Part shown: in pieces, positions 1 to 64,000 of the stretch
How the letters are laid out: each line of letters starts with the position of its first letter
Position numbering within the stretch: position 1 is the stretch's first letter
Source: Promethearchaeota archaeon
GTDB lineage: Archaea; Asgardarchaeota; Lokiarchaeia; Sigyniarchaeales; SOKP01
NCBI GenBank assembly: GCA_019057865.1
Contig: JAHLWP010000005.1
Location: 32,001-96,000, forward strand
Length of the DNA stretch: 64,000 nucleotides
Direction of reading: 5' to 3'
The notes under the pieces: model-generated
What the model saw: the letters and a program-made list of their open reading frames with translations, nothing else
Told to the model about the DNA's origin: nothing
Databases searched by the model: none
Made by a program: the position numbers and the translations under genes

Positions 1-1059
1 TTCAAATTTAACTGTATAATTAGATGAAAACCTAGAAAACTCAGGAAAAATATTCCATTCATTATTAGAATCTGAAATTATTACAGAACCTTCTGAAAGA
101 AAGGTGTTTCTTAAATTAATGCTATATTTAACGTTAAAACCTAAATCAGACATTAAATTATTTGTAATTGGAATAGATATTACATCAGTATTCAGAGAAA
201 AGTTCATATTTAAATTTAGATTTCCAGTTCCATAACTACTACCATTTATAATTGGGAAATAATTTTTATCTATTTCAGCAGACATATTAATCTCTTCTGG
301 AAAAACTTCTTTTGTAATTTTTTGATCTAATTTGTATAGAAACGTTTCTCCAGTTATACCATTTACCCAATCTATATCATATCCCCATGAAAATAAATTT
401 GGATTATTTGGATTAATATCATTGATTTCCCAATAATATTTTGCCCCATCAGAAGGACCCATTTCTAAACCATTCACAATTAAATAATAATATCCTTTAG
501 TGATATGTATAGAAGAAGGAAAACTTTGGGAATACCATTTTGTTTCACTTGACATATTTAATACAACTGATCCATAAACTGTTTCATTTGGTTTATTTGT
601 TGGATTATCATAGCCATTTATTTGAACTTTTATAGTAGTTGTTGTAGCTGGGTTAGATTCATACCCATAAATTTGCACTCCAAAAACATCAGTAGGCTCT
701 GTAATATTAATTTGGATTGCATATGCTTTATCCCATTTATCTAATTCTCTCGAATGACCAACTCCAATGCTTTCAATTTCTCGTATCTCACGTTTAAATT
801 CAATATTCGTAAAATTTAACTCAATATTAGTAAGATCCCACTTAGATGAATTTAATGGAATCTCAATTGAACTAACATTGTTAATGTTATCTCTAATATT
901 CGCGTATTCAGTCATTTCAAAATTAAGATTAATTGGCGGAGATTCGCCATTAATTTGAGCGTTGGAAAAAGTTATGAGATTATTTAAAAAAAATAGAAAT
1001 GATAATAAAACTAATATGATTACAACAACGTTTTTTGATTTTGATATAGCTTTTTCCAT
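1..1059 (-). CDS. Large secreted/cell-surface protein, N-terminal part (runs off the left edge)
   Basis: Hand translation from ATG at 1059: MEKAISKSKNVVVIILVLLSFLFFLNNLITFSNAQINGESPPINLNFEMTEY. Basic N-terminus plus hydrophobic signal/anchor, then beta-rich sequence with several N-x-S/T sequons. The frame appears open to position 1, which explains its absence from the ORF track. Confidence 0.75.
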   Translation of the reverse strand, partial: MEKAISKSKNVVVIILVLLSFLFFLNNLITFSNAQINGESPPINLNFEMTEYANIRDNINNVSSIEIPLNSSKWDLTNIELNFTNIEFKREIREIESIGVGHSRELDKWDKAYAIQINITEPTDVFGVQIYGYESNPATTTTIKVQINGYDNPTNKPNETVYGSVVLNMSSETKWYSQSFPSSIHITKGYYYLIVNGLEMGPSDGAKYYWEINDINPNNPNLFSWGYDIDWVNGITGETFLYKLDQKITKEVFPEEINMSAEIDKNYFPIINGSSYGTGNLNLNMNFSLNTDVISIPITNNLMSDLGFNVKYSINLRNTFLSEGSVIISDSNNEWNIFPEFSRFSSNYTVKFE

Positions 1060-1436
1060 AAAATTGATCAATAAATATATTTTATTATGAAAAATCCTTG
1101 GTTAAGTCTTAATACAGAAACCCTTCATATAAAAAAATCCGTAATAATTTATAAATTTATGTAAGATTTATTGACTTTTTTCATATGACTTATTAGAAAT
1201 TCAACTTTTGAGGAAGAGAGATAATTTTCTTAGAGTTCTTTACTGTACTGTAATTTAACGCTAGGATAAGAATGAAAATCTTAGGTAATAAAGATTCTAA
1301 GGAAATTGAATTCAATAAAATGAATAAATATTAACAATTTTGAATTAATTTTTAAAGGATCTGCTATTTTAAATGATTTAACAAATACACTTTATAATTT
1401 CTAGATATTTAGAAATTCCACACGAATTAAAGTGAT

Positions 1437-1820
1437 ATGGATATGATAAACACTATATTATTAATAATTGGAGCTGTTTTTGTGTTATTGTGGGGAATAA
1501 GTCATTTATTTCCAACTAAATCAGTTGTAAAAGATTTTGGTGATATCTCTCAAGACAATAAATATATAATTACAATGGAATGGATTATTGAAGGTTTTAC
1601 GCTTATCTTTATTGGATTACTAGTATTATTGGTTACTCTATTGGGAGGACCTGAAGAAGCAGTCTCAAAATTAGTATATTGGATTTGTTCTGTAATGTTA
1701 TTTGGTTTAGCAATTCTTTCTTTGTTTACTGGTGCGAAAGTAGCTTTTATTGTTTTTAAACTCTGTCCAGTCATTTTTACAATATCCGGGATTTTAATAT
1801 TAGCAGGAAGTCTTTTATAG
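1437..1820 (+). CDS. Small integral membrane protein (about 4 TM), unknown function
   Basis: Four hydrophobic segments; GTGAT RBS-like motif upstream. Confidence 0.75.
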   Translation: MDMINTILLIIGAVFVLLWGISHLFPTKSVVKDFGDISQDNKYIITMEWIIEGFTLIFIGLLVLLVTLLGGPEEAVSKLVYWICSVMLFGLAILSLFTGAKVAFIVFKLCPVIFTISGILILAGSLL

Positions 1821-1854
1821 AAAAATCTTATTTAATATTTCTCAATCTTTTTTT

Positions 1855-3378
1855 TTATGTAGCTGCTATTCTTTTGGGAACTTTAGTCTGGGCTTTTAGA
1901 TTTTCATGTAATACTTTATTTACTAGTTTGAATCTAATATCCTTATAGTTATTATCATACCATAGATTATTTAGTTCATTAGGATCATTTTTACGATCAT
2001 ATATATCCCCAAAATTACTCATTCCTTCGTAAATTGTTATTTTATAATTTTCGGTTATTAAATGTCTTAAACGTGCTTCAAGAGGTCCTATTTCTTCATC
2101 ATTTTCTATAAATATACTGTCTTTGACTTTTTCATTTGGATTTTTTAATATAGGATTTATATCAAAACCCTGCATATCTGGAGGTTGGTGTCGTTCAGGA
2201 ATGTTTAAAGTATTTAAAATTGTCTTAGGATAATCAATTGAACTTACTAATGAATCAGATACAGCTGGCTTTGTTAACCCTGGTACTTTCCATATCAATG
2301 GAAGTTGCAGTACTCCATTGAATGGGCAAGGTCCCTTAAATAATAAACCATGATCCCCCATTAAATCTCCATGATCGCTCATGAAAACAACAATTGTGTT
2401 ATCTGAGTAACCTAGTTTGTCCAGTGCGGCTAATATTTGTCCTATAGTGTAATCAACATATGAAACTGCTGCATATGTTAATGCAGTAATTTTACGAACT
2501 TCTTCCTCTGATGATTCACGTAGGAAAGCTTTTTTAAATGGGGGATTCTTCAAATGAGGTCCTAAGAACTTATGACCGTATAAATTTCTAATATCAGTAA
2601 AATTTGGAGGAAGTTTAACTTTATCAGGTTTATACATATCTCGATATTGTTGGGGGGGAAATAAGGGGTAATGTGGGTCTGGAAAGGAGCAATGTAAATA
2701 AAAGGGTTTATTTCCATAGTCTCCATTAGCATATCTTTCCAAAAATGCAATAGTTCGTTCTTTCACATATGTAGTATTGTATAATTCTTCAGGAATCTCA
2801 TCACAAAATAAACTAAATAGATTATCATAGTTTTGAACTCTCTTTTTCATTCTATTCGCTTGCTCTGGTGATTTTTCTTCTAACCACTGAAGATAATGGC
2901 CTGAACAGACCGAACCATTTCCAGAAACTACTTCCACTTCTTGATATCCATAATAAGGAAGAGGAAAATTTTCTCTAACAGGATAATTTTTATCTCTCTT
3001 AATAGCCCAATCAGTTATGCTTTCTGCTGATCTACTCTTATGACGAAATGGTCCAAGCCAATATTGATGGTGTATTTTACCAATAGCTGCTGTATACCAC
3101 CCCCTTTTATTTAATGTTTGAATAATTGTTGGAATGGTGAGTCGTAAATTTATGCCATTACTTCTAACACCATGCACATTAGGATAAACGCCTGTGGCTA
3201 ATGTAGCTCGATTAGGCATGCATATTGGGTTAGTACAGAAATGGTTTGTAAACCTTATTCCCTCATTTGCCAATCTATCAAGATTCGGTGTCTTTATAAT
3301 CAGATTTCCGGTACATCCTAAATGATCTGCTCTTTGAGCATCAGTAATTAGAAATAATACATTCAATTTTTCACTCAT
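1855..3378 (-). CDS. Cys-type sulfatase (arylsulfatase/choline-sulfatase-like)
   Basis: NVLFLITDAQRAD, CMPNRATLATG (CxPxR formylglycine motif), GKIH, DPHYP, SDHGD. Confidence 0.93.
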   Translation of the reverse strand: MSEKLNVLFLITDAQRADHLGCTGNLIIKTPNLDRLANEGIRFTNHFCTNPICMPNRATLATGVYPNVHGVRSNGINLRLTIPTIIQTLNKRGWYTAAIGKIHHQYWLGPFRHKSRSAESITDWAIKRDKNYPVRENFPLPYYGYQEVEVVSGNGSVCSGHYLQWLEEKSPEQANRMKKRVQNYDNLFSLFCDEIPEELYNTTYVKERTIAFLERYANGDYGNKPFYLHCSFPDPHYPLFPPQQYRDMYKPDKVKLPPNFTDIRNLYGHKFLGPHLKNPPFKKAFLRESSEEEVRKITALTYAAVSYVDYTIGQILAALDKLGYSDNTIVVFMSDHGDLMGDHGLLFKGPCPFNGVLQLPLIWKVPGLTKPAVSDSLVSSIDYPKTILNTLNIPERHQPPDMQGFDINPILKNPNEKVKDSIFIENDEEIGPLEARLRHLITENYKITIYEGMSNFGDIYDRKNDPNELNNLWYDNNYKDIRFKLVNKVLHENLKAQTKVPKRIAAT

Positions 3379-3414
3379 TATCTTTACTCTAATTTTTCGA
3401 AATATATAATTTTC

Positions 3415-3585
3415 TTAATTCAAAATTCTCACAAAGAGAGATAAATAAGATGTTGTTAGACCAGTAGAATGAAGTCCGCATAGATCTTCTGCTATTTGAA
3501 TAATATCGTTAGTTTTATTATCTTCAGTTAAATGGTGTTTTTGTAAAACTAATTTATAAATTTGAATTAAATCGAAAGCGTCCAT
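3415..3585 (-). pseudogene. Truncated N-terminal fragment of an HTH_42/AlkZ-YcaQ-like DNA glycosylase family gene (56 aa)
   Basis: Strong RBS (AGGTGAT, complement of 3591-3597), then MDAFDLIQIYKLVLQKHHLTEDNKTNDIIQIAEDLCGLHSTGLTTSYLSLFVRILN*. L..HHL...GLH......YLSL..R resembles the family N-terminus; the sulfatase start follows only 37 nt after the stop. Confidence 0.55.
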
Positions 3586-3635
3586 ATGATATCACCTGGT
3601 AATATTATCATTAAAAATAAAAAAATTGATGAAAA

Positions 3636-4202
3636 TTAAGATTTAATTTTTTTAAGCACAAAAGCAATATTTCTACCTAATCTCTCAAATGTTCGTATAC
3701 CCTCCTCGTCATTCAATACATCTCCCGGATCCCCCCCAACTCCAAGATTCCAATAACTCGAACCAACAACTATCATTTGCTTTATCAAGAAAAAATAGTT
3801 AATACTAGAGAATACATGAACTGCTCCTGCTCGTCTAACGGCAACCACAGCAGCACCAACTTTATGTTTTAAATGTCTTCCTGTTGCATATCCTGCTCTT
3901 TCTATTAATGCTTTTGTACTTGTAGTTAGATTTGAGAAATAAGTTGGTGATCCAATGATAATCCCATCTGCTTCAAGCATTTTTTTAATATAGTCATTCA
4001 TTTTATCTCCAGGTAAAACACATTTTTGATCATCATTATCAATACATTCTAAACAAGCTGTACATCCTTGTAACTTATCCATACCAATCCAATTATAATC
4101 ACACTCAATTCCAGCAGCTTTTAGCTCATCCATAACGATATTAAGGCAGTGATATGTATTTCCTTCTTTTCTTGGACTTCCGTTAAATAATACTACTTTC
4201 AC
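3636..4202 (-). CDS. Iron-sulfur flavoprotein / NADPH-dependent FMN reductase family
   Basis: NGSPRKEGNT, compact CTACLEC-x7-C cluster motif, GSPTYF; GTG start. Confidence 0.92.
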   Translation of the reverse strand: MKVVLFNGSPRKEGNTYHCLNIVMDELKAAGIECDYNWIGMDKLQGCTACLECIDNDDQKCVLPGDKMNDYIKKMLEADGIIIGSPTYFSNLTTSTKALIERAGYATGRHLKHKVGAAVVAVRRAGAVHVFSSINYFFLIKQMIVVGSSYWNLGVGGDPGDVLNDEEGIRTFERLGRNIAFVLKKIKS

Positions 4203-4323
4203 TTTTAGTTCCCCTAAATAATTAGCAAATTAATTTTCAATAATTATTATAATACTATTAATTTTTTTGAAAAATCAATTATCACATTCAAAAAAAGGAA
4301 AAAAAGGATTTATTTATCAAAAC

Positions 4324-5067
4324 CTACTTTTCTCTTAGAAGTAATCGTTCCATCCATTTTGGTAACATGAAACCCCCATAAAATTCGATAGAACTCGAGA
4401 TTAAGATCAATCTAGCTACAATTAGTATGATAATCGAAATACCACTTAAAATTTCTAATACAGAGCCCAAAACGAAAGAAATAAAAGCAGCAAAAAGTAA
4501 TTTTCCTTTTAATCTGATTTCGGGACTTTTAGATTTTAAAGATTGTCGAGCAAATAAGATTCCCGTTAATAAAACAATGACAACAAGGAAAAGTTGGTAA
4601 GCAGTAACGAAGAACTCATATTCAGCGTCAACAGGGCTAGTAACTTCTCCTATTTTTGTATAATCAATAAAAACTATTGAGAAAAACACTATTTCGAAAA
4701 CAATTCCAATAATTCCAAAAATTATTAAAATTGTTTTCTGATTTTTTTTATAGAGAAGGTCTGTAAAGGCAATCATCCAAATAAAAGCTGTTATTGGTAA
4801 TGGTACAACTCCTATTATGAAATAAAATGGGGGTGCTGACATATAACCATCACCACCAGTTATTAATGCGACTAAAAATGAAGAGGAACTCGCATACCAA
4901 CTGGATACAATTCCAAGCCAGACAAGACCGACGAGTAATATCGTTCTATTTTTAGATTTAGGATATTTTGAGATAATGGTTATACCAATTACTACTGATA
5001 CAATAGCAAATATTAAGCTAAAAATTCCATTTAAAAATTCGTCTGGGGTTAACGTCAAAAATATCAC
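4324..5067 (-). CDS. Multi-pass (about 7 TM) membrane protein, unknown function
   Basis: Seven hydrophobic stretches; C-terminal GFMLPKW motif. Confidence 0.8.
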   Translation of the reverse strand: MIFLTLTPDEFLNGIFSLIFAIVSVVIGITIISKYPKSKNRTILLVGLVWLGIVSSWYASSSSFLVALITGGDGYMSAPPFYFIIGVVPLPITAFIWMIAFTDLLYKKNQKTILIIFGIIGIVFEIVFFSIVFIDYTKIGEVTSPVDAEYEFFVTAYQLFLVVIVLLTGILFARQSLKSKSPEIRLKGKLLFAAFISFVLGSVLEILSGISIIILIVARLILISSSIEFYGGFMLPKWMERLLLREK

Positions 5068-5212
5068 TTTTTTTGCAATTCTGTAAAAATATAATTAATT
5101 GAATTAATATATATGATAAAATAATTAATAAGCTTATATCATATATTTAACATAAATTATTTTAGAGCTATTTTTCATATATTTTCATATAATAAAGAAT
5201 TTATTCAAATCC

Positions 5213-6460
5213 ATGAATTCTATTATGGTTAAACGTCCTGAATTACTTGCGCCAATCCAAGAATGGAGCTCATTAAAAGCAGTAGGAGGGATAGCAGATG
5301 CTATATATTTTGGAGTAAAGAAATATAGCATGCGCGCAAAGGCAAAAAACTTTAGGAGAGTAGATTTAAGAAAAATTACAGAGTTTTGTCATAACCAAAA
5401 TCCACCTATGAAAGCTTATTTAACTACAAATATTTTAATTTATGATTCCGAACTACAGGATTTGGAAAACTTGATCTTAGAAGCTAAAGAAGCAGACATT
5501 GATGCAATAATTGCTCATGATCTTGCTGTACTCAGAATTGCTAAACAATATAAGATAGATTTTCATATATCAACTCAGGCAAATGTATCTAACATTGAAG
5601 CAGCAAAATTTTATGAAGAATTGGGCGCTGAAAGAATTATTTTAGCAAGAGAACTCTCTTTAAAGCAAATAAAGCTTATAAAACATCACTTATCAAAAAC
5701 TAAGATTGAATGTTTTGTTCACGGTTCGATGTGTACTTCAATTTCAGGAAGATGTTATTTTTCTGCTACTATTTGTGATTCTGAAGAATTTTCTGCAAAT
5801 CGAGGAAATTGCGTCCAACCATGTCGAAGAGAATGGCGAGTTATTGACGATGAGAATAATGAATTCATTTACGATGGTCAAATGTTTTTAAACACAAAAG
5901 ATTTATGTATGATTGAATACATTCCTCAACTTATTGATGCGAATATTGACGCTTTTAAAATAGAAGGTAGAATGAAGGATCCACTTTATGTTAAAACAGT
6001 TACAGAATGTTATAAAGAAGCTCTTGATAGTTTTTTTAATGGAACTTATACAAAAGAAAGAATTAAAAATTGGCTTCAAAGATTATCCAAAGTGTATAAT
6101 CGGGGTTTTCATACTGGATTTTATTTTAGAAAACCTACTATTGAAGATATTCAATTAGAGCAAAGAGGTAATATCTCACCTTATAAAAAACATTATCTTG
6201 GAAAAATTTTATCTTTTGATAAGACTAGTAAAACAGCCAATGTTCTGCTTGAGAGTTTAGAAGTACCATTAAAATTAGGAAATGAAATTATAATTATTGG
6301 AAATAACACTTATTTAACTGAAACCATAAAAAAAATGATTTATAAAGGTGAGAAAATCAAGAGTATTGTAAGGAAAAGATATAGTGATCCAGTAAAAATT
6401 AACTTACGTATTGATAATTGCGAGGCAAACGATAAAATTTATATCATTTCAAAAACATAA
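5213..6460 (+). CDS. Peptidase U32 family protein (TrhP/RlhA-like Fe-S hydroxylase)
   Basis: ELLAP, ADAIYFG, HISTQ, RIILAREL, HGSMCTSISGRC, NRGNCVQPCR, FKIEGRMK. Confidence 0.93.
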   Translation: MNSIMVKRPELLAPIQEWSSLKAVGGIADAIYFGVKKYSMRAKAKNFRRVDLRKITEFCHNQNPPMKAYLTTNILIYDSELQDLENLILEAKEADIDAIIAHDLAVLRIAKQYKIDFHISTQANVSNIEAAKFYEELGAERIILARELSLKQIKLIKHHLSKTKIECFVHGSMCTSISGRCYFSATICDSEEFSANRGNCVQPCRREWRVIDDENNEFIYDGQMFLNTKDLCMIEYIPQLIDANIDAFKIEGRMKDPLYVKTVTECYKEALDSFFNGTYTKERIKNWLQRLSKVYNRGFHTGFYFRKPTIEDIQLEQRGNISPYKKHYLGKILSFDKTSKTANVLLESLEVPLKLGNEIIIIGNNTYLTETIKKMIYKGEKIKSIVRKRYSDPVKINLRIDNCEANDKIYIISKT

Positions 6461-6516
6461 TCAAATGATTTTTTCAGACTCCAATCTAATTAGAGAAAAT
6501 ATTATCAGGTATAATT

Positions 6517-7188
6517 ATGACCTTTGAGGAGAAAAGAAGAAGATTGGTTGAAAGTCTTACAAGTCGAAAAATCTTAACAGATCCAAAAGTAGTTAGGGCA
6601 ATGTTAATAGTACCTAGACACAAATTTGTACCTGAAGAAGCTGTTTCTTCTGCTTATATAGATTCTCCTCTATCAATTGGTCAAGGTCAAACAATAAGCG
6701 CACCTCATATGAACGCCATGATGTGTGAATACCTTGAACTTAAAGAGGGTGAAAAGGTTTTAGAAGTTGGAACAGGCTCGGGATATCACGCTGCTTTATG
6801 TGCAGAATTAGTTGCCCCAAAAAATTCAGAATCAAAAGGGCATGTATATACAATTGAACGCCTCAAACAATTAGCTGAAGGAGCTAAACGTAGTTTAAAA
6901 GATACAGGATATGAGAACATTGTAACTGTAATTCATGGTGATGGTACATTAGGATATCCAGAAGCTGCACCATATGATAAGATTTTAGTAACTGCTGCTT
7001 CACCTAGCAAAATTCCTCAACCGCTAAAAGAACAATTAAAAAATGGTGGAGTATTGTGCGTTCCAGCAGGTTCTAAAAATTTTGCCCAAAACTTATATAT
7101 TATTAAAAAAAGAGGAGAAAAATTCGAAACCAAACGTGTTTCTGGAGTAAGATTTGTACCTCTAATTGGAAAATATGGATTTGATTAA
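6517..7188 (+). CDS. pcm: Protein-L-isoaspartate O-methyltransferase
   Basis: VPRHKFV, QTISAPHM, VLEVGTGSGY, APYDKILVTAA, RFVPL. Confidence 0.96.
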   Translation: MTFEEKRRRLVESLTSRKILTDPKVVRAMLIVPRHKFVPEEAVSSAYIDSPLSIGQGQTISAPHMNAMMCEYLELKEGEKVLEVGTGSGYHAALCAELVAPKNSESKGHVYTIERLKQLAEGAKRSLKDTGYENIVTVIHGDGTLGYPEAAPYDKILVTAASPSKIPQPLKEQLKNGGVLCVPAGSKNFAQNLYIIKKRGEKFETKRVSGVRFVPLIGKYGFD

Positions 7189-7213
7189 ATTATAGAATAT
7201 TAAATTATAGAAT
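7184..7213 (+). repeat. Perfect 15-bp tandem duplication (ATTAAATTATAGAAT x2) across the pcm stop codon
   Basis: Copies at 7184-7198 and 7199-7213. Confidence 0.8.
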
Positions 7214-7510
7214 GAAGTAAGTTATTCTTAAAATGAGTTTATTCAGAAAAATTATTTTTTAGCTTTTTTTCCATTAATTTTTTACGAACGCTTTTTACAT
7301 ATTCGTTATTTTGTATCCTATCTTTTATAGATTTGTTATTATAGGCCCAGCCATTACGCTTTTCAAAGTTATTTCCTTTAATTGTAACTCATTCTCTTTT
7401 TTTAATGTTTCTTTACTTTTATTACTACATTAATATTTAAAAAGATAATCAAAACCGACAGAATTCCTCCTATTGCTCACAAAATTGTAAAATATAAAAA
7501 AGTATAAATT

Positions 7511-9682
7511 TTAAAAAATCTTTATTTGGAGGGTAATTTCAAAACTTTTATCTATTTTAATGAGAGGGGAAACATTTATTCCTTGATAGATCTTTTTATA
7601 TCCTTCTTCGGTATATACATATGCAATTATTGGAAATTTATTAATTTTAATTGGACCTACTTTACTCAAAATAGTAAACTCGATATTTAAATCGTAAGAA
7701 TCATCATAAGCTTTAAAATGGGATCCCTCATATTGGAAAGGCTCTAGTAGATCCTTTTCCTTATCATCCTTGAGTTCTACTTGAGCGCTCTCCCATCGGA
7801 ATTTATTTGTATCCCCATTAAAGAAAAAGGGAAGATCAATTGCTAGCTGTAGATTATCAACAATCCTCTCTAGTTCTTCTTCTTGACCAAGGATCTCCTC
7901 AAAATTAACTCTAATTATTGCTTCAATTTGGTTTTCTTCAACATAAATATCTTTTGTAATTAAACAAGGATTTCTAAAATCTGTTTCGGTATCTTTCACC
8001 GTTCCATGTTTTTCCATTTCTAAAATAGCAAGTTTTACATCTTTTTCACTACTCGTAACCTTAAAATTACCGTCAATGAAATCACCAAACTCATGATATT
8101 TATCTATATGTAATTGTTCCAGATTTTCATCTTTGTGTAAAAATCTTATCCGCAACATGCTTCGCCTAAATCTATCTACTAAAACCTCTTTATCTTTAAG
8201 TTTTTTACTTTCATGATATGCTTCTCGCCATCTTGTTAAGGTATTAAGTAAATTATAAGATTTGGGTTTATAGTCTAATTCAAATATCGTCCCACCGTTA
8301 GAGGGATTAATATAAAGATTGAGTATATTTGATTCAATCAAATAATCTGTTTTACTATCTTTATTGAAATCTAAAGGAGTTATATAAATGTATGATTCTA
8401 AAGCTGGAGTTATCAGAGTGTTTATCTCATCAATCAATTTCTCAGCATTAATTAAGTGAGTATATACCGAAAACCTTAAAAATTGTAAATAAACTCCTCC
8501 AAAAACTCCATGCCAATAGCAGTCATTACATTGGGATCTGTATATTTCATCCCACGCTTCATTTATTTTATCTAGAATTTTTGGAATTAAGACCTCATCA
8601 TCAACTCCTATTAGTCGTTCTTCTGCCTTAATAAGTTTTCCTCTTACATAAAGCATTTTTTTGTGCATAATATTAGATTCAGGATATTTTACAAGAAAAT
8701 ATCGCCAAAATCCACCACGGAGAAATTGATATGTCTCTTTCTTTTCTTCATCATCTTTTAGCGATTTTCTTATTCGCTTGAAATTTTTACGAATTTCAGT
8801 AGGTAGAACCCATTCCTCCATCTTATCATAACTTGCTGTTGGAAGATAGACCAAACTTTTTGCCGGAAACTGGTCCATATATTCAGAAAGAGTTATAGAT
8901 TTAATCCATGTATTATTTCTAATTTGTTCGAAAAATGCTGGAATAAACGGCTTGCTCTCATCTCCTTCATCATGACCAAGAACATAACAAATTTCATGTG
9001 TAGTTCCCCAAACACCCATTTTTTCAGCGTCAGATATGAATAAAACACATCTATCACCTTCAATGTCTGCTGCTTTTCGTAAATAATCAATCGACATATA
9101 TGTAGGTTTCCATGGTGTTAAATATCTCAATTTTTCGTTAATTGGGAATATTCGTAATGTTTTTCCTTCATCTTCAGTTATGTATGAATAAAATGTGTCT
9201 TGCTCAGTAATTCCTGTAGAGCGGAAATGATTATCGTCAACCATAACATATTTTAACCCTGCATCACTTAAGAATGAAGGGTAATCTGGCTCCCACACTC
9301 TTTCAGATAACCACGCACCTTTTACTTCAAGGTTAAATTCATTATTTATTAGATTGGTTAATTTTTTAATTTGTGCGATTTTATCTCGATAGGGGATGAT
9401 CGCAAAAATAGGTTCGTAGTAACCACCTCCAATTATCTCTATTTGTCCTCTTTTTGCCATGATTTTAAGTTTGTCTATTGTATCGGGTTTATTTTCAATA
9501 AGCCATTCAAGTATATTTCCAGAAAAATGTAAAGTAAATTTAATTTCTGGAAATAGATATAAATTTTCTACTAAAGGTTCATAAGATTTCTTATATACAT
9601 CCTCATAAATGAAATCTAGTTGATCAACAGGTTGATGAAAGTGAAAAACAATCGGAAGACAAATGGTTTTCTCTTTGGCCAT
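7511..9682 (-). CDS. GH57 alpha-amylase / 4-alpha-glucanotransferase
   Basis: HFHQP, GGGYYEPI, WLSERVWEP (nucleophile Glu), DAEKMG (acid/base Asp), QCNDCYWHGVFGG; C-terminal beta domain. Confidence 0.93.
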   Translation of the reverse strand: MAKEKTICLPIVFHFHQPVDQLDFIYEDVYKKSYEPLVENLYLFPEIKFTLHFSGNILEWLIENKPDTIDKLKIMAKRGQIEIIGGGYYEPIFAIIPYRDKIAQIKKLTNLINNEFNLEVKGAWLSERVWEPDYPSFLSDAGLKYVMVDDNHFRSTGITEQDTFYSYITEDEGKTLRIFPINEKLRYLTPWKPTYMSIDYLRKAADIEGDRCVLFISDAEKMGVWGTTHEICYVLGHDEGDESKPFIPAFFEQIRNNTWIKSITLSEYMDQFPAKSLVYLPTASYDKMEEWVLPTEIRKNFKRIRKSLKDDEEKKETYQFLRGGFWRYFLVKYPESNIMHKKMLYVRGKLIKAEERLIGVDDEVLIPKILDKINEAWDEIYRSQCNDCYWHGVFGGVYLQFLRFSVYTHLINAEKLIDEINTLITPALESYIYITPLDFNKDSKTDYLIESNILNLYINPSNGGTIFELDYKPKSYNLLNTLTRWREAYHESKKLKDKEVLVDRFRRSMLRIRFLHKDENLEQLHIDKYHEFGDFIDGNFKVTSSEKDVKLAILEMEKHGTVKDTETDFRNPCLITKDIYVEENQIEAIIRVNFEEILGQEEELERIVDNLQLAIDLPFFFNGDTNKFRWESAQVELKDDKEKDLLEPFQYEGSHFKAYDDSYDLNIEFTILSKVGPIKINKFPIIAYVYTEEGYKKIYQGINVSPLIKIDKSFEITLQIKIF

Positions 9683-9791
9683 TTTTCATAAAACTCCTAA
9701 ATTCTTTAAGATATTAAGAAATTGGACAATTATTTACAAGATACATCAAACGTTATGATAGTATATCTTTAAAATTTAGAATTAATAAGGT

Positions 9792-12050
9792 TTAACCATT
9801 TAAAAAATAATCTAAATCTAGTTGTTTTCCATTATCATCCTTTTTATTTATTACTTCAAAATTGAAATATTCATAAAAATCTTCTTTAATTAACCCTTTT
9901 TGAATTAAATCTTCTTTTAATTCTTTAGTACTATGAGTGTTAATAGAAGATAAATCATAATTATAGAGCGCCTTTAGTGAATCCAAATCATGATTATAAT
10001 TGAAATCAATTATTTTATTATAAAAATCTTTATCTCTACCTTCTAATCCAATGAGAACTACTCCTAAATTATGACTAATAACTCTCACATTTTCAGGATA
10101 TTTAATCCTATCGTCTACAGGTAAATGTTTAATATCATCATACGGATACCATCTAGTTCCGACAATGACGAGGAGTGTGTCTTCTGATTGATATTTTTCA
10201 ATCTTATTAATAAGGTTTTCATTACCTATATCATTAGTAAAATCAAATTGAGTGCTTTTTACATGATCTAAATTTTTAGGATCTAATTCAAGTTTATCTC
10301 TTAAATATTCCCCGGTTTGAGGGTTTGTTAATCTTTGATGTATAAAATTATTGTCTTCTAGAATTAATCCATCAGGTCTTCTTTTATCGGAATATATATT
10401 TGGTTCTGTATAATATTTCTGCTTATGGATATTGTTAATCGCTCTTGTTAGAAGAGAATTTAAATTTAAATGAGAATAATTTCCAATTTCAAGATTTTCA
10501 TCATAAGGAAATCTTTCTCTATGGGCATCAAGACTATCCTTGAAAACCTCATTCTGAGAAACACTTGAGACTGAAGGTCGACTTACTCCATTTTTTTCGG
10601 CTATTTCTGAAATATTCAGTTTGGTATTTTTGATATCATTTATAATTTCTTTTTTTGTATCAGAAGTAATTGGATCGTAAGGCTTCCAAGTTTTTTCATA
10701 AATTTCTTTAGGGATTGTACTTTTAGCTAGTTTTCGAGTATATTCAGTAGAGACCTTGTACTTTTTTCCAATTTCATTTAAGGAGAGATGATCAGGTTTT
10801 TTAATTTCCTCTTTTAAAGATTGTATTATTTCTAAGGCAATTTCCTTAGGAATTTCAATTGTTAATGGAGACCATATTTTATCATGGAGTTCCTTGGGAA
10901 CTGCTTGTTGGGCAAGTCGTTTAATTGTATCTGAACCCACTTCTGGAAAATCTTTATGAATATCCCTTAAAGTTCTAGGATTTTCTTTCTGAGATTCGTT
11001 TTGAAGAGTTTTTAAGATCTCATTTTTTATTTTGCTAGGTATCTTTTGGATTGCTGGCCATAATTCTTCATATCTATCTGGATATGTATATCTTGCTAAT
11101 TCAAAAATGTATGTATTAGAAACTTCTGGAAAATCTCTTGAAATATTTCTGAGAGAGCGTGGAGATTCTTTTTGAACTTCTTCTCTGAGTGACTCTTTAA
11201 TGCGTTCTCTTGTTTCAGGAGAGACTGTACTCCTTGTGGATGGCCACATTTTTTCATATATTTCTTGGGATATTTCCTTCTTAGCGATTCTGTCTATTTT
11301 TGAGATTTCTGGAAATTCCTTTGCAATTCTATAAAGTGAATCATGTTTAGTTCCCGCATTATATTTTTCTACTTCTTCTTTTAATCTTTCCATTATTCTT
11401 TCTTTTAAATCATTTGGTAAACCTCTAGCCCATCGTTCTTTATGAGAATTTATATCATTTTTATATACTTCTTGAAGAGAAATACTTCCAACTAGTTTGC
11501 GATTAATATATAACCCTACCTCATTCAGCTGATTGGCAATTTCATTTTGAGAAAGACCTGAATTTCGGATTTTATCGTTTAAGAAATTATTGATTTCTTG
11601 TTTATTTTGGATATCTTTTATTCTATTGATAATCTCTGGATCTTTTTCTGTATTTTCGACCCATTCTATGAAATCTTTTTTTAAATTCCTACCATAATTA
11701 GCATATTTCCCTGTTTCATCATAATATTGTCTAAAAGTGTTTTGAATCCTTTCTTTTAATAAGTCATTATAATCTTTAGATCCTTCATTAAAATTATCTA
11801 GAACTAAATTTTTGTGTTCTTCAAATGGTTCTTCAACCTCTTCTTGAGGATTAAAATTAATATATTCTTCAAATGGATCTTCGACCTCTTCTTGAGGATC
11901 AAAATTATTATATTCTTCAAACGGATCTTCAAATTGTTTATGAATTTCCTTATCCTTATCTAAAGTTTTTTCTTCAATCATATCTTCGTCTTTTTCTTCA
12001 TCTATCTCTTCAAAAGTGTCATCATTATAATCGCTACCATATTCACTCAA
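9792..12050 (-). CDS. Tandem-HTH repeat protein with PD-(D/E)xK-like nuclease domain and C-terminal PIP-box-like motif
   Basis: Acidic N-terminus with 16-aa repeats; about six units of ~62 aa ending in W/F with HTH-like cores (SLNEIGKKYKVS, NISEIAEKNGVSRPSV); GNYSH...EPNI...RPDG...QFDFT...KIEKY; ends KQLDLDYFLNG. The ORF is secure; the domain calls are inference. Confidence 0.7.
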   Translation of the reverse strand: MSEYGSDYNDDTFEEIDEEKDEDMIEEKTLDKDKEIHKQFEDPFEEYNNFDPQEEVEDPFEEYINFNPQEEVEEPFEEHKNLVLDNFNEGSKDYNDLLKERIQNTFRQYYDETGKYANYGRNLKKDFIEWVENTEKDPEIINRIKDIQNKQEINNFLNDKIRNSGLSQNEIANQLNEVGLYINRKLVGSISLQEVYKNDINSHKERWARGLPNDLKERIMERLKEEVEKYNAGTKHDSLYRIAKEFPEISKIDRIAKKEISQEIYEKMWPSTRSTVSPETRERIKESLREEVQKESPRSLRNISRDFPEVSNTYIFELARYTYPDRYEELWPAIQKIPSKIKNEILKTLQNESQKENPRTLRDIHKDFPEVGSDTIKRLAQQAVPKELHDKIWSPLTIEIPKEIALEIIQSLKEEIKKPDHLSLNEIGKKYKVSTEYTRKLAKSTIPKEIYEKTWKPYDPITSDTKKEIINDIKNTKLNISEIAEKNGVSRPSVSSVSQNEVFKDSLDAHRERFPYDENLEIGNYSHLNLNSLLTRAINNIHKQKYYTEPNIYSDKRRPDGLILEDNNFIHQRLTNPQTGEYLRDKLELDPKNLDHVKSTQFDFTNDIGNENLINKIEKYQSEDTLLVIVGTRWYPYDDIKHLPVDDRIKYPENVRVISHNLGVVLIGLEGRDKDFYNKIIDFNYNHDLDSLKALYNYDLSSINTHSTKELKEDLIQKGLIKEDFYEYFNFEVINKKDDNGKQLDLDYFLNG
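11817..11932 (-). repeat. 48-bp in-frame tandem repeat (about 2.4 copies) encoding EDPFEEYxNFxPQEEV
   Basis: Units start at 11817, 11865 and 11913 on the + strand (ttcttcaaatgg...). Confidence 0.9.
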
Positions 12051-12561
12051 TTAAAATCACAAGCATTTATTTAATTTTTAATAGATATTAATTTGAAAAT
12101 AATTAAAGAAAAATCTTAGTTCAATCGAAGAATCCTTGTTTCAATATTCTCATTCAAAGAATTCGTAATTTTTTTTTTTTAAAAATCATAGTTATTCATC
12201 TAAATTTTTAGAGAAAATACTAGATTAATATCTTATATTTTATTTAGGTTAGAAAAAGTTATAAAATTCCTCAGACTTTTAATTTAGTAATATTTACTAA
12301 ATCTATAGAAATATGGCTGATGAAATCGCATTTTTCCATTAGTTTAATATAAGTAAAAGAGGATTACTTATAAAAAATAACATTATTAATATTAATTTTT
12401 TGTGTCTATACTAAGGGAAACTGAGACGATAACTAAAATTCAATAAAAATACAAATTTTATTAGTGTACATTAATTTAATTGATCATTGCATTTTCTGGA
12501 TTTGGTATTTTTCAAAACCACAAATCTATATTTTGTAATATTGAACTCTTAAGTAGATGAC

Positions 12562-13872
12562 TTGCATATGTTCACAAAATTTAAACGTACATATAACGAA
12601 TATCCCAATGCATTTAAAGTGCTGACTCTCGCTACTTTCATTGACAGATTAGGAGGCTTTTTATTATTTCCTTTTTTTGCGTTGTATATAACCGATCATT
12701 TTGGAGTGGGGATGACCGAAGTAGGAATTCTATTTGCGATCTTCTCGGGAGGAAGTATACTCGGTAGTGCTATTGGAGGAGCATTATCAGATAAATATGG
12801 TCGTCGGGTGATGGTCCTATTTGGTTTGGTTTTAAGCGGGATTGGAAGTATTTTAATGGGATTGGTCAATGATTTGACTATTTTTTTCATACTCGCTGCA
12901 TTTTTAGGTGTTTTTGGCTCTTTTGGTGGTCCTGCACGACAAGCAATGGTAGTAGATTTACTTCCAACAGAGAAACAAGCAGAAGGATTTGGAATTCTAC
13001 GAGTGGCAGTTAATCTTTCAGCAACGATCGGTCCTATTTTTGGTGGATTTTTAGCGACCCAATCTTTTATGATGTTATTTATTGGGGATGCTGTGAGCAG
13101 CTTAATTACCGCATTTATTGTTTATGGTGTCATTCCTGAGACGAAACCTCAAAAACTTGATGGCATACCAGAAGAAACAGTAGCAAAAACCTTTAAAGGA
13201 TATAAAGAAGTGTTAAACGATTGGGTATTTGTGGTATTTCTCGCTGTGTCTGCCATAACAGTGTTAGTATATATGCAAATGGTTAGCACACTTTCGGTAT
13301 TCTTACGGGACGTTCACGGGTTCCCACCAGAGGGTTTTGGTTTGTTGGTAAGTATGAACGCGGCTATGGTGGTGCTATTTCAATTCTGGATAACTAGGAA
13401 GATTTCAAAGTATGCTCCCATGAAGATGATAGCCGTTGGAACACTGTTTTATATGATTGGCTTTGGGATGTTTGGTTTTGTCTCTACGATATACATGTTT
13501 TTCATCGCTATGGCAATTCTCACGGTGGGAGAGATGATTGCAATGCCTATTGGGCAAACTGCAGCTGCATCTTTTGCTCCTGAAGATAAGCGAGGACGGT
13601 ATATGGCGGTGTATGGTTTCCATTGGGCTATTCCAACTCTTTTTGGGGTTTATGCCGCCGGATTAGTTATGGATAATATTAGCCCATACTTGGTGTGGTA
13701 TTTAGCGGGGATTCTGTCTCTGATTTCAGCGATAGGATTTTGGCTACTCCATGGTCCTACCAAAAAGCGCTTTTCAAAAGTAATGGAAGCTCCAAAAATA
13801 ATAGAAGCTCCGAAAGTAATGGAAGCTCCAAAAGTAATAGAACCCATAAAAGAAGATTTGCATGAACTATGA
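12562..13872 (+). CDS. MFS transporter (12 TM, DHA1/MdtH-like); ATG at 12568 is the likelier start
   Basis: Motif A GALSDKYGRR, GPARQA, GPIFGG, APEDKRGRY. Confidence 0.93.
   Translation: MHMFTKFKRTYNEYPNAFKVLTLATFIDRLGGFLLFPFFALYITDHFGVGMTEVGILFAIFSGGSILGSAIGGALSDKYGRRVMVLFGLVLSGIGSILMGLVNDLTIFFILAAFLGVFGSFGGPARQAMVVDLLPTEKQAEGFGILRVAVNLSATIGPIFGGFLATQSFMMLFIGDAVSSLITAFIVYGVIPETKPQKLDGIPEETVAKTFKGYKEVLNDWVFVVFLAVSAITVLVYMQMVSTLSVFLRDVHGFPPEGFGLLVSMNAAMVVLFQFWITRKISKYAPMKMIAVGTLFYMIGFGMFGFVSTIYMFFIAMAILTVGEMIAMPIGQTAAASFAPEDKRGRYMAVYGFHWAIPTLFGVYAAGLVMDNISPYLVWYLAGILSLISAIGFWLLHGPTKKRFSKVMEAPKIIEAPKVMEAPKVIEPIKEDLHEL
13777..13848 (+). repeat. 18-bp in-frame tandem repeat x4 (KVMEAP/KIIEAP) in the MFS tail
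   Basis: aaagtaatggaagctcca / aaaataatagaagctccg / aaagtaatggaagctcca / aaagtaatagaacccata. Confidence 0.9.
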
Positions 13873-14026
13873 TATTATTAGTGACTACAGATTTCTTTAC
13901 TAGTTTAATATAGTTTTATTGCAAATATTCCAAAATATATAAAGTTTAAATTTAAATTATGGAGATATTAGTAAAAGATTTTTACTTATAAAAGATAACT
14001 AATTATAACACTGAAGATTGGATTAA

Positions 14027-15760
14027 ATGGGTATTATGTTAAGCTTTATTGATAACAATTTGGTACAAGATATCTTTAATTCTAATGAATTTAAAGGATG
14101 GCTTCTTTCAAAAAGATGGTTTGGTGATAAATCTGCATTATCTAATCTAGAGTTCAAGATCAACCTAAATTATTTTGAAATTCTTTCTGAAAGGATACTA
14201 CTTACTGTAATAGATATTCAAAAACCGGAATATAAAAAATCATATTTCTTGCCTTTAATTTATTATGAAAAAATTCAAAAAATTCTTGAACCAAATGAAA
14301 TAAGTAATAAAAAAAAAATTCTTACTCTTACAATCAATACTTTTAGTAAGAAAATAGTTTTAAATATTGAAGGAGAACAAAAAATATTCACAGTTAATTT
14401 AGTAGAAGGTGAATATTGTCTTTTCTTCTGGAAAAAGATTTTGTTTGATAAGGATATCTCTGAAAGCTTTCCATCTCGTTCTTTGGATCTTACACTTTAT
14501 ACAGAACAGTTTCAAGATGAGGCTAACATGAAAAAGGTTCAAAATTTAATTGAAACTAGTTTATATCCTGATCGATATTCACTCTCATTAACACAATTAG
14601 GAGGGGGAAATACCACAAATACTTTATTTTTATTATCAATTTTAAATAACAGAATGCCTGACCAAGAACCAATTACATATGTGTTAAAATCATATAAAGA
14701 ATATTTAGAAAGTTTAGAACCAACTACATTATTCGTATTAGTTAAAAATTCATTTCCAAATGCGCCTAAAATTTATGGTACAATTAAATTAAGAGACAAA
14801 GAAACAATAGGTATTCTTGAGGACGTCCCAAATGTAGGAAATCTAGGAGATATCTATTGGAATGAACTTAATAACATGGTTAATAACGTGTTTAAAGTTA
14901 TTAATGGAAATTACTCACAGTTAAGTGAAAAATCTAATATTTCTCAATTAATTAAGAAAAATTGTTATGAAACAATAAAAGTTTCGGATGAAATTGGAAA
15001 CTACATCAAAAGATTACATGAATCCTTAATTTACCCAGAAAAAATAGAATACAATTTAGAATCTGTAGAAAGTAATAATTATCTTGTATCTTATACAGAA
15101 AAACTCAACTCTATGATTTCAGAATTACAAAATACAATGAGTCAACAAACTGAAACTTCATTTTTTAATTTACCTAAAATTAATTCAATATTAATCGATA
15201 TTAAAGATATTATACAAAGCTTTCAGGATGAATTTAAAGAAACTAAAGTCAACATTCAACCTGTACATCAAGATTTGCATATGGAACAAATTTTGTATAA
15301 TAAAATAGATGATCAATATCAATACTACTTTATAGATTTTGAAGGTGATCCACAATTAACTTTCACAGAAAAAAAAGGAAAATTTCCAATTGAAAAAGAT
15401 TTAGCATCCTTTTTAAGGGCATTAAGCTATATAAAATTCAATACATTTCTTAAGTTCATAGAAAAAAAAGTGATTAGGAAGGATAAATATGAAGTTCCTG
15501 AAGAGATTCTTTATAATATAATTTTTAGAAGAGCAGCTAGACCCATAAATAAAACACTTGATGTGGTTCTTAATGTTTTAAACATCTGGGAATCAAAATT
15601 AATAGGTAAAATTTTAAAAAATCTAAATGCACACTATACTCTAATTACTTACTTCTACATAGAAAGAGCATTACATGAATTAAACTATGAAATGTTATTT
15701 AGACCAAGCAAAATAATTGTGCCAATTTTAGGACTAAAAGAAATAATTGATAAAAGCTAA
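14027..15760 (+). CDS. Maltokinase (Mak/Pep2)-like kinase
   Basis: N-cap WLLSKRWFGDK, GGGNTTNT loop, VLK lysine, HQDLHMEQIL (cf. HGDLHLGQVL), IDFEGDP, KDLASFLRALSY, ERALHELNYE...RP. Confidence 0.8.
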   Translation: MGIMLSFIDNNLVQDIFNSNEFKGWLLSKRWFGDKSALSNLEFKINLNYFEILSERILLTVIDIQKPEYKKSYFLPLIYYEKIQKILEPNEISNKKKILTLTINTFSKKIVLNIEGEQKIFTVNLVEGEYCLFFWKKILFDKDISESFPSRSLDLTLYTEQFQDEANMKKVQNLIETSLYPDRYSLSLTQLGGGNTTNTLFLLSILNNRMPDQEPITYVLKSYKEYLESLEPTTLFVLVKNSFPNAPKIYGTIKLRDKETIGILEDVPNVGNLGDIYWNELNNMVNNVFKVINGNYSQLSEKSNISQLIKKNCYETIKVSDEIGNYIKRLHESLIYPEKIEYNLESVESNNYLVSYTEKLNSMISELQNTMSQQTETSFFNLPKINSILIDIKDIIQSFQDEFKETKVNIQPVHQDLHMEQILYNKIDDQYQYYFIDFEGDPQLTFTEKKGKFPIEKDLASFLRALSYIKFNTFLKFIEKKVIRKDKYEVPEEILYNIIFRRAARPINKTLDVVLNVLNIWESKLIGKILKNLNAHYTLITYFYIERALHELNYEMLFRPSKIIVPILGLKEIIDKS

Positions 15761-15763
15761 AAT

Positions 15764-16369
15764 TTATTCTTCTTCTATTTCTGGTATTTTAGCGAATTCA
15801 TAGGAATAGTGAGATGATGATCGATCAACAGGACCAATCTCTTTTTTATATTGCGCCCTTAGATTTTTACTGGATTTCATTTCTTCTTCAGTAAAATCAT
15901 AAGTATATTTTGGGTCATAATTGATTAATTTATAGATAAATACTTCAACAAATTTTTTAGGTCCAAGTTTCTTTGAAATTAAAATATAATTCTCCTTATC
16001 AATGAATTTAGGAAAAAGTCCTAAGTGTTCACATAAATCTAATTTATATTCAATATTATCAATTTTACCTTCTAATCTTGCGATATCATTAATAAACCGC
16101 GCTAATTTATTCCCTAATTCCATCTGTTTTGTTTCATTTAATGGTTCAACAAGTTTCCTAAAAGTACTCTTTTTTAAAATAATAAAATCTCGATTATTCA
16201 ACGATTTAATACCATTATTTTGTATCAATAAATATTTTGACATGTCAAGATATTTACGTATAAAATCTGCTTTTGTTATACCTAGCTTAGAACGCATTTT
16301 CTCAATATTTTGGTCTAACTCTTCATCAATTCTGACAGTTACAACACTGGTTGAACTTTTATCCGACAT
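15764..16369 (-). CDS. Ribbon-helix-helix transcriptional regulator with C-terminal effector-like domain
   Basis: VVTVRIDEELDQNIEKMRSKLGITKADFIRKYL fits the RHH pattern. Confidence 0.75.
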   Translation of the reverse strand: MSDKSSTSVVTVRIDEELDQNIEKMRSKLGITKADFIRKYLDMSKYLLIQNNGIKSLNNRDFIILKKSTFRKLVEPLNETKQMELGNKLARFINDIARLEGKIDNIEYKLDLCEHLGLFPKFIDKENYILISKKLGPKKFVEVFIYKLINYDPKYTYDFTEEEMKSSKNLRAQYKKEIGPVDRSSSHYSYEFAKIPEIEEE

Positions 16370-16407
16370 TGTAGAATTTTCCTAATTAGTAATTATTGTA
16401 TTTATTT

Positions 16408-16432
16408 TGTTTCATTTGTAATTATAGTAATA
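16408..16432 (-). promoter_or_regulatory. Putative operator just downstream of the TATA box (16437-16444) of the RHH gene
   Basis: AATTACAAATGAAACA (- strand, 16408-16423) matches 17061-17076 at 15/16; TTGTAATTATAGTAATA (16416-16432) matches 17031-17047 at 16/17. Confidence 0.55.
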
Positions 16433-17030
16433 ATAGTATATAAACGATTGTATTTTACAATTTTTGTAAAAAATTATTCAAAACTAAATACGCACTTACC
16501 ATACATTTGACCATTTTGTTGTTCAGATCATCTTGAATAAAGAAAATTTTAATTTAAAGAAATTCAAATTGAAATAAATTGATATATTTTAAAATTAATC
16601 ATAAATAATCTTCATAAGTCTGAAGCAATATCTAATAAAACAATAAGAGTAAGAACTACATAAATAATTTCATTTAATGTTAATTATGCGCGATTTTCCT
16701 TTAATCGACACTTACTGATAGGTAAAAAATTCATAAAAAATCGTTTCAAAACAGAAAATATATAAAAATTATCCTAGTGGGATTTTAATGTCATTTTTAA
16801 TAAATTCATGATGTATTTTTTAATATATTAAAAATCTTGACTTTAAAGGTAGTTTGATTGAAATCTATAGCCTATTTTGATAAAACTTATTTTAAGTTGC
16901 CAAATATTATTAAAAAAGCTTAAATTTACTAAATTTAAAATTATTGAATGTTTTGATTTTATTAAAAGAACGCTTTATTAAATAAATAAACCCAAAAGCA
17001 AAAACAAATAATGGTTAATCTTAATATCAA

Positions 17031-17076
17031 TTGTAATTATTGTAATATTATATAATCTTAAATTACAAATGATACA
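17031..17076 (+). promoter_or_regulatory. Putative operator pair flanking a TATA box (17048-17055) upstream of the ArsR-like gene
   Basis: TTGTAATTATTGTAATA - TTATATAA - AATTACAAATGATACA; both motifs recur at 16408-16432. Confidence 0.55.
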
Positions 17077-17158
17077 CGAGGTAAATATAAATACCCTCTA
17101 AAATATTGGTTTCATGTAAATAACCATAAAAATTTTATTAAGGGTTGAATAAAAAGTA

Positions 17159-17482
17159 ATGGAAATTACCGAATCGGGTACTTTGGAAGTAAATCTAAAA
17201 AATAAAACAGATTCTATTACAATCGAATCTGATGAACTAATCGAAAAAATAGTTAAAGCCTTATCTTCTCATACAAGACGCCAAATTTTACGTCATATTC
17301 AAATTGAACCACTGGATGTTTCGAATATAGCTTCTAATTTGGACATGACAGAAGCAAATATTTCAGCCCAGATAAAGAAACTTGAGGAGGCTGGTTTGAT
17401 TACATGTGATTATGCGTCTGGCGAGCATGGAGTCAGAAAGATTAGTAAGTTAAAATATGATAGGGTTTTAATAAAATTTTAA
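17159..17482 (+). CDS. ArsR-family winged-HTH regulator
   Basis: KALSSHTRRQIL, IASNLDMTEANISAQIKKLEEAGLI, GVRKI wing. Confidence 0.9.
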   Translation: MEITESGTLEVNLKNKTDSITIESDELIEKIVKALSSHTRRQILRHIQIEPLDVSNIASNLDMTEANISAQIKKLEEAGLITCDYASGEHGVRKISKLKYDRVLIKF

Positions 17483-17636
17483 TTCATCAGAATTATTTTT
17501 TATCTCTTTTTCTAGAGAAGTGTTTAATTTCAATTGAATTCGATAAGTTTCATAATTAAATTATGTTTTAATTACTTAATTTAAATTATTTTATTAATTA
17601 TATTTATTTACTTCTTATACTAAAGCAACAATTCAA

Positions 17637-18581
17637 ATGAAAGAAAGAATTTCTCTAAAAATTCCCGGTCGAATATGTATCCTTGGCGATAAAGTTGATT
17701 TGTTAGGTAAACCAGTCATAGCCATGGCAATTAATTTAATGATGAAGATAAATTTTGTAGCAAAGAAAAATAATAGAGTAATCTTTTATAGCCATAATAC
17801 CAAAGAAAAGATAGAATTTAATTTAGGTGAATCTCCTCCTAAAAATATTGATTTAGGTTATTGGAGTGTTTTATATGAGCGTATAAAAGTGAAAATCAAT
17901 CGAGGTTTTTATATAGAAGTGGATTCTGATATACCAATCGGATGTGGATTATCGACTTCCGCAGCATTATCTGTTGGATTTCTGAGAGCGTTAAATGAAG
18001 CATATGACTTAACTATATCAAATTCAGAAATCGCAGAACTTGCATATTTAGGTGAGAATCATGATTTAGGTATCCAATGTGGAAGAATGGATCAATATAG
18101 TATAGCTTATGGAGGTATAACCTTTATTCATACCGATGAAAATCCGAGGGTTGAAATATTAGATATTAATGAACTACCAGTAGTTGTAGGTGATTCAATG
18201 GAAGAAAGAAAATCAGTGTCGGTATTAAACAGAGTTAAGAGACAAATAAGAGAAAAAGAAGAAAAGACTTTAGAAGCATTTAAGGTTATTGAGGAATGCG
18301 TTTATCAGGGGAGAGAGGCTTTAATTAAAAGAGATTTTAAAAGGTTGGGAGGTCTAATGAATAAACAACAGGAACAAGAGATTATTTTAAAAGCTGAGAC
18401 TGAAAAAATTCATACCTTATGCGAAGTATCTAAAAAGGTTGGTGCTTTAGGAGCTAAGCAAATGGGTGCTGGAGGGGGTGGATGTATGTTAGCAATATGC
18501 CCTGGGAAACAGCAGGAAGTCGCTAAGGCTATTGATGATGCTGGTGGAAGATCATGGATTTTTGATATTTTCAATTATTAA
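17637..18581 (+). CDS. GHMP kinase, galactokinase-like anomeric sugar kinase
   Basis: PGRICILG, PIGCGLSTSAA, CGRMDQY, GAGGGG. Confidence 0.88.
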   Translation: MKERISLKIPGRICILGDKVDLLGKPVIAMAINLMMKINFVAKKNNRVIFYSHNTKEKIEFNLGESPPKNIDLGYWSVLYERIKVKINRGFYIEVDSDIPIGCGLSTSAALSVGFLRALNEAYDLTISNSEIAELAYLGENHDLGIQCGRMDQYSIAYGGITFIHTDENPRVEILDINELPVVVGDSMEERKSVSVLNRVKRQIREKEEKTLEAFKVIEECVYQGREALIKRDFKRLGGLMNKQQEQEIILKAETEKIHTLCEVSKKVGALGAKQMGAGGGGCMLAICPGKQQEVAKAIDDAGGRSWIFDIFNY

Positions 18582-18627
18582 GAATTAGTATATCCAAAGT
18601 AATAAGATAAAATGGGGTAAAATCTAA

Positions 18628-19365
18628 TTGAAGGTTATTATATTGTGTGCTGGGGAAGGGAAACGTATGAAACCCTATACTGAAACATACCAGAAAACTA
18701 TGATTCCTATTCATGGCAAACCTTTACTAGAGTATCTTATAAAGGGCATTAAGTTAGCCGGTTTTAAGGATTTCATAATAGTAGTAGGATATAATAAAGA
18801 ACAGATTATTGATTACTTTCAAGAAGGGAAAAAATGGGATATTAATATTGAATACATAGAACAACATAATTTAAATGGAACAGGAGGAGCACTATTATTA
18901 TGTGAAGATGCAATCACAGATCAGCATTTCTTTCTAACTTGGGGAGATACTTTAGTGGCTTATGATGTTTATAGAGAAGTCTATGAGGTGTTTAAAAAAG
19001 AAAGACCTGATTTTATTTTAGTTACCAATTATGTGGATGATCCCTATAAAGGAGCTGCTGTTTATTGTGAAGGAAATTACTGTATAGATATTGTTGAGAA
19101 ACCACGAAAAGGAAAATCAACTACAAATTTAAATAACGCTGGGATATTTATTTTATCCAGAGAGATATTTGAAATATTAAAGATGCAAACTCCATCAAAA
19201 CGAGGTGAAATAGAAATACCTGATGCTATACGTTATGGAGTAAAAGAAAAGAATTGGAAATTTCGAGTTGTTAAAATAGAAAAAGATCAGTTTTATGGAG
19301 ATTTTGGGGATGTTAAAAAATACGAGAAACTTGTGAAAAATACTAACTGGCTTAATCTATTATAA
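18628..19365 (+). CDS. Sugar-1-phosphate nucleotidyltransferase (RmlA-like, no LbH domain)
   Basis: ILCAGEGKRM, GTGGA, WGD, VEKP, SKRGEIEI; TTG start. Confidence 0.92.
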   Translation: MKVIILCAGEGKRMKPYTETYQKTMIPIHGKPLLEYLIKGIKLAGFKDFIIVVGYNKEQIIDYFQEGKKWDINIEYIEQHNLNGTGGALLLCEDAITDQHFFLTWGDTLVAYDVYREVYEVFKKERPDFILVTNYVDDPYKGAAVYCEGNYCIDIVEKPRKGKSTTNLNNAGIFILSREIFEILKMQTPSKRGEIEIPDAIRYGVKEKNWKFRVVKIEKDQFYGDFGDVKKYEKLVKNTNWLNLL

Positions 19366-19369
19366 TAAT

Positions 19370-21523
19370 TTAATTTATTACTAGAACTAAAACCCAATTT
19401 ACCATCCCACCAATTAATAATGCAAGACCTATTTCAAGAAAAGATATTTGTATGGCATATTTCCAATTAGTTTCTCTCGCTATTAATACTACTGTTGCAA
19501 AACAAGGGATATAAAGCATAGTAACTAAACTAAATACAACCATTTGAGTTGGTGTTAATAATTCTAAGAGACTTAATCCCATAGAATTTGCTAAAACTGC
19601 TAGGAGTACTAAGGTTAATTCTTTTCTTAAAATCCCATAAATCAAAAAAATTCCTGTAATAAATGGTAAACCTAACCAAAATGTTATTGGTGATAAAATA
19701 AAATTTATAGGATCTAATAAGCGAAACATAAATAGTATTTCTAAAATAATACCAGCTATAATTATAATAGGCAATGCTTTATAGACAAATTCTTTAGTTC
19801 TTATCCATGTTTGTTTTAAAATTACAGGGTAATTTGGAGTTCTATATCCATGCATTTCCATAATTAATTCTGTACATTGACCTGGCATTACCTTATTTAA
19901 TATTTTTCCAACGATAATTAAAACAGAAAAATTTATTGAAAATAATGTTAAAACCCAAATTATACCTAGATATCGTCCAACCAAGCCTAAAACTACTGTC
20001 ATAACCGCTGCACACGGAATTAAGGAAGTTAAAGCTATTGAGATTTTTTTTTCTCTTTCAGTTTCCATAATCCTACAACCTGCACAAGCAGGAACATTAC
20101 ATCCAAATCCTAAGATCATAGGAATGATTGTTTTACCATGAACTCCTAAAGAATGCATAAATCTATCCATAAGAAATGCTGCTCTAGGTAAATAACCGGA
20201 ATCCTGTAGAATCTCAATTATTAAAAAGAATGGAATAACATATACCAAAACACCACCAATAGCTCCAAATAACCCACCAATACCACCATCCCAAAATATT
20301 AAAACCCATAGATTTTGATCACCATAAATTTGATAAATTCCATCACTCCATATAGTAAAAACTTTCTCGATTAATCCTCCAAAAAAGTCACCGATAAGAA
20401 ATGTAAAAAAGTATATCCCAATAAGTACTAATAAAAGAATCACATATCCCCAAAATGAATGTGTTGTTACATGATCAAACTTTTCGGCTAAAGAAACTTT
20501 TCTTCCAATTCTAGATTTAACTATTACGACTTTTTCAATAATATTATGAATGTTATTATAAATTTCAGAAGAAATTATTGTATTGATGTCTTCTCCATGG
20601 TAACCCTCTAATTCTTTACGATATTCATCAGCTAATTCTAATAATTGAGATGTTTTTTCATTAGCTATGAATAATTTTTCTATTTCTTCATCTTTCTCTA
20701 AAATTTTAATTGCTAGAAATCGTGAAGGAAAATTAAATTGTGAAAAATATTCTTGATGAGGATCAATTTTCTTAATTAGGTTTTTTATTTTTATTTCAAC
20801 TTCTTTACCATATGAAAGTATAGAAATTAAATCTGGAAATTGAAATGTTTTTTTTACTGAAATATTTTTTGTACTTTCTTTCAAAGAATACCTTTTTAAA
20901 TGATTTTCGTGAGTCAGGTGGTCATGGATTTCTTTACCCCCTTGAATATAATGAGAATGAGGATGATGATATATCATTAATTCTATAGCTTCTTCAAGTA
21001 TTTGATGTACTCCTATCCCATGAACTGCAACAGTTGGAATTATTGGTAATTTAAAAATTTCTTCTAACTTTTCTAAATCAAGTTCAAAATGTCTTTTTCG
21101 TAAAAGATCCATTTGATTAATGGCTAATATCATTGGTACTTTTAGTTCTAATAACTGGAAGGTAAAAAATAAGTTTCGCTCAAGATTTGTAGCATCGATT
21201 ACATTAATAATAATATCAACTTCATCTGAAACAATATACTCTCTACTTATAATTTCTTCTAACGAGTAAGTAGAAAGAGAATAGATTCCTGGCAAATCTA
21301 CAATATTAAAACGATAACCTAAAAAATTTAAGTGCCCTCCCATTTTCTCTACTGTTTTTCCTGGCCAATTTCCAATAGTTTGAGAGAGACCTGTCAAATG
21401 ATTAAATATAACTGACTTTCCAACGTTTGCATTACCAGCTAAAGCTAAATTAATTGTATCTTTATATTCTCCCTTCTTTAATCCTGATTTTTTTTCAGAT
21501 TTATGACTAATTAGTTTTCTCAC
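19370..21523 (-). CDS. feoB: Ferrous iron transporter FeoB
   Basis: GNANVGKS, NWPGKTVE, DLPG, NQMD, GYLPRAAF, GFGCNVP, PC gate motifs. Confidence 0.96.
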   Translation of the reverse strand: MRKLISHKSEKKSGLKKGEYKDTINLALAGNANVGKSVIFNHLTGLSQTIGNWPGKTVEKMGGHLNFLGYRFNIVDLPGIYSLSTYSLEEIISREYIVSDEVDIIINVIDATNLERNLFFTFQLLELKVPMILAINQMDLLRKRHFELDLEKLEEIFKLPIIPTVAVHGIGVHQILEEAIELMIYHHPHSHYIQGGKEIHDHLTHENHLKRYSLKESTKNISVKKTFQFPDLISILSYGKEVEIKIKNLIKKIDPHQEYFSQFNFPSRFLAIKILEKDEEIEKLFIANEKTSQLLELADEYRKELEGYHGEDINTIISSEIYNNIHNIIEKVVIVKSRIGRKVSLAEKFDHVTTHSFWGYVILLLVLIGIYFFTFLIGDFFGGLIEKVFTIWSDGIYQIYGDQNLWVLIFWDGGIGGLFGAIGGVLVYVIPFFLIIEILQDSGYLPRAAFLMDRFMHSLGVHGKTIIPMILGFGCNVPACAGCRIMETEREKKISIALTSLIPCAAVMTVVLGLVGRYLGIIWVLTLFSINFSVLIIVGKILNKVMPGQCTELIMEMHGYRTPNYPVILKQTWIRTKEFVYKALPIIIIAGIILEILFMFRLLDPINFILSPITFWLGLPFITGIFLIYGILRKELTLVLLAVLANSMGLSLLELLTPTQMVVFSLVTMLYIPCFATVVLIARETNWKYAIQISFLEIGLALLIGGMVNWVLVLVIN

Positions 21524-21593
21524 CTAAATTCACCTAAATTGATATAATATCATTACCTTTATTTTGAAAATTTGAGGTATATGTTCTATATTA

Positions 21594-21893
21594 TTAAAGA
21601 GTTTGGGTTCTTTCTTTTTTTACCATAATTCTAGATGCCAAACCTCTGCCAATAACTAAACTAGACCCTTTAACAATTATCTCAATGGGACCTCTAAAGA
21701 GAGCTGATCTTTTTTTTATGATTTTTACTCCAGGGATTATTCCTAAATTAGCAAGTCGTTTCTTTGCCATAAAACCGGCATGTACTCTTAATACAGTAAC
21801 TTCTTCGCCATTCTGACAGTTAGATAATCTGTCAATTCGCAGATGTCTATGATGCTTCTTAGTAGAATAATTAATGTGTGTCCGTTTTCTCAT
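21594..21893 (-). CDS. feoA: FeoA
   Basis: KRLANLGIIPG...GPI...LVIGRGLA; directly upstream of feoB. Confidence 0.93.
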   Translation of the reverse strand: MRKRTHINYSTKKHHRHLRIDRLSNCQNGEEVTVLRVHAGFMAKKRLANLGIIPGVKIIKKRSALFRGPIEIIVKGSSLVIGRGLASRIMVKKERTQTL

Positions 21894-21977
21894 TTATAAG
21901 GTTTATCTTTAAAATAATTCAAATGATTTTTCTTAAAATCAAATCTCTAATTATAATATTGAAAATTAATATTTAAA

Positions 21978-21995
21978 TTTTAGGTGAGACTAAAA
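21978..21995. promoter_or_regulatory. DtxR/MntR-type metal-responsive operator for feoAB
   Basis: Palindrome TTTTAG-GTGAGA-CTAAAA directly upstream of a - strand TATA (TTTAAATA, 21970-21977). Confidence 0.65.
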
Positions 21996-22309
21996 ACACT
22001 ATTAATAACTGATAGAAAACATTATATATAATTGTATAAAATGAATAATTTAATTTTAATAAATAAAATTGATTATTATTTAACTCTAATGATAATAAAT
22101 ATATAATAGAGCTTAAAGAAAAATAATTTTAAGATTATTTAATTGACGATTATAAAAAATAAATTTCTACTTACTTTTAAAATTATTAATTATTTTTATT
22201 AAAAGCATAAGCTTGTAAATTTAAACTTAAAAAATTAATTTAAGATTATCTTATTTTTATAAGAAAAAGTAACATATTTTAATTTGAAAAGTATTTCTCA
22301 CAGAATATC

Positions 22310-23359
22310 ATGGTCAATAAAACAATTTTTTGTGAAATGATAAGACAAGGATACTCCAAAGGTGCATGCGAAGTTATTATTAAAGACAGTGTTAAACGCC
22401 CAGCTTGTCAAGCAACTTTGAAGTATGAAAATGGTCAACATCATAGAGTAATTACAGCAATGCATTTATCGAGACCTGAAGATTATTTTTCAATTTATCA
22501 ATCAGGATGTAATCATGCTTGTTTAAAATGTCATTCTTGGGAATTTTCTAAATACCTTAATGGAAGATGGTATTCAACAGATGAAATTACTGAAAAATGT
22601 AAGGAATATGAGAATTCTGTAACAATAATTGAGCCAAGGGAACGGGCACTGATGTATTATGCTACTGATTTATGTAAACATTGTGGCTCTTGTGTATTAT
22701 TATATAGAAGGAGTCCATTATGTCCAGATAAAGTACCGAAGCACAAAATAGTATTAGGTCCTCAAGGATTTGGTCCAGCAAGAAATATGATTGCATTTAC
22801 AGGGGGTGATATTGCATGTCAGGCAAAATTTTATGCGGAAGTTACAAAAAAAATAAAGCACCGTTGTAAAAATCTCTGGGTCTTATTAGAAACAAATGGG
22901 TATGGATTAACTCCTAAAAATTTGAATCTTTTACAAAAGGCAGGTTTAGACTCTTATTGGCTAGATATTAAAGCTTATGATCCTGAAATTTACAAAAAAT
23001 TATGTGGAACCTCAAATAAAACAGTTTTAAATTCTCCGAAAGAAATCTTAAAACGAAATTTCATTTTGGAAATACTTACTGTCTATATTCCTAATTTTGT
23101 AGAAACTAATCAATTCGAAAAAATCGCGAAAATAATTATAGAACTAGATGATAAAATTCCCTTCCATATTTTAGCATTTTTTCCACAATATAAATTAAAA
23201 GCTTATCGAGCCCCTAACTTATATGAAATATTAGAAACATATAAATCAATAAAAGATATAGGATTGAAAAATGTAAGAATTGGAAATATTGGAGTATTTG
23301 CTAAAACAGAAGAAGAAATGAAAAAACTGATAAAAACAGTTGGGCCTGAAGCAATATGA
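22310..23359 (+). CDS. Radical SAM protein (PFL-activating-enzyme/AmrS-like)
   Basis: CNHACLKC, FTGGD, ETNG, DIKA; extra CKHCGSC...CP insert. Confidence 0.9.
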   Translation: MVNKTIFCEMIRQGYSKGACEVIIKDSVKRPACQATLKYENGQHHRVITAMHLSRPEDYFSIYQSGCNHACLKCHSWEFSKYLNGRWYSTDEITEKCKEYENSVTIIEPRERALMYYATDLCKHCGSCVLLYRRSPLCPDKVPKHKIVLGPQGFGPARNMIAFTGGDIACQAKFYAEVTKKIKHRCKNLWVLLETNGYGLTPKNLNLLQKAGLDSYWLDIKAYDPEIYKKLCGTSNKTVLNSPKEILKRNFILEILTVYIPNFVETNQFEKIAKIIIELDDKIPFHILAFFPQYKLKAYRAPNLYEILETYKSIKDIGLKNVRIGNIGVFAKTEEEMKKLIKTVGPEAI

Positions 23360-23365
23360 ATTGGA

Positions 23366-24514
23366 TTAAAACTCTTTATAATAAGAGATTAATGTATTTT
23401 TTATTTTTTCAAAATGTCCTAAATGCACCTTTGAGAGCTCATCTAGAGTATCACGGATTCCTGCTTTTTGAATTCTCTTGGCAATTTTAAAATATGGAGA
23501 CTCTTTTAATTTTTTGGCTAGGGGCTTATTTGATTCAACATTTTTTAAAAGAAGATCGATTGAGTCTACCTCTTTAACTCCTATATTTCTTTGAATAATC
23601 TCTAATAACATTGTATCGAATGTAATTCTTAAAATAACTTCATGATCAAATTCTGCTGTTTTCGGAATTAAATATTCCTTAAGTAGCGATATTGACTTTT
23701 GGAAGAGAGAAATTGAATCTTGACCTATTTCTCTTATTTTTTGATCAAAAGAATGATTTTTAGTAAGTGTCAAACACAATGCGGCTACAGTTTGATATTC
23801 AGCAACAAAATGAATAAACCGTGCTTTAGTATTTAGAACTGTTTCTTTTGATTCTGCTTCATCTAAAAGGTCACCTAAATTATCAAGAGATTTTCTAAAG
23901 TATGTTGCAATCTCTAAGAATTTATTTGCTGAAGTTTCATAATCTTTTGCAGATAATAGATGGAGTGCTCTTTTTTCTTCTTGTTCATATAATTCATCAA
24001 ATTTGTTAATTTTCATAACAGCTTTTAAAATCAAACGCTTTCCTAAATCTTTTTTAATATGAGAACGCTCATATGCTTGTCCTGCTTTCAGAAGAAGAAG
24101 AGAAGAAGGGCTATGAAAGTCTTCTGGATCAGCTTTGATCAAATACTCAGAAGCTTTTTCCCAGCTTTCACCAGCGGATTCCCAATCATTCATTTTATAA
24201 GAGAGATTTGCTAATCGCATGAGCAATTTAGCTGAGATTTCATATAGTTTTAATTCTTCAGTCTTTCTAATTATTGATTTTAATCGATAAAGTGCTTGAA
24301 TATTATTCTTAAATTGAGATATAATCTGAACAATTCTAATGAATAATTCATCTAATTTGATATAACTTCCTAAATCAATATAAATTTCGGCAGCTTTCTC
24401 ATAAAGATTGATAGCGTCATCTCCTTTACCTTTATCAGCAAAAGTTTCCGCTCTATCAATTAATTGAATTGCTTCTAATTCTCTCTCATCTTTATATGAA
24501 TTACTAAACACCAT
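23366..24514 (-). CDS. TPR/SNAP-like alpha-solenoid protein
   Basis: Repeated helices AINLYEKAAEIY, AGESWEKASEY, KAGQAYE, SANKFLEIATYF. Confidence 0.7.
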   Translation of the reverse strand: MVFSNSYKDERELEAIQLIDRAETFADKGKGDDAINLYEKAAEIYIDLGSYIKLDELFIRIVQIISQFKNNIQALYRLKSIIRKTEELKLYEISAKLLMRLANLSYKMNDWESAGESWEKASEYLIKADPEDFHSPSSLLLLKAGQAYERSHIKKDLGKRLILKAVMKINKFDELYEQEEKRALHLLSAKDYETSANKFLEIATYFRKSLDNLGDLLDEAESKETVLNTKARFIHFVAEYQTVAALCLTLTKNHSFDQKIREIGQDSISLFQKSISLLKEYLIPKTAEFDHEVILRITFDTMLLEIIQRNIGVKEVDSIDLLLKNVESNKPLAKKLKESPYFKIAKRIQKAGIRDTLDELSKVHLGHFEKIKNTLISYYKEF

Positions 24515-24683
24515 ATTGTTTCATCTTATTACGGTAGAATGACATTTTGATATATTTAGATCAGAAGTTTTCTATACTAAATATATATCAAGTAATTTTC
24601 TAGTAATTTAATTTATAGGATTTAAATAAATAAACTCTTATTTATACTTATTTATACAAATAATTAGATGAAGATTAGGCTTT

Positions 24684-25571
24684 TTATTGATGATAAAATA
24701 GCTTAATATTTCGATTTTTTACTATTTTTTTAAACTCGAAGCTTTGGTAAGCAGATGAGAAAGATTCTTTAGCATCTTCTATAGCTCCATAAAAAATGAA
24801 ATTGGAAAACCAAGTTACAATAAATATTATACTAGCTCTTCTATATCGCGTATGGAATTTAACATTTAGACGCGGTGATGAATATTGAAATAAGAATAAA
24901 TTAGGAGCTGTGCCAACTGGAAGTTTTAGTGATGAACTAATTAATTGTTGAGTTTCTAATATATGAGCTATACTCTCCAAATTAATAACACCTCCATCAA
25001 TCCAAATCTTTTTAACGCCTATGTCTTTTAAACCTTCTAATATACTCACACTATTAGGTTGGTTCTTTTCTGTAATGTAAGCATATCTTTGAGTAGAGGT
25101 CATATTTTCAGAGCCTATTATTAATACCACTACTGAAGGTATTTTATATTTCTGAATAATTTTTAATTCTTTATCGTTCTTTAGATTTGAAATGGTGTTA
25201 TAAATATATTGGTCGGATTTAATACCTCTTTCATTAAGATATTCAACTCCAGCAATTCTAGAATCAAAATTCCCACCTAATACAAAAGGAGGGCTAAAAT
25301 GTTTCAAAAAAAAATCTAGATAACTAATCATAGCTTTGGGTTTGGATGCAGATATTTCAACTAAATTTGGTATTTTATATTGGTTTGATAATGAAATTTG
25401 CGTGTTAATTGCCTTTAGAGCTTTCCTCTCATCGAAAATTTCACTATTCTTACGATCAACAAACGATTGACCTTGATAAAAAAGTGTCCCTATTAATACA
25501 GGTGGTAAATCAAAACTCCCTCGACCTACTTTAATGTGTCCATAGGAATAAAATTTTGATTCTTTCATCAT
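24684..25571 (-). CDS. mtrH: Divergent MtrH-family methyl-pterin:corrinoid methyltransferase
   Basis: PPVLIGTLFY, FDERKA, IYNTI, LPVGTAPN, FIFYGAIE. No other mtr genes are adjacent. Confidence 0.75.
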   Translation of the reverse strand: MMKESKFYSYGHIKVGRGSFDLPPVLIGTLFYQGQSFVDRKNSEIFDERKALKAINTQISLSNQYKIPNLVEISASKPKAMISYLDFFLKHFSPPFVLGGNFDSRIAGVEYLNERGIKSDQYIYNTISNLKNDKELKIIQKYKIPSVVVLIIGSENMTSTQRYAYITEKNQPNSVSILEGLKDIGVKKIWIDGGVINLESIAHILETQQLISSSLKLPVGTAPNLFLFQYSSPRLNVKFHTRYRRASIIFIVTWFSNFIFYGAIEDAKESFSSAYQSFEFKKIVKNRNIKLFYHQ

Positions 25572-25651
25572 TAACTCAAATATTGCTTGAACATCTTTAA
25601 AACAAGATATAGCGGCTATTATCTTTAAATTTATAAAATTTATCTAAGCTA

Positions 25652-25939
25652 TTAAACAATTCTGTCTTTAGGTTTTCTTGTTTTTTTAATCTTTAACTTA
25701 ATATCATGTTCCGAGATAAGCCAGACTATTACCTCATAAGGTATCTTACGAAAATAGATTTCTGCTGCTTTTTCTCTGACTCGCTCTTTGTTCGTTAACC
25801 TTGGATCTCGTTGAGCAAGTAATTCTCTTTCGGCGAGCATCCAGCATAAATTGTCATATGTATAGTTCCTTTCTGAAAGATAATAAGCAGCAACATTAAT
25901 TTGTTCTTTCAAATCGATTTCTTTTCCACTCATTTTCAC
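25652..25939 (-). CDS. Small protein with two DUF2934-like helical motifs
   Basis: INVAAYYLSER...WMLAEREL and VREKAAEIY...WLISEHDI. Confidence 0.65.
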   Translation of the reverse strand: MKMSGKEIDLKEQINVAAYYLSERNYTYDNLCWMLAERELLAQRDPRLTNKERVREKAAEIYFRKIPYEVIVWLISEHDIKLKIKKTRKPKDRIV

Positions 25940-26030
25940 TCCTTCCTTTAATATTTAATTTTATTTCTACTATTCCTAAAGAGAAATAAGATCTTTTAAA
26001 CTATTTCTTCATTACCATGATTGTATTTTT

Positions 26031-27233
26031 TTAATAAAGGTCAAGTTTGACACCACATTTTTTACACTGGGAATCTAATAATTTAACAAAGCAATCTTCA
26101 TGGTATAGTTGACCACATTCTGGATTACCACATTTAACTACTTTTTGACCTTTCTCAAAAATAAATTGGCATATTGGACAACTTGAATAGAGATCATCCT
26201 CTCTAAGCTCATCAATATTCATTGATTTTGCTGAGAATGTCTGTGGTTTCTGAAAACTAACTTCTTTTTTACCTTTTGAAAGAATCCTTAATTTCTGTAT
26301 TTGAGAAACTTCAGTTGGAATTTTTAATAGAAAAAAGCAATGGGGACACCTTGCGGTTCCAGATTTCTTTAATTTACTACTATGTTGAGAATCTGCCCAT
26401 GCTGCTAAACAATGAATGTGAAATGGAGTTTGACAGTTAGGGCAATATCTACCAGTAACATAAAATGATCCTTTAGTATATGGATTTTTATCAGAAAAAC
26501 AGATTGTGCATTTTTTAAAATCAGCTTCTCCTCTCAACTGTTTTATACGCTGTTCTTGATCTTTCGTTAAATCTTGAACTCTTAATAAATTTGCAGCTAT
26601 TTTCCTAAGGAAAGCTGGATTTTCTATATCGATTTCCTTTACTCCATAATTTTTTATGTTAGCTTCAGCAAATTCATGAGCAGATTGTAATAAAGTCCCT
26701 ACATCATTATTAAAATAGTATCTACCTCCTGTAAGATCACTTATTTTTTTTAAGATATTGACTTGGCTTACGTCTCCAATTCTAAATGTATCAATTTTTA
26801 TATTTAATCCTTCTGCAAGACGAGCCATTCTTAATGGATCGATAGCTGTATTTTTTGTGTAGTTCCCATCAGAAATAAGAAGTATTTTGGGATTTTTAGC
26901 TGCAATTTTTCTTAATTCAGCAATAACAGTTTTAATTGATAAAGCTAGCCCTTCTCCCATAGCAGAATTCCCTCCAAGCTTTATAGAATCCAATGCTGAA
27001 AAAAGACTATTTATGAAATTTGAAGTTGTAAAGTCCATAATTTTTTCTGCTATATCAGAAAATTTAATAATTGCAAATGCACTTGAAGTATCTAAATTAA
27101 ATCTATCAGTTATTAATTTTTTAACAGCCTTTATACAACAAATCAATCGGTTAGGAGTATAATCTGTTCTAAACATTGATCTTGATGTATCGATGCAAAT
27201 AACGATATTTTCAGGGACTCTTTGCTCAGACAT
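26031..27233 (-). CDS. vWA domain plus two C4HC3 RING-like fingers (putative E3 ligase)
   Basis: MIDAS DTSRS and ISDG; CTIC..CPNC..FHIHCLAAW..CPHC; CPIC..CGNPEC..YHEDC..CKKC. Confidence 0.88.
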   Translation of the reverse strand: MSEQRVPENIVICIDTSRSMFRTDYTPNRLICCIKAVKKLITDRFNLDTSSAFAIIKFSDIAEKIMDFTTSNFINSLFSALDSIKLGGNSAMGEGLALSIKTVIAELRKIAAKNPKILLISDGNYTKNTAIDPLRMARLAEGLNIKIDTFRIGDVSQVNILKKISDLTGGRYYFNNDVGTLLQSAHEFAEANIKNYGVKEIDIENPAFLRKIAANLLRVQDLTKDQEQRIKQLRGEADFKKCTICFSDKNPYTKGSFYVTGRYCPNCQTPFHIHCLAAWADSQHSSKLKKSGTARCPHCFFLLKIPTEVSQIQKLRILSKGKKEVSFQKPQTFSAKSMNIDELREDDLYSSCPICQFIFEKGQKVVKCGNPECGQLYHEDCFVKLLDSQCKKCGVKLDLY

Positions 27234-27437
27234 CTTATTTTGAAAATCTTATTGAGAATTTTGCTAGACAAAATCTAATAAATCTATTTTATATATGTAT
27301 ATTAATTTATAAATAAATAACAGTCTTCAGAAAAATAAAGTTTTTTTTAAATTATACTAATATTTAATAAAACGTTTTACAACTATTAAAGTAAAGAATA
27401 TATAATAAAAGTAAAATGTAATTTAATCTGGTGTATA

Positions 27438-28646
27438 ATGTCAGAGAATAGTGAAAAAGAGATAATTATTAAAGATTTTTTTAAAAGTAATGTAATTTTC
27501 TCAGAATTAGATGAAATTTTAAGATTAAAGCCAGAAACTATGATTGGTATAGATAAAGTAAGTTCTGATAAATTAGTTGAAAATAATATCAAAACTGTTG
27601 AAGATCTAGCCAATCTATCAGTTGATAATCTCCCTGAAATCGAAGATTTACTACCTAAAATATTTAGAAAATGGGTCAAGATAGCTCAAGTCATACAAAA
27701 AGCTGTAAAAGAACAGTTGCGTCGCCATAAGAAGCTTTTAATGATAGGTCTCGATAATGGGGGCAAAACCTCCATCCTAGCGGTAGTTCAAGATAAATTC
27801 TCGATTATAAAATCCTTATTGCCAACAAGAGGCGTTAAGAGAGAAAAACTGGACTTCTTCGGATATCCAATAGTTTCGTGGGATTTAGGTGGACAAATCC
27901 AATATAGAGAAAAATTATATTTTAATAGACCAGAATTATTTTTTACCGAAGCTGACATCCTTTTATATGTTATTGATAGTCAAGATCTAGAAAGATTAGC
28001 AGAATCAGCTAATTATTTTCGAGAAGTTCTAAAAGCCTTAATAGATTTAGATGAGCAACCAAAGATTTTAATAATTATGAGCAAAAGCGATCCAGATTTT
28101 CGTAAATCATTCCAGTGGCAAAAAAATGTTGAAAGTATCAAGAATAAATTTGACAAAATTGCCGATGAATATAAACAATTCACAGTAGATTATTGTGATA
28201 CATCAATATTTCAAAGAGAGACCATAATGCAAATGTTTAGTATTGCCTTGAAGAAAGTTTCTGAAACTTCTGAAATTATCGAAAATATTCTTGAAGATTT
28301 TACTAGTCAGGTTGAGGGTAAAGCGTCAAGTTTAGTATCGATGGACGGATTAATTTTTGGAAGTTATACCAAAACAAGTACTGATGAGATGTTAGTGAAT
28401 AATACAGCACTTTTATTGCAAACACTTTCGAATTTTTATAGTTCAATTGGTCTTATTAGAGAAAAATCAATAAGTCTTGATTTACCACTTAATGGGTTTA
28501 CTATTCGGGGTGAAAAATTATTTGAGTATTCAGACCTTCATATACCTGTATATTTATGGCTGGTTTCGGAAAACCCAGAATTATTACAAAGCAAAATTGA
28601 TTATTTTAGAAAACAATTATTGCCATTGATTAACTTATTCCTCTGA
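27438..28646 (+). CDS. HhH-like domain + Arf-like small GTPase + roadblock-like domain
   Basis: GLDNGGKTS, PTRG, WDLGGQ, SKSD, TSI; N-terminal IGIDKVSSDKLVENNIKTVEDLA; C-terminal SSLVSMDGLIFGS. Confidence 0.85.
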   Translation: MSENSEKEIIIKDFFKSNVIFSELDEILRLKPETMIGIDKVSSDKLVENNIKTVEDLANLSVDNLPEIEDLLPKIFRKWVKIAQVIQKAVKEQLRRHKKLLMIGLDNGGKTSILAVVQDKFSIIKSLLPTRGVKREKLDFFGYPIVSWDLGGQIQYREKLYFNRPELFFTEADILLYVIDSQDLERLAESANYFREVLKALIDLDEQPKILIIMSKSDPDFRKSFQWQKNVESIKNKFDKIADEYKQFTVDYCDTSIFQRETIMQMFSIALKKVSETSEIIENILEDFTSQVEGKASSLVSMDGLIFGSYTKTSTDEMLVNNTALLLQTLSNFYSSIGLIREKSISLDLPLNGFTIRGEKLFEYSDLHIPVYLWLVSENPELLQSKIDYFRKQLLPLINLFL

Positions 28647-28714
28647 TTTTTACTTTTTTTTAAAATTATCTTATCATTTTAATGAATAAAGCTCAAATTG
28701 AATTTTCGGGTATT

Positions 28715-28927
28715 TTATTCTAATTTCTTATTAGCCTCGAGTAGATATTCATTGCACTTTTCCATCATTTCAATTGCTTTATTTAAGTTATCAACAATTG
28801 AGTCCAAACCCTTATTTTTTGCAACATCTCGCCATTTTATAAAAGATTCTTTGTGAGAATTATTATGATCTGCCCAATGTTTCAATAATTTAGATAATTT
28901 TAAAATATCCTTATCTTGTTTATCCAA
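28715..28927 (-). CDS. Small helical protein with HWxxHNxxH motif (putative metal-binding)
   Basis: LLKHWADHNNSHKESF; TTG start; lies downstream of cdhA. Confidence 0.75.
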   Translation of the reverse strand: MDKQDKDILKLSKLLKHWADHNNSHKESFIKWRDVAKNKGLDSIVDNLNKAIEMMEKCNEYLLEANKKLE

Positions 28928-29075
28928 ACAATCTCACACTCTGAAAATTAAAAATGATATTATAATAAAATTATGTACTATACATTAAATTTTTGACTTA
29001 AACTTCTAAACTTAGTTTAAACTCAATGAATAATGCAATTTTAAAAAAAAAAGAAATATAAAAATTAAAAATAAA

Positions 29076-31430
29076 TTAGGCATGGCATAATCTTTTTAGC
29101 AAAGTTGGATCTATAATCTCTTTTGGTTTCCAACCCCTTTCTTTTAGATATTCTACAACTTCATCTTTCACGTTAATAGGAATATCTGCTTCGACACGTA
29201 TAAATTTATCTAAATCATTTGGGAATTTGACACCCTTATATTTACGTTCTAAGTCGATCCAATGAGATAATTTTATCATTCTGCCTTTTGAGTTATCAGC
29301 AGGTCTCAAACATAATTTAGCAACTAAACAGATTGCTTGCTCAATTGACTCAGCTGTAGTTAATAAATGCTCGGGACAAGGCCCTATTAAATGGTCAGCA
29401 GTTCCATCTCTTGCATTCCATACTTTCCAAGTATCTTCATCATCAGATCTGCCAATATACATTCTTCTATATTCAGCAGAATGAGGACCTACTACTGCGG
29501 GTACACCTAATCCATTTGCCATACTTGCGATACTTGCTGCCTTTTGACTCATTGCACCCCAAGCAACCCCCACGGCTCCAACTCTGTTTAAAATATAGTC
29601 AGCGATTTCTTCAAAATTACCTCTTAATGGACGCCTTGCGAAAATATTTGCTACCTTACATGCAGCTCCAGTGATGTGTGGATTTGAAACGCAACTTCCA
29701 ACGTTCACCAAACCACCACGGTCAAATTCGCCAGAATAACGATCATACAAAGTGTTGCCCTCTTCATCCTTAACAAGACCAATATCCATAGCACCACATC
29801 CAGAGACTACGACTATATAATTTCTTTTACAGAATTCTTCAGCCATTAAATAGAGTTCTTGGATATCTTTACCATAATTAGCACATCCAATAATAGCTAT
29901 AATACCTGGAATTTCTCCTAGAACGATAGGAGCGCCAACATTCCTAATTTCAGTGTCCATAATTGGTCCACGCCCAACTCTACAATTAAAGGTCTCGGTT
30001 CGAATCTTTTCGCGGCCAGCATATTGTATTAGAGTTAATGGGGATACGTTTTTCATACATTCCGCTTCACATCGCCCACAACCAAGGCAAAGATCAAAAG
30101 TATCTGCTAGTACAGAAAAGTCTCCCTCTTTTGCCAATCGAATACCTTCTACTAGTGGTAAATCATTAGGACAATTTCGTTGACAATTTTCACAGCCATT
30201 ACATCTATATGCCATATCAATACATCCTTGTTCATCAGGTACTCCACTTTTAGCTTTTCTTATAGGTTTTACTTTTATCGCAGTTTCAGCAGCTACTTCA
30301 CCTGCTTTTATTGGATCTAAAATTAAAACCCCAGGTGTTTTACCACTCACTAAATCATCAACAATTTCTTCATTTGGATCACCTGTTCTATCTGGAAGTC
30401 CACCCATATTTTTTTCATTAGTAGCAATAAATGGAGCTCCAATTAATTGAGCTTGCTCAAAAGATCTTAAATTAACACATTGCTCATCAACCATCACTAC
30501 ATCGGCTAAACCAGAACGGATGAAATGAAGTTGTCTTGACATTGAACCAACAATTTTTGCACCATCATAATACCTTGTTAAATCATGAGCAGTACAACAG
30601 ATAGCTCCAATATCAACCTTATCCTCAATTCCTTTTTCTCTTATGTAATCAACTAACTCAATTCCTGGAGCAACATTATGCCCAATCATTAAAATTGTCG
30701 CCTTGCTTGTATCCATTGTTCCCATACCTAATTCTACGATAGGAACATCTGGATCTCCCATAGGAAATCCATATGCAGCGATTTGTACCGCGTCAGAAAT
30801 CTCCATACCAACAGAATCTGCTAAACCGGCTAAGAAGCTTTTAGCTTCATAATCTAAGTAATTTGATTCTTGACCAGTATGACCTGCTGCGAGCAAGTGA
30901 GTTATAGTATAATGAACCCATTCCATTGCTGTTTCTAAATCCTCTAACGTTTCAGGTTTCATACCTACAACTAATCGAGTATGAGGCATCTCAACAGCAA
31001 TATTATTACCAAAATTAATGGGTACATTCCCGTATTTTTCTTTTAACCAATGTAATAAATGATCTCCATGAGCACTATGACAGGCAGCACCAATACAACA
31101 TGCAATTTCTACAATACGGCCCTGTTGGGTTTCCATATTAATTCCACATGCACCTGTCCTACCTTTTGATAGATTGCATTTACCATATGTACATAAGCAA
31201 CACATATCACATATTGGCATGTAATAAGGTTTATATCTTTCCATAAGCTTGAAAAACCATGATCTCAATGTGGGGATATTCGGAGTTGGTGTAGGACCAA
31301 GTGGTTCCCATTCAGTTTCATCTCCATAAGAAATTTTACCAGTAGTTAATTCAAATCCTTTAATTGTTCCCAGTGGTCCTTTATAAGAGTCTATTTTAAG
31401 TTTTGCTCCTTTTTTTTCCAATTTTTTCAC
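29076..31430 (-). CDS. cdhA: CO dehydrogenase/acetyl-CoA synthase complex alpha subunit (archaeal type)
   Basis: CDMCCLCTYGKC; C-cluster ligands GHN, ICCT, DEQC, GCAN, SGC, GSCVSN; two ferredoxin-like CxxCxxCxxxC motifs. Confidence 0.96.
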   Translation of the reverse strand: MKKLEKKGAKLKIDSYKGPLGTIKGFELTTGKISYGDETEWEPLGPTPTPNIPTLRSWFFKLMERYKPYYMPICDMCCLCTYGKCNLSKGRTGACGINMETQQGRIVEIACCIGAACHSAHGDHLLHWLKEKYGNVPINFGNNIAVEMPHTRLVVGMKPETLEDLETAMEWVHYTITHLLAAGHTGQESNYLDYEAKSFLAGLADSVGMEISDAVQIAAYGFPMGDPDVPIVELGMGTMDTSKATILMIGHNVAPGIELVDYIREKGIEDKVDIGAICCTAHDLTRYYDGAKIVGSMSRQLHFIRSGLADVVMVDEQCVNLRSFEQAQLIGAPFIATNEKNMGGLPDRTGDPNEEIVDDLVSGKTPGVLILDPIKAGEVAAETAIKVKPIRKAKSGVPDEQGCIDMAYRCNGCENCQRNCPNDLPLVEGIRLAKEGDFSVLADTFDLCLGCGRCEAECMKNVSPLTLIQYAGREKIRTETFNCRVGRGPIMDTEIRNVGAPIVLGEIPGIIAIIGCANYGKDIQELYLMAEEFCKRNYIVVVSGCGAMDIGLVKDEEGNTLYDRYSGEFDRGGLVNVGSCVSNPHITGAACKVANIFARRPLRGNFEEIADYILNRVGAVGVAWGAMSQKAASIASMANGLGVPAVVGPHSAEYRRMYIGRSDDEDTWKVWNARDGTADHLIGPCPEHLLTTAESIEQAICLVAKLCLRPADNSKGRMIKLSHWIDLERKYKGVKFPNDLDKFIRVEADIPINVKDEVVEYLKERGWKPKEIIDPTLLKRLCHA

Positions 31431-31492
31431 TTTACTTTTTTTTTTAATATTAGGTATAATCGATAATAATTAGGTTTATCTTTGATTTTATT

Positions 31493-31529
31493 TTAAATCT
31501 ATGAAATAGATTTAATTCTATGAAATAGA
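31493..31529. promoter_or_regulatory. Tandem palindromic operator (TCTAT-GAA-ATAGA x2) upstream of cdhA
   Basis: Identical 13-mers at 31498-31510 and 31517-31529; the first extends to 10-bp arms (31493-31515); - strand TATA-like TTAAATA at 31532-31538. Confidence 0.65.
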
Positions 31530-31599
31530 CATATTTAAGAATTTAAAAGTTGATGTTTATATTCCAAAACTTAGATTTGGAAATTCCATAATTATAAAA

Positions 31600-31617
31600 A
31601 GTGTGAAGCTTCACACT
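31600..31617. promoter_or_regulatory. Perfect 18-bp palindrome AGTGTGAAGCTTCACACT
   Basis: Read directly; lies between the V4R gene stop and the cdhA promoter region. Confidence 0.55.
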
Positions 31618-31668
31618 AGCTTAAAAATCTGAATTCAGTAAAATGAAATTAATCTAAAAACTATAACC

Positions 31669-32265
31669 TTAAAGTGTAGAGAGAAAATCAGAAACTACTT
31701 CTTCTGAGGGTTCTGGATCGACAACAGAACTATCTAGTTCTTCACTTATGATATCAAATTGGTATGTACATTTATCAGCACCTACTAGAACACATTCAAC
31801 TTCCTGACCATCGACATCAAAATTTAAGGTTTCAAGTACCCCTTGGAAGATGCCTAAGTAAAGTAAGCATATGTTTTTAGCCATAATATTTTCTTTTTCT
31901 TGAGATGCTAAGGAGTTATTTACACCCACTAAAATTTGAGTTTTTCTGAATAGTGCCCTTAATTGACCATAACCCATTAATTCCATGGCTTCAAGAACAC
32001 CTAGAAATACATTTTTTTTAGTGAATATTTTTTCAGCGCCCCAGTCTTTATTTGAAAAGAATTTTTCCATAAAAGATCTTCCCAGAGTTTTTCCTACCCA
32101 AGTCAATATATCATCCGCATTTGTACCAGCAAATTCTGTGAATTCGATCAAATCAATAGGTCTTAACATTAACAACCTCACATCTTTCTTTTTTTCGCCG
32201 AAAAACAGCTGTCCTAATTTCTCTTCAATCATTATTTGTAATTCTTTTTTCAATATTTTTGACAT
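31669..32265 (-). CDS. V4R-domain protein
   Basis: VGKTLG, MGYG, ICLLYLGIFQG, EVECVLVGADKCTY. Confidence 0.8.
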   Translation of the reverse strand: MSKILKKELQIMIEEKLGQLFFGEKKKDVRLLMLRPIDLIEFTEFAGTNADDILTWVGKTLGRSFMEKFFSNKDWGAEKIFTKKNVFLGVLEAMELMGYGQLRALFRKTQILVGVNNSLASQEKENIMAKNICLLYLGIFQGVLETLNFDVDGQEVECVLVGADKCTYQFDIISEELDSSVVDPEPSEEVVSDFLSTL

Positions 32266-32390
32266 TACTTTTCCCTAATTAAGTATTTCATAAAGAATAT
32301 TAAGAGATTATATAATAGAAATTTAAGTGTCTAGATATTTAAATTTAATGTTTAAATTAATTGAAATCTAAAATTAAAATATTAGGATTA

Positions 32391-33446
32391 TTAAGAAGCG
32401 ACCAAGTTAAAAATATTTTGGATTACAGCATCGATATTGTATTTTGTCTTTACTGATGTGAAAAGCAATGCCCAATCTCTATTATTAATATTTTTAAAGT
32501 TAAAAAAATCAAATAATTCTTCTTTTAATTTCTCTAGTTGATTTTCCCTGCTTTTTTCTGAAGATTTAATTAAATCTGTTTTATTTCCCACTATTAGTAA
32601 AGGAATACCGGACAAATCATCTCTATTCACAATATTCCAGAATTCTTTTTTTGATTCTTCAAATCGTATTTGGTTAGCGATATCGATCATAAATACAATA
32701 ATATTTGAGTCTTGTAAGCCAATCAACCATTTTTTTCGAAAATTTTGTTGACCTGGCATATCCCAAAAAGCCAGCACCCCTTTTTCTTGTTTTTCAATAT
32801 ATTCAATATTGAATTTTCGTGTTGGAGCAAAGAAATTATCATTGAATTCACCTGTTTTTATTCTTCTTACAAGGGATGTCTTGCCAACTTCATCAATTCC
32901 AAATAAAAAGACTTTAATAAATAACTCTTGCTGATAATTATAGACGATTTTAGGAGGTTTTTCGATAATTTCATCCCCATATCTTCGAATATCAATGAAC
33001 ATCGAAATTAGCAAATTTTCTATTTCAATTTCATCATCAAAAGAATATACTGTTCCATTATTTAATAATTCACTCAATAATTCTTCAAAAATTTCTTTAT
33101 AATCATAAGGATTATCTTCTTTATCAAAAATTAAACCTATAATAATTTTTCCGTTTATACAAGAGGTATATATATTTAAATCATTAATAATTTGTGCAAC
33201 TGGCTTATCAATTTTATAATGATTTGATTTTTTGTTTAAGTCTAGGTTAGAGATCGATAAATATTTATCTTTTTTATCCTTGTTATTTAGATTTGCCTGA
33301 TCATGACCAGTAATAATCAAATTAACAAGATTTTTGTCATTGATGTTTATAATATCATTTGGATAGCTATAGATATTAAGATCTTTTAAGTCTTGAAATT
33401 TCTTCCCTTTAAATAGAAAAATGTTATGTAGCAATGAAATTTCCAA
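32391..33446 (-). CDS. Longin-like N-terminal domain + Arf-like small GTPase
   Basis: GIDEVGKTS, PT, WDMPGQ, NKTD, TSVK. The longin-like call for the N-terminus (IIIGLIFDKEDNP..Y) is tentative. Confidence 0.85.
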   Translation of the reverse strand: MEISLLHNIFLFKGKKFQDLKDLNIYSYPNDIININDKNLVNLIITGHDQANLNNKDKKDKYLSISNLDLNKKSNHYKIDKPVAQIINDLNIYTSCINGKIIIGLIFDKEDNPYDYKEIFEELLSELLNNGTVYSFDDEIEIENLLISMFIDIRRYGDEIIEKPPKIVYNYQQELFIKVFLFGIDEVGKTSLVRRIKTGEFNDNFFAPTRKFNIEYIEKQEKGVLAFWDMPGQQNFRKKWLIGLQDSNIIVFMIDIANQIRFEESKKEFWNIVNRDDLSGIPLLIVGNKTDLIKSSEKSRENQLEKLKEELFDFFNFKNINNRDWALLFTSVKTKYNIDAVIQNIFNLVAS

Positions 33447-33617
33447 AAATTCTTAATTCCTATAAGTTTGAGAATAAAGGTTAATTAAAAAAAGTTTGGA
33501 ATCTTGCCTAATTTATAACTTTTAAAGTTTTTGGTTTAATAATTCTAGGAAGATGATTTAACTCCTTTAAAAAACCTTATTAATAGATGAATAAGAAAAA
33601 TTCAATTTAGAATTCTC

Positions 33618-35012
33618 CTATTCTTTGCTATCTTCTTCAACATCTGGAGTTTCTTGTTTATTATCAGAAGTTTTTGTTTCTGATGGAGCCTCAGATTGCG
33701 GAGTTGATTTTGATGCTACAGGTGTTCCACAGATAGGACATTTTGACCAACCTGGTCTCAAGCCGTAACCACATTTTGAGCATTCTTGCATATCCTCATC
33801 TGGTTTCCATTCTGGTATATCTAAACCACCTTGTCTTTTACTAGCAAATTCTTGTAATTCATCTTCTGTCCAAAACTCCATACCCTCAGGTAAACTGGAA
33901 CCTCTCTCTTGGACAAATTTGGTTATTTCTTCTTCCGACCAAATGGGCATATCAGGTTGAGTAGCCCTTCTTTTTTGTGCTTCTTCTGCTAACTCCTCAG
34001 CTGTCCATGCTTTAAGCTCTTGACCTCCCGGAGTTCTCACTACACCTGGTTGTTGAGGAGAAATTTGGCTAGGAGCCTGGGTACCCACAACACCTCCACT
34101 AATAGAAGGTGCATTACAACACTCAGCAGAAAACTTTAAAAGTGCTTCAAAACATTTTGAGAATTTATTTAGATCCTTCCCTTCATCAGTAACTAACATT
34201 AATGTAGTTTTATCAGCTGGCTGAGGAATAGCAATACCACACATGGCAATATCTGATTTAAGTCGCCCTGATTCTATACCAGAAGTGAGTTTTTCCATTG
34301 AGTTCGTTAAATCCTCATCTTTCATCAAAAAATCACAGATTGGATCTCCGTGTCTCTGGAAACTCTCATGGTATTTAGCTAGTTGAGTTCTTGTTATCGT
34401 TGAGTTAAGAGATCTAATAATAGCATCTACATACGGAAAAATTTGAGACTTAGGACCTTTTTGAGATCCTTCTAGCTCATAACCACCTAAATCAAGAGCT
34501 CCCGTAATAGGAGCGAATAGAGATGTTTCATTCTTCATTTTACCATAAATTATTGGTCTTGAAATAACACATTTGATTTCTCCGTAATAGGCAATAGCGT
34601 CATCAAAAAATTGAACTTTTCCATCATAGATAATTCGTGGAACACTTCGGAAAATTACATCAGCCCAAGGCATTTCTTTTACTGGAATTATTACATAACA
34701 TGTTTTATCAATTAAATCGCGCAATTTTTTAATGAAATCTTTTAACTCTTTTTTAATATTCTGATATTCTTCACTAATTAATTCTTCTTCTGCATTTTTT
34801 TCAAATTCTTTAAATTTTTCTTCATTTTTCTTGAGGTTTCCCCCAAATGATTTAACTTCTCCAATAGTATTACCTTGTAAAATAGATGTGGCATTTTCAA
34901 TAATTTTTTTCTGAAAATCGGATAACTCAGCCTCAGAACTTGAAATAAGGTAATCGTTGATATTGAATTGGATTTTATTAGCAAAGACTTCAAACAATTT
35001 CTTTTCTGACAA
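33618..35012 (-). CDS. Hypothetical protein with W[TS]x[ED]E repeats and a C-terminal zinc ribbon
   Basis: WTAEEL, WSEEEI, WTEDEL about 23 aa apart; CSKC...CPIC; disordered flanks. Confidence 0.8.
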   Translation of the reverse strand: MSEKKLFEVFANKIQFNINDYLISSSEAELSDFQKKIIENATSILQGNTIGEVKSFGGNLKKNEEKFKEFEKNAEEELISEEYQNIKKELKDFIKKLRDLIDKTCYVIIPVKEMPWADVIFRSVPRIIYDGKVQFFDDAIAYYGEIKCVISRPIIYGKMKNETSLFAPITGALDLGGYELEGSQKGPKSQIFPYVDAIIRSLNSTITRTQLAKYHESFQRHGDPICDFLMKDEDLTNSMEKLTSGIESGRLKSDIAMCGIAIPQPADKTTLMLVTDEGKDLNKFSKCFEALLKFSAECCNAPSISGGVVGTQAPSQISPQQPGVVRTPGGQELKAWTAEELAEEAQKRRATQPDMPIWSEEEITKFVQERGSSLPEGMEFWTEDELQEFASKRQGGLDIPEWKPDEDMQECSKCGYGLRPGWSKCPICGTPVASKSTPQSEAPSETKTSDNKQETPDVEEDSKE

Positions 35013-35221
35013 TTCTTTTACCTTTTTCCTTTGCTTTTTTAATTACTTAGATATTTATAAATATAGCAATGAAAGGTATATAAAAATTTAATTGAATCTA
35101 GTTTTCTACATGTTAAGTAAAATTGAATAAATTACTCATAAGTATTTAATAGAACGCTTTAATTATTAAAAAAATTAAAAATCCGAGACTAAATCGTTTC
35201 TTAATATTCAATCTTATATCT

Positions 35222-36430
35222 CTAAGGTAAGGGAAACATTAGATAACAAATTTTAGTCCAATTTAGTCCATGGTATTCAATTAAACCCATCATTTTATTA
35301 TACGCATCAACAGAATAATATTGACAAATGGGGGCAGGACTTCCATTTTCAATAACCGCAAAATGTACATGAGCAGATGAATTCACATTGTAAAACCTAG
35401 CAATGTCCCAACCTAATTGCACCCATTCGCCCAACTCAACATGCATCATACTTGCTTGTTGTTGATAATCTAAATAACTATCAGACCAAATCTCAAATAA
35501 ATATTCAGTTGCAATAGTTATACTGTAATTTATTACTAATCGTAAGGCATATCTATCTTGTCTTCCTGTCCCTCTATCTATAAATTCAATTTTGGTAACC
35601 TGACCTGGTGCAGCTGCTAACACTTTTGAACTATCTTTAAAATAGAAATCAAATCCTAAGTGTATTTCATTCCATGGGCAAAGAACTGTATTAGAATATC
35701 CCTTTACTACCTTTGAAATTGAACCATTAAATTCAAAACTAGCTACCATATAATCTAAGGGAGTATTTTCATCATAACATAAATAAGGCCAATCTGGATG
35801 ATAAATATGAACTAATCCCATCATCCTATTATAGGCTGCTGGAGAATAATATCTGTCAAGACGAGTGCGAACATCATCTTCTATTACATCAAAATGTATA
35901 TGAGCACCTTCTCCAATTTCCAAAAATAGCGCGATTTCTTGCCCAACCTCGACCCAATCTCCTATACTAACATTTATTAAGCTTTTTTGATTTTCATGAT
36001 CACTACTTTCATTAGTCCAAGGTTCAAAATTGTAATTTACATATACGCTATGATTAAATCTTATACTAACCTCAACCATATATCTATTTTCTGTAGCTTC
36101 ACCCCAATCTTTTTCTCGAATAATGCTTACTTGCCCAGGAGCTGCTGCAAGGACTTTTGAGTCGTTAATTAAAGCAAAATCAAACCCTTCATGAGCTCTT
36201 GCCCATGGGCAACTGTTTGTCGTAGACCATGCATCATTAACCGTATAAATATATGATTCGTTTTCAAAAATGACATCCATATAATCCAGATGACCCCAAT
36301 CATATCGTTCTCCAGGATCAAAAAAGTTCTCTTCCCAAGGTGGATTTTCCAGAATTCGAGGTACAATAATAATTCCTGCAATAATTACTACAGCAACTAT
36401 AATAAGTGAAATTATACCTTTTTTTTTCAT
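35222..36430 (-). CDS. Membrane-anchored protein with two tandem M23 metallopeptidase-like domains
   Basis: MKKK + TM; HEGFD...VLAAAPGQV...VSIGDWVEVGQEIA...HIHF; HLGFD...VLAAAPGQV...VELGEWV...HVHF. Confidence 0.85.
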   Translation of the reverse strand: MKKKGIISLIIVAVVIIAGIIIVPRILENPPWEENFFDPGERYDWGHLDYMDVIFENESYIYTVNDAWSTTNSCPWARAHEGFDFALINDSKVLAAAPGQVSIIREKDWGEATENRYMVEVSIRFNHSVYVNYNFEPWTNESSDHENQKSLINVSIGDWVEVGQEIALFLEIGEGAHIHFDVIEDDVRTRLDRYYSPAAYNRMMGLVHIYHPDWPYLCYDENTPLDYMVASFEFNGSISKVVKGYSNTVLCPWNEIHLGFDFYFKDSSKVLAAAPGQVTKIEFIDRGTGRQDRYALRLVINYSITIATEYLFEIWSDSYLDYQQQASMMHVELGEWVQLGWDIARFYNVNSSAHVHFAVIENGSPAPICQYYSVDAYNKMMGLIEYHGLNWTKICYLMFPLP

Positions 36431-36852
36431 AAGTGAATGAAATAAAAAGAGATTTAAAAATATATCTGCTAAAATTAAATACTCAACTAATAAGAACCGT
36501 TAAATAAAAGGTTTATTTTTCCCTTTTCTCATGAGAATAAAAGAAAAAATTATTAAGCTTTTGAGGAAAAAATCATATTAAGGTTATAATAATTTATAAT
36601 AATTATGAACAAAATTTAGTATATCTTTTAAAGAATATAAAATGTTCATCCAAACTAATCAATTAATTTGAAAAAAAATTTGATATAATATAAAATTGAT
36701 TAAAACTTTTTATACTCAAAAATAACCTCAAAATTAAGCAGAAGAAAACGTTTTTAAAAAAGTAATGCTTAAATAAGCCATTTGGGTTTAATATATTAAT
36801 CCGATAAAAAAAAATCTTTATATATTATATTATCATAAAATGTTATATATAG

Positions 36853-36886
36853 AAAAGTTAAGGATTATAAAAGTTAAGGTTTAAGG
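36853..36886 (+). promoter_or_regulatory. Direct-repeat operator (AAAAGTTAAGG x2 plus TTAAGG) between the TATA box and the start of an RHH gene
   Basis: Copies at 36853-36863, 36869-36879 and 36881-36886; TATA TTATATAT at 36843-36850. Confidence 0.5.
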
Positions 36887-36895
36887 CGATTCAAA

Positions 36896-37186
36896 TTGAA
36901 GATTGTCACAGTCAATATTCCGGATTCATTTTTAGATCCAATTAAAAAATTAGTAGGGGAGAATGGCCTGTATCCCTCTAGGTCAGAATTAATTAGAGTT
37001 GCAGTTAGAGAATTTTTATTAAAAGAGCTAGCCGTAGCTAATAGGATGGCTAAGTATAAAGAAAGTGAAATTAAAGATTTTGATGAAAAAAATTACGTGA
37101 GAGTACCTATTGAGACGACTGATGAAAATGATGAACCTGTACGGGAGTTCAAAACGTACAAAATCGTAAGGCGTTTAGAATATTAG
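36896..37186 (+). CDS. CopG/NikR-type ribbon-helix-helix regulator
   Basis: IVTVNIP...LV..GLYPSRSELIRVAVREFL. Confidence 0.9.
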   Translation: MKIVTVNIPDSFLDPIKKLVGENGLYPSRSELIRVAVREFLLKELAVANRMAKYKESEIKDFDEKNYVRVPIETTDENDEPVREFKTYKIVRRLEY

Positions 37187-37497
37187 AGAATTTGTTAGAT
37201 GTTGCGAAATATGAGTTAAAAAGGGATTAAATATCTTTCTCCTTATTCTTTTTATTATTTTTTATAAAAAAAGGAAGGATTTGACAAATTATATGAATTT
37301 ATGAATTAATTATATTCTTTCAATTTTCATTGATTTAGTTAAAAAATTTTCAATTTGATTAATTAATTATCTAAGGTAATTCATAATGAAATATATATAG
37401 AACTTCGGGTATATTAGAGATAGAACTATAAGAAGAGGTTTTATTAATTTCAGAAAAAAAAAATAATAAAAAGCAAGAAATTTTTAAGCCTAAGTTC

Positions 37498-38730
37498 ATG
37501 GAATGGGGCATAATTAATAAAAATAATTTTAAAGATAAAACTACATATGATATACCGATTAAGAGATGGGATCCTTTATCGACAGTAAGAATAAAATCTA
37601 AGGATTTTGGGGTTCGAAAAAAGCGTGAAAGGTATTATGGACATTATTCCTATTTAAGCCCTATTAGAGGGAAAAGACCTAAAGGTTATGATACCGTAGA
37701 AAAGAAAAGTGAATTTGAGCATTGTCCAAAAAAGATTTATGCAAGAGTAAAGGATGTGTTTATGGCAGTCACAGAAGGAAAACCTATTTATGATAATTGG
37801 GGTTATCAACTGGGTGATGGTTTCACTATAATTATAGCTGAAGATGATAAAAAGTGCGACAATCCTTTTTTAGATACTCCTCATCAAATTGAAAGAATTC
37901 CTAATTCTTGCAAAGCAATCACTTTAATTAATCGGTATCCTTCAATGGCTCGGATTATAGACCCTGAAATAGAAAAATGTATCACTGAAGAATTGCCTCC
38001 TCATCTAAAACTCGCGAGAGGGATAAACTTAGTAACTATTTCAAGAAAATTTTATCCTTCCTTATGTTTTAATTTAATTCCAGAAGAAATAATTGCTGGA
38101 ATTTTTTTATCTATGAAAACGGCAATCCTTTATTGCGTTCAAGAAGCAATAGAACGTGACTATTATGACATTCCAGTAAATCCTTTTTTTAATATAGGTA
38201 TGAAAGTAGGAGGCTCACAACCTCGCATACATAGTCAAGTATATATTGATTTGAATGGTGATGGTCATGGAAGTCGATTAGAAGGGTTTTTAAGGGCATT
38301 CAAAGAGATGGGTGAAAATTGTCATTTATGTGAAACGTCACATGGAGATACAGATCGTATTATTTTAAAAACTGAATTTTGGACTTTTTATACCACAGGA
38401 AGTCCAGTACGAAATTATCACATTCGATTTCATCCAAATGAGCACTTGAGAAGATTTTCACAATTGAAAATTAATCAAATAAATGATTTAGCAAAATCTT
38501 TAAAGATTATCTTTCAAGCAATTGACGATATAAAAATAGATAAAAATCGAAATCTTTTATTTAATAGTTGCCCTTTTGGTTATGATGCCGATTTTCATAT
38601 GTTTGGTGATATTATTCCACATGAAGTAATTGGCGGAGCAGAGATGGCAGATGATATGCGAGTTGCGAGAAAGTTGCCCCATATTGCTGCAGCTGAAATT
38701 AGAGAATCAATAATCAAGTATCTTAATTAA
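37498..38730 (+). CDS. GalT/HIT-family nucleotidyltransferase (variant active-site motif)
   Basis: NRYP, FFNIG..GGSQPRIHSQ (cf. GASxxHPHxQ), CHLC, second HIT-fold half. Confidence 0.8.
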   Translation: MEWGIINKNNFKDKTTYDIPIKRWDPLSTVRIKSKDFGVRKKRERYYGHYSYLSPIRGKRPKGYDTVEKKSEFEHCPKKIYARVKDVFMAVTEGKPIYDNWGYQLGDGFTIIIAEDDKKCDNPFLDTPHQIERIPNSCKAITLINRYPSMARIIDPEIEKCITEELPPHLKLARGINLVTISRKFYPSLCFNLIPEEIIAGIFLSMKTAILYCVQEAIERDYYDIPVNPFFNIGMKVGGSQPRIHSQVYIDLNGDGHGSRLEGFLRAFKEMGENCHLCETSHGDTDRIILKTEFWTFYTTGSPVRNYHIRFHPNEHLRRFSQLKINQINDLAKSLKIIFQAIDDIKIDKNRNLLFNSCPFGYDADFHMFGDIIPHEVIGGAEMADDMRVARKLPHIAAAEIRESIIKYLN

Positions 38731-38841
38731 CTCAATTCTGTTTTTATTTATTGATTTAATAACTTTTTTATTTCAATTAAACTTAGATTTATATCTATTA
38801 ATTATTTAATAATATGTGAGGATTTTCTTGAGGAAATCATA

Positions 38842-39990
38842 TTGAGAGAATGGTCTGCGATAGTTTTGGCAGGTGGAAAAGGTAAACGATTAATGCCCTT
38901 AACTGCCTTGATTCCAAAACCACTTGTAAAAGTTACCAATGTCCCTATGGTAGACTATGCAATTGCACATTTAATATACGTAGATATAAAGCATATAATA
39001 CTCGCATTGGCTTATAAGGGCGAAGATTTAAAAGAATATATTAAAAAAACATGGCCACCAGATAGATTGGGAGATGTAGAATTAGAATGTGAGATACAAG
39101 ACAGTCAGGGTACCGCTGATGCTTATAGATTATTAACTGATTTTATTGACTCAGAAAATGTTGTTGTATCGATGGCGGACATAGTTACAAATCTCCCAAT
39201 GAAAGATTTCATGAAGTTCCACTCTGAAACAGAGGGATTGGCAACAATTTCTATGAAAACAGTTGAAAGTCATATTTCTCAATATGGTGTTGTTTTATTA
39301 GATAAAGATCGAAAAATTTATCTATTTTTGGAAAAACCAGCTCCAATGGAATTATATTTGAGTAGTATGGCTCAAAGAACTGATTTATTTTTGCATACAA
39401 ACATAATTAATACGGGGATTTATTGTTTTAATAAAAAAATTGGGGATATCCTTCATGAGACAGGTTTAATGGATTTTGGGGGTGAACTATTTCCATATCT
39501 CCTTGAAAACCAATATGATTTGTATGGTTTTGTAAAGAATTATTATTGGCTTGATTGTGGCAACTATCAAACCTATATGTGGGCGAATTGGGATTTACTA
39601 CGCCATTATGCCTGGCCAATCACACCCAATGGAAAAGAATATGATGGTATTTATGTTATGGGAATTATAAATTCAGGCCAAAATATTACAATTGCAAAGC
39701 CAACTTGCTTCGGTAAATTTGTTAAGTTAGAAAATCGCGTCAAAATTAAAGAACTTACATCAATAGGCAGTAATGTTACAATCGGAGAGGATACTGTAAT
39801 TGAGAAGAGTGTTATCTGGGATGAGGTGAAAATTGGTGCTGGTTGTATTATTAATGAAAGCATTATTTGTAATAATTGTGAAGTAGGAGATAATGTTGTT
39901 TTAGAGAGGGCAATAATTGCTCCAAATTGTAAAATAAGTAATGATCGCCAAATAAGAGATCAAACTCTCGAAGTTGGACAACAATTATAA
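38842..39990 (+). CDS. NDP-sugar pyrophosphorylase with left-handed beta-helix (GMPP/GlgC-like)
   Basis: LAGGKGKRL.PLT..PKPL, GTAD, EKP, YWLDCG, hexapeptide repeats. Confidence 0.92.
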   Translation: MREWSAIVLAGGKGKRLMPLTALIPKPLVKVTNVPMVDYAIAHLIYVDIKHIILALAYKGEDLKEYIKKTWPPDRLGDVELECEIQDSQGTADAYRLLTDFIDSENVVVSMADIVTNLPMKDFMKFHSETEGLATISMKTVESHISQYGVVLLDKDRKIYLFLEKPAPMELYLSSMAQRTDLFLHTNIINTGIYCFNKKIGDILHETGLMDFGGELFPYLLENQYDLYGFVKNYYWLDCGNYQTYMWANWDLLRHYAWPITPNGKEYDGIYVMGIINSGQNITIAKPTCFGKFVKLENRVKIKELTSIGSNVTIGEDTVIEKSVIWDEVKIGAGCIINESIICNNCEVGDNVVLERAIIAPNCKISNDRQIRDQTLEVGQQL

Positions 39991-41706
39991 TTATTTTTTA
40001 GCAAAAGGCTCGAGATCTAAAGCTTCAAATATTCCATCATTAGCTTCAAGCGTTCCTAAGAAATGCCATTCACCTTCTTCGACATTCTCACCCTTAGCAT
40101 ATGTCTCTGCCATATTGTAAAGTCTTTTAAAATTTTCATAATGTAATGCTACTCTATTTTCTGCATAGTCTCTTGCACTCCAAGTTGTTATGAGAAATTG
40201 CCAATCACTACTTTCTAATAATAGGAGTTCCCTTGCCATTTGCTTTAAAATTTTGATTAGATGGGGATCATTTGAATTTTTAAATTTAGAAATGATTTCT
40301 TCGCTCTTAGCTTCGCATTCGTATATTCTCTCCCATGTCCAGGTTGTCCACTCATTAAACCATACCCAGTGAGAAGAAGCCTGCCCCCATGACCCTTCAA
40401 TAATCTGGACAACTTTATTCGGAGGATTTGCTTCAAGATATAATCTTGTATTTGTTAGATTTATTTCGGGATCATCCTCTACCCATCTGAGAACTCTAGC
40501 TAACCACCAGTTTCCCTCAAACCACCAGTGTCCAAATAATTCTGCATCATAAGGAGCTACAATAATTCCGTTTCTCCCAAATTTACCTTTAAAAGTACGT
40601 AAAATATCTTTAATAAGATTTATATAATGGCTTGCATTTTCGTCTAGTTTACCAGGTACATCATCTGGCCAATATAACATCTTTCTTCCTAAATCTAATT
40701 TAGCTTCTGTTACTTTCCAATAGCGTAAACCCCCAGGGTAATGCTTCTTATGAAAATCAAGGTATTCTGCACAACCAGGATATCCATGTTCTCCACTCCA
40801 TACCACTATACCGGTTTTTTCATCTCTCGTAAAAAATCCAACAGGAGCAGGTGTAGATGGATCAGTAGATACTAAATATGGTTCATATTGTGATTTTTCA
40901 AATGAAGTTGGAATTTCTTCATACTGGGAAGAGAATTGCTTCCATAGTTCAGCAAGTAACGGAAATCGAGCAGCATAAACTCCTTGTGATTTTCCACCTA
41001 AAAGTAATGCTGTATCTATAAAAAAATACTTTAATCCATTTTTAGCAAGAAAATATTCTACACCAGGTCTTTCATATTCTTCTTCTGTTATAGGATTTTT
41101 CCACCGATAACCCGGGCGATAACCACACTCAGGTAACCAAGCACCTGTGGGGGCTCTTCCAAAAAGCCTTTTATAACTATCAACAGCAGTTTTATATTGA
41201 GCATCAATGGAAGTATCCTTTGAGAGGAGAGGTGCATATCCGTGAGTAGCTCCGCAGGTAATTATATCTAAAAGTCCCATATCTTGCAGATTTTTAAACG
41301 CACCTATAATATCCTTATTGTATCTATGAATAAAATTCTCCCTAACACGCTCATAAAACTCTTGCCACCATTTAGATAACTTTATTCTTCCTTCTTTATA
41401 TTTATTTTCTGTAAAATCTTCATAATCATGTAATGCTGCATTATATTTTTCATCTAAATAACCTAAAAATCCATCAATAAAAGATGGATGACTTAACATC
41501 TCACATAGCACCGGTGTAAGACCAACAGTTAATTTTGGGTGATATCCATCATCAATCAATTTGTATAATTCCATTAAAAGGGGAATATATGTTTCGGCGG
41601 CTGCCTCGTTTACCCAATCTGTACCATGGGGCCACACACCATGTCCTAAAACCCAAGGTAAATGTGCATGAAGCACAAGACTGAAAGAACCTAATGATTT
41701 AGTCAT
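39991..41706 (-). CDS. GH57 1,4-alpha-glucan branching enzyme
   Basis: HAHLP, ETYIPLL, ATHGY, WLPECG, YDAELFGHWWFEG, ELLLLESSDW. Confidence 0.94.
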   Translation of the reverse strand: MTKSLGSFSLVLHAHLPWVLGHGVWPHGTDWVNEAAAETYIPLLMELYKLIDDGYHPKLTVGLTPVLCEMLSHPSFIDGFLGYLDEKYNAALHDYEDFTENKYKEGRIKLSKWWQEFYERVRENFIHRYNKDIIGAFKNLQDMGLLDIITCGATHGYAPLLSKDTSIDAQYKTAVDSYKRLFGRAPTGAWLPECGYRPGYRWKNPITEEEYERPGVEYFLAKNGLKYFFIDTALLLGGKSQGVYAARFPLLAELWKQFSSQYEEIPTSFEKSQYEPYLVSTDPSTPAPVGFFTRDEKTGIVVWSGEHGYPGCAEYLDFHKKHYPGGLRYWKVTEAKLDLGRKMLYWPDDVPGKLDENASHYINLIKDILRTFKGKFGRNGIIVAPYDAELFGHWWFEGNWWLARVLRWVEDDPEINLTNTRLYLEANPPNKVVQIIEGSWGQASSHWVWFNEWTTWTWERIYECEAKSEEIISKFKNSNDPHLIKILKQMARELLLLESSDWQFLITTWSARDYAENRVALHYENFKRLYNMAETYAKGENVEEGEWHFLGTLEANDGIFEALDLEPFAKK

Positions 41707-41869
41707 GTTTATTTAATTTTTAAATTATAATTATAAATTATTTAATTTTGCATCTCTTATATACTAATCATCATTCTAATATTCTTGAAAACACAAAAAA
41801 TATATATAGTAGATTTAGTATCATATACATACTCTCTATTTAACACATATTAAGAAATTCAAAAATTAT

Positions 41870-43261
41870 TTGATCAAAATGGTTAAAAATCTCAAGGACA
41901 TGATCAAAAGCGGTAGAATTGTTGGTAGAGCTAATTATGTCTTTACGCCGGAGATATCAAGTTCTATTGGCTCTATACATGGTAGCTTATTTGATCAAAA
42001 TGAATCAATTGTAATTGGGAGAGATTATCATAATGATAGTAGAATGTTAAAAAGAGCATATACTTCAGGAATTATGTCTACCGGTATTAATCTTTTAAAC
42101 TTATCGGATTGCACATTTCCTATGCTACAATTTACTATACGCCGTTTTGGTGCAAGTGGAGGAGTTTACGTTTCTGGGGGACATCTATATAGTGAAGATG
42201 TTGGGATTAGATTTGTAAATGCAGGTGGAATTGAATTAGCGCAAACAGAAATTCAAAAAATAGTTAAATCTTATAATAACTATCCAGAGAAGGTAAGAAG
42301 AGTTGAACCAAACGAAATTGGTCAAATTACAGCAATTCCGCAAACTGATGATATTTATATTAAGTCTCTGCAGCAATTTGTTAATAAGAAAAGGATAAAA
42401 AAAGCGGATTTAAGGATTGTTGTTGATTGTTCTTATGGACCTACTGGAAAAATTACTCCACTTTTACTTAATGATATAGGAGTAGAAGTTATAGCTCTAA
42501 ATACACATTATCGTGAGAGAACACAAAATCCAGTACCGAATATCAACACAATAAGAAATACGGCAAATATAGTCAAAGCATCAAACAGTCATTTAGGTAT
42601 CTGTTTTGATGTGGATGGGTCAAGAATTTTAGTAATTGATGAAAATGGTTTAGAAGTTAATTTTGAAGATTTATTAATGCTTTTTGTCTCATACGATGAA
42701 AGGATACAAAAGTCAAAAGCAAATACAATTATTACAACACCTTCCATTTCACCTATAGTAAAAAGATTTATTGAAGATAATGGTTTTCCTGTAAAGCAAG
42801 TTGAAAACCTTCCAGGAGAGATCTCTAGGCATATTAGAGAAGAACGTGCGTGTTTTGCTGCATCTGATACTTTAAAGTTTTATCTCCCAGAGTACTCTCC
42901 ATTTTCGGATGGTAATTTCATTCTTCTTAAGATTCTTGAAATAATGACTAATCAGAATGATTTACTTGGCTCTCTATCAAGAGGATTTCCCAAAGGTATA
43001 AAAATTAATAAATCAATTTCAATTTCACCTAGCTTGCTTGATAACTTTCACAATCAATTAATAAAATTAACAGAAGAACATGGTTTCAAATACCTTGATA
43101 TAATTAATGAATTAAAAATTATTGATAATGAAGTTTTTACTACAATAAAAGTTGCACTTAATAGAAGCGCTATATTATTATCCGCAGAATCTTGCGTCGA
43201 GGATACTAATGCGGCAAAAAATATGATTCAAACCTTGGAAGAGATAATAAAGAATATGTAG
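41870..43261 (+). CDS. Phosphoglucomutase/phosphomannomutase-fold protein with degenerate catalytic motifs
   Basis: GRD..SRML, GGVYVSGGH (no TASHN serine), IVVDCSYG, FDVDGSR (cf. DGDxDR), DG; ATG at 41879 is the likelier start. Confidence 0.85.
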   Translation: MIKMVKNLKDMIKSGRIVGRANYVFTPEISSSIGSIHGSLFDQNESIVIGRDYHNDSRMLKRAYTSGIMSTGINLLNLSDCTFPMLQFTIRRFGASGGVYVSGGHLYSEDVGIRFVNAGGIELAQTEIQKIVKSYNNYPEKVRRVEPNEIGQITAIPQTDDIYIKSLQQFVNKKRIKKADLRIVVDCSYGPTGKITPLLLNDIGVEVIALNTHYRERTQNPVPNINTIRNTANIVKASNSHLGICFDVDGSRILVIDENGLEVNFEDLLMLFVSYDERIQKSKANTIITTPSISPIVKRFIEDNGFPVKQVENLPGEISRHIREERACFAASDTLKFYLPEYSPFSDGNFILLKILEIMTNQNDLLGSLSRGFPKGIKINKSISISPSLLDNFHNQLIKLTEEHGFKYLDIINELKIIDNEVFTTIKVALNRSAILLSAESCVEDTNAAKNMIQTLEEIIKNM

Positions 43262-43384
43262 GTTTAAAAATTTTTATGACTATTCTTGTGTGTATCTTTT
43301 CTAAATGATTTAAAAATTTAAAAAACATACAAATAATTATATAATAATAATATTTTAAAAATAAAATTATAGGATGATATAACC

Positions 43385-44056
43385 TTGGCAGTTGACGTAT
43401 ATCAAATAATAATATTAGCAACATTATTCATTATTTATGGGATCTTTTTAATGTTTGATTTATTTGGAAGAAACGAAAATTATGGCTATTTAGCATATGT
43501 TGTAGCAGTTATCCCAATTAATTATCTCTGGTCTATGGGCCCAGATTATGTAATAGCGGCATATTTTATTCTCTTCATCTTATGGGATATTACATTATTA
43601 CGCGATACATTTGGGCTTTATTTTAAAAAGAATAAAGAAATTAATGAGATATTTTTATACTTGGTTCTTGGTATTCTAATACAAATAATCATTTCAGCGA
43701 TTTTACCTGAAGGAGATTCTGCTTTACAAGTTAATACTGAACAATTATGGTTTTTTTGGTTGCCTAATATTCATTCAGCAGTTTTTGAGGGAGAATCGCT
43801 CATTTTAGGCTTTAAGCTTGCAGCGAGTTTAATGGTATTACTTATAGTTGTACCATTAATTCTAGATATTAAAGATGAGGAAATCCCACTTCCTATGTTT
43901 ATTATCATCATCGCAATTTTTATCCTTCCTTTTCTCTATATTAGTTATATTTGGCTTCCTGGTCCTGAAACATTAGGGGTTTTAACATTCTTATTTTCAG
44001 TGATTCTATTTATAATCTTACTTCTAATAACTCGGAGTGGAAAAGAGACAAAATGA
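43385..44056 (+). CDS. Multi-pass membrane protein, unknown function
   Basis: About 7 hydrophobic segments; TTG start. Confidence 0.8.
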   Translation: MAVDVYQIIILATLFIIYGIFLMFDLFGRNENYGYLAYVVAVIPINYLWSMGPDYVIAAYFILFILWDITLLRDTFGLYFKKNKEINEIFLYLVLGILIQIIISAILPEGDSALQVNTEQLWFFWLPNIHSAVFEGESLILGFKLAASLMVLLIVVPLILDIKDEEIPLPMFIIIIAIFILPFLYISYIWLPGPETLGVLTFLFSVILFIILLLITRSGKETK

Positions 44057-44106
44057 GCAGAGATTGTAGCAAAATAACCAAAGGTTATAACACGGAGTGG
44101 TAAAGA
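44027..44106 (+). repeat. In-frame duplicate of a gene 3' end (18/20 bp, 60 bp apart)
   Basis: ATAACTCGGAGTGGAAAAGA (44027) vs ATAACACGGAGTGGTAAAGA (44087); both read ITRSGKE. Confidence 0.75.
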
Positions 44107-44233
44107 AGTTAAATACAAAAATTAATATTTTTTATTCTTCTATTAATTTTTTATTATTATTTTTATATTTGTATAACAATAGGATATCAAATTTAGAGAA
44201 AATCTAAATTAAAATCAATAAAAAGAGAATATT

Positions 44234-45232
44234 ATGGCAAAAAAAGTAACCCAATCTGATGAAGATAGCGACGAAAAAGATAAAAACTCAAAAACTTCAT
44301 ACAGTCTCAAAGATCTTCCTGGTGTTGGAGACGCAACAATAAAGAAATTAAAAGATGCGGGAATTGTGTCTATTAGAACTCTGGCAATGTATCCACTACG
44401 AAAATTAATGGATGAAGCAGGGATAGGGGAAAAGACAGCTGAAAAAATAATTAAAGTAGCTCAAGATATCGAAAAAATGGGTTTTAAATCTGCAGATTTA
44501 ATTTGGGAAAAAAGAAGAACATTAAAGAAATTAACTACGGGAAGCCCGAATTTAGATGAATTATTAATTGGAGGTATTGAACCAGGTGCTGTTACAGAAC
44601 TTTTCGGTGAATACAGAACTGGGAAAACCCAATTAGCACATCAACTTTGTGTTAATGTACAATTTTCTTATGAACAGGGGGGTCTTGAAGGAGCGGCTTT
44701 ATATATAGATTCTGAAGGAACCTTTAGACCGGAAAGAATAATCCAGATGGCGTTAGCTAAAGATTTAGATCATAATAAAATTTTAAAAAACATCATTATC
44801 GGACGAGCTTATAATAGCGATCATCAAATTCTGCTTGTGAAAGAAGCTCCGAAAATAATTTCAGAAAAAAAAATAAAAATAATTGTAGTAGATTCATTAA
44901 TATCGCATTTTCGAAGTGAATATATTGGAAGGGGGACTCTATCAGAACGTCAACAAATTTTAAATACTCATATTCATGATTTATTAAGATTGACTGAAAT
45001 CTATGATGAATTAGCTGTTGTTTTTACTAATCAGGTTTCAGCTAGGCCTGATGTGTTTTATGGTAATCCTTTAACACACACAGGTGGGCATATTGTTGCT
45101 CATGGGGCAACTATAAGAATATTTTTAAGAAAAGGAAAAGGAGAACAGAGAATAGCTAAGGTTGTTGATGCTCCTCATATACCTGAACAAGATGCTGTAT
45201 TTTCTATAACTGAAAATGGAATTTCAGATTAA
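44234..45232 (+). CDS. radA: Archaeal recombinase RadA
   Basis: N-terminal HhH, GF polymerisation motif, GEYRTGKT, YIDSEGTFRPER, VVDS, TNQV, GGHIVAH. Confidence 0.96.
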   Translation: MAKKVTQSDEDSDEKDKNSKTSYSLKDLPGVGDATIKKLKDAGIVSIRTLAMYPLRKLMDEAGIGEKTAEKIIKVAQDIEKMGFKSADLIWEKRRTLKKLTTGSPNLDELLIGGIEPGAVTELFGEYRTGKTQLAHQLCVNVQFSYEQGGLEGAALYIDSEGTFRPERIIQMALAKDLDHNKILKNIIIGRAYNSDHQILLVKEAPKIISEKKIKIIVVDSLISHFRSEYIGRGTLSERQQILNTHIHDLLRLTEIYDELAVVFTNQVSARPDVFYGNPLTHTGGHIVAHGATIRIFLRKGKGEQRIAKVVDAPHIPEQDAVFSITENGISD

Positions 45233-45273
45233 AATATCATCTCTCTTTAAAAGAAAATTATAAATAAAAAACA

Positions 45274-45711
45274 CTAATAATTAAGATTTACTTCCACATC
45301 AATTCCTTCTCTCACAGCTTGGGTAACAGTACAATATTGCTCAAACATTTTTCTACATTGATCTGCTCTTTTTCTGGTTTCTGGATCGTCAATTTTTACA
45401 TCAATATTGACATCAATTTTTTTAACCCTCCAAAATCCCTTTTGATTTCGAGCAATAGTTACTTCAGCTTCAGCTTTTAAATCATCTATAGTCAAATTTC
45501 TTTTCTTCAAACAAAAGATAAAACTAGCACTTAGACACCCCAATATAGCCATTCCTAACATTCTAGAGGGATTAGGACCTAACATATCCACCTCATCTTT
45601 ATGAGCTTCATCAATATAGCAATCTTTAACTTTCATTTCTCCAAGATCGCATTTAAATATCATTTCTTCTTCTAAAGTCAATCCTACTTTAGTTTTCAAT
45701 CCTTCTGTCAT
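45274..45711 (-). CDS. OsmC/Ohr family protein
   Basis: GPNP..L..ILGC and YCTV cysteine pair. Confidence 0.88.
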   Translation of the reverse strand: MTEGLKTKVGLTLEEEMIFKCDLGEMKVKDCYIDEAHKDEVDMLGPNPSRMLGMAILGCLSASFIFCLKKRNLTIDDLKAEAEVTIARNQKGFWRVKKIDVNIDVKIDDPETRKRADQCRKMFEQYCTVTQAVREGIDVEVNLNY

Positions 45712-45758
45712 TAAAGTTCACTTTTCATGTTTAAAAAGGTTGTATAACTCTTCTCTTT

Positions 45759-46361
45759 TTATTTCAATATTTCTTGTGATTCATTTTTTTTTAAGTTAAA
45801 GTGGCGATATAAATGGAATAATATAAATGGAAAATAGATTAATATGAGTAAGATATATGGAAATGCTAATAATGTTATAGATAAAATCATTAGAATAAAA
45901 ATTAGAACCTCTATTACCATACAAATTTTATTGTTATAATATTTTTCATCAAAAAAAGAAGCAGGATTTTTATATTTACTCAAATATTCAGATATGTTCT
46001 CAAATTCTTCTTTTGAAATTAAAAATTTGGGACCAATCTGTTTTTTTTGAAAATAAAAAAAATTTGTACCCCAATCAAGGGTATCAAGTAATACATGAAT
46101 TGAATAACCGTAACCACTTATATATAAAGCTGGCCAATCTATTATATGCCCTAAAATTATAATAATTAAACTTGGAATTATGGAATGTGTGATTAACATT
46201 CGATGATTTTCATTTTTAGCATATTTGGAAAGAAAAACATCAAAATCACTAATAAATGCAAAAAAGACTATCATAGAGAATTCAAATAAATTAAAGTTAA
46301 AATAATAATTAAGAATGGATGCTAAGATTACTCCTATTCCAAAATGAGTATTAATATGGAT
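45759..46361 (-). CDS. Membrane metal-dependent hydrolase-like protein (YdjM-like); start extended upstream to ATC at 46361
   Basis: SDFD, HRMLITHS, HVLLD. The frame stays open for 29 codons upstream of the track ATG (IHINTHFGIG...), supplying the N-terminal TH motif; GGTGA lies 6 nt before the ATC. Confidence 0.7.
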   Translation of the reverse strand: MHINTHFGIGVILASILNYYFNFNLFEFSMIVFFAFISDFDVFLSKYAKNENHRMLITHSIIPSLIIIILGHIIDWPALYISGYGYSIHVLLDTLDWGTNFFYFQKKQIGPKFLISKEEFENISEYLSKYKNPASFFDEKYYNNKICMVIEVLIFILMILSITLLAFPYILLILIYFPFILFHLYRHFNLKKNESQEILK

Positions 46362-46378
46362 TAGAATTCACCATAATT

Positions 46379-47362
46379 TTATATAATATATCTTCTTTTG
46401 TGTATTCTTTTTAAAACTTTTTCTTTTCTTTTAAAACCAGAAGGTCCTTTCTTTTCTACTAAAAAGGAAGCAGCAGCAGAAGCTAAATGAGCAGAATTCT
46501 CAATTGCGTTCCATAATTTATCGGAATGTATAAATTCATATAAAAATATCGAAAAATAGACGTCTCCAGCTCCTGTTTCATCAATAATTTTTCTAGCTTT
46601 AAAAGCCGGAATTTTCAAGGTTTTCTCTCCTTTTTTAATAAGCATTGACCCTCTCTCGCCCAGGGTCATAATGAAGATTGCATTATTATCGAATTTAAGA
46701 AAATGATTCATAACTTTATATAAATCTTCATTCTCACCTGCTAATAATTTCATTTCTTCTTCTGAACCTTTAAGGATCAATTTATCTCCAATTAAATTTA
46801 TTATTTCATCCATGTTTGAAATTATCTGTTCATCATATATATAAGCAACTTTACCATCTTCTCTAATTTTTCTAAGAAAACCCTGAAGATCTACACCTAA
46901 ATATATATTAGGAAATTGTTTCAATATTTGTGAAACATAATCAATTGAAATTTCATTACATAAGGGTACTAGAACAATAATTTCAGGCGGGTTGTCAAGA
47001 TACTCTACTGGAATATCATTAAATTTTAAATTAGGACTCCGAGATTTGAGAGTTAAGGTTCTAGAATGGTTATAATAGTCTAATACAAATTGAGTATTGT
47101 TTACCTCTGAGTATTTTATTCCTTTTAAATTAATATTTTTATGATTAATTCCATCTAGCAAAGAATAATCAAAATTTAATTTCCCTAAATGTGAAATTAT
47201 ACTAATATTAATATCTTGAGAATAAGTACTCAAGGCTAAAGAACAATATGATACACTTCCTCCCAAGCTTGGCTTATTTCTTCGTTTAAATCTTATAATT
47301 GTATCAATAGCAAAGTGTCCTGCGAAAATAATGGAGGAGGATTTTTTATTTTGAAAAGTCAT
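46379..47362 (-). CDS. PfkB family carbohydrate kinase
   Basis: GGSVSY, DLQGF, TLGERG, DETGAGD. Confidence 0.92.
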   Translation of the reverse strand: MTFQNKKSSSIIFAGHFAIDTIIRFKRRNKPSLGGSVSYCSLALSTYSQDINISIISHLGKLNFDYSLLDGINHKNINLKGIKYSEVNNTQFVLDYYNHSRTLTLKSRSPNLKFNDIPVEYLDNPPEIIVLVPLCNEISIDYVSQILKQFPNIYLGVDLQGFLRKIREDGKVAYIYDEQIISNMDEIINLIGDKLILKGSEEEMKLLAGENEDLYKVMNHFLKFDNNAIFIMTLGERGSMLIKKGEKTLKIPAFKARKIIDETGAGDVYFSIFLYEFIHSDKLWNAIENSAHLASAAASFLVEKKGPSGFKRKEKVLKRIHKRRYII

Positions 47363-48511
47363 TTATGATGATTTTAATTCTTCAATAATTTTATTCTTTT
47401 CTTCTATTGTTAACTTTAACTTATTTATTCTATTCTGCAAATCTTCAATTAAATCAGCCATTGGACCGCTAGGGATGGTTTTCTGAGCAGGTTTTAACGT
47501 TTGTAATTTTGCTATTAAAGTATCCTTCTCTTTTATTTGTTTTTGAAGATCTTTTACTTTATTTTCAATATTATTAACTAAAGTTGCTGGTTTAGTTTCT
47601 TCCGATTTTAATTTTAAAGAGTTTTGCAATTTCGAAATTTCATTTCTAAGATCTTCATTTTCTTTCTTGAGCTCTTTTATCTCATTAGGTTCTAATTGGA
47701 AACCACCTTTCTCTAAAGTCTGCTTTAATTCTGATTTTTCTTCGGTTAATTGTTTAATTATTCCTTTAGCTCGATTTAAATCAGATTGTAAATCTTGGCA
47801 AAGCAGCTCAAGAGTGGTTGATGGAGATTGAGTTGATTGTGGCGCTATTTCTGGTTCTTTAGATATTTCAACAGGAACGACATAATCTATTGGTAGACTT
47901 TTTAATTTTTCAATTAATTGTTCATTTAGAGATTCATTTTCTTCCATTAATTCATTAATTTTTATATCTTTAGCTTTGACTGATTCTTCATATTCTGTAA
48001 TAAATAATTTCTTTTTTGATAATTCTGACTGTAAATCTTCAATTAAAGCGTTAGTTACTGTTGATTCTGAATCCGATTCAATACTAGGCTTAGGTTTTGG
48101 TTGCCTTGGTGTTGAATAACTTTCTATTCTTAATTCAGCAATCTCTCTCTCTTTTTCATTTAATTCTTCGTCTTTTTCTAGAATTATTCTTTCTAAGGTT
48201 TTTACTTTTTCCTTTAGTTTGATGCTTTCTTGTTTGATAATTTCAGTCGCAGCTCCACTTCCAATCTGTCTTGGTTTTAGTTGTTCTTTTAATCTCTCAT
48301 TTTCTTCAATAGTTTCTTTAATAACTTTTTCAGTTCTACTAAGTAAATCAATGTTTTGCTTGATTTTATTTCTTAAATCTTCGTTTTCTTTTTCTACATC
48401 TTTAATTCTCTCTAAGGTATCTCCTATTACACTAGGTTTTTTCATTTCATTTTCCATCTTTTGCTTCCACAAGCCGATAAAGTCTTCTACTTTTTCATTA
48501 TCTTCTGGCAT
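47363..48511 (-). CDS. Segmented coiled-coil protein
   Basis: Heptad-rich blocks separated by Pro/Ser/Thr linkers; repeated LxxDLQ motif. Confidence 0.8.
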   Translation of the reverse strand: MPEDNEKVEDFIGLWKQKMENEMKKPSVIGDTLERIKDVEKENEDLRNKIKQNIDLLSRTEKVIKETIEENERLKEQLKPRQIGSGAATEIIKQESIKLKEKVKTLERIILEKDEELNEKEREIAELRIESYSTPRQPKPKPSIESDSESTVTNALIEDLQSELSKKKLFITEYEESVKAKDIKINELMEENESLNEQLIEKLKSLPIDYVVPVEISKEPEIAPQSTQSPSTTLELLCQDLQSDLNRAKGIIKQLTEEKSELKQTLEKGGFQLEPNEIKELKKENEDLRNEISKLQNSLKLKSEETKPATLVNNIENKVKDLQKQIKEKDTLIAKLQTLKPAQKTIPSGPMADLIEDLQNRINKLKLTIEEKNKIIEELKSS

Positions 48512-48550
48512 TTTTCAATTATTTTACTTTAAATTATATAATTTATTTCT

Positions 48551-49438
48551 TTATTTTATAATAATTCCAGAGAAATATCCAACACAATAGCCAAGATTCT
48601 CTGTTATATCATACGAAGTATAATATTGTAAAAATTTTCCTGTTTTTGCATCTAAATTTTTATAAGTTAACATTAATGTAGTTATTGTGTGTTTACCACA
48701 TACACTTCTATAAGCAGCTTCAAAAGCTTTTTTGGGATTTATCTCTACAAATGCATCTATTAAATTTTGGTCTCTTTTCTTGAATTTTTCTACATCATTC
48801 GAGCTATTAACTTCCTCATGAGACATATCTGAGGATGCTATAATAACGATATCTTTATTAAAAGATTTTATCGATTTAGCAATATCATTTGAAATTTTTT
48901 CCAAGACTTCATAATTATCTCTGAATTTACTAGAAATTTTTATGGGGACTATTTGTACATCCTTATCATTAGCGCAATATTTAATGAATGGTAATTGAAT
49001 TTCAATATTATGCTCTCTTCCAAAGGGGTATCCTATAAATGCTGAATTATCTAAAATAATTGTTTCACTATTATCTAAAATTTTTTGGGCTAATTCTGAA
49101 TCTATTTTTAAATTTCCTAGAGGAGTTTCCCATTCACCTTCTTTCATTAAAGCTATTTTATCATACCCGATATGATCATTGCCCAATATTATAATTGTAT
49201 CAGGGATTTTTTCTTTGAATAAATTTAGATATGAAAATGCCGCACATCTTCCAGAATATGCATGACCGGCATGAGGCGAGACTGCTCCCATTATGGTTCT
49301 TGTTTCTTGACCTAAAGATTTTGGTTCTGTTCCAGGTCCAAATTTTTTATCTATAAAATATTTACTTAAATCCTTGATTAAATCTGATTTAGATCGAGGA
49401 TACCAACTTCCTGCGTGTATTGCGCGTCTAATTTCCAT
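48551..49438 (-). CDS. amrB: MEMO1 family protein (AmmeMemoRadiSam protein B)
   Basis: AGSWYP, PHAG..YSG, WETPLG, EHNIE.QLPF, SSDMSH, CG, VGY. Confidence 0.93.
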   Translation of the reverse strand: MEIRRAIHAGSWYPRSKSDLIKDLSKYFIDKKFGPGTEPKSLGQETRTIMGAVSPHAGHAYSGRCAAFSYLNLFKEKIPDTIIILGNDHIGYDKIALMKEGEWETPLGNLKIDSELAQKILDNSETIILDNSAFIGYPFGREHNIEIQLPFIKYCANDKDVQIVPIKISSKFRDNYEVLEKISNDIAKSIKSFNKDIVIIASSDMSHEEVNSSNDVEKFKKRDQNLIDAFVEINPKKAFEAAYRSVCGKHTITTLMLTYKNLDAKTGKFLQYYTSYDITENLGYCVGYFSGIIIK

Positions 49439-49559
49439 TTTTAATCACAATTTTTTTGATTATTACCTATGAAATAGTTAATACTGAAATTTATATAACT
49501 TCACCTAATCATTAGAAATTTGAAAGATTTAATAAATTATTTTTAATAACTCTAGACTG

Positions 49560-50162
49560 ATGAATGAAGAAAGGGAAGCTCAAATTTCGCTTGATGACAT
49601 TAAAGAAGAAGATATCCCTAAAAAAATTCCTACAAAATTTTTAAATTCAAGAGTCATTGTTTTCAATCCTTTATTTGCTTCTTATCTTTATGTAAAAAAA
49701 AATTTCTTTGGAAGTCCTTTAGGAATAAATAAACCACGCTTAGAATATTTCTCTAAGCCTTCAGAATTGTCTTTAATTGAGGCTTACTATTTGTTGAATA
49801 AGGGTGAAATCACTATTTATAATGTTAAAGAAGATAAAGATTTAAGCCCAAATGAATTTCATGAAATTGCTAAAGAGATTCATCATAAATTTGAAGAAAA
49901 ATTTATAATATACAAAGATCTAAGAGAAAAAGGCTATATTCCTAGACCAGGACTTAAATTTGGAGCAGATTTTGTTGTGTATAAGAAAGGCCCAGGATTA
50001 GAACATTCACCTTTTATTGTTCATGTACTACCACATAATTCTAAAATTACTGCCATAGATATGGTGAGAGCTGGACGGCTGGCAACCTCTGTGAGGAAAA
50101 AGTTTGTTATCGCAAATCCGTTGACAAAATCATATTATTTCTTTGAGTGGTTCAAACCTTGA
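49560..50162 (+). CDS. endA: tRNA-intron endonuclease, catalytic subunit
   Basis: LSLIEAYYL, YKDLREKGY, GLKFGADFVVY, HS, RLA.SVRKK (Y/H/K triad). Confidence 0.95.
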   Translation: MNEEREAQISLDDIKEEDIPKKIPTKFLNSRVIVFNPLFASYLYVKKNFFGSPLGINKPRLEYFSKPSELSLIEAYYLLNKGEITIYNVKEDKDLSPNEFHEIAKEIHHKFEEKFIIYKDLREKGYIPRPGLKFGADFVVYKKGPGLEHSPFIVHVLPHNSKITAIDMVRAGRLATSVRKKFVIANPLTKSYYFFEWFKP

Positions 50163-50321
50163 GAGTTAAGAGAAAGTAGTTTCATTACAATCAAGTCTAT
50201 TGTGGTTCAAACTTCAATTCTTGATTTATTTTTTCGAGAAATTCTTTTAAAATAAAAGGTTATCTGAGAACCATCATTATCTATCTTTAGAAATTAAATT
50301 TATAATGAAATATTATTTAAA

Positions 50322-51326
50322 ATGAATGAAAGTACCGAAAAGATTGAAAAAATTAAACTCTCAAAATATTTAGAAAAATATGTATCTCAAGATTTTCCTT
50401 ATAAAAATGACCTAATTGAATTAATTAAAATTATTTCCGAAGCTACAATTCCAATACGAGGATTACTTGAGAGAGGCATAACATCCCGGGAAATTCATTA
50501 TAGAATGGAAATTCCTATACCCCATGGCGATTCAATAAATATTTATGATGAGCAGCAAATTCATGAAGACATTCTCACACACTCAATAATCCTTAAAGCT
50601 TTGCAAGAAGGAGATGTAGATTTTGCATTCATTGCTTCTGAGGAGGCTGAACCTATTTTAGGTAATGGAAAATTCGGAATAACAATTGATCCTGTTGATG
50701 GTTCTTCAAATGTTGCGGTTAATAGAACAGTAGGTACAATTGTAGGAATATATTATGAAGGAAGAATACTTTGTTCATTTTATATACTTTATGGAATTTT
50801 TACAAATCTTATTCTTGCTATAGATGGAAAAGTTTCAGAATTTATTTTAGATTTAACTCCATATAGTTCAACTTTTTATCATTATGTATTTTATGGATAT
50901 TTATCCATGCCTAACAGAGAAGAGGGTGGGATTCGTGCAATGGGAGGCAATTCTTCACAATGGTCCAATAAATGCAGGAAATATAAACAATTATTAATTG
51001 AAAACCATTTTAAGGACAGATATAGCGGAAGTTTTGTTGGAGATTTTCATGCTGTTTTATATTACGGAGGCATTTATTCATACTTCCCTTGTCCAAAAGG
51101 TAAGATACGTTTGTATTATGAATGGGTTCCTCTTGCGTTTATTGCAAGAGCTTTAGGAGGAGACTTTTTAATAATTGGTGAAGGTACTCAGCTTGATGAG
51201 ACTAAGAATATGGAAGATATTGAACCTCTAACAAGAGAAAATATTCATAGAAATCATGCTATTACATGTGGAGGGCTTATCGGAAGTAAACAAGTAGTAA
51301 ATTGGTTTAAAAATATAAAATCTTAA
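50322..51326 (+). CDS. fbp: Fructose-1,6-bisphosphatase class I
   Basis: ASEE, DPVDGSSN, VGTIVGIY, RYSGSFVGDFH, GKIRLYYE. Confidence 0.9.
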   Translation: MNESTEKIEKIKLSKYLEKYVSQDFPYKNDLIELIKIISEATIPIRGLLERGITSREIHYRMEIPIPHGDSINIYDEQQIHEDILTHSIILKALQEGDVDFAFIASEEAEPILGNGKFGITIDPVDGSSNVAVNRTVGTIVGIYYEGRILCSFYILYGIFTNLILAIDGKVSEFILDLTPYSSTFYHYVFYGYLSMPNREEGGIRAMGGNSSQWSNKCRKYKQLLIENHFKDRYSGSFVGDFHAVLYYGGIYSYFPCPKGKIRLYYEWVPLAFIARALGGDFLIIGEGTQLDETKNMEDIEPLTRENIHRNHAITCGGLIGSKQVVNWFKNIKS

Positions 51327-51355
51327 ATAACTCTTATTTTTAACATATAAATAGC

Positions 51356-51799
51356 TTAATATTTGATCACATTGCCACATGCAGGACATTTGGTAACAAA
51401 ATTTGGAACAATAATTCCACATTTGTCACATTTACGAATTATAGGTTTTCGATACTTAAAGTTTAGATTTACTGGTTTTATTTTTCTCTCCTGAGGTTTA
51501 ATTTTTTCAGATTCTGTTTTATAAAGTTTCTTTTCTTCTTCATAACTATAAATAGATTTCTTATCTCTTTTTGGGAATAATCGGGAATAAAAACTTGCCT
51601 TAGTAGTGCTAATTAATGGTCCAAGTACAAGGATGAATGCAAAAAAGAGGATTAAGAAAGAAATTAAAGGATTTATACCGATTTTATTTAGTAGAAAATA
51701 AATATAGATAAGAATCCCAATATAAAAAATCAATATGAGAAACCGAATAATCATTCCATTCTGAGAGATTTTTCTCTCTTTATTATTAACATTTGTCAT
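51356..51799 (-). CDS. 2-TM membrane protein with C-terminal zinc ribbon
   Basis: Two hydrophobic helices; CDKC...CPAC. Confidence 0.8.
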   Translation of the reverse strand: MTNVNNKERKISQNGMIIRFLILIFYIGILIYIYFLLNKIGINPLISFLILFFAFILVLGPLISTTKASFYSRLFPKRDKKSIYSYEEEKKLYKTESEKIKPQERKIKPVNLNFKYRKPIIRKCDKCGIIVPNFVTKCPACGNVIKY

Positions 51800-51845
51800 A
51801 TATTTAAATTTAATTAACTTTGAGGGATATGATTATTATTTTAAA

Positions 51846-54104
51846 TTAAAAAAATTTATTAGAGATATATTGTATTGCTTCTTCTAAATCCTCTTTAGTT
51901 TTCTTAGTCTCTATTTCTTTTTCTATTTCTTCGAATATCACATCTTTTTCAGCCTCAGTTTGAAAAATTATTACTGAAAAAATATCATCCATATAGAATG
52001 GAAAGAATTCAGTACCTGAACCTTGAAAAAATTTCGAGAAAAACTCATAAAAAGTTAATCTAATAGAGTTTATGAAAACCAGTAGACCTTCGATTAAAAT
52101 CACTACAGCATTACCAAAGATTAATCCTAAAACTCTGAAAATTTCGATAAGTATTCCTTCTCCTTGAAGTATGTCTACCATTGCTTGAATGGCGATCAAT
52201 AAAGAAATATGCGCTAATGCTAATGCTAATAATCGAATGTAAGAAGCAACATTACTCATAATAGATAATACAGTTTCAAAAGCTTCTATTGTACCTGTAC
52301 CCATCAAAACACCAAAAGATTCATCTTTTAAATAAGTTATCCCTATTAATCTCCCCAATGGCTTCATTACAATTAGTAAAATACCTGGAATCAATGTCCA
52401 GAGAATTGGATAAGGGGGTTCCATCCAAGTATAGATATCAAATCCCCAAATAAAAATCAAATAAGTTCCCCCTGATAATAGAAAAATCTTCATTAAAGAA
52501 TCTGCTATGGCAATATATTTTTGTTTTTGCTTCCAATAATTTAAAAATTGAATAAACCAACCTAAATTCAATTGGATTACGCCAATCATAATGGCTGCCT
52601 TAAAAATAATCATTACATTTTCCATAGGATTGTTTAAACTAATATTTAGGAAGGGAATTATGTATGGTTTAAGAGCCATCCCAAAAATTTCCTCTGATCC
52701 GAAAAATTCTCCATATAAAATACCACCGATAACAGCACCCCATCCGCAGTAAAATATAATCCAACTCATTTTTCGCATATTACTTTTTTTAATAAAAATT
52801 CCACCTATAATTCCCGCTATAATTAAACATAAACCATGTCCAATATCTCCGAACATTAAGCCAAATATGAGAGGAAAAGTAAAAAATAAGAAAGGAGTTG
52901 GATCAATTTCTGAATATGCTGGAGTTCCATACATTTTTGTTAAGATTTCAAAGGGTCTAAACAGGAAAAAGTTTTTCATAATAGTTGGTGCTTCATTTCT
53001 TAAATCCTCTTCTTCAATTTTTTTCTCTGCCAACTGATTATTTTGATCAGTTAATTCAATTCTTTTTAATATCTTCTTTTCTACTTCAGGTGAAATTCTT
53101 TTCTTTTCACTAATAGAATGGTCTTTTGGTATATCTATTGACTCTATTATAATTTTATCTTTAAACTTTTTGATTAAGTCTTGTTCTACATCCTTTTTTC
53201 TATTAATTGGAATAAAAAATCTAAGAACTAATCTATCAGATGATATAACTTCAAATTGATGTTCTGCCCAATTATATTCTTCAATATTTTGAATAATCTC
53301 ATCAATGGCAGCAAATTTAAGTAAATTATCATCTCTTATCTGATTTTTTTCTTTTTCATATTTTCTTAAGGTATTTTCGATCATAATTAGTTCTTTATTA
53401 AATCTAGTGAAATTTACACCCTCATTTGTCAAATACTTTTTCAATATTGGGATTTCTTCTGCATGGATAAGATTTATTCGTTCGATTAAACCTTGTTCCT
53501 TATCTTTTGGATAAATAATAAAAAACACTAATCTATCCTCTGAGAGATTATAAGTTTTATAAATGTTAGGAATTGAAGAAAAATCAAAAAGAGTTTCTAG
53601 ATTTTCTATATTCTTAGTAAAAGTTGTAAATATTTTAAATTCGAGCTGATCAAAGGTTATTAAACTATTTCTTGTAATATTTAATTTCTCTAAAATTTGA
53701 TAGCTTTTTTCTAGAAAATTTACATTCTCTAATTCAATTTTAGCTCTCGCTATATACCTGTCTAATTCGTTAATACGATTCAAGTAGAAATTAATTTCTT
53801 CAGCAGTATGGTTAATTAATTCTTTTAAATCTTTTACAGCGAAATGTGTTCTCTCATCTTTTTTAACTTTTAATTCTTGGAAATTATATGCACTAATTTG
53901 TAATTTTTTAAATAAACTGTCTAGATTTTGTCTTAGTTGCTTTATTTTTTCTAATATAGGATCTTTTTCTTTTATCTTTTTTTTAGTTTTAGACAATGGT
54001 TTTATATGTACATTATTAATTTTAGAAAGTTGATTTATTAAAAGATCTTTTAAACTGCTGTTTACAGTAATCTTCAATAAACTCATCTGACTTTTTTGCT
54101 TCAT
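51846..54104 (-). CDS. atpI: A/V-type ATPase subunit I (a)
   Basis: MYGTPAYSEIDPT, FGLMFGDIGHG, SYIRLLAL (essential Arg), RLTFYEFFSKF. Confidence 0.95.
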   Translation of the reverse strand: MKQKSQMSLLKITVNSSLKDLLINQLSKINNVHIKPLSKTKKKIKEKDPILEKIKQLRQNLDSLFKKLQISAYNFQELKVKKDERTHFAVKDLKELINHTAEEINFYLNRINELDRYIARAKIELENVNFLEKSYQILEKLNITRNSLITFDQLEFKIFTTFTKNIENLETLFDFSSIPNIYKTYNLSEDRLVFFIIYPKDKEQGLIERINLIHAEEIPILKKYLTNEGVNFTRFNKELIMIENTLRKYEKEKNQIRDDNLLKFAAIDEIIQNIEEYNWAEHQFEVISSDRLVLRFFIPINRKKDVEQDLIKKFKDKIIIESIDIPKDHSISEKKRISPEVEKKILKRIELTDQNNQLAEKKIEEEDLRNEAPTIMKNFFLFRPFEILTKMYGTPAYSEIDPTPFLFFTFPLIFGLMFGDIGHGLCLIIAGIIGGIFIKKSNMRKMSWIIFYCGWGAVIGGILYGEFFGSEEIFGMALKPYIIPFLNISLNNPMENVMIIFKAAIMIGVIQLNLGWFIQFLNYWKQKQKYIAIADSLMKIFLLSGGTYLIFIWGFDIYTWMEPPYPILWTLIPGILLIVMKPLGRLIGITYLKDESFGVLMGTGTIEAFETVLSIMSNVASYIRLLALALAHISLLIAIQAMVDILQGEGILIEIFRVLGLIFGNAVVILIEGLLVFINSIRLTFYEFFSKFFQGSGTEFFPFYMDDIFSVIIFQTEAEKDVIFEEIEKEIETKKTKEDLEEAIQYISNKFF

Positions 54105-54116
54105 AATAAATAACCT

Positions 54117-54776
54117 TTAACTCGGAATATTTCCTTTTTTATAAATCAAATCCTTAGTTTTTTTTAACCGCACAAAACTCTCTCTATCTATTTCTTCTAA
54201 TTTTCCTTTTATATCTTTGATATCAAATTCAAGTTTTGGAATTATAATATTTTTTAAACCATTTAATCGACGGTTTATTTTTTTAAAATTCATTGCATTT
54301 TTTAGTAAATAATCTTCTTTTTCTGCTAAAAGAAAAAGCCTTTCGAAAAACTCTTTTAATAGAATAATTAAATCATCTAAAAAGTGGCTTGTATATTCAA
54401 ACGAATATGCAGGTAACTGTTGTTTATGCATCAAACTATAATCTATTTTAGGATTAAAAATTCCCAATTCTTTAACATATTTAATATTAATGACGGGTTT
54501 CATTTGGATTTTAGTAATACCACTAATTAGAATAAAATCTCGTTTACCCATTTCTTTATATGTTTGATTTAATTTAATCATAGATTTTCTAAAGATTGCT
54601 AAAAATTTATTTCTACTTCGGGTATAATCAAGCCATAATTTCCTTATTTGTTGTATTAATTGTTCTCTCTTATATTCTAAAAAATTCTCACCTTTTAAAG
54701 CAAAATTTAATTTTTTTTGCAATTTTATAAGATTTGTTTTTGTAAGTCTAATTTTTCTAAAGCTGATATTTAACAC
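54117..54776 (-). CDS. atpD: A/V-type ATPase subunit D
   Basis: TKTNLI, L..KR, RRLNGL...IP, LEE.DRE.F.RLK. Confidence 0.92.
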   Translation of the reverse strand: MLNISFRKIRLTKTNLIKLQKKLNFALKGENFLEYKREQLIQQIRKLWLDYTRSRNKFLAIFRKSMIKLNQTYKEMGKRDFILISGITKIQMKPVINIKYVKELGIFNPKIDYSLMHKQQLPAYSFEYTSHFLDDLIILLKEFFERLFLLAEKEDYLLKNAMNFKKINRRLNGLKNIIIPKLEFDIKDIKGKLEEIDRESFVRLKKTKDLIYKKGNIPS

Positions 54777-56165
54777 CTAATCAATATAATATTTATTCAT
54801 AAAATGTTCATGTATTCTGAATAACTGACTTCTTTGCAAATCAGATAAAATTTTCCATGCTATAGATAAAGTTTGGGAAAAATTACGATTTTCATTTCTT
54901 TGCTGATTTAAAAATTTCTGCTCAAAATTGTCTCCAAATTTCAAAAGAACTTTTTGCTCAAAATTAAGTCCTTCCTCGCCAACGATTGATATAAGATCTT
55001 TTACATCGAGATAATCAGAATAGGAAGATAATAATTGAGAGCTTACATCTGCGTGATCCTCTCTTGTTGTTTTTTTACCAATAGCATCCTTCATTAGCCT
55101 TGATATTGAAGCTAAAACTTCAATTGGAGGGTATATACCTTTCTTGTTTAAATTACGATTAAGAACTAACTGCCCCTCAGTTATATAACCCGTAGTATCA
55201 GGTACGGGGTGAGTTATCGAATCCGACGGCATTGTTAAAACTGGAATTTGCGTGATTGATCCTTTTTTCCCTTTTATTTTACCAGTTCTTTCATAAATTG
55301 AAGCGAGATCAGAATATAAATACCCGGGATATCCTTTTCTACTTGGTATTTCTTCTTTAGCAGAACCCAACTCTCTTAAAGCTTCTGCATAATTGGTTAT
55401 ATCAGTTAGAACAACAAGTACATGCATTTCTTTTTCAAAAGCAAAATATTCAGCTGTTGTTAAAGCAACCCTTGGAATAATTAATCTTTCAATAACAGGA
55501 TCGTCAGCAAAATTAATAAATGAAATAATATTTTGAATATTTCCACTCTCTTTAAAGCGATTTAAGAAAAAAATTGCTTCATCTTGAATGATTCCAATTC
55601 CACAAAAAATTATTAAGAAAGGTTCCTCTGTTAATACTTTAGCTTGAGATACGATTTGAGCAACTAATTTATTATGTGGTAATCCTTGACCACTAAATAT
55701 AGGAAGTTTTTGTCCCCTTATAAGTGTGAATAAACCATCTATTGCTGATATACCTGTCTGTATTACATCTGAAGGATATTCTCTTGCATATGGATTAATT
55801 GGAGTTCCATATATATCTTTTTCAATATCTGCTATTATATCAGATTCTTTTAGAGATTTTTTAGATAAATCAATTGGTTTACCTAATGAATCAAAGACAC
55901 GTCCAAACATATCAAAATCAGATATTTTAATTTTGAAAGAATCTTCTGTAAATAAAATATTGGAATTTTCTAAAGATAAACCTTTTGTATCTTCAAATAC
56001 TTCAACAACAATTATCTCTTCATTCATTTTTAAGACTTGACCATTACGGGTTGTTCCATCATCGCTATAGATTTTAACAATCTCACCATATTTTACATCA
56101 TGATTATTTGACAAAAATAATAAAGGTCCTATAATCTCCTGTATTTTTCTATAAATGATGCTCAT
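54777..56165 (-). CDS. atpB: A/V-type ATPase subunit B
   Basis: GPL, QTGISAIDG, RGQKLPIFSG, GYPGYLYSDLASIYER, PDTTGYITEGQ, SRLM. Confidence 0.96.
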   Translation of the reverse strand: MSIIYRKIQEIIGPLLFLSNNHDVKYGEIVKIYSDDGTTRNGQVLKMNEEIIVVEVFEDTKGLSLENSNILFTEDSFKIKISDFDMFGRVFDSLGKPIDLSKKSLKESDIIADIEKDIYGTPINPYAREYPSDVIQTGISAIDGLFTLIRGQKLPIFSGQGLPHNKLVAQIVSQAKVLTEEPFLIIFCGIGIIQDEAIFFLNRFKESGNIQNIISFINFADDPVIERLIIPRVALTTAEYFAFEKEMHVLVVLTDITNYAEALRELGSAKEEIPSRKGYPGYLYSDLASIYERTGKIKGKKGSITQIPVLTMPSDSITHPVPDTTGYITEGQLVLNRNLNKKGIYPPIEVLASISRLMKDAIGKKTTREDHADVSSQLLSSYSDYLDVKDLISIVGEEGLNFEQKVLLKFGDNFEQKFLNQQRNENRNFSQTLSIAWKILSDLQRSQLFRIHEHFMNKYYID

Positions 56166-59100
56166 TACCTCTTAATACCCCCTGATGTCAATTTTAATGA
56201 TTGAATTTCTTTAAGCAATTTATCTTTAATATTTAGAATCTGATCAAAATCACTATTAGGGACTGAATGACTAACTCTCAAAATATCATTTATAACCTCA
56301 AAGTTCTTTATATCCTCGATAAAAAAGCCTTGTTTTAAAAGTTCTTTTGTTTCATCATTCAGCAAAAGAATTAATTTTATTTGTCCTAGCAATTTTTTAA
56401 TATCGGTATAATTATCAATATTATCAAATGCGTTTTGAATAAGAAAGCCTTCTCTAATTAGTCTTGATATAAAAAGTATTAATCTCTGTTCTTCTGGTAA
56501 ATTTTCTTCTCCAATTAATTGAGTGATATTTTTTAAATCAACCTCTTTTGACAATATTTCATTAACACGATTTCTACATCCAAACCAATCAATATCAATC
56601 TCAGGCCAATCAATATCTCGCTCATAATACCATTCTGAGATGTAATCAGGATAATTGGAATATGAATCAAGCCAGTTTATTGCGGGATAATGTTTTGAAT
56701 AAGCTAAGTTTGCATCTAAAGCCCAGTACGCTTGGACAAAACGCTTAGTAGTTGCAGTTACTGGTTCGCTAAAATCTCCTGCAGGAGGAGATACAGAACC
56801 AATTATTGTTAAAGAGCCTAAATTGTCTTTTCCCGAAGCACTGTTTCCAATGGTTTTTACAACACCTGCTCTTTCATAAAAACTTGATAATTTAGAAGGT
56901 AAGTATGCAGGATAACCTTCTTCTGCTGGCATTTCTTCTAATAATCCTGAAATTTCTCTTAATGATTCTGCCCATCTTGAAGTACTATCTGCCAAAACAG
57001 CAACATTATATCCCATATCTCTGTAATATTCTGCCATTGTGACTCCAGAAAAAATACTTGCTTCACGAGCGGATACTGGCATATTAGAAGTATTAGCTAT
57101 AAGTATTATTCGCTCTAATAGAGGACGTCCACTTTTTGGATCAATTATTTTAGTAAATTCTTTTAAAACATCAGCCATTTCATTACCTCTTTCTCCACAT
57201 CCGACAAACACTATTACATCCGCATTACACCATTTAGCTAAAGACTGTTGAATTACTGTGTTATGCAATATAAAGGGTGTGATTCCTCCTATAAAATTAT
57301 GTAATCCCTCAACAGTTAAATCATATACATCTATTTCTTTATTTAAAGCCTCAATTTTAACTACTTTATCAAAATATACATTCTTGCATGTTTCTATTAA
57401 ATTTTTAATATGACATAATATTTCATTATCAAATTTTTGCTTATTTTTTATTACTAGATTATATATTCTACTAAGCATTGTGAGTGATATTTTTTCGTCG
57501 GATTCAATATAATTCCGAAGTCTTATCCCCTCTACTTTTCTAAATAAATTATAACCCTCACTATCTTTTCCCTGTGATTTCAATGTGATTAACACTTGTT
57601 TATCCACGGGGATTATATCTAATCCATCAAAATGATTTATATTTTTATCAGAATATTCATACAATGGTTTAATTTTATCATATATATACACATCTTCATT
57701 TTGCATAATATTTGCTAATTTTTCTGAATGTTTTCCTTCAATATAAAAATAATATGAATTGTTCCTTTTTTTCACCCTATATAGTATTCCAAGTCTTGAA
57801 TGTAAATAACTAAGATCACTATATAATTTCTTACTGACTGTTGAAAATCCAACAGTGTACTTATGAAACCATCCATCTCCGGCAAAATAACCATTAAAAA
57901 AATGAATTAAAATATTTTCTGGCGATTTTAATAAACAGTTTGGGATAGATATTTTGTAAGTTTTATTTTCTTTTGGAATTCCTAGGAAATATAGGAATTT
58001 AACTAGTGTTGTATTCGATATTCTCATATATGGAGTCTTGTCTTCATCTTTACCGTATTTAGCTGTTAAATCAAATATCCTCTTTGATAATAACTTAAAT
58101 CTTTCTAGTATCTGTTTCGAATTATTATAAAGATAAACCCCACCATATTCTCCCTTTATATGACCATCAGCTGTGAATAACCCTAACCATTCAGCCAATT
58201 CTTTTGTTATCTTTCTTGGAAATTTAAAAGATTTTGATTGTCTTTCAGATTTTAAAAGCCTAACATCAATTGGGGGAATTCTAGCTAGTTTAGTTAATTT
58301 TTGTAGAAATTGCAAAGTAGGTTTATTTTTTCTTTGATAATACCATCTTAAGACATCATAAGACATTTCAAGTTTTTCTGCTAATTCTTTTAGAGTCATT
58401 TTATTTTTCAATAAATTAAGGACACAAACCATTTGATTTAGAGCTTTTTTGTCGACCACACGAAGCGAAATATCAAAATCATATGGATTTAATACTATTT
58501 CATGCCCAACTATATTAATCTTTCTTGGAACGGTAATAAAATCTCCAATTTTTATACTTTTTGATTCCACTCCTTGAATTTTTTTACCATTAAAAGCAAA
58601 TAATTTATGAACTGGAGTTATCTCTATTTTTCTACCTGTCCTTGTTGTTATTCTCACTAGTTTATCAGTTTTGCCCCGATATATATGTGTGGCACTCCTT
58701 TTTTCAAAATTTATCCCGTTAAATGATAAAATGTCAATTTTTTTTCTCAATCTGATAAGGGTTTCTTCTTTATTATCTAACTCAATTATACTATCTTGTT
58801 TGCAATATCTTTTGAAAAGTTCCTTTATTTCTACAATCCCCCCATTAGATATAAGTATTGGTGTTTCTCCTGTAATACACTTTCCTGTTCCAAAACCTCC
58901 AGGCACAGCAACAGTACCACCCATTGCTATAGGAAACAATAAATCAATAGTTCTTATTCCTGTGTATAATGGTTGGTTGGGAGAAATTCTATTCAAATAA
59001 GGTCTATTTGTAGTTACTGGCCATTTCTGCATCATGTTTAATGCTACTTCATTCTTCCCATTCTTTAACCTGTAAATTTCATCAATGATAGTACAGTCCC

Positions 59101-59632
59101 CCTCATCTACTATATATGATAGAATACCAGAATGTCGAGGAGGAATCATTATTTTATGTTCAATTAATGGTGTTTCTTGTACAGTACCAACAACATCTCC
59201 ACCAGATAATTTCTCATTTAATTTACTTGTTGGTATAAAATGCCATTTTTTTTTCCTCGATAATGAAGGAATTTCAATACCTCTCTCCATAAAACCTAGA
59301 CCCTTTGAATTTATGAATATTTCTTTCAGTGGTCTTTGAATTCCATCAAAAATATTTGACAGTAGGCCAGGAGCTAATTCCATAGATAGTGGTTCATGAA
59401 GATTTATAACTTTTTCAAATAACTTTAAATTATATAAATTTTCAAAACATTGAGCAACAACATGATCTGAATGAATATGTATCACTTCACCGATAATACC
59501 ATGCGAAGCAATTTTTATTAAGTCATGAAGTTTTATTTGATGCTCCAATCCTTTTATTTCAATTAATGAACCATTGATCGCAGATATATAACCTATATCA
59601 CTATTCTTTAAATTTTTGTTAGATTCTGTCAT
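56165..59632 (-). CDS. atpA: A/V-type ATPase catalytic subunit A (intein-containing; 615 aa after splicing)
   Basis: GGFGTGK|TV Walker A split by an insertion, GCGERGNEM, DSTSRWAE, PAEEGYPAYL. Confidence 0.97.
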   Translation of the reverse strand: MTESNKNLKNSDIGYISAINGSLIEIKGLEHQIKLHDLIKIASHGIIGEVIHIHSDHVVAQCFENLYNLKLFEKVINLHEPLSMELAPGLLSNIFDGIQRPLKEIFINSKGLGFMERGIEIPSLSRKKKWHFIPTSKLNEKLSGGDVVGTVQETPLIEHKIMIPPRHSGILSYIVDEGDCTIIDEIYRLKNGKNEVALNMMQKWPVTTNRPYLNRISPNQPLYTGIRTIDLLFPIAMGGTVAVPGGFGTGKCITGETPILISNGGIVEIKELFKRYCKQDSIIELDNKEETLIRLRKKIDILSFNGINFEKRSATHIYRGKTDKLVRITTRTGRKIEITPVHKLFAFNGKKIQGVESKSIKIGDFITVPRKINIVGHEIVLNPYDFDISLRVVDKKALNQMVCVLNLLKNKMTLKELAEKLEMSYDVLRWYYQRKNKPTLQFLQKLTKLARIPPIDVRLLKSERQSKSFKFPRKITKELAEWLGLFTADGHIKGEYGGVYLYNNSKQILERFKLLSKRIFDLTAKYGKDEDKTPYMRISNTTLVKFLYFLGIPKENKTYKISIPNCLLKSPENILIHFFNGYFAGDGWFHKYTVGFSTVSKKLYSDLSYLHSRLGILYRVKKRNNSYYFYIEGKHSEKLANIMQNEDVYIYDKIKPLYEYSDKNINHFDGLDIIPVDKQVLITLKSQGKDSEGYNLFRKVEGIRLRNYIESDEKISLTMLSRIYNLVIKNKQKFDNEILCHIKNLIETCKNVYFDKVVKIEALNKEIDVYDLTVEGLHNFIGGITPFILHNTVIQQSLAKWCNADVIVFVGCGERGNEMADVLKEFTKIIDPKSGRPLLERIILIANTSNMPVSAREASIFSGVTMAEYYRDMGYNVAVLADSTSRWAESLREISGLLEEMPAEEGYPAYLPSKLSSFYERAGVVKTIGNSASGKDNLGSLTIIGSVSPPAGDFSEPVTATTKRFVQAYWALDANLAYSKHYPAINWLDSYSNYPDYISEWYYERDIDWPEIDIDWFGCRNRVNEILSKEVDLKNITQLIGEENLPEEQRLILFISRLIREGFLIQNAFDNIDNYTDIKKLLGQIKLILLLNDETKELLKQGFFIEDIKNFEVINDILRVSHSVPNSDFDQILNIKDKLLKEIQSLKLTSGGIKR
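57260..58879 (-). mobile_element. 540-aa intein with LAGLIDADG homing endonuclease in the AtpA P-loop
   Basis: Starts CITGET; block B ITPVHKL; LGLFTADG and FNGYFAGDG; block F VYDLTV; ends LHN before Thr+1. Confidence 0.96.
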
Positions 59633-60341
59633 ATTCTCTTAAAAATTCATCAATATCAAGTTTTTTCTTTTGAATAAATTGCTCAAAATCTTTTTCTAAG
59701 TTTTTAACCTCAGATTCGCTGAAAACTCTTGAAAATTCTATTTCAATTAGAGAAGATTTTTTACTAATTAAATTATCAATTGAATAATCATAAAGAATAT
59801 CTTCATTTGGATTGATTACCTTGAACCCTCCAATAAAATCAGTAGTAGTTTTTGTAATCCCTACTTCATTCTTAAATATGTCCTCTATTTTAGCAAAATT
59901 TTCATTAAAATAATTAAAATCTGTGTTATTTAATAATATAGTAACTCTTGGTGGTTTATCGATAATAGGACTAACTTCTTTAATTAATAGAATTAAAGAA
60001 GTAATATAATAAGAGTACTCTTTATCTATTTTTTCTTTTATTAAGTTTTTCAAACTAATTTTTAATTCTTTGATTAATCTTTTCTTTAGATTTAAAATAC
60101 TTTCTTTTATATTTAAAAGTGTTTGGGATAATGCATTGTTTAAAAATTGATTATGTGTTTCAATAAATTGATCCCTTAATCTTTTAGAACTCTCAATATT
60201 TCTCTCAATATGTCTTTTTTTAATCTCTGCCTTTTGTAAAAGCATTTTCTGATTTATATCTTTAATTTCCTGTTGAGCTTTATTAATTAAATATAAACCT
60301 AATTTGCCAAATTGTTCTTTTAGTTCCTTATCTTCTGAAAT
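59619..60341 (-). CDS. atpE: A/V-type ATPase subunit E; start extended upstream to ATT at 60341
   Basis: IGGF and DYSID motifs plus operon position. The frame is open for 32 codons upstream of the track ATG (ISEDKELKEQFGKLGLYLINKAQQEIKDINQK). Confidence 0.8.
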   Translation of the reverse strand: MSEDKELKEQFGKLGLYLINKAQQEIKDINQKMLLQKAEIKKRHIERNIESSKRLRDQFIETHNQFLNNALSQTLLNIKESILNLKKRLIKELKISLKNLIKEKIDKEYSYYITSLILLIKEVSPIIDKPPRVTILLNNTDFNYFNENFAKIEDIFKNEVGITKTTTDFIGGFKVINPNEDILYDYSIDNLISKKSSLIEIEFSRVFSESEVKNLEKDFEQFIQKKKLDIDEFLREYDRI

Positions 60342-60355
60342 TTTTTATCATCTAT

Positions 60356-60679
60356 TTAAGATATTAATTTTCCTATAATTTTAAGAATTTTATTTAATAG
60401 AACATCTTCTTTTTCAATATTGGTTTCAAATAAATCTGGAAGGAAAAAAATAAATGGTCTTCGATTGTTTAATTTAAAATCAATTAAAAATTCAGTAACA
60501 TCACCTGGTAAGTCAATTGCTATAATGATCATCCCTATAGTAGGCTTTTTTATTAAATCATTAAATAATTGCATAAAATCATTAGCATTTTCGACAGTGG
60601 TCCCTTCAATTCCTAAGAGACCTAGCATTAATACGATCTCATCGTAACCTAGTACATGAATTTTCTGATCAACCATCAA
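60356..60679 (-). CDS. atpF: A/V-type ATPase subunit F
   Basis: KIHVLG....L.LLGI, IGMIII, P; size and position fit. Confidence 0.88.
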   Translation of the reverse strand: MMVDQKIHVLGYDEIVLMLGLLGIEGTTVENANDFMQLFNDLIKKPTIGMIIIAIDLPGDVTEFLIDFKLNNRRPFIFFLPDLFETNIEKEDVLLNKILKIIGKLIS

Positions 60680-60981
60680 AATCCTATCTTATCATTAATT
60701 AGATTTAATAATTTTTCATTATGCTTTTTAAATTTTATTTCAATATTATTGATAATTTTTCCCAATTCATCCTCGAGATTTTTGATTTCTTCTTTTACTG
60801 CTTCGGATAGATTTTTTAATGATGAATTGATAATTTCTCTTTTACTCTTCAATGATAATTCAATTTGCTTCTCTTGTTCTTCAGTTAAGATCTGAATTTC
60901 TTTTAAGCTTTCTTGTTTAGCTTTTTCAATTAAATTCTTGTAAATTTTCTCTATTTCCTCTGTCCATTTAAATATTTCCAT
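60676..60981 (-). CDS. atpH: A/V-type ATPase peripheral-stalk subunit H (G)
   Basis: 101-aa charged coiled coil (EIEK...IEKAK) overlapping its neighbours in the operon. Confidence 0.7.
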   Translation of the reverse strand: MEIFKWTEEIEKIYKNLIEKAKQESLKEIQILTEEQEKQIELSLKSKREIINSSLKNLSEAVKEEIKNLEDELGKIINNIEIKFKKHNEKLLNLINDKIGF

Positions 60982-62053
60982 ATCTATCTTCTAATATCTC
61001 ATACTTACCATGTAATAATTTAATAATATTAGGCATTATATCAAAAATTATTTCTTTTTCTTTTTTTAATATTAATTCTAATATCCTATATATAGTCAAA
61101 TAACTAATATTATCAATCTTTACTTGGAATTTCTTAAAATAATAATTTTGGTATAACCCTTCAAGCGACCATTTTAAATGCCTTTCTTTCAACACTATTG
61201 GTATAAAAAGTATTTTTAATTCATCAATTTTTCTTAAATATTCTTCAAGCTTTACAAAAAATTCATTAGCGTTTTTTGAATTTAATAAAATTTTAATTTT
61301 CTCTTCATTAAGAAATAAATAATTCTCTATCAAAAATTGTGATAATAAGTTTTTATCTATTTTATTTCTAATGCCCCTATAAATCATATTTAGATTATAA
61401 ATTTCAGTTTTATAATCAATAAAAAGAGTTATCATCGCTTTTTCTTGTTTTTTGTAAATTATTTTGCTTTTTATTAAATCTTCATAGTATAACCGGTCTA
61501 AAAAGGCTTCTAAAACAAAAATTTCATCGTTTTTTCTAAAATAGAGAATTCCCTCTCGTATAGCCCTATAATATTTCGTATTCTTAAAAAAAAATTGAAT
61601 CTCATCTAAGGAGGTCATTTCGAGCAAATCATTTATAAAATCAGTTTTTTCTAAATAATCTTCAACTAAAAAATTGATATTTTTTTCTTTATCTCTTCTA
61701 CTCTTTCCAATTATCGATCCAATAATAATTTCTAAAATATTTTTAATCTCATACTTTAAAAGAAAAGCTTTTAAAAACTTTCTCATATGTTCAGGTGAAT
61801 AGTATAAAATTCTCCCAATTAATTTGATATAAATATGAAACAAAGCTTTTTCAATGTCTGAGATAGTTTCTTTTGTTATATTGATATCCGGGTAATAAGG
61901 TTTAATATAATCTATAAAATCTTTAATTTTATTTATTTCCCTTAATTTTCTTAATGAGTTATCATCCATTATTAATTGTTTTAATAATGTTATTTTAACA
62001 AAAAGATACTCATAGGTCGATAAAAATCGTATAACACTCGTAAAGAACACCAA
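60968..62053 (-). CDS. atpC: A/V-type ATPase subunit C (d)
   Basis: KYEIKNI, LEAFLDRLYY, EIYNL..IYRG, KEKEI; operon position. Confidence 0.88.
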   Translation of the reverse strand: MVFFTSVIRFLSTYEYLFVKITLLKQLIMDDNSLRKLREINKIKDFIDYIKPYYPDINITKETISDIEKALFHIYIKLIGRILYYSPEHMRKFLKAFLLKYEIKNILEIIIGSIIGKSRRDKEKNINFLVEDYLEKTDFINDLLEMTSLDEIQFFFKNTKYYRAIREGILYFRKNDEIFVLEAFLDRLYYEDLIKSKIIYKKQEKAMITLFIDYKTEIYNLNMIYRGIRNKIDKNLLSQFLIENYLFLNEEKIKILLNSKNANEFFVKLEEYLRKIDELKILFIPIVLKERHLKWSLEGLYQNYYFKKFQVKIDNISYLTIYRILELILKKEKEIIFDIMPNIIKLLHGKYEILEDRYGNI

Positions 62054-62078
62054 AAATAAATTGATAAAACACTCTATA

Positions 62079-62459
62079 TTAAACGGGGGGGCTTGGAATT
62101 TTGGTCCATAATAGTATAGCTACAATTAGTCCATAAACTGCTAATGCTTCTGCTAATGCCACGACTAAAAAAGCTTTAAAAAAGGATTCTTCACGTTCTG
62201 CAAGTGATGATATTGCTGCAGTACCTACTGTTTTTATTGCCCACGCACTTCCTATAACTGAGAAACCAACCGAAAGTGCTGCCGAGAGAGCTAAAGCGAT
62301 AGTAGTCGGAGAGTTAAAGTATTCAATTGGTTCAGCTTGAGCAGAAGCAAATGATATCAATCCATCAACAGAAAAGAATACAGTTAATACTAGTATTATT
62401 TGAAACAAGCCAAGTAATAAGTAAAATTTTTTTTTACTATTCATTTTATTCACATTCAC
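62079..62459 (-). CDS. atpK: A/V-type ATPase proteolipid subunit K (c) with N-terminal leader
   Basis: Single hairpin LSAALSVG...VGTAAI...ALAEALAVYG; preceded by KKK-hydrophobic-ASA|Q. Confidence 0.92.
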   Translation of the reverse strand: MNVNKMNSKKKFYLLLGLFQIILVLTVFFSVDGLISFASAQAEPIEYFNSPTTIALALSAALSVGFSVIGSAWAIKTVGTAAISSLAEREESFFKAFLVVALAEALAVYGLIVAILLWTKIPSPPV

Positions 62460-62565
62460 TAATTTATGTAGTAAAATTAAATATCTTATAGAAAAAAAGG
62501 AAATCTTGCGTAAAAAGATTTCGAGATTTTTTATTATTAATTTAATTAATAAAAAGCTGAATAAT

Positions 62566-63204
62566 TTATTGATAAAGCAAGACTCTTATTAAATCTGTGA
62601 GAAAATGAATTCTATCTGCTAGCTGTTCAAGTAAAACGATACTATCACGAATTCTGAGGAGATTCCTTATATCTAAATCCTCATTAGAGTATAAATATTC
62701 AAGGAATTGCCTATAAATCGTATCAATTTCATTTTCAATTTCATGTATTTTAGTAGTGTTATCAAACACTGCTTCACGCTTATCTCTTAAGTTTTTTATC
62801 GTTGTTTTTAAAACAGCTGCCATTTCAATTATTTTATTAATCAATTTATTATATCTTTTCTTAATTTCTTTATCTAGTTTCCCATCAAATTTAATTTTAG
62901 GAAGCATATCAACAAATTCAAGAGGGTAGTTAATCAAATTGTCCATTCTTAAGACTAAAGTCATATAATCTCCGACCCCTTGAGCTTCTGCCTCTGAAAA
63001 TTCTTTAATTAATTGAATTTTAATTGAATCTCCATCTTCTTCAGATAATTGCATTTTATTTTTCTTTTTTTCTAAATTATCTTTATTAGACTCATAATCT
63101 TCCGCCCAAGTGGTAAAATATACTGCCATATCACTAATAACCGTATAAATTATTCTAGAATGCTCAATAAGCCTAGTTATGATTTCTTCTTTAATTTTAT
63201 TCAT
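62566..63204 (-). CDS. DUF47/PhoU-like phosphate transport regulator
   Basis: EEDGD...RMD and ENEID...LEQLADR duplicated helical motifs. Confidence 0.85.
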   Translation of the reverse strand: MNKIKEEIITRLIEHSRIIYTVISDMAVYFTTWAEDYESNKDNLEKKKNKMQLSEEDGDSIKIQLIKEFSEAEAQGVGDYMTLVLRMDNLINYPLEFVDMLPKIKFDGKLDKEIKKRYNKLINKIIEMAAVLKTTIKNLRDKREAVFDNTTKIHEIENEIDTIYRQFLEYLYSNEDLDIRNLLRIRDSIVLLEQLADRIHFLTDLIRVLLYQ

Positions 63205-63373
63205 ATTATTATAGTATCAAGTTTTTTATTTTTAAATATAATATATAAAAGAAACATTAAAAAAAATAGTTTTTATTTCTGAATTATATTAAATTTATAT
63301 AGATAATATTATAATATTCTATTATAAAGGTTATAATACAATCTAATAACTTCTTCATAAAAGGTAAAAAAAA

Positions 63374-64000
63374 ATACTGTCTGAAATTAGAAAAAGGATT
63401 AATACTTATAACCAAATAACAAATTTCAGTGAAATTGCACGTAGATATTTTATTAATAATTTTTACGATGGGGCATTAACAGTTTTAGGAATCATCTTAG
63501 GATTCTTTGTGGTAGTGCTTAAAAACCCTCATCAACCTACTATTCCTTCTTTATACATTGCATTACCAGGACTTGGAACCTCAATATCAATGTTTATTTC
63601 AGGAGTATCTGGATCTTATCTTTCTGAGGGAGCTGAACTAAGTAAAAAGCGTGCTGATTTAAATATGGCAATGGGTATAATCGAAAGTGAGACTATAGAA
63701 GAAGATCTTGATATAAAAAAGCAAGAAGAGGAATTAAAAAAAGCAATGTTAAGTAAAGTAAAAATAAAAGTTAATAAAAGTGAAGGTAAAAAAAGAAGAG
63801 TAAAAAAAACAATTCATGAAAAAGCTCAGAATTTCGCAGGGAAATTTGTTGCTTTAGTAAATGGTTTTGCACCACTTTTAGGAGGTTTAATTCCTTTAAT
63901 TCCCTTTGTATTTGTAAATAATGCAAATTTCATGACATTTATTTATTCATTTATAATTATATTCTTGTGTATTGTTTTATTAGGAATATTTTTGGGAAGA
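63374..64000 (+). CDS. VIT1/CCC1-family membrane protein, partial (runs off the right edge); ATA or CTG start
   Basis: Hand translation: ARRYFINNFYDGALTVLG...ISGVSGSYLSEGAE...APLLGGLIPLIPF; in-frame TAA at 63365-63367. Confidence 0.8.
   Translation, partial: MLSEIRKRINTYNQITNFSEIARRYFINNFYDGALTVLGIILGFFVVVLKNPHQPTIPSLYIALPGLGTSISMFISGVSGSYLSEGAELSKKRADLNMAMGIIESETIEEDLDIKKQEEELKKAMLSKVKIKVNKSEGKKRRVKKTIHEKAQNFAGKFVALVNGFAPLLGGLIPLIPFVFVNNANFMTFIYSFIIIFLCIVLLGIFLGR

Follow-up and report, generated by a model that had tools for sequence, protein, structure and literature searches.

The minus strand of the window (the whole stretch of 64,000 nucleotides that was analyzed) encodes, at 35222..36430, a tandem M23-like ectoprotein of 402 amino acids plus stop, delimited from the open reading frame list, its translation, the Pfam family PF01551, and orthologues in Asgard MAGs. 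Judged from sequence, its two modules belong to a distinct M23 subfamily that is common to Asgard archaea and sediment bacteria. The second module is exchanged as a cassette between close strains, in both assembled genomes and co-occurring metagenome contigs. The preferred reading is that the protein is an active ecto-peptidase acting on bacterial peptidoglycan, at a probability of roughly 0.45, with zinc binding, activity, the role of a conserved glutamate, and the substrate all predicted. Already known are the generic family annotation (the NCBI label on close homologues is already “M23 family metallopeptidase”) and the published concept of an archaeal peptidoglycan hydrolase; the literature search found no paper tying Asgard archaea to M23 or describing the variant motif set. 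How Asgard archaea and bacteria interact, physically and metabolically, is central to models of eukaryote origin; to our knowledge, almost no Asgard surface enzyme directed at bacteria has been characterized. This family provides a concrete, expressible candidate: a murein-type peptidase outside a murein-free archaeon, dispensable and strain-variable. Its chemistry may depart from the LytM paradigm, with consequences for the understanding of peptidase mechanism and of how the carbon of bacterial necromass is turned over in sediments. An inactive protein, or one active on proteins only, would be an ordinary surface peptidase or binder.

The protein begins with MKKK followed by 18 hydrophobic residues. 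Residues 5-23 form its sole strongly hydrophobic segment (Kyte-Doolittle 3.32; nothing after residue 40 exceeds 1.6), and the AF2 model (full-length pLDDT 83) has a helix at residues 3-28 behind MKKK. This segment and the modeled helix fit an N-in/C-out signal anchor (residues 1-28, MKKKGIISLIIVAVVIIAGIIIVPRILE; 36347..36430, minus strand), in agreement with an earlier note on this DNA that had proposed a type II membrane anchor. By the positive-inside rule, the basic N-terminus would place the remainder of the protein outside. Module 1 (residues 51-221; 35768..36280, minus strand), delimited from the AF2 domain model and structure matches, is the conserved M23-type module and ends in a family-specific C-terminal helix. 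Module 2 (residues 228-397; 35240..35749, minus strand), defined by its identity to module 1 and by the tree, is a paralogous M23-type module with an intact site and belongs to allele class A. The two modules, ~170 amino acids each, align at 40% identity (E 7e-36), which confirms the duplicated domains of the same note, and module 1 is 75-84% identical across two-module orthologues.

The anchored portion has the marks of an extracellular protein. Its ten N-x-S/T sequons amount to 2.49 per 100 amino acids, against a median of 0.54 in 30 long open reading frames of the window, and sequons N57, N89, and N126 are conserved in 19-20 of 20 orthologues. Cys74 (36209..36211) and its predicted disulfide partner Cys218 (35777-35779) form a conserved pair in the Asgard group, as do their module 2 equivalents, Cys251 (35678-35680) and Cys395 (35246-35248), all on the minus strand. 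Conservation of the Cys pair in the Asgard group is 70/80 and 66/80. Each pair joins the beginning of a module to the C-terminal helix of that module; in bacterial members, the Cys of CPE is paired with a terminal CY instead. Signal anchor, sequon density, and conserved Cys pairs together support an extracytoplasmic ectodomain, as the proposed outward topology had it, and this ectodomain is probably both N-glycosylated and disulfide-bonded. It is also strongly acidic (pI 4.6, net charge -28), whereas almost all characterized lytic M23 enzymes are basic (PMC8498115).

Membership in M23, which had been proposed from motifs, holds up in both profile and structure comparisons. The Pfam model Peptidase_M23 (PF01551; gathering cut-off 28.7) matches at 51.6 bits (E 1.1e-13) and covers stretches of both modules. 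Modeled by AF2 from 60 sequences, module 1 attains pLDDT 97.2 and pTM 0.91, and its top Foldseek matches are all M23/LytM structures at probability 1.0. VIA-align gives Z 13.8 to Csd3 (rmsd 2.4 A over 118 residues), Z 12-13.5 to DipM, StM23, ShyA, EnvC, lysostaphin, and LytM, Z 9.9 to LECT2 (PDB 5B0H), Z 9.4-9.7 to M23A enzymes, and Z down to about 8 to unrelated EIIA-Glc hybrid-fold proteins. Because the structure matches stop near model residue 150, the last helix (protein residues ~197-221) is a family-specific addition. The family profile reaches PDB M23 chains, weakly; phmmer with the single protein found no match among PDB sequences, and no NCBIfam model matched near any cut-off. When 1.84 billion representatives were searched exhaustively with the profile, just 336 proteins matched at E<=0.001, so the profile detects a narrow subfamily and not M23 at large.

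Both modules keep the full set of predicted zinc ligands. In module 1, H80 and D84 lie in HEGFD (36179..36193), which aligns to the HxGxD of LytU, StM23, and MepM, and HIH (35894..35902), aligned to the HLHF/HVHF of M23 structures, contains the predicted water-activating H177 and the predicted ligand H179. The family profile lines up both motifs, H80-x3-D84 and H177-x-H179, with their counterparts in LytU, StM23, and LytM. In module 2, translation gives HLGFD (H257/D261; 35648-35662) and HVH (H354/H356; 35363-35371). All of these motifs are on the minus strand, and translating their exact coordinates verified the ligand set given in the earlier note.

Two non-ligand catalytic positions are altered relative to the usual M23 site. 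In LytM the third catalytic M23 His is His260, and in Lss it is His329 (PMC9662197); no conserved His occupies this position (~30 residues before HxH) in either module of the protein or across 187 subfamily modules. Its loss from the YxH motif had been suspected from the sequence, and what stands there is Y133-N-F135-E136 in module 1 (36023..36034, minus strand), a subfamily signature defined by its conservation in which E136 is the candidate general base, and YLFE in module 2 (35492-35503, minus strand, from translation). An hhalign comparison of the 187 modules with the MepM domain of E. coli (probability 97.7%) sets Y133 opposite the Tyr of MepM YMH, then opens a 13-residue insert (N134-E146), and sets Gln148 opposite the catalytic His; strand register instead puts Phe135 at the third-His position. 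Gln148 (35987..35989, minus strand) is near-invariant, and Q325 (35456-35458, minus strand) belongs to the intact site of module 2. M23 enzymes also have an oxyanion-stabilizing Tyr upstream of H(x)nD (Tyr204 in LytM, Tyr270 in Lss). The conserved Pro of the window protein is preceded by Cys74, where bacterial members have A, C, or S, and is followed by the invariant Trp76.

The altered site is not a product of decay: its signature is near-invariant across the subfamily. Over ~190 modules, this signature comprises PW..HxGxD, Y-x-F-E, an invariant Gln, HxH, and the Cys-clamped C-terminal helix. In 187 full-length modules, Asgard and bacterial, the near-invariant residues are P75-W76, H80 (180 modules), G82, D84 (179), Y133 (184), F135 (170), E136 (174), Q148 (184), H177, and H/D179. 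All of H80, D84, H177, and H/D179 are kept in 164 of the 187, and E136 is present in 162 of those 164 (compared with 12 of the 23 modules with a broken metal site). Q148, Y133, and PW are still present in the broken modules. Most broken sites belong to second or third modules of multi-module proteins, and a few to the sole full-length module detected in a protein; the first module is intact in every multi-module protein of the set. This pattern of sequence conservation suggests that E136 belongs to the catalytic machinery, with a structural role for Q148 and PW. A naive Fisher test of the coupling of E136 to an intact metal site gives p 5e-10, a value inflated by relatedness. Under phylogenetic control the coupling is non-significant (6 independent pairs, median p 0.5, underpowered), and because it is lost there for lack of power, it is only a lead.

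The mechanism proposed here begins as in LytM and lysostaphin: H-x3-D and the second HxH His would coordinate zinc, and the first HxH His would orient the water. The near-invariant Glu of Y-x-F-E would take over from the third His as general base or water activator, with a structural function more likely for the invariant Gln and the PW motif. A carboxylate general base beside zinc is normal zinc-peptidase chemistry, as exemplified by VanX, which also belongs to the LAS group.

The missing third His can also be read as the sign of a non-catalytic, zinc-retaining binder of the LECT2 or extreme LytM-factor type, in which the tandem modules would be adhesins or receptors on the cell surface and pressure from viruses or partners would diversify module 2. 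LECT2 demonstrates that an M23 fold can retain zinc yet be non-catalytic (PMC9662197). LECT2, EnvC, NlpD, and SpoIIQ share with the window protein an M23 fold without a catalytic His, and the window protein resembles LECT2 in having, by sequence, kept the zinc site and lost that His. LECT2-like folds also have an additional loop that blocks the groove, for which the 13-residue insert of the window protein would be a candidate. LECT2 is among its structural matches, the allelic dimorphism of module 2 (see below) is typical of exposed receptor proteins, and ligands are lost in some second and third modules. However, active enzymes match better (Z 12-14) than LECT2 (Z 9.9, below the active enzymes), and the zinc ligands, H177, and the new invariant Glu are strongly constrained (162/187 modules, in two domains of life). 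This conserved Glu, adjoining the lost His position, separates the protein from LECT2 and from degenerate LytM factors. A binder of this type is considered improbable. An EnvC/NlpD-like amidase activator was rejected: EnvC, NlpD, and SpoIIQ have lost their zinc ligands, whereas the window protein keeps all of them, and its 99.67%-complete genome has no Amidase_2 or Amidase_3 and thus no amidase partner to activate.

The host genome (99.67% complete, 5.15% contamination) contains this protein as its sole M23. It has no match to Amidase_2, Amidase_3, NlpC/P60, SLT, PBP transpeptidase, or Mur_ligase_M, profiles that do match control genomes. With these murein profiles unmatched, the host neither builds nor otherwise degrades murein, and its own wall is not the substrate; the lack of Mur ligase and PBP in a 99.7%-complete genome bears out the peptidoglycan-free archaeal host assumed in the earlier note. 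The surroundings of the gene are typically Asgard (Arf- and Rag-like GTPases, vWA-RING, V4R, CdhA). The gene order (Zn-ribbon protein, M23, RHH, 410-aa protein) is the same in four other genomes of the genus, which argues that the gene is native and not contamination. It is present in 5 of the 22 genomes of the genus and absent from 17, some of them 100% complete. In four gene-lacking genomes, the slot between the Zn-ribbon and RHH genes holds an unrelated 2-hydroxyacid dehydrogenase (two genomes) or is empty (two genomes). Neighboring genes revealed no functional link to the M23 gene. A functional operon was rejected, as the Zn-ribbon protein, the RHH regulator, and the unknown 410-aa protein persist with or without the M23 gene.

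Variation within the gene is concentrated in module 2. Close homologues are found in MAGs named Promethearchaeota, Lokiarchaeota, or Hermodarchaeota, and orthologues are 57-75% identical. Compared with module 2 of the window protein, their second modules fall into two classes, ~77% identical (P0002 and P0003) or ~40% identical (all other orthologues). The gene is a mosaic, since its signal-anchor region resembles P0004-P0006, unlike module 2, which is nearest to P0002/P0003. Against G213, a genome of the same genus, the flanks are 92-97% identical in DNA and module 1 is 78-91% identical, but identity drops to 52-68% at about 35100-35850. Metagenome contigs and the comparison with G213 define the replaceable cassette as module 2 plus a 3' spacer (35125..35749, minus strand). 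A contig from run X3 matches 34896-35124 and 35750-36632, with 582 unrelated letters in place of 35125-35749. The 582-letter replacement form is also present in run X1, the sample from which the window probably comes, as a minor form (depth 47 vs 200), and a contig from run X5 has 159 letters instead of 35125-36218, so that most of the gene is gone. The orthologue, G213, and contig comparisons thus reveal a presence/absence polymorphism together with a dimorphic second-module cassette whose breakpoint lies at the inter-module linker. Module 1 would be the conserved catalytic core, and module 2, as a fast-diverging paralogue, would probably set or widen target specificity. The patchy distribution in a variable slot and the exchange of module 2 are in keeping with an ecological role directed outward, without naming a substrate.

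The same variability bears on whether the protein could be a housekeeping peptidase that processes the cell's own envelope or protrusion proteins (e.g., in the maturation or shedding of surface glycoproteins). Membrane anchoring at its own cell surface would suit such a task, and Asgard envelopes are poorly known. Nevertheless, a housekeeping function is hard to reconcile with the absence of the gene from 17 of 22 genus genomes (100%-complete ones included, the slot being empty or occupied by the dehydrogenase), with the deletion of most of it in the co-occurring strain of run X5, and with its status as the only M23 in the genome. Own-envelope processing is accordingly regarded as very unlikely. 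The host without murein machinery and the dispensability of the gene within the genus point instead to an enzyme that acts on foreign extracellular material.

Across the phylum sample, a match occurs in 89 of 301 genomes, and in 25 of the 90 high-quality genomes. The commonest form in this sample consists of a TM helix followed by one module (~215-235 aa) and is often encoded by tandem gene pairs. The two-module form is limited to the genus of the window and its near relatives, and a three-module form is found in one genome. In the unrooted tree, the module 1 and module 2 clades are nested within Asgard single-module forms, which fits an origin of the two-module protein by duplication and fusion; module 2 branches, in a long-branch subclade, are much longer than those of module 1. 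A second Asgard clade groups with bacterial sequences in this unrooted tree, on which transfer between bacteria and Asgard archaea could have run either way. Distant members begin with lipobox-like signals. Viral contigs and the phage collection yielded no relatives.

The earlier note had put forward the walls of neighboring bacteria as the target; of its interpretation, the fold, the duplicated ligand sets, the outward topology, the murein-free host, and the lost middle His are supported, and the target is a candidate. The likeliest substrate for an ecto-peptidase of this kind would be bacterial peptidoglycan, cut at its peptide cross-links or stems, whether in living neighbors or in necromass; the products may feed peptide fermentation, or the cuts may loosen a neighbor's wall. 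The M23B endopeptidases LytM, lysostaphin, and MepM (PF01551) share with the window protein the beta-fold (Z 12-14), aligned HxxxD and HxH motifs, and an extracytoplasmic location. In contrast to these enzymes, the window protein has no third His (LytM His260), has a 13-residue insert with an invariant Glu there, and has Gln at the hhalign-equivalent of the catalytic His. It adds a C-terminal helix clamped by a Cys pair and a tandem duplicated module, and it has no SH3b, LysM, or OapA, is acidic rather than basic, and resides in a murein-free host. PF01551 is its sole match at E<=0.1, and no wall-binding domain was found in it. Caution in naming the substrate is warranted by the lack of a wall-binding domain in the subfamily, the acidic ectodomain, and the two changed catalytic positions.

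A precedent for archaeal attack on bacterial walls exists in the Woldo/Danwoldo M23 peptidoglycan hydrolases, which kill bacteria, as demonstrated in haloarchaea (Strock et al. 2025; PMC12352652). They share with the window protein an archaeal origin, a secreted M23 domain, and a patchy distribution (PMC12352652), and neither would need self-immunity because the producer has no murein. Woldo/Danwoldo proteins combine a canonical M23 with PG_binding_1 repeats and occur in Halobacteriales (and Nanoarchaeia) (PMC12352652). The window protein differs in being Asgard, in its variant catalytic residues, and in having no wall-binding domain (so that a “modular PGH” criterion would miss it), and bacterial killing is shown for Woldo/Danwoldo only. 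The main text of Strock et al. 2025 does not discuss Asgard archaea (PMC12352652). A bolder version of the peptidoglycan reading makes the protein a contact-dependent Asgard bacteriolysin or a remodeler of partner walls, with Glu replacing the third His in a catalytic configuration new to M23 and the module 2 classes acting as specificity variants for wall chemotypes, bacterial or pseudomurein. This version is a long shot; if true, the protein would be a polymorphic archaeal effector aimed at neighboring cells.

The bacterial relatives bear on the choice between peptidoglycan and other foreign substrates. A pattern scan of GTDB genomes placed bacterial members in Gammaproteobacteria, Deltaproteobacteria/Myxococcota, Thermodesulfobacteriota, UBP2, and other bacterial MAGs; the scan used a degenerate DNA pattern and samples only bacterial members carrying WQVN/YAFEP/HVHF. 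In bacteria, the relatives are either lipoproteins or multidomain proteins that are secreted (PKD, Big_2, dockerin, CBM, T9SS tail), which marks the subfamily as outward-acting. Larger subfamily members carry PKD, Flg_new_2, Big_2, fn3, LRR, dockerin, CBM, and T9SS-tail domains, and LysM, SH3b, PG_binding, and SPOR are absent from the 74 longer members. The enzyme might be an active ecto-metallopeptidase that cleaves detrital or foreign proteins and peptides (e.g., Gly-rich substrates or glycoproteins) in supply of peptide and amino-acid fermentation, and not peptidoglycan. The altered catalytic residues, the 13-residue insert where the groove and His normally sit, and the acidity of the proteins would agree with this, as would the lack of wall-binding domains and the fusions to PKD, CBM, dockerin, fn3, and T9SS tails, of a kind usually seen in secreted enzymes of degradation.

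Secreted M23A enzymes such as LasA, beta-lytic protease, and pseudoalterin, which have disulfides and act on the walls of other organisms and on proteins, resemble the window protein as secreted degradative M23 peptidases (structural match Z 9.4-9.7). LasA and pseudoalterin also cleave elastin, a point in favor of a protein substrate. M23A enzymes have a long H(x)12D spacing and retain the third His (PMC9662197), whereas the window protein has H(x)3D and no third His. Against a substrate other than peptidoglycan, characterized active M23 enzymes essentially all cleave peptidoglycan peptides (Table 1, PMC9662197), and the bacterial relatives include small lipoproteins of diderms, whose periplasm contains murein. 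Cleavage of proteins alone is judged possible but doubtful, and bacterial peptidoglycan is retained as the preferred substrate. Two bacterial homologues are encoded directly downstream of a GH47 alpha-mannosidase gene, an arrangement that counts in favor of a non-peptidoglycan substrate but is limited to two related genomes.

Within the genus, the content of the slot that separates the gene for the Zn-ribbon protein from that for the RHH regulator (window 35013-36895) is variable. The gene for the M23 protein, a membrane-anchored ectoprotein with two tandem M23-like modules, occupies this slot in five genomes of the genus. In two of the four other genomes examined, the slot is filled by a 350-aa D-2-hydroxyacid dehydrogenase, and in the remaining two it holds no ORF of at least 90 aa (the four loci are L027, 3995-5047; L028, 2211-3263; L029, 1908-3236; and L030, 4494-5329). 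The adjoining RHH gene is itself followed by a gene for a 410-aa protein (window 37498-38730, + strand) with Cys/His-rich motifs and no Pfam match, which is kept at 60-85% identity in all genus genomes examined.

On the X5 metagenome contig, only positions 36219-36430 of the M23 gene are retained. P0037, a 388-aa protein on an ENA contig, contains a fatty-acid desaturase domain (PF00487) and is 69% identical to the M23 protein over the latter's N-terminal ~82 residues (the signal anchor and linker). P0037 may have arisen as a remnant or a fusion where the M23 locus was deleted, as on the X5 contig.

Other Asgard families carry separate single-module genes as tandem pairs (genome, contig and positions: G097:C22:5912-7245; G155:C4:365945-367417; G263:C6:8905-10229; and G116:C53:47-1403), a likely precursor arrangement from which the fused proteins with two or three modules arose. 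Single-module proteins of ~205-245 aa also make up a second Asgard clade, which is more divergent (families f5, f15, and f29; loci L031-L038 in genomes G001, G012, G023, G123, G238, G262, and G292). Because this clade clusters with bacterial members rather than with the clade of the window protein in the unrooted tree, genes of this family seem to have passed between archaea and bacteria more than once. In two bacterial MAGs, a GH47 alpha-mannosidase (E 1e-126) lies immediately upstream of the single-module homologue (L008, 3988-5361 and 5418-6044; L010, 1988-3364, 3415-4041, and 4060-8000), and in one of the two a TamB/AsmA-like giant protein is next in the row. The GH47 adjacency hints at degradation of glycoprotein, not murein, in that bacterial lineage.

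Elsewhere in the window, eukaryote-signature-type genes are clustered at 26031-33446: these encode a vWA and RING finger protein (26031-27233), a Rag/Gtr1-like GTPase (27438-28646), a V4R protein (31669-32265), and an Arf-like GTPase extended at its N-terminus by 170 aa (32391-33446), with a CdhA-like prismane/CODH gene (29076-31430) between them. The ORF at 1-1059 (- strand), which extends beyond the window start, lacks Cys and, at 2.83 sequons per 100 aa, has the highest sequon density of the window; its product may be a further surface protein that is glycosylated.
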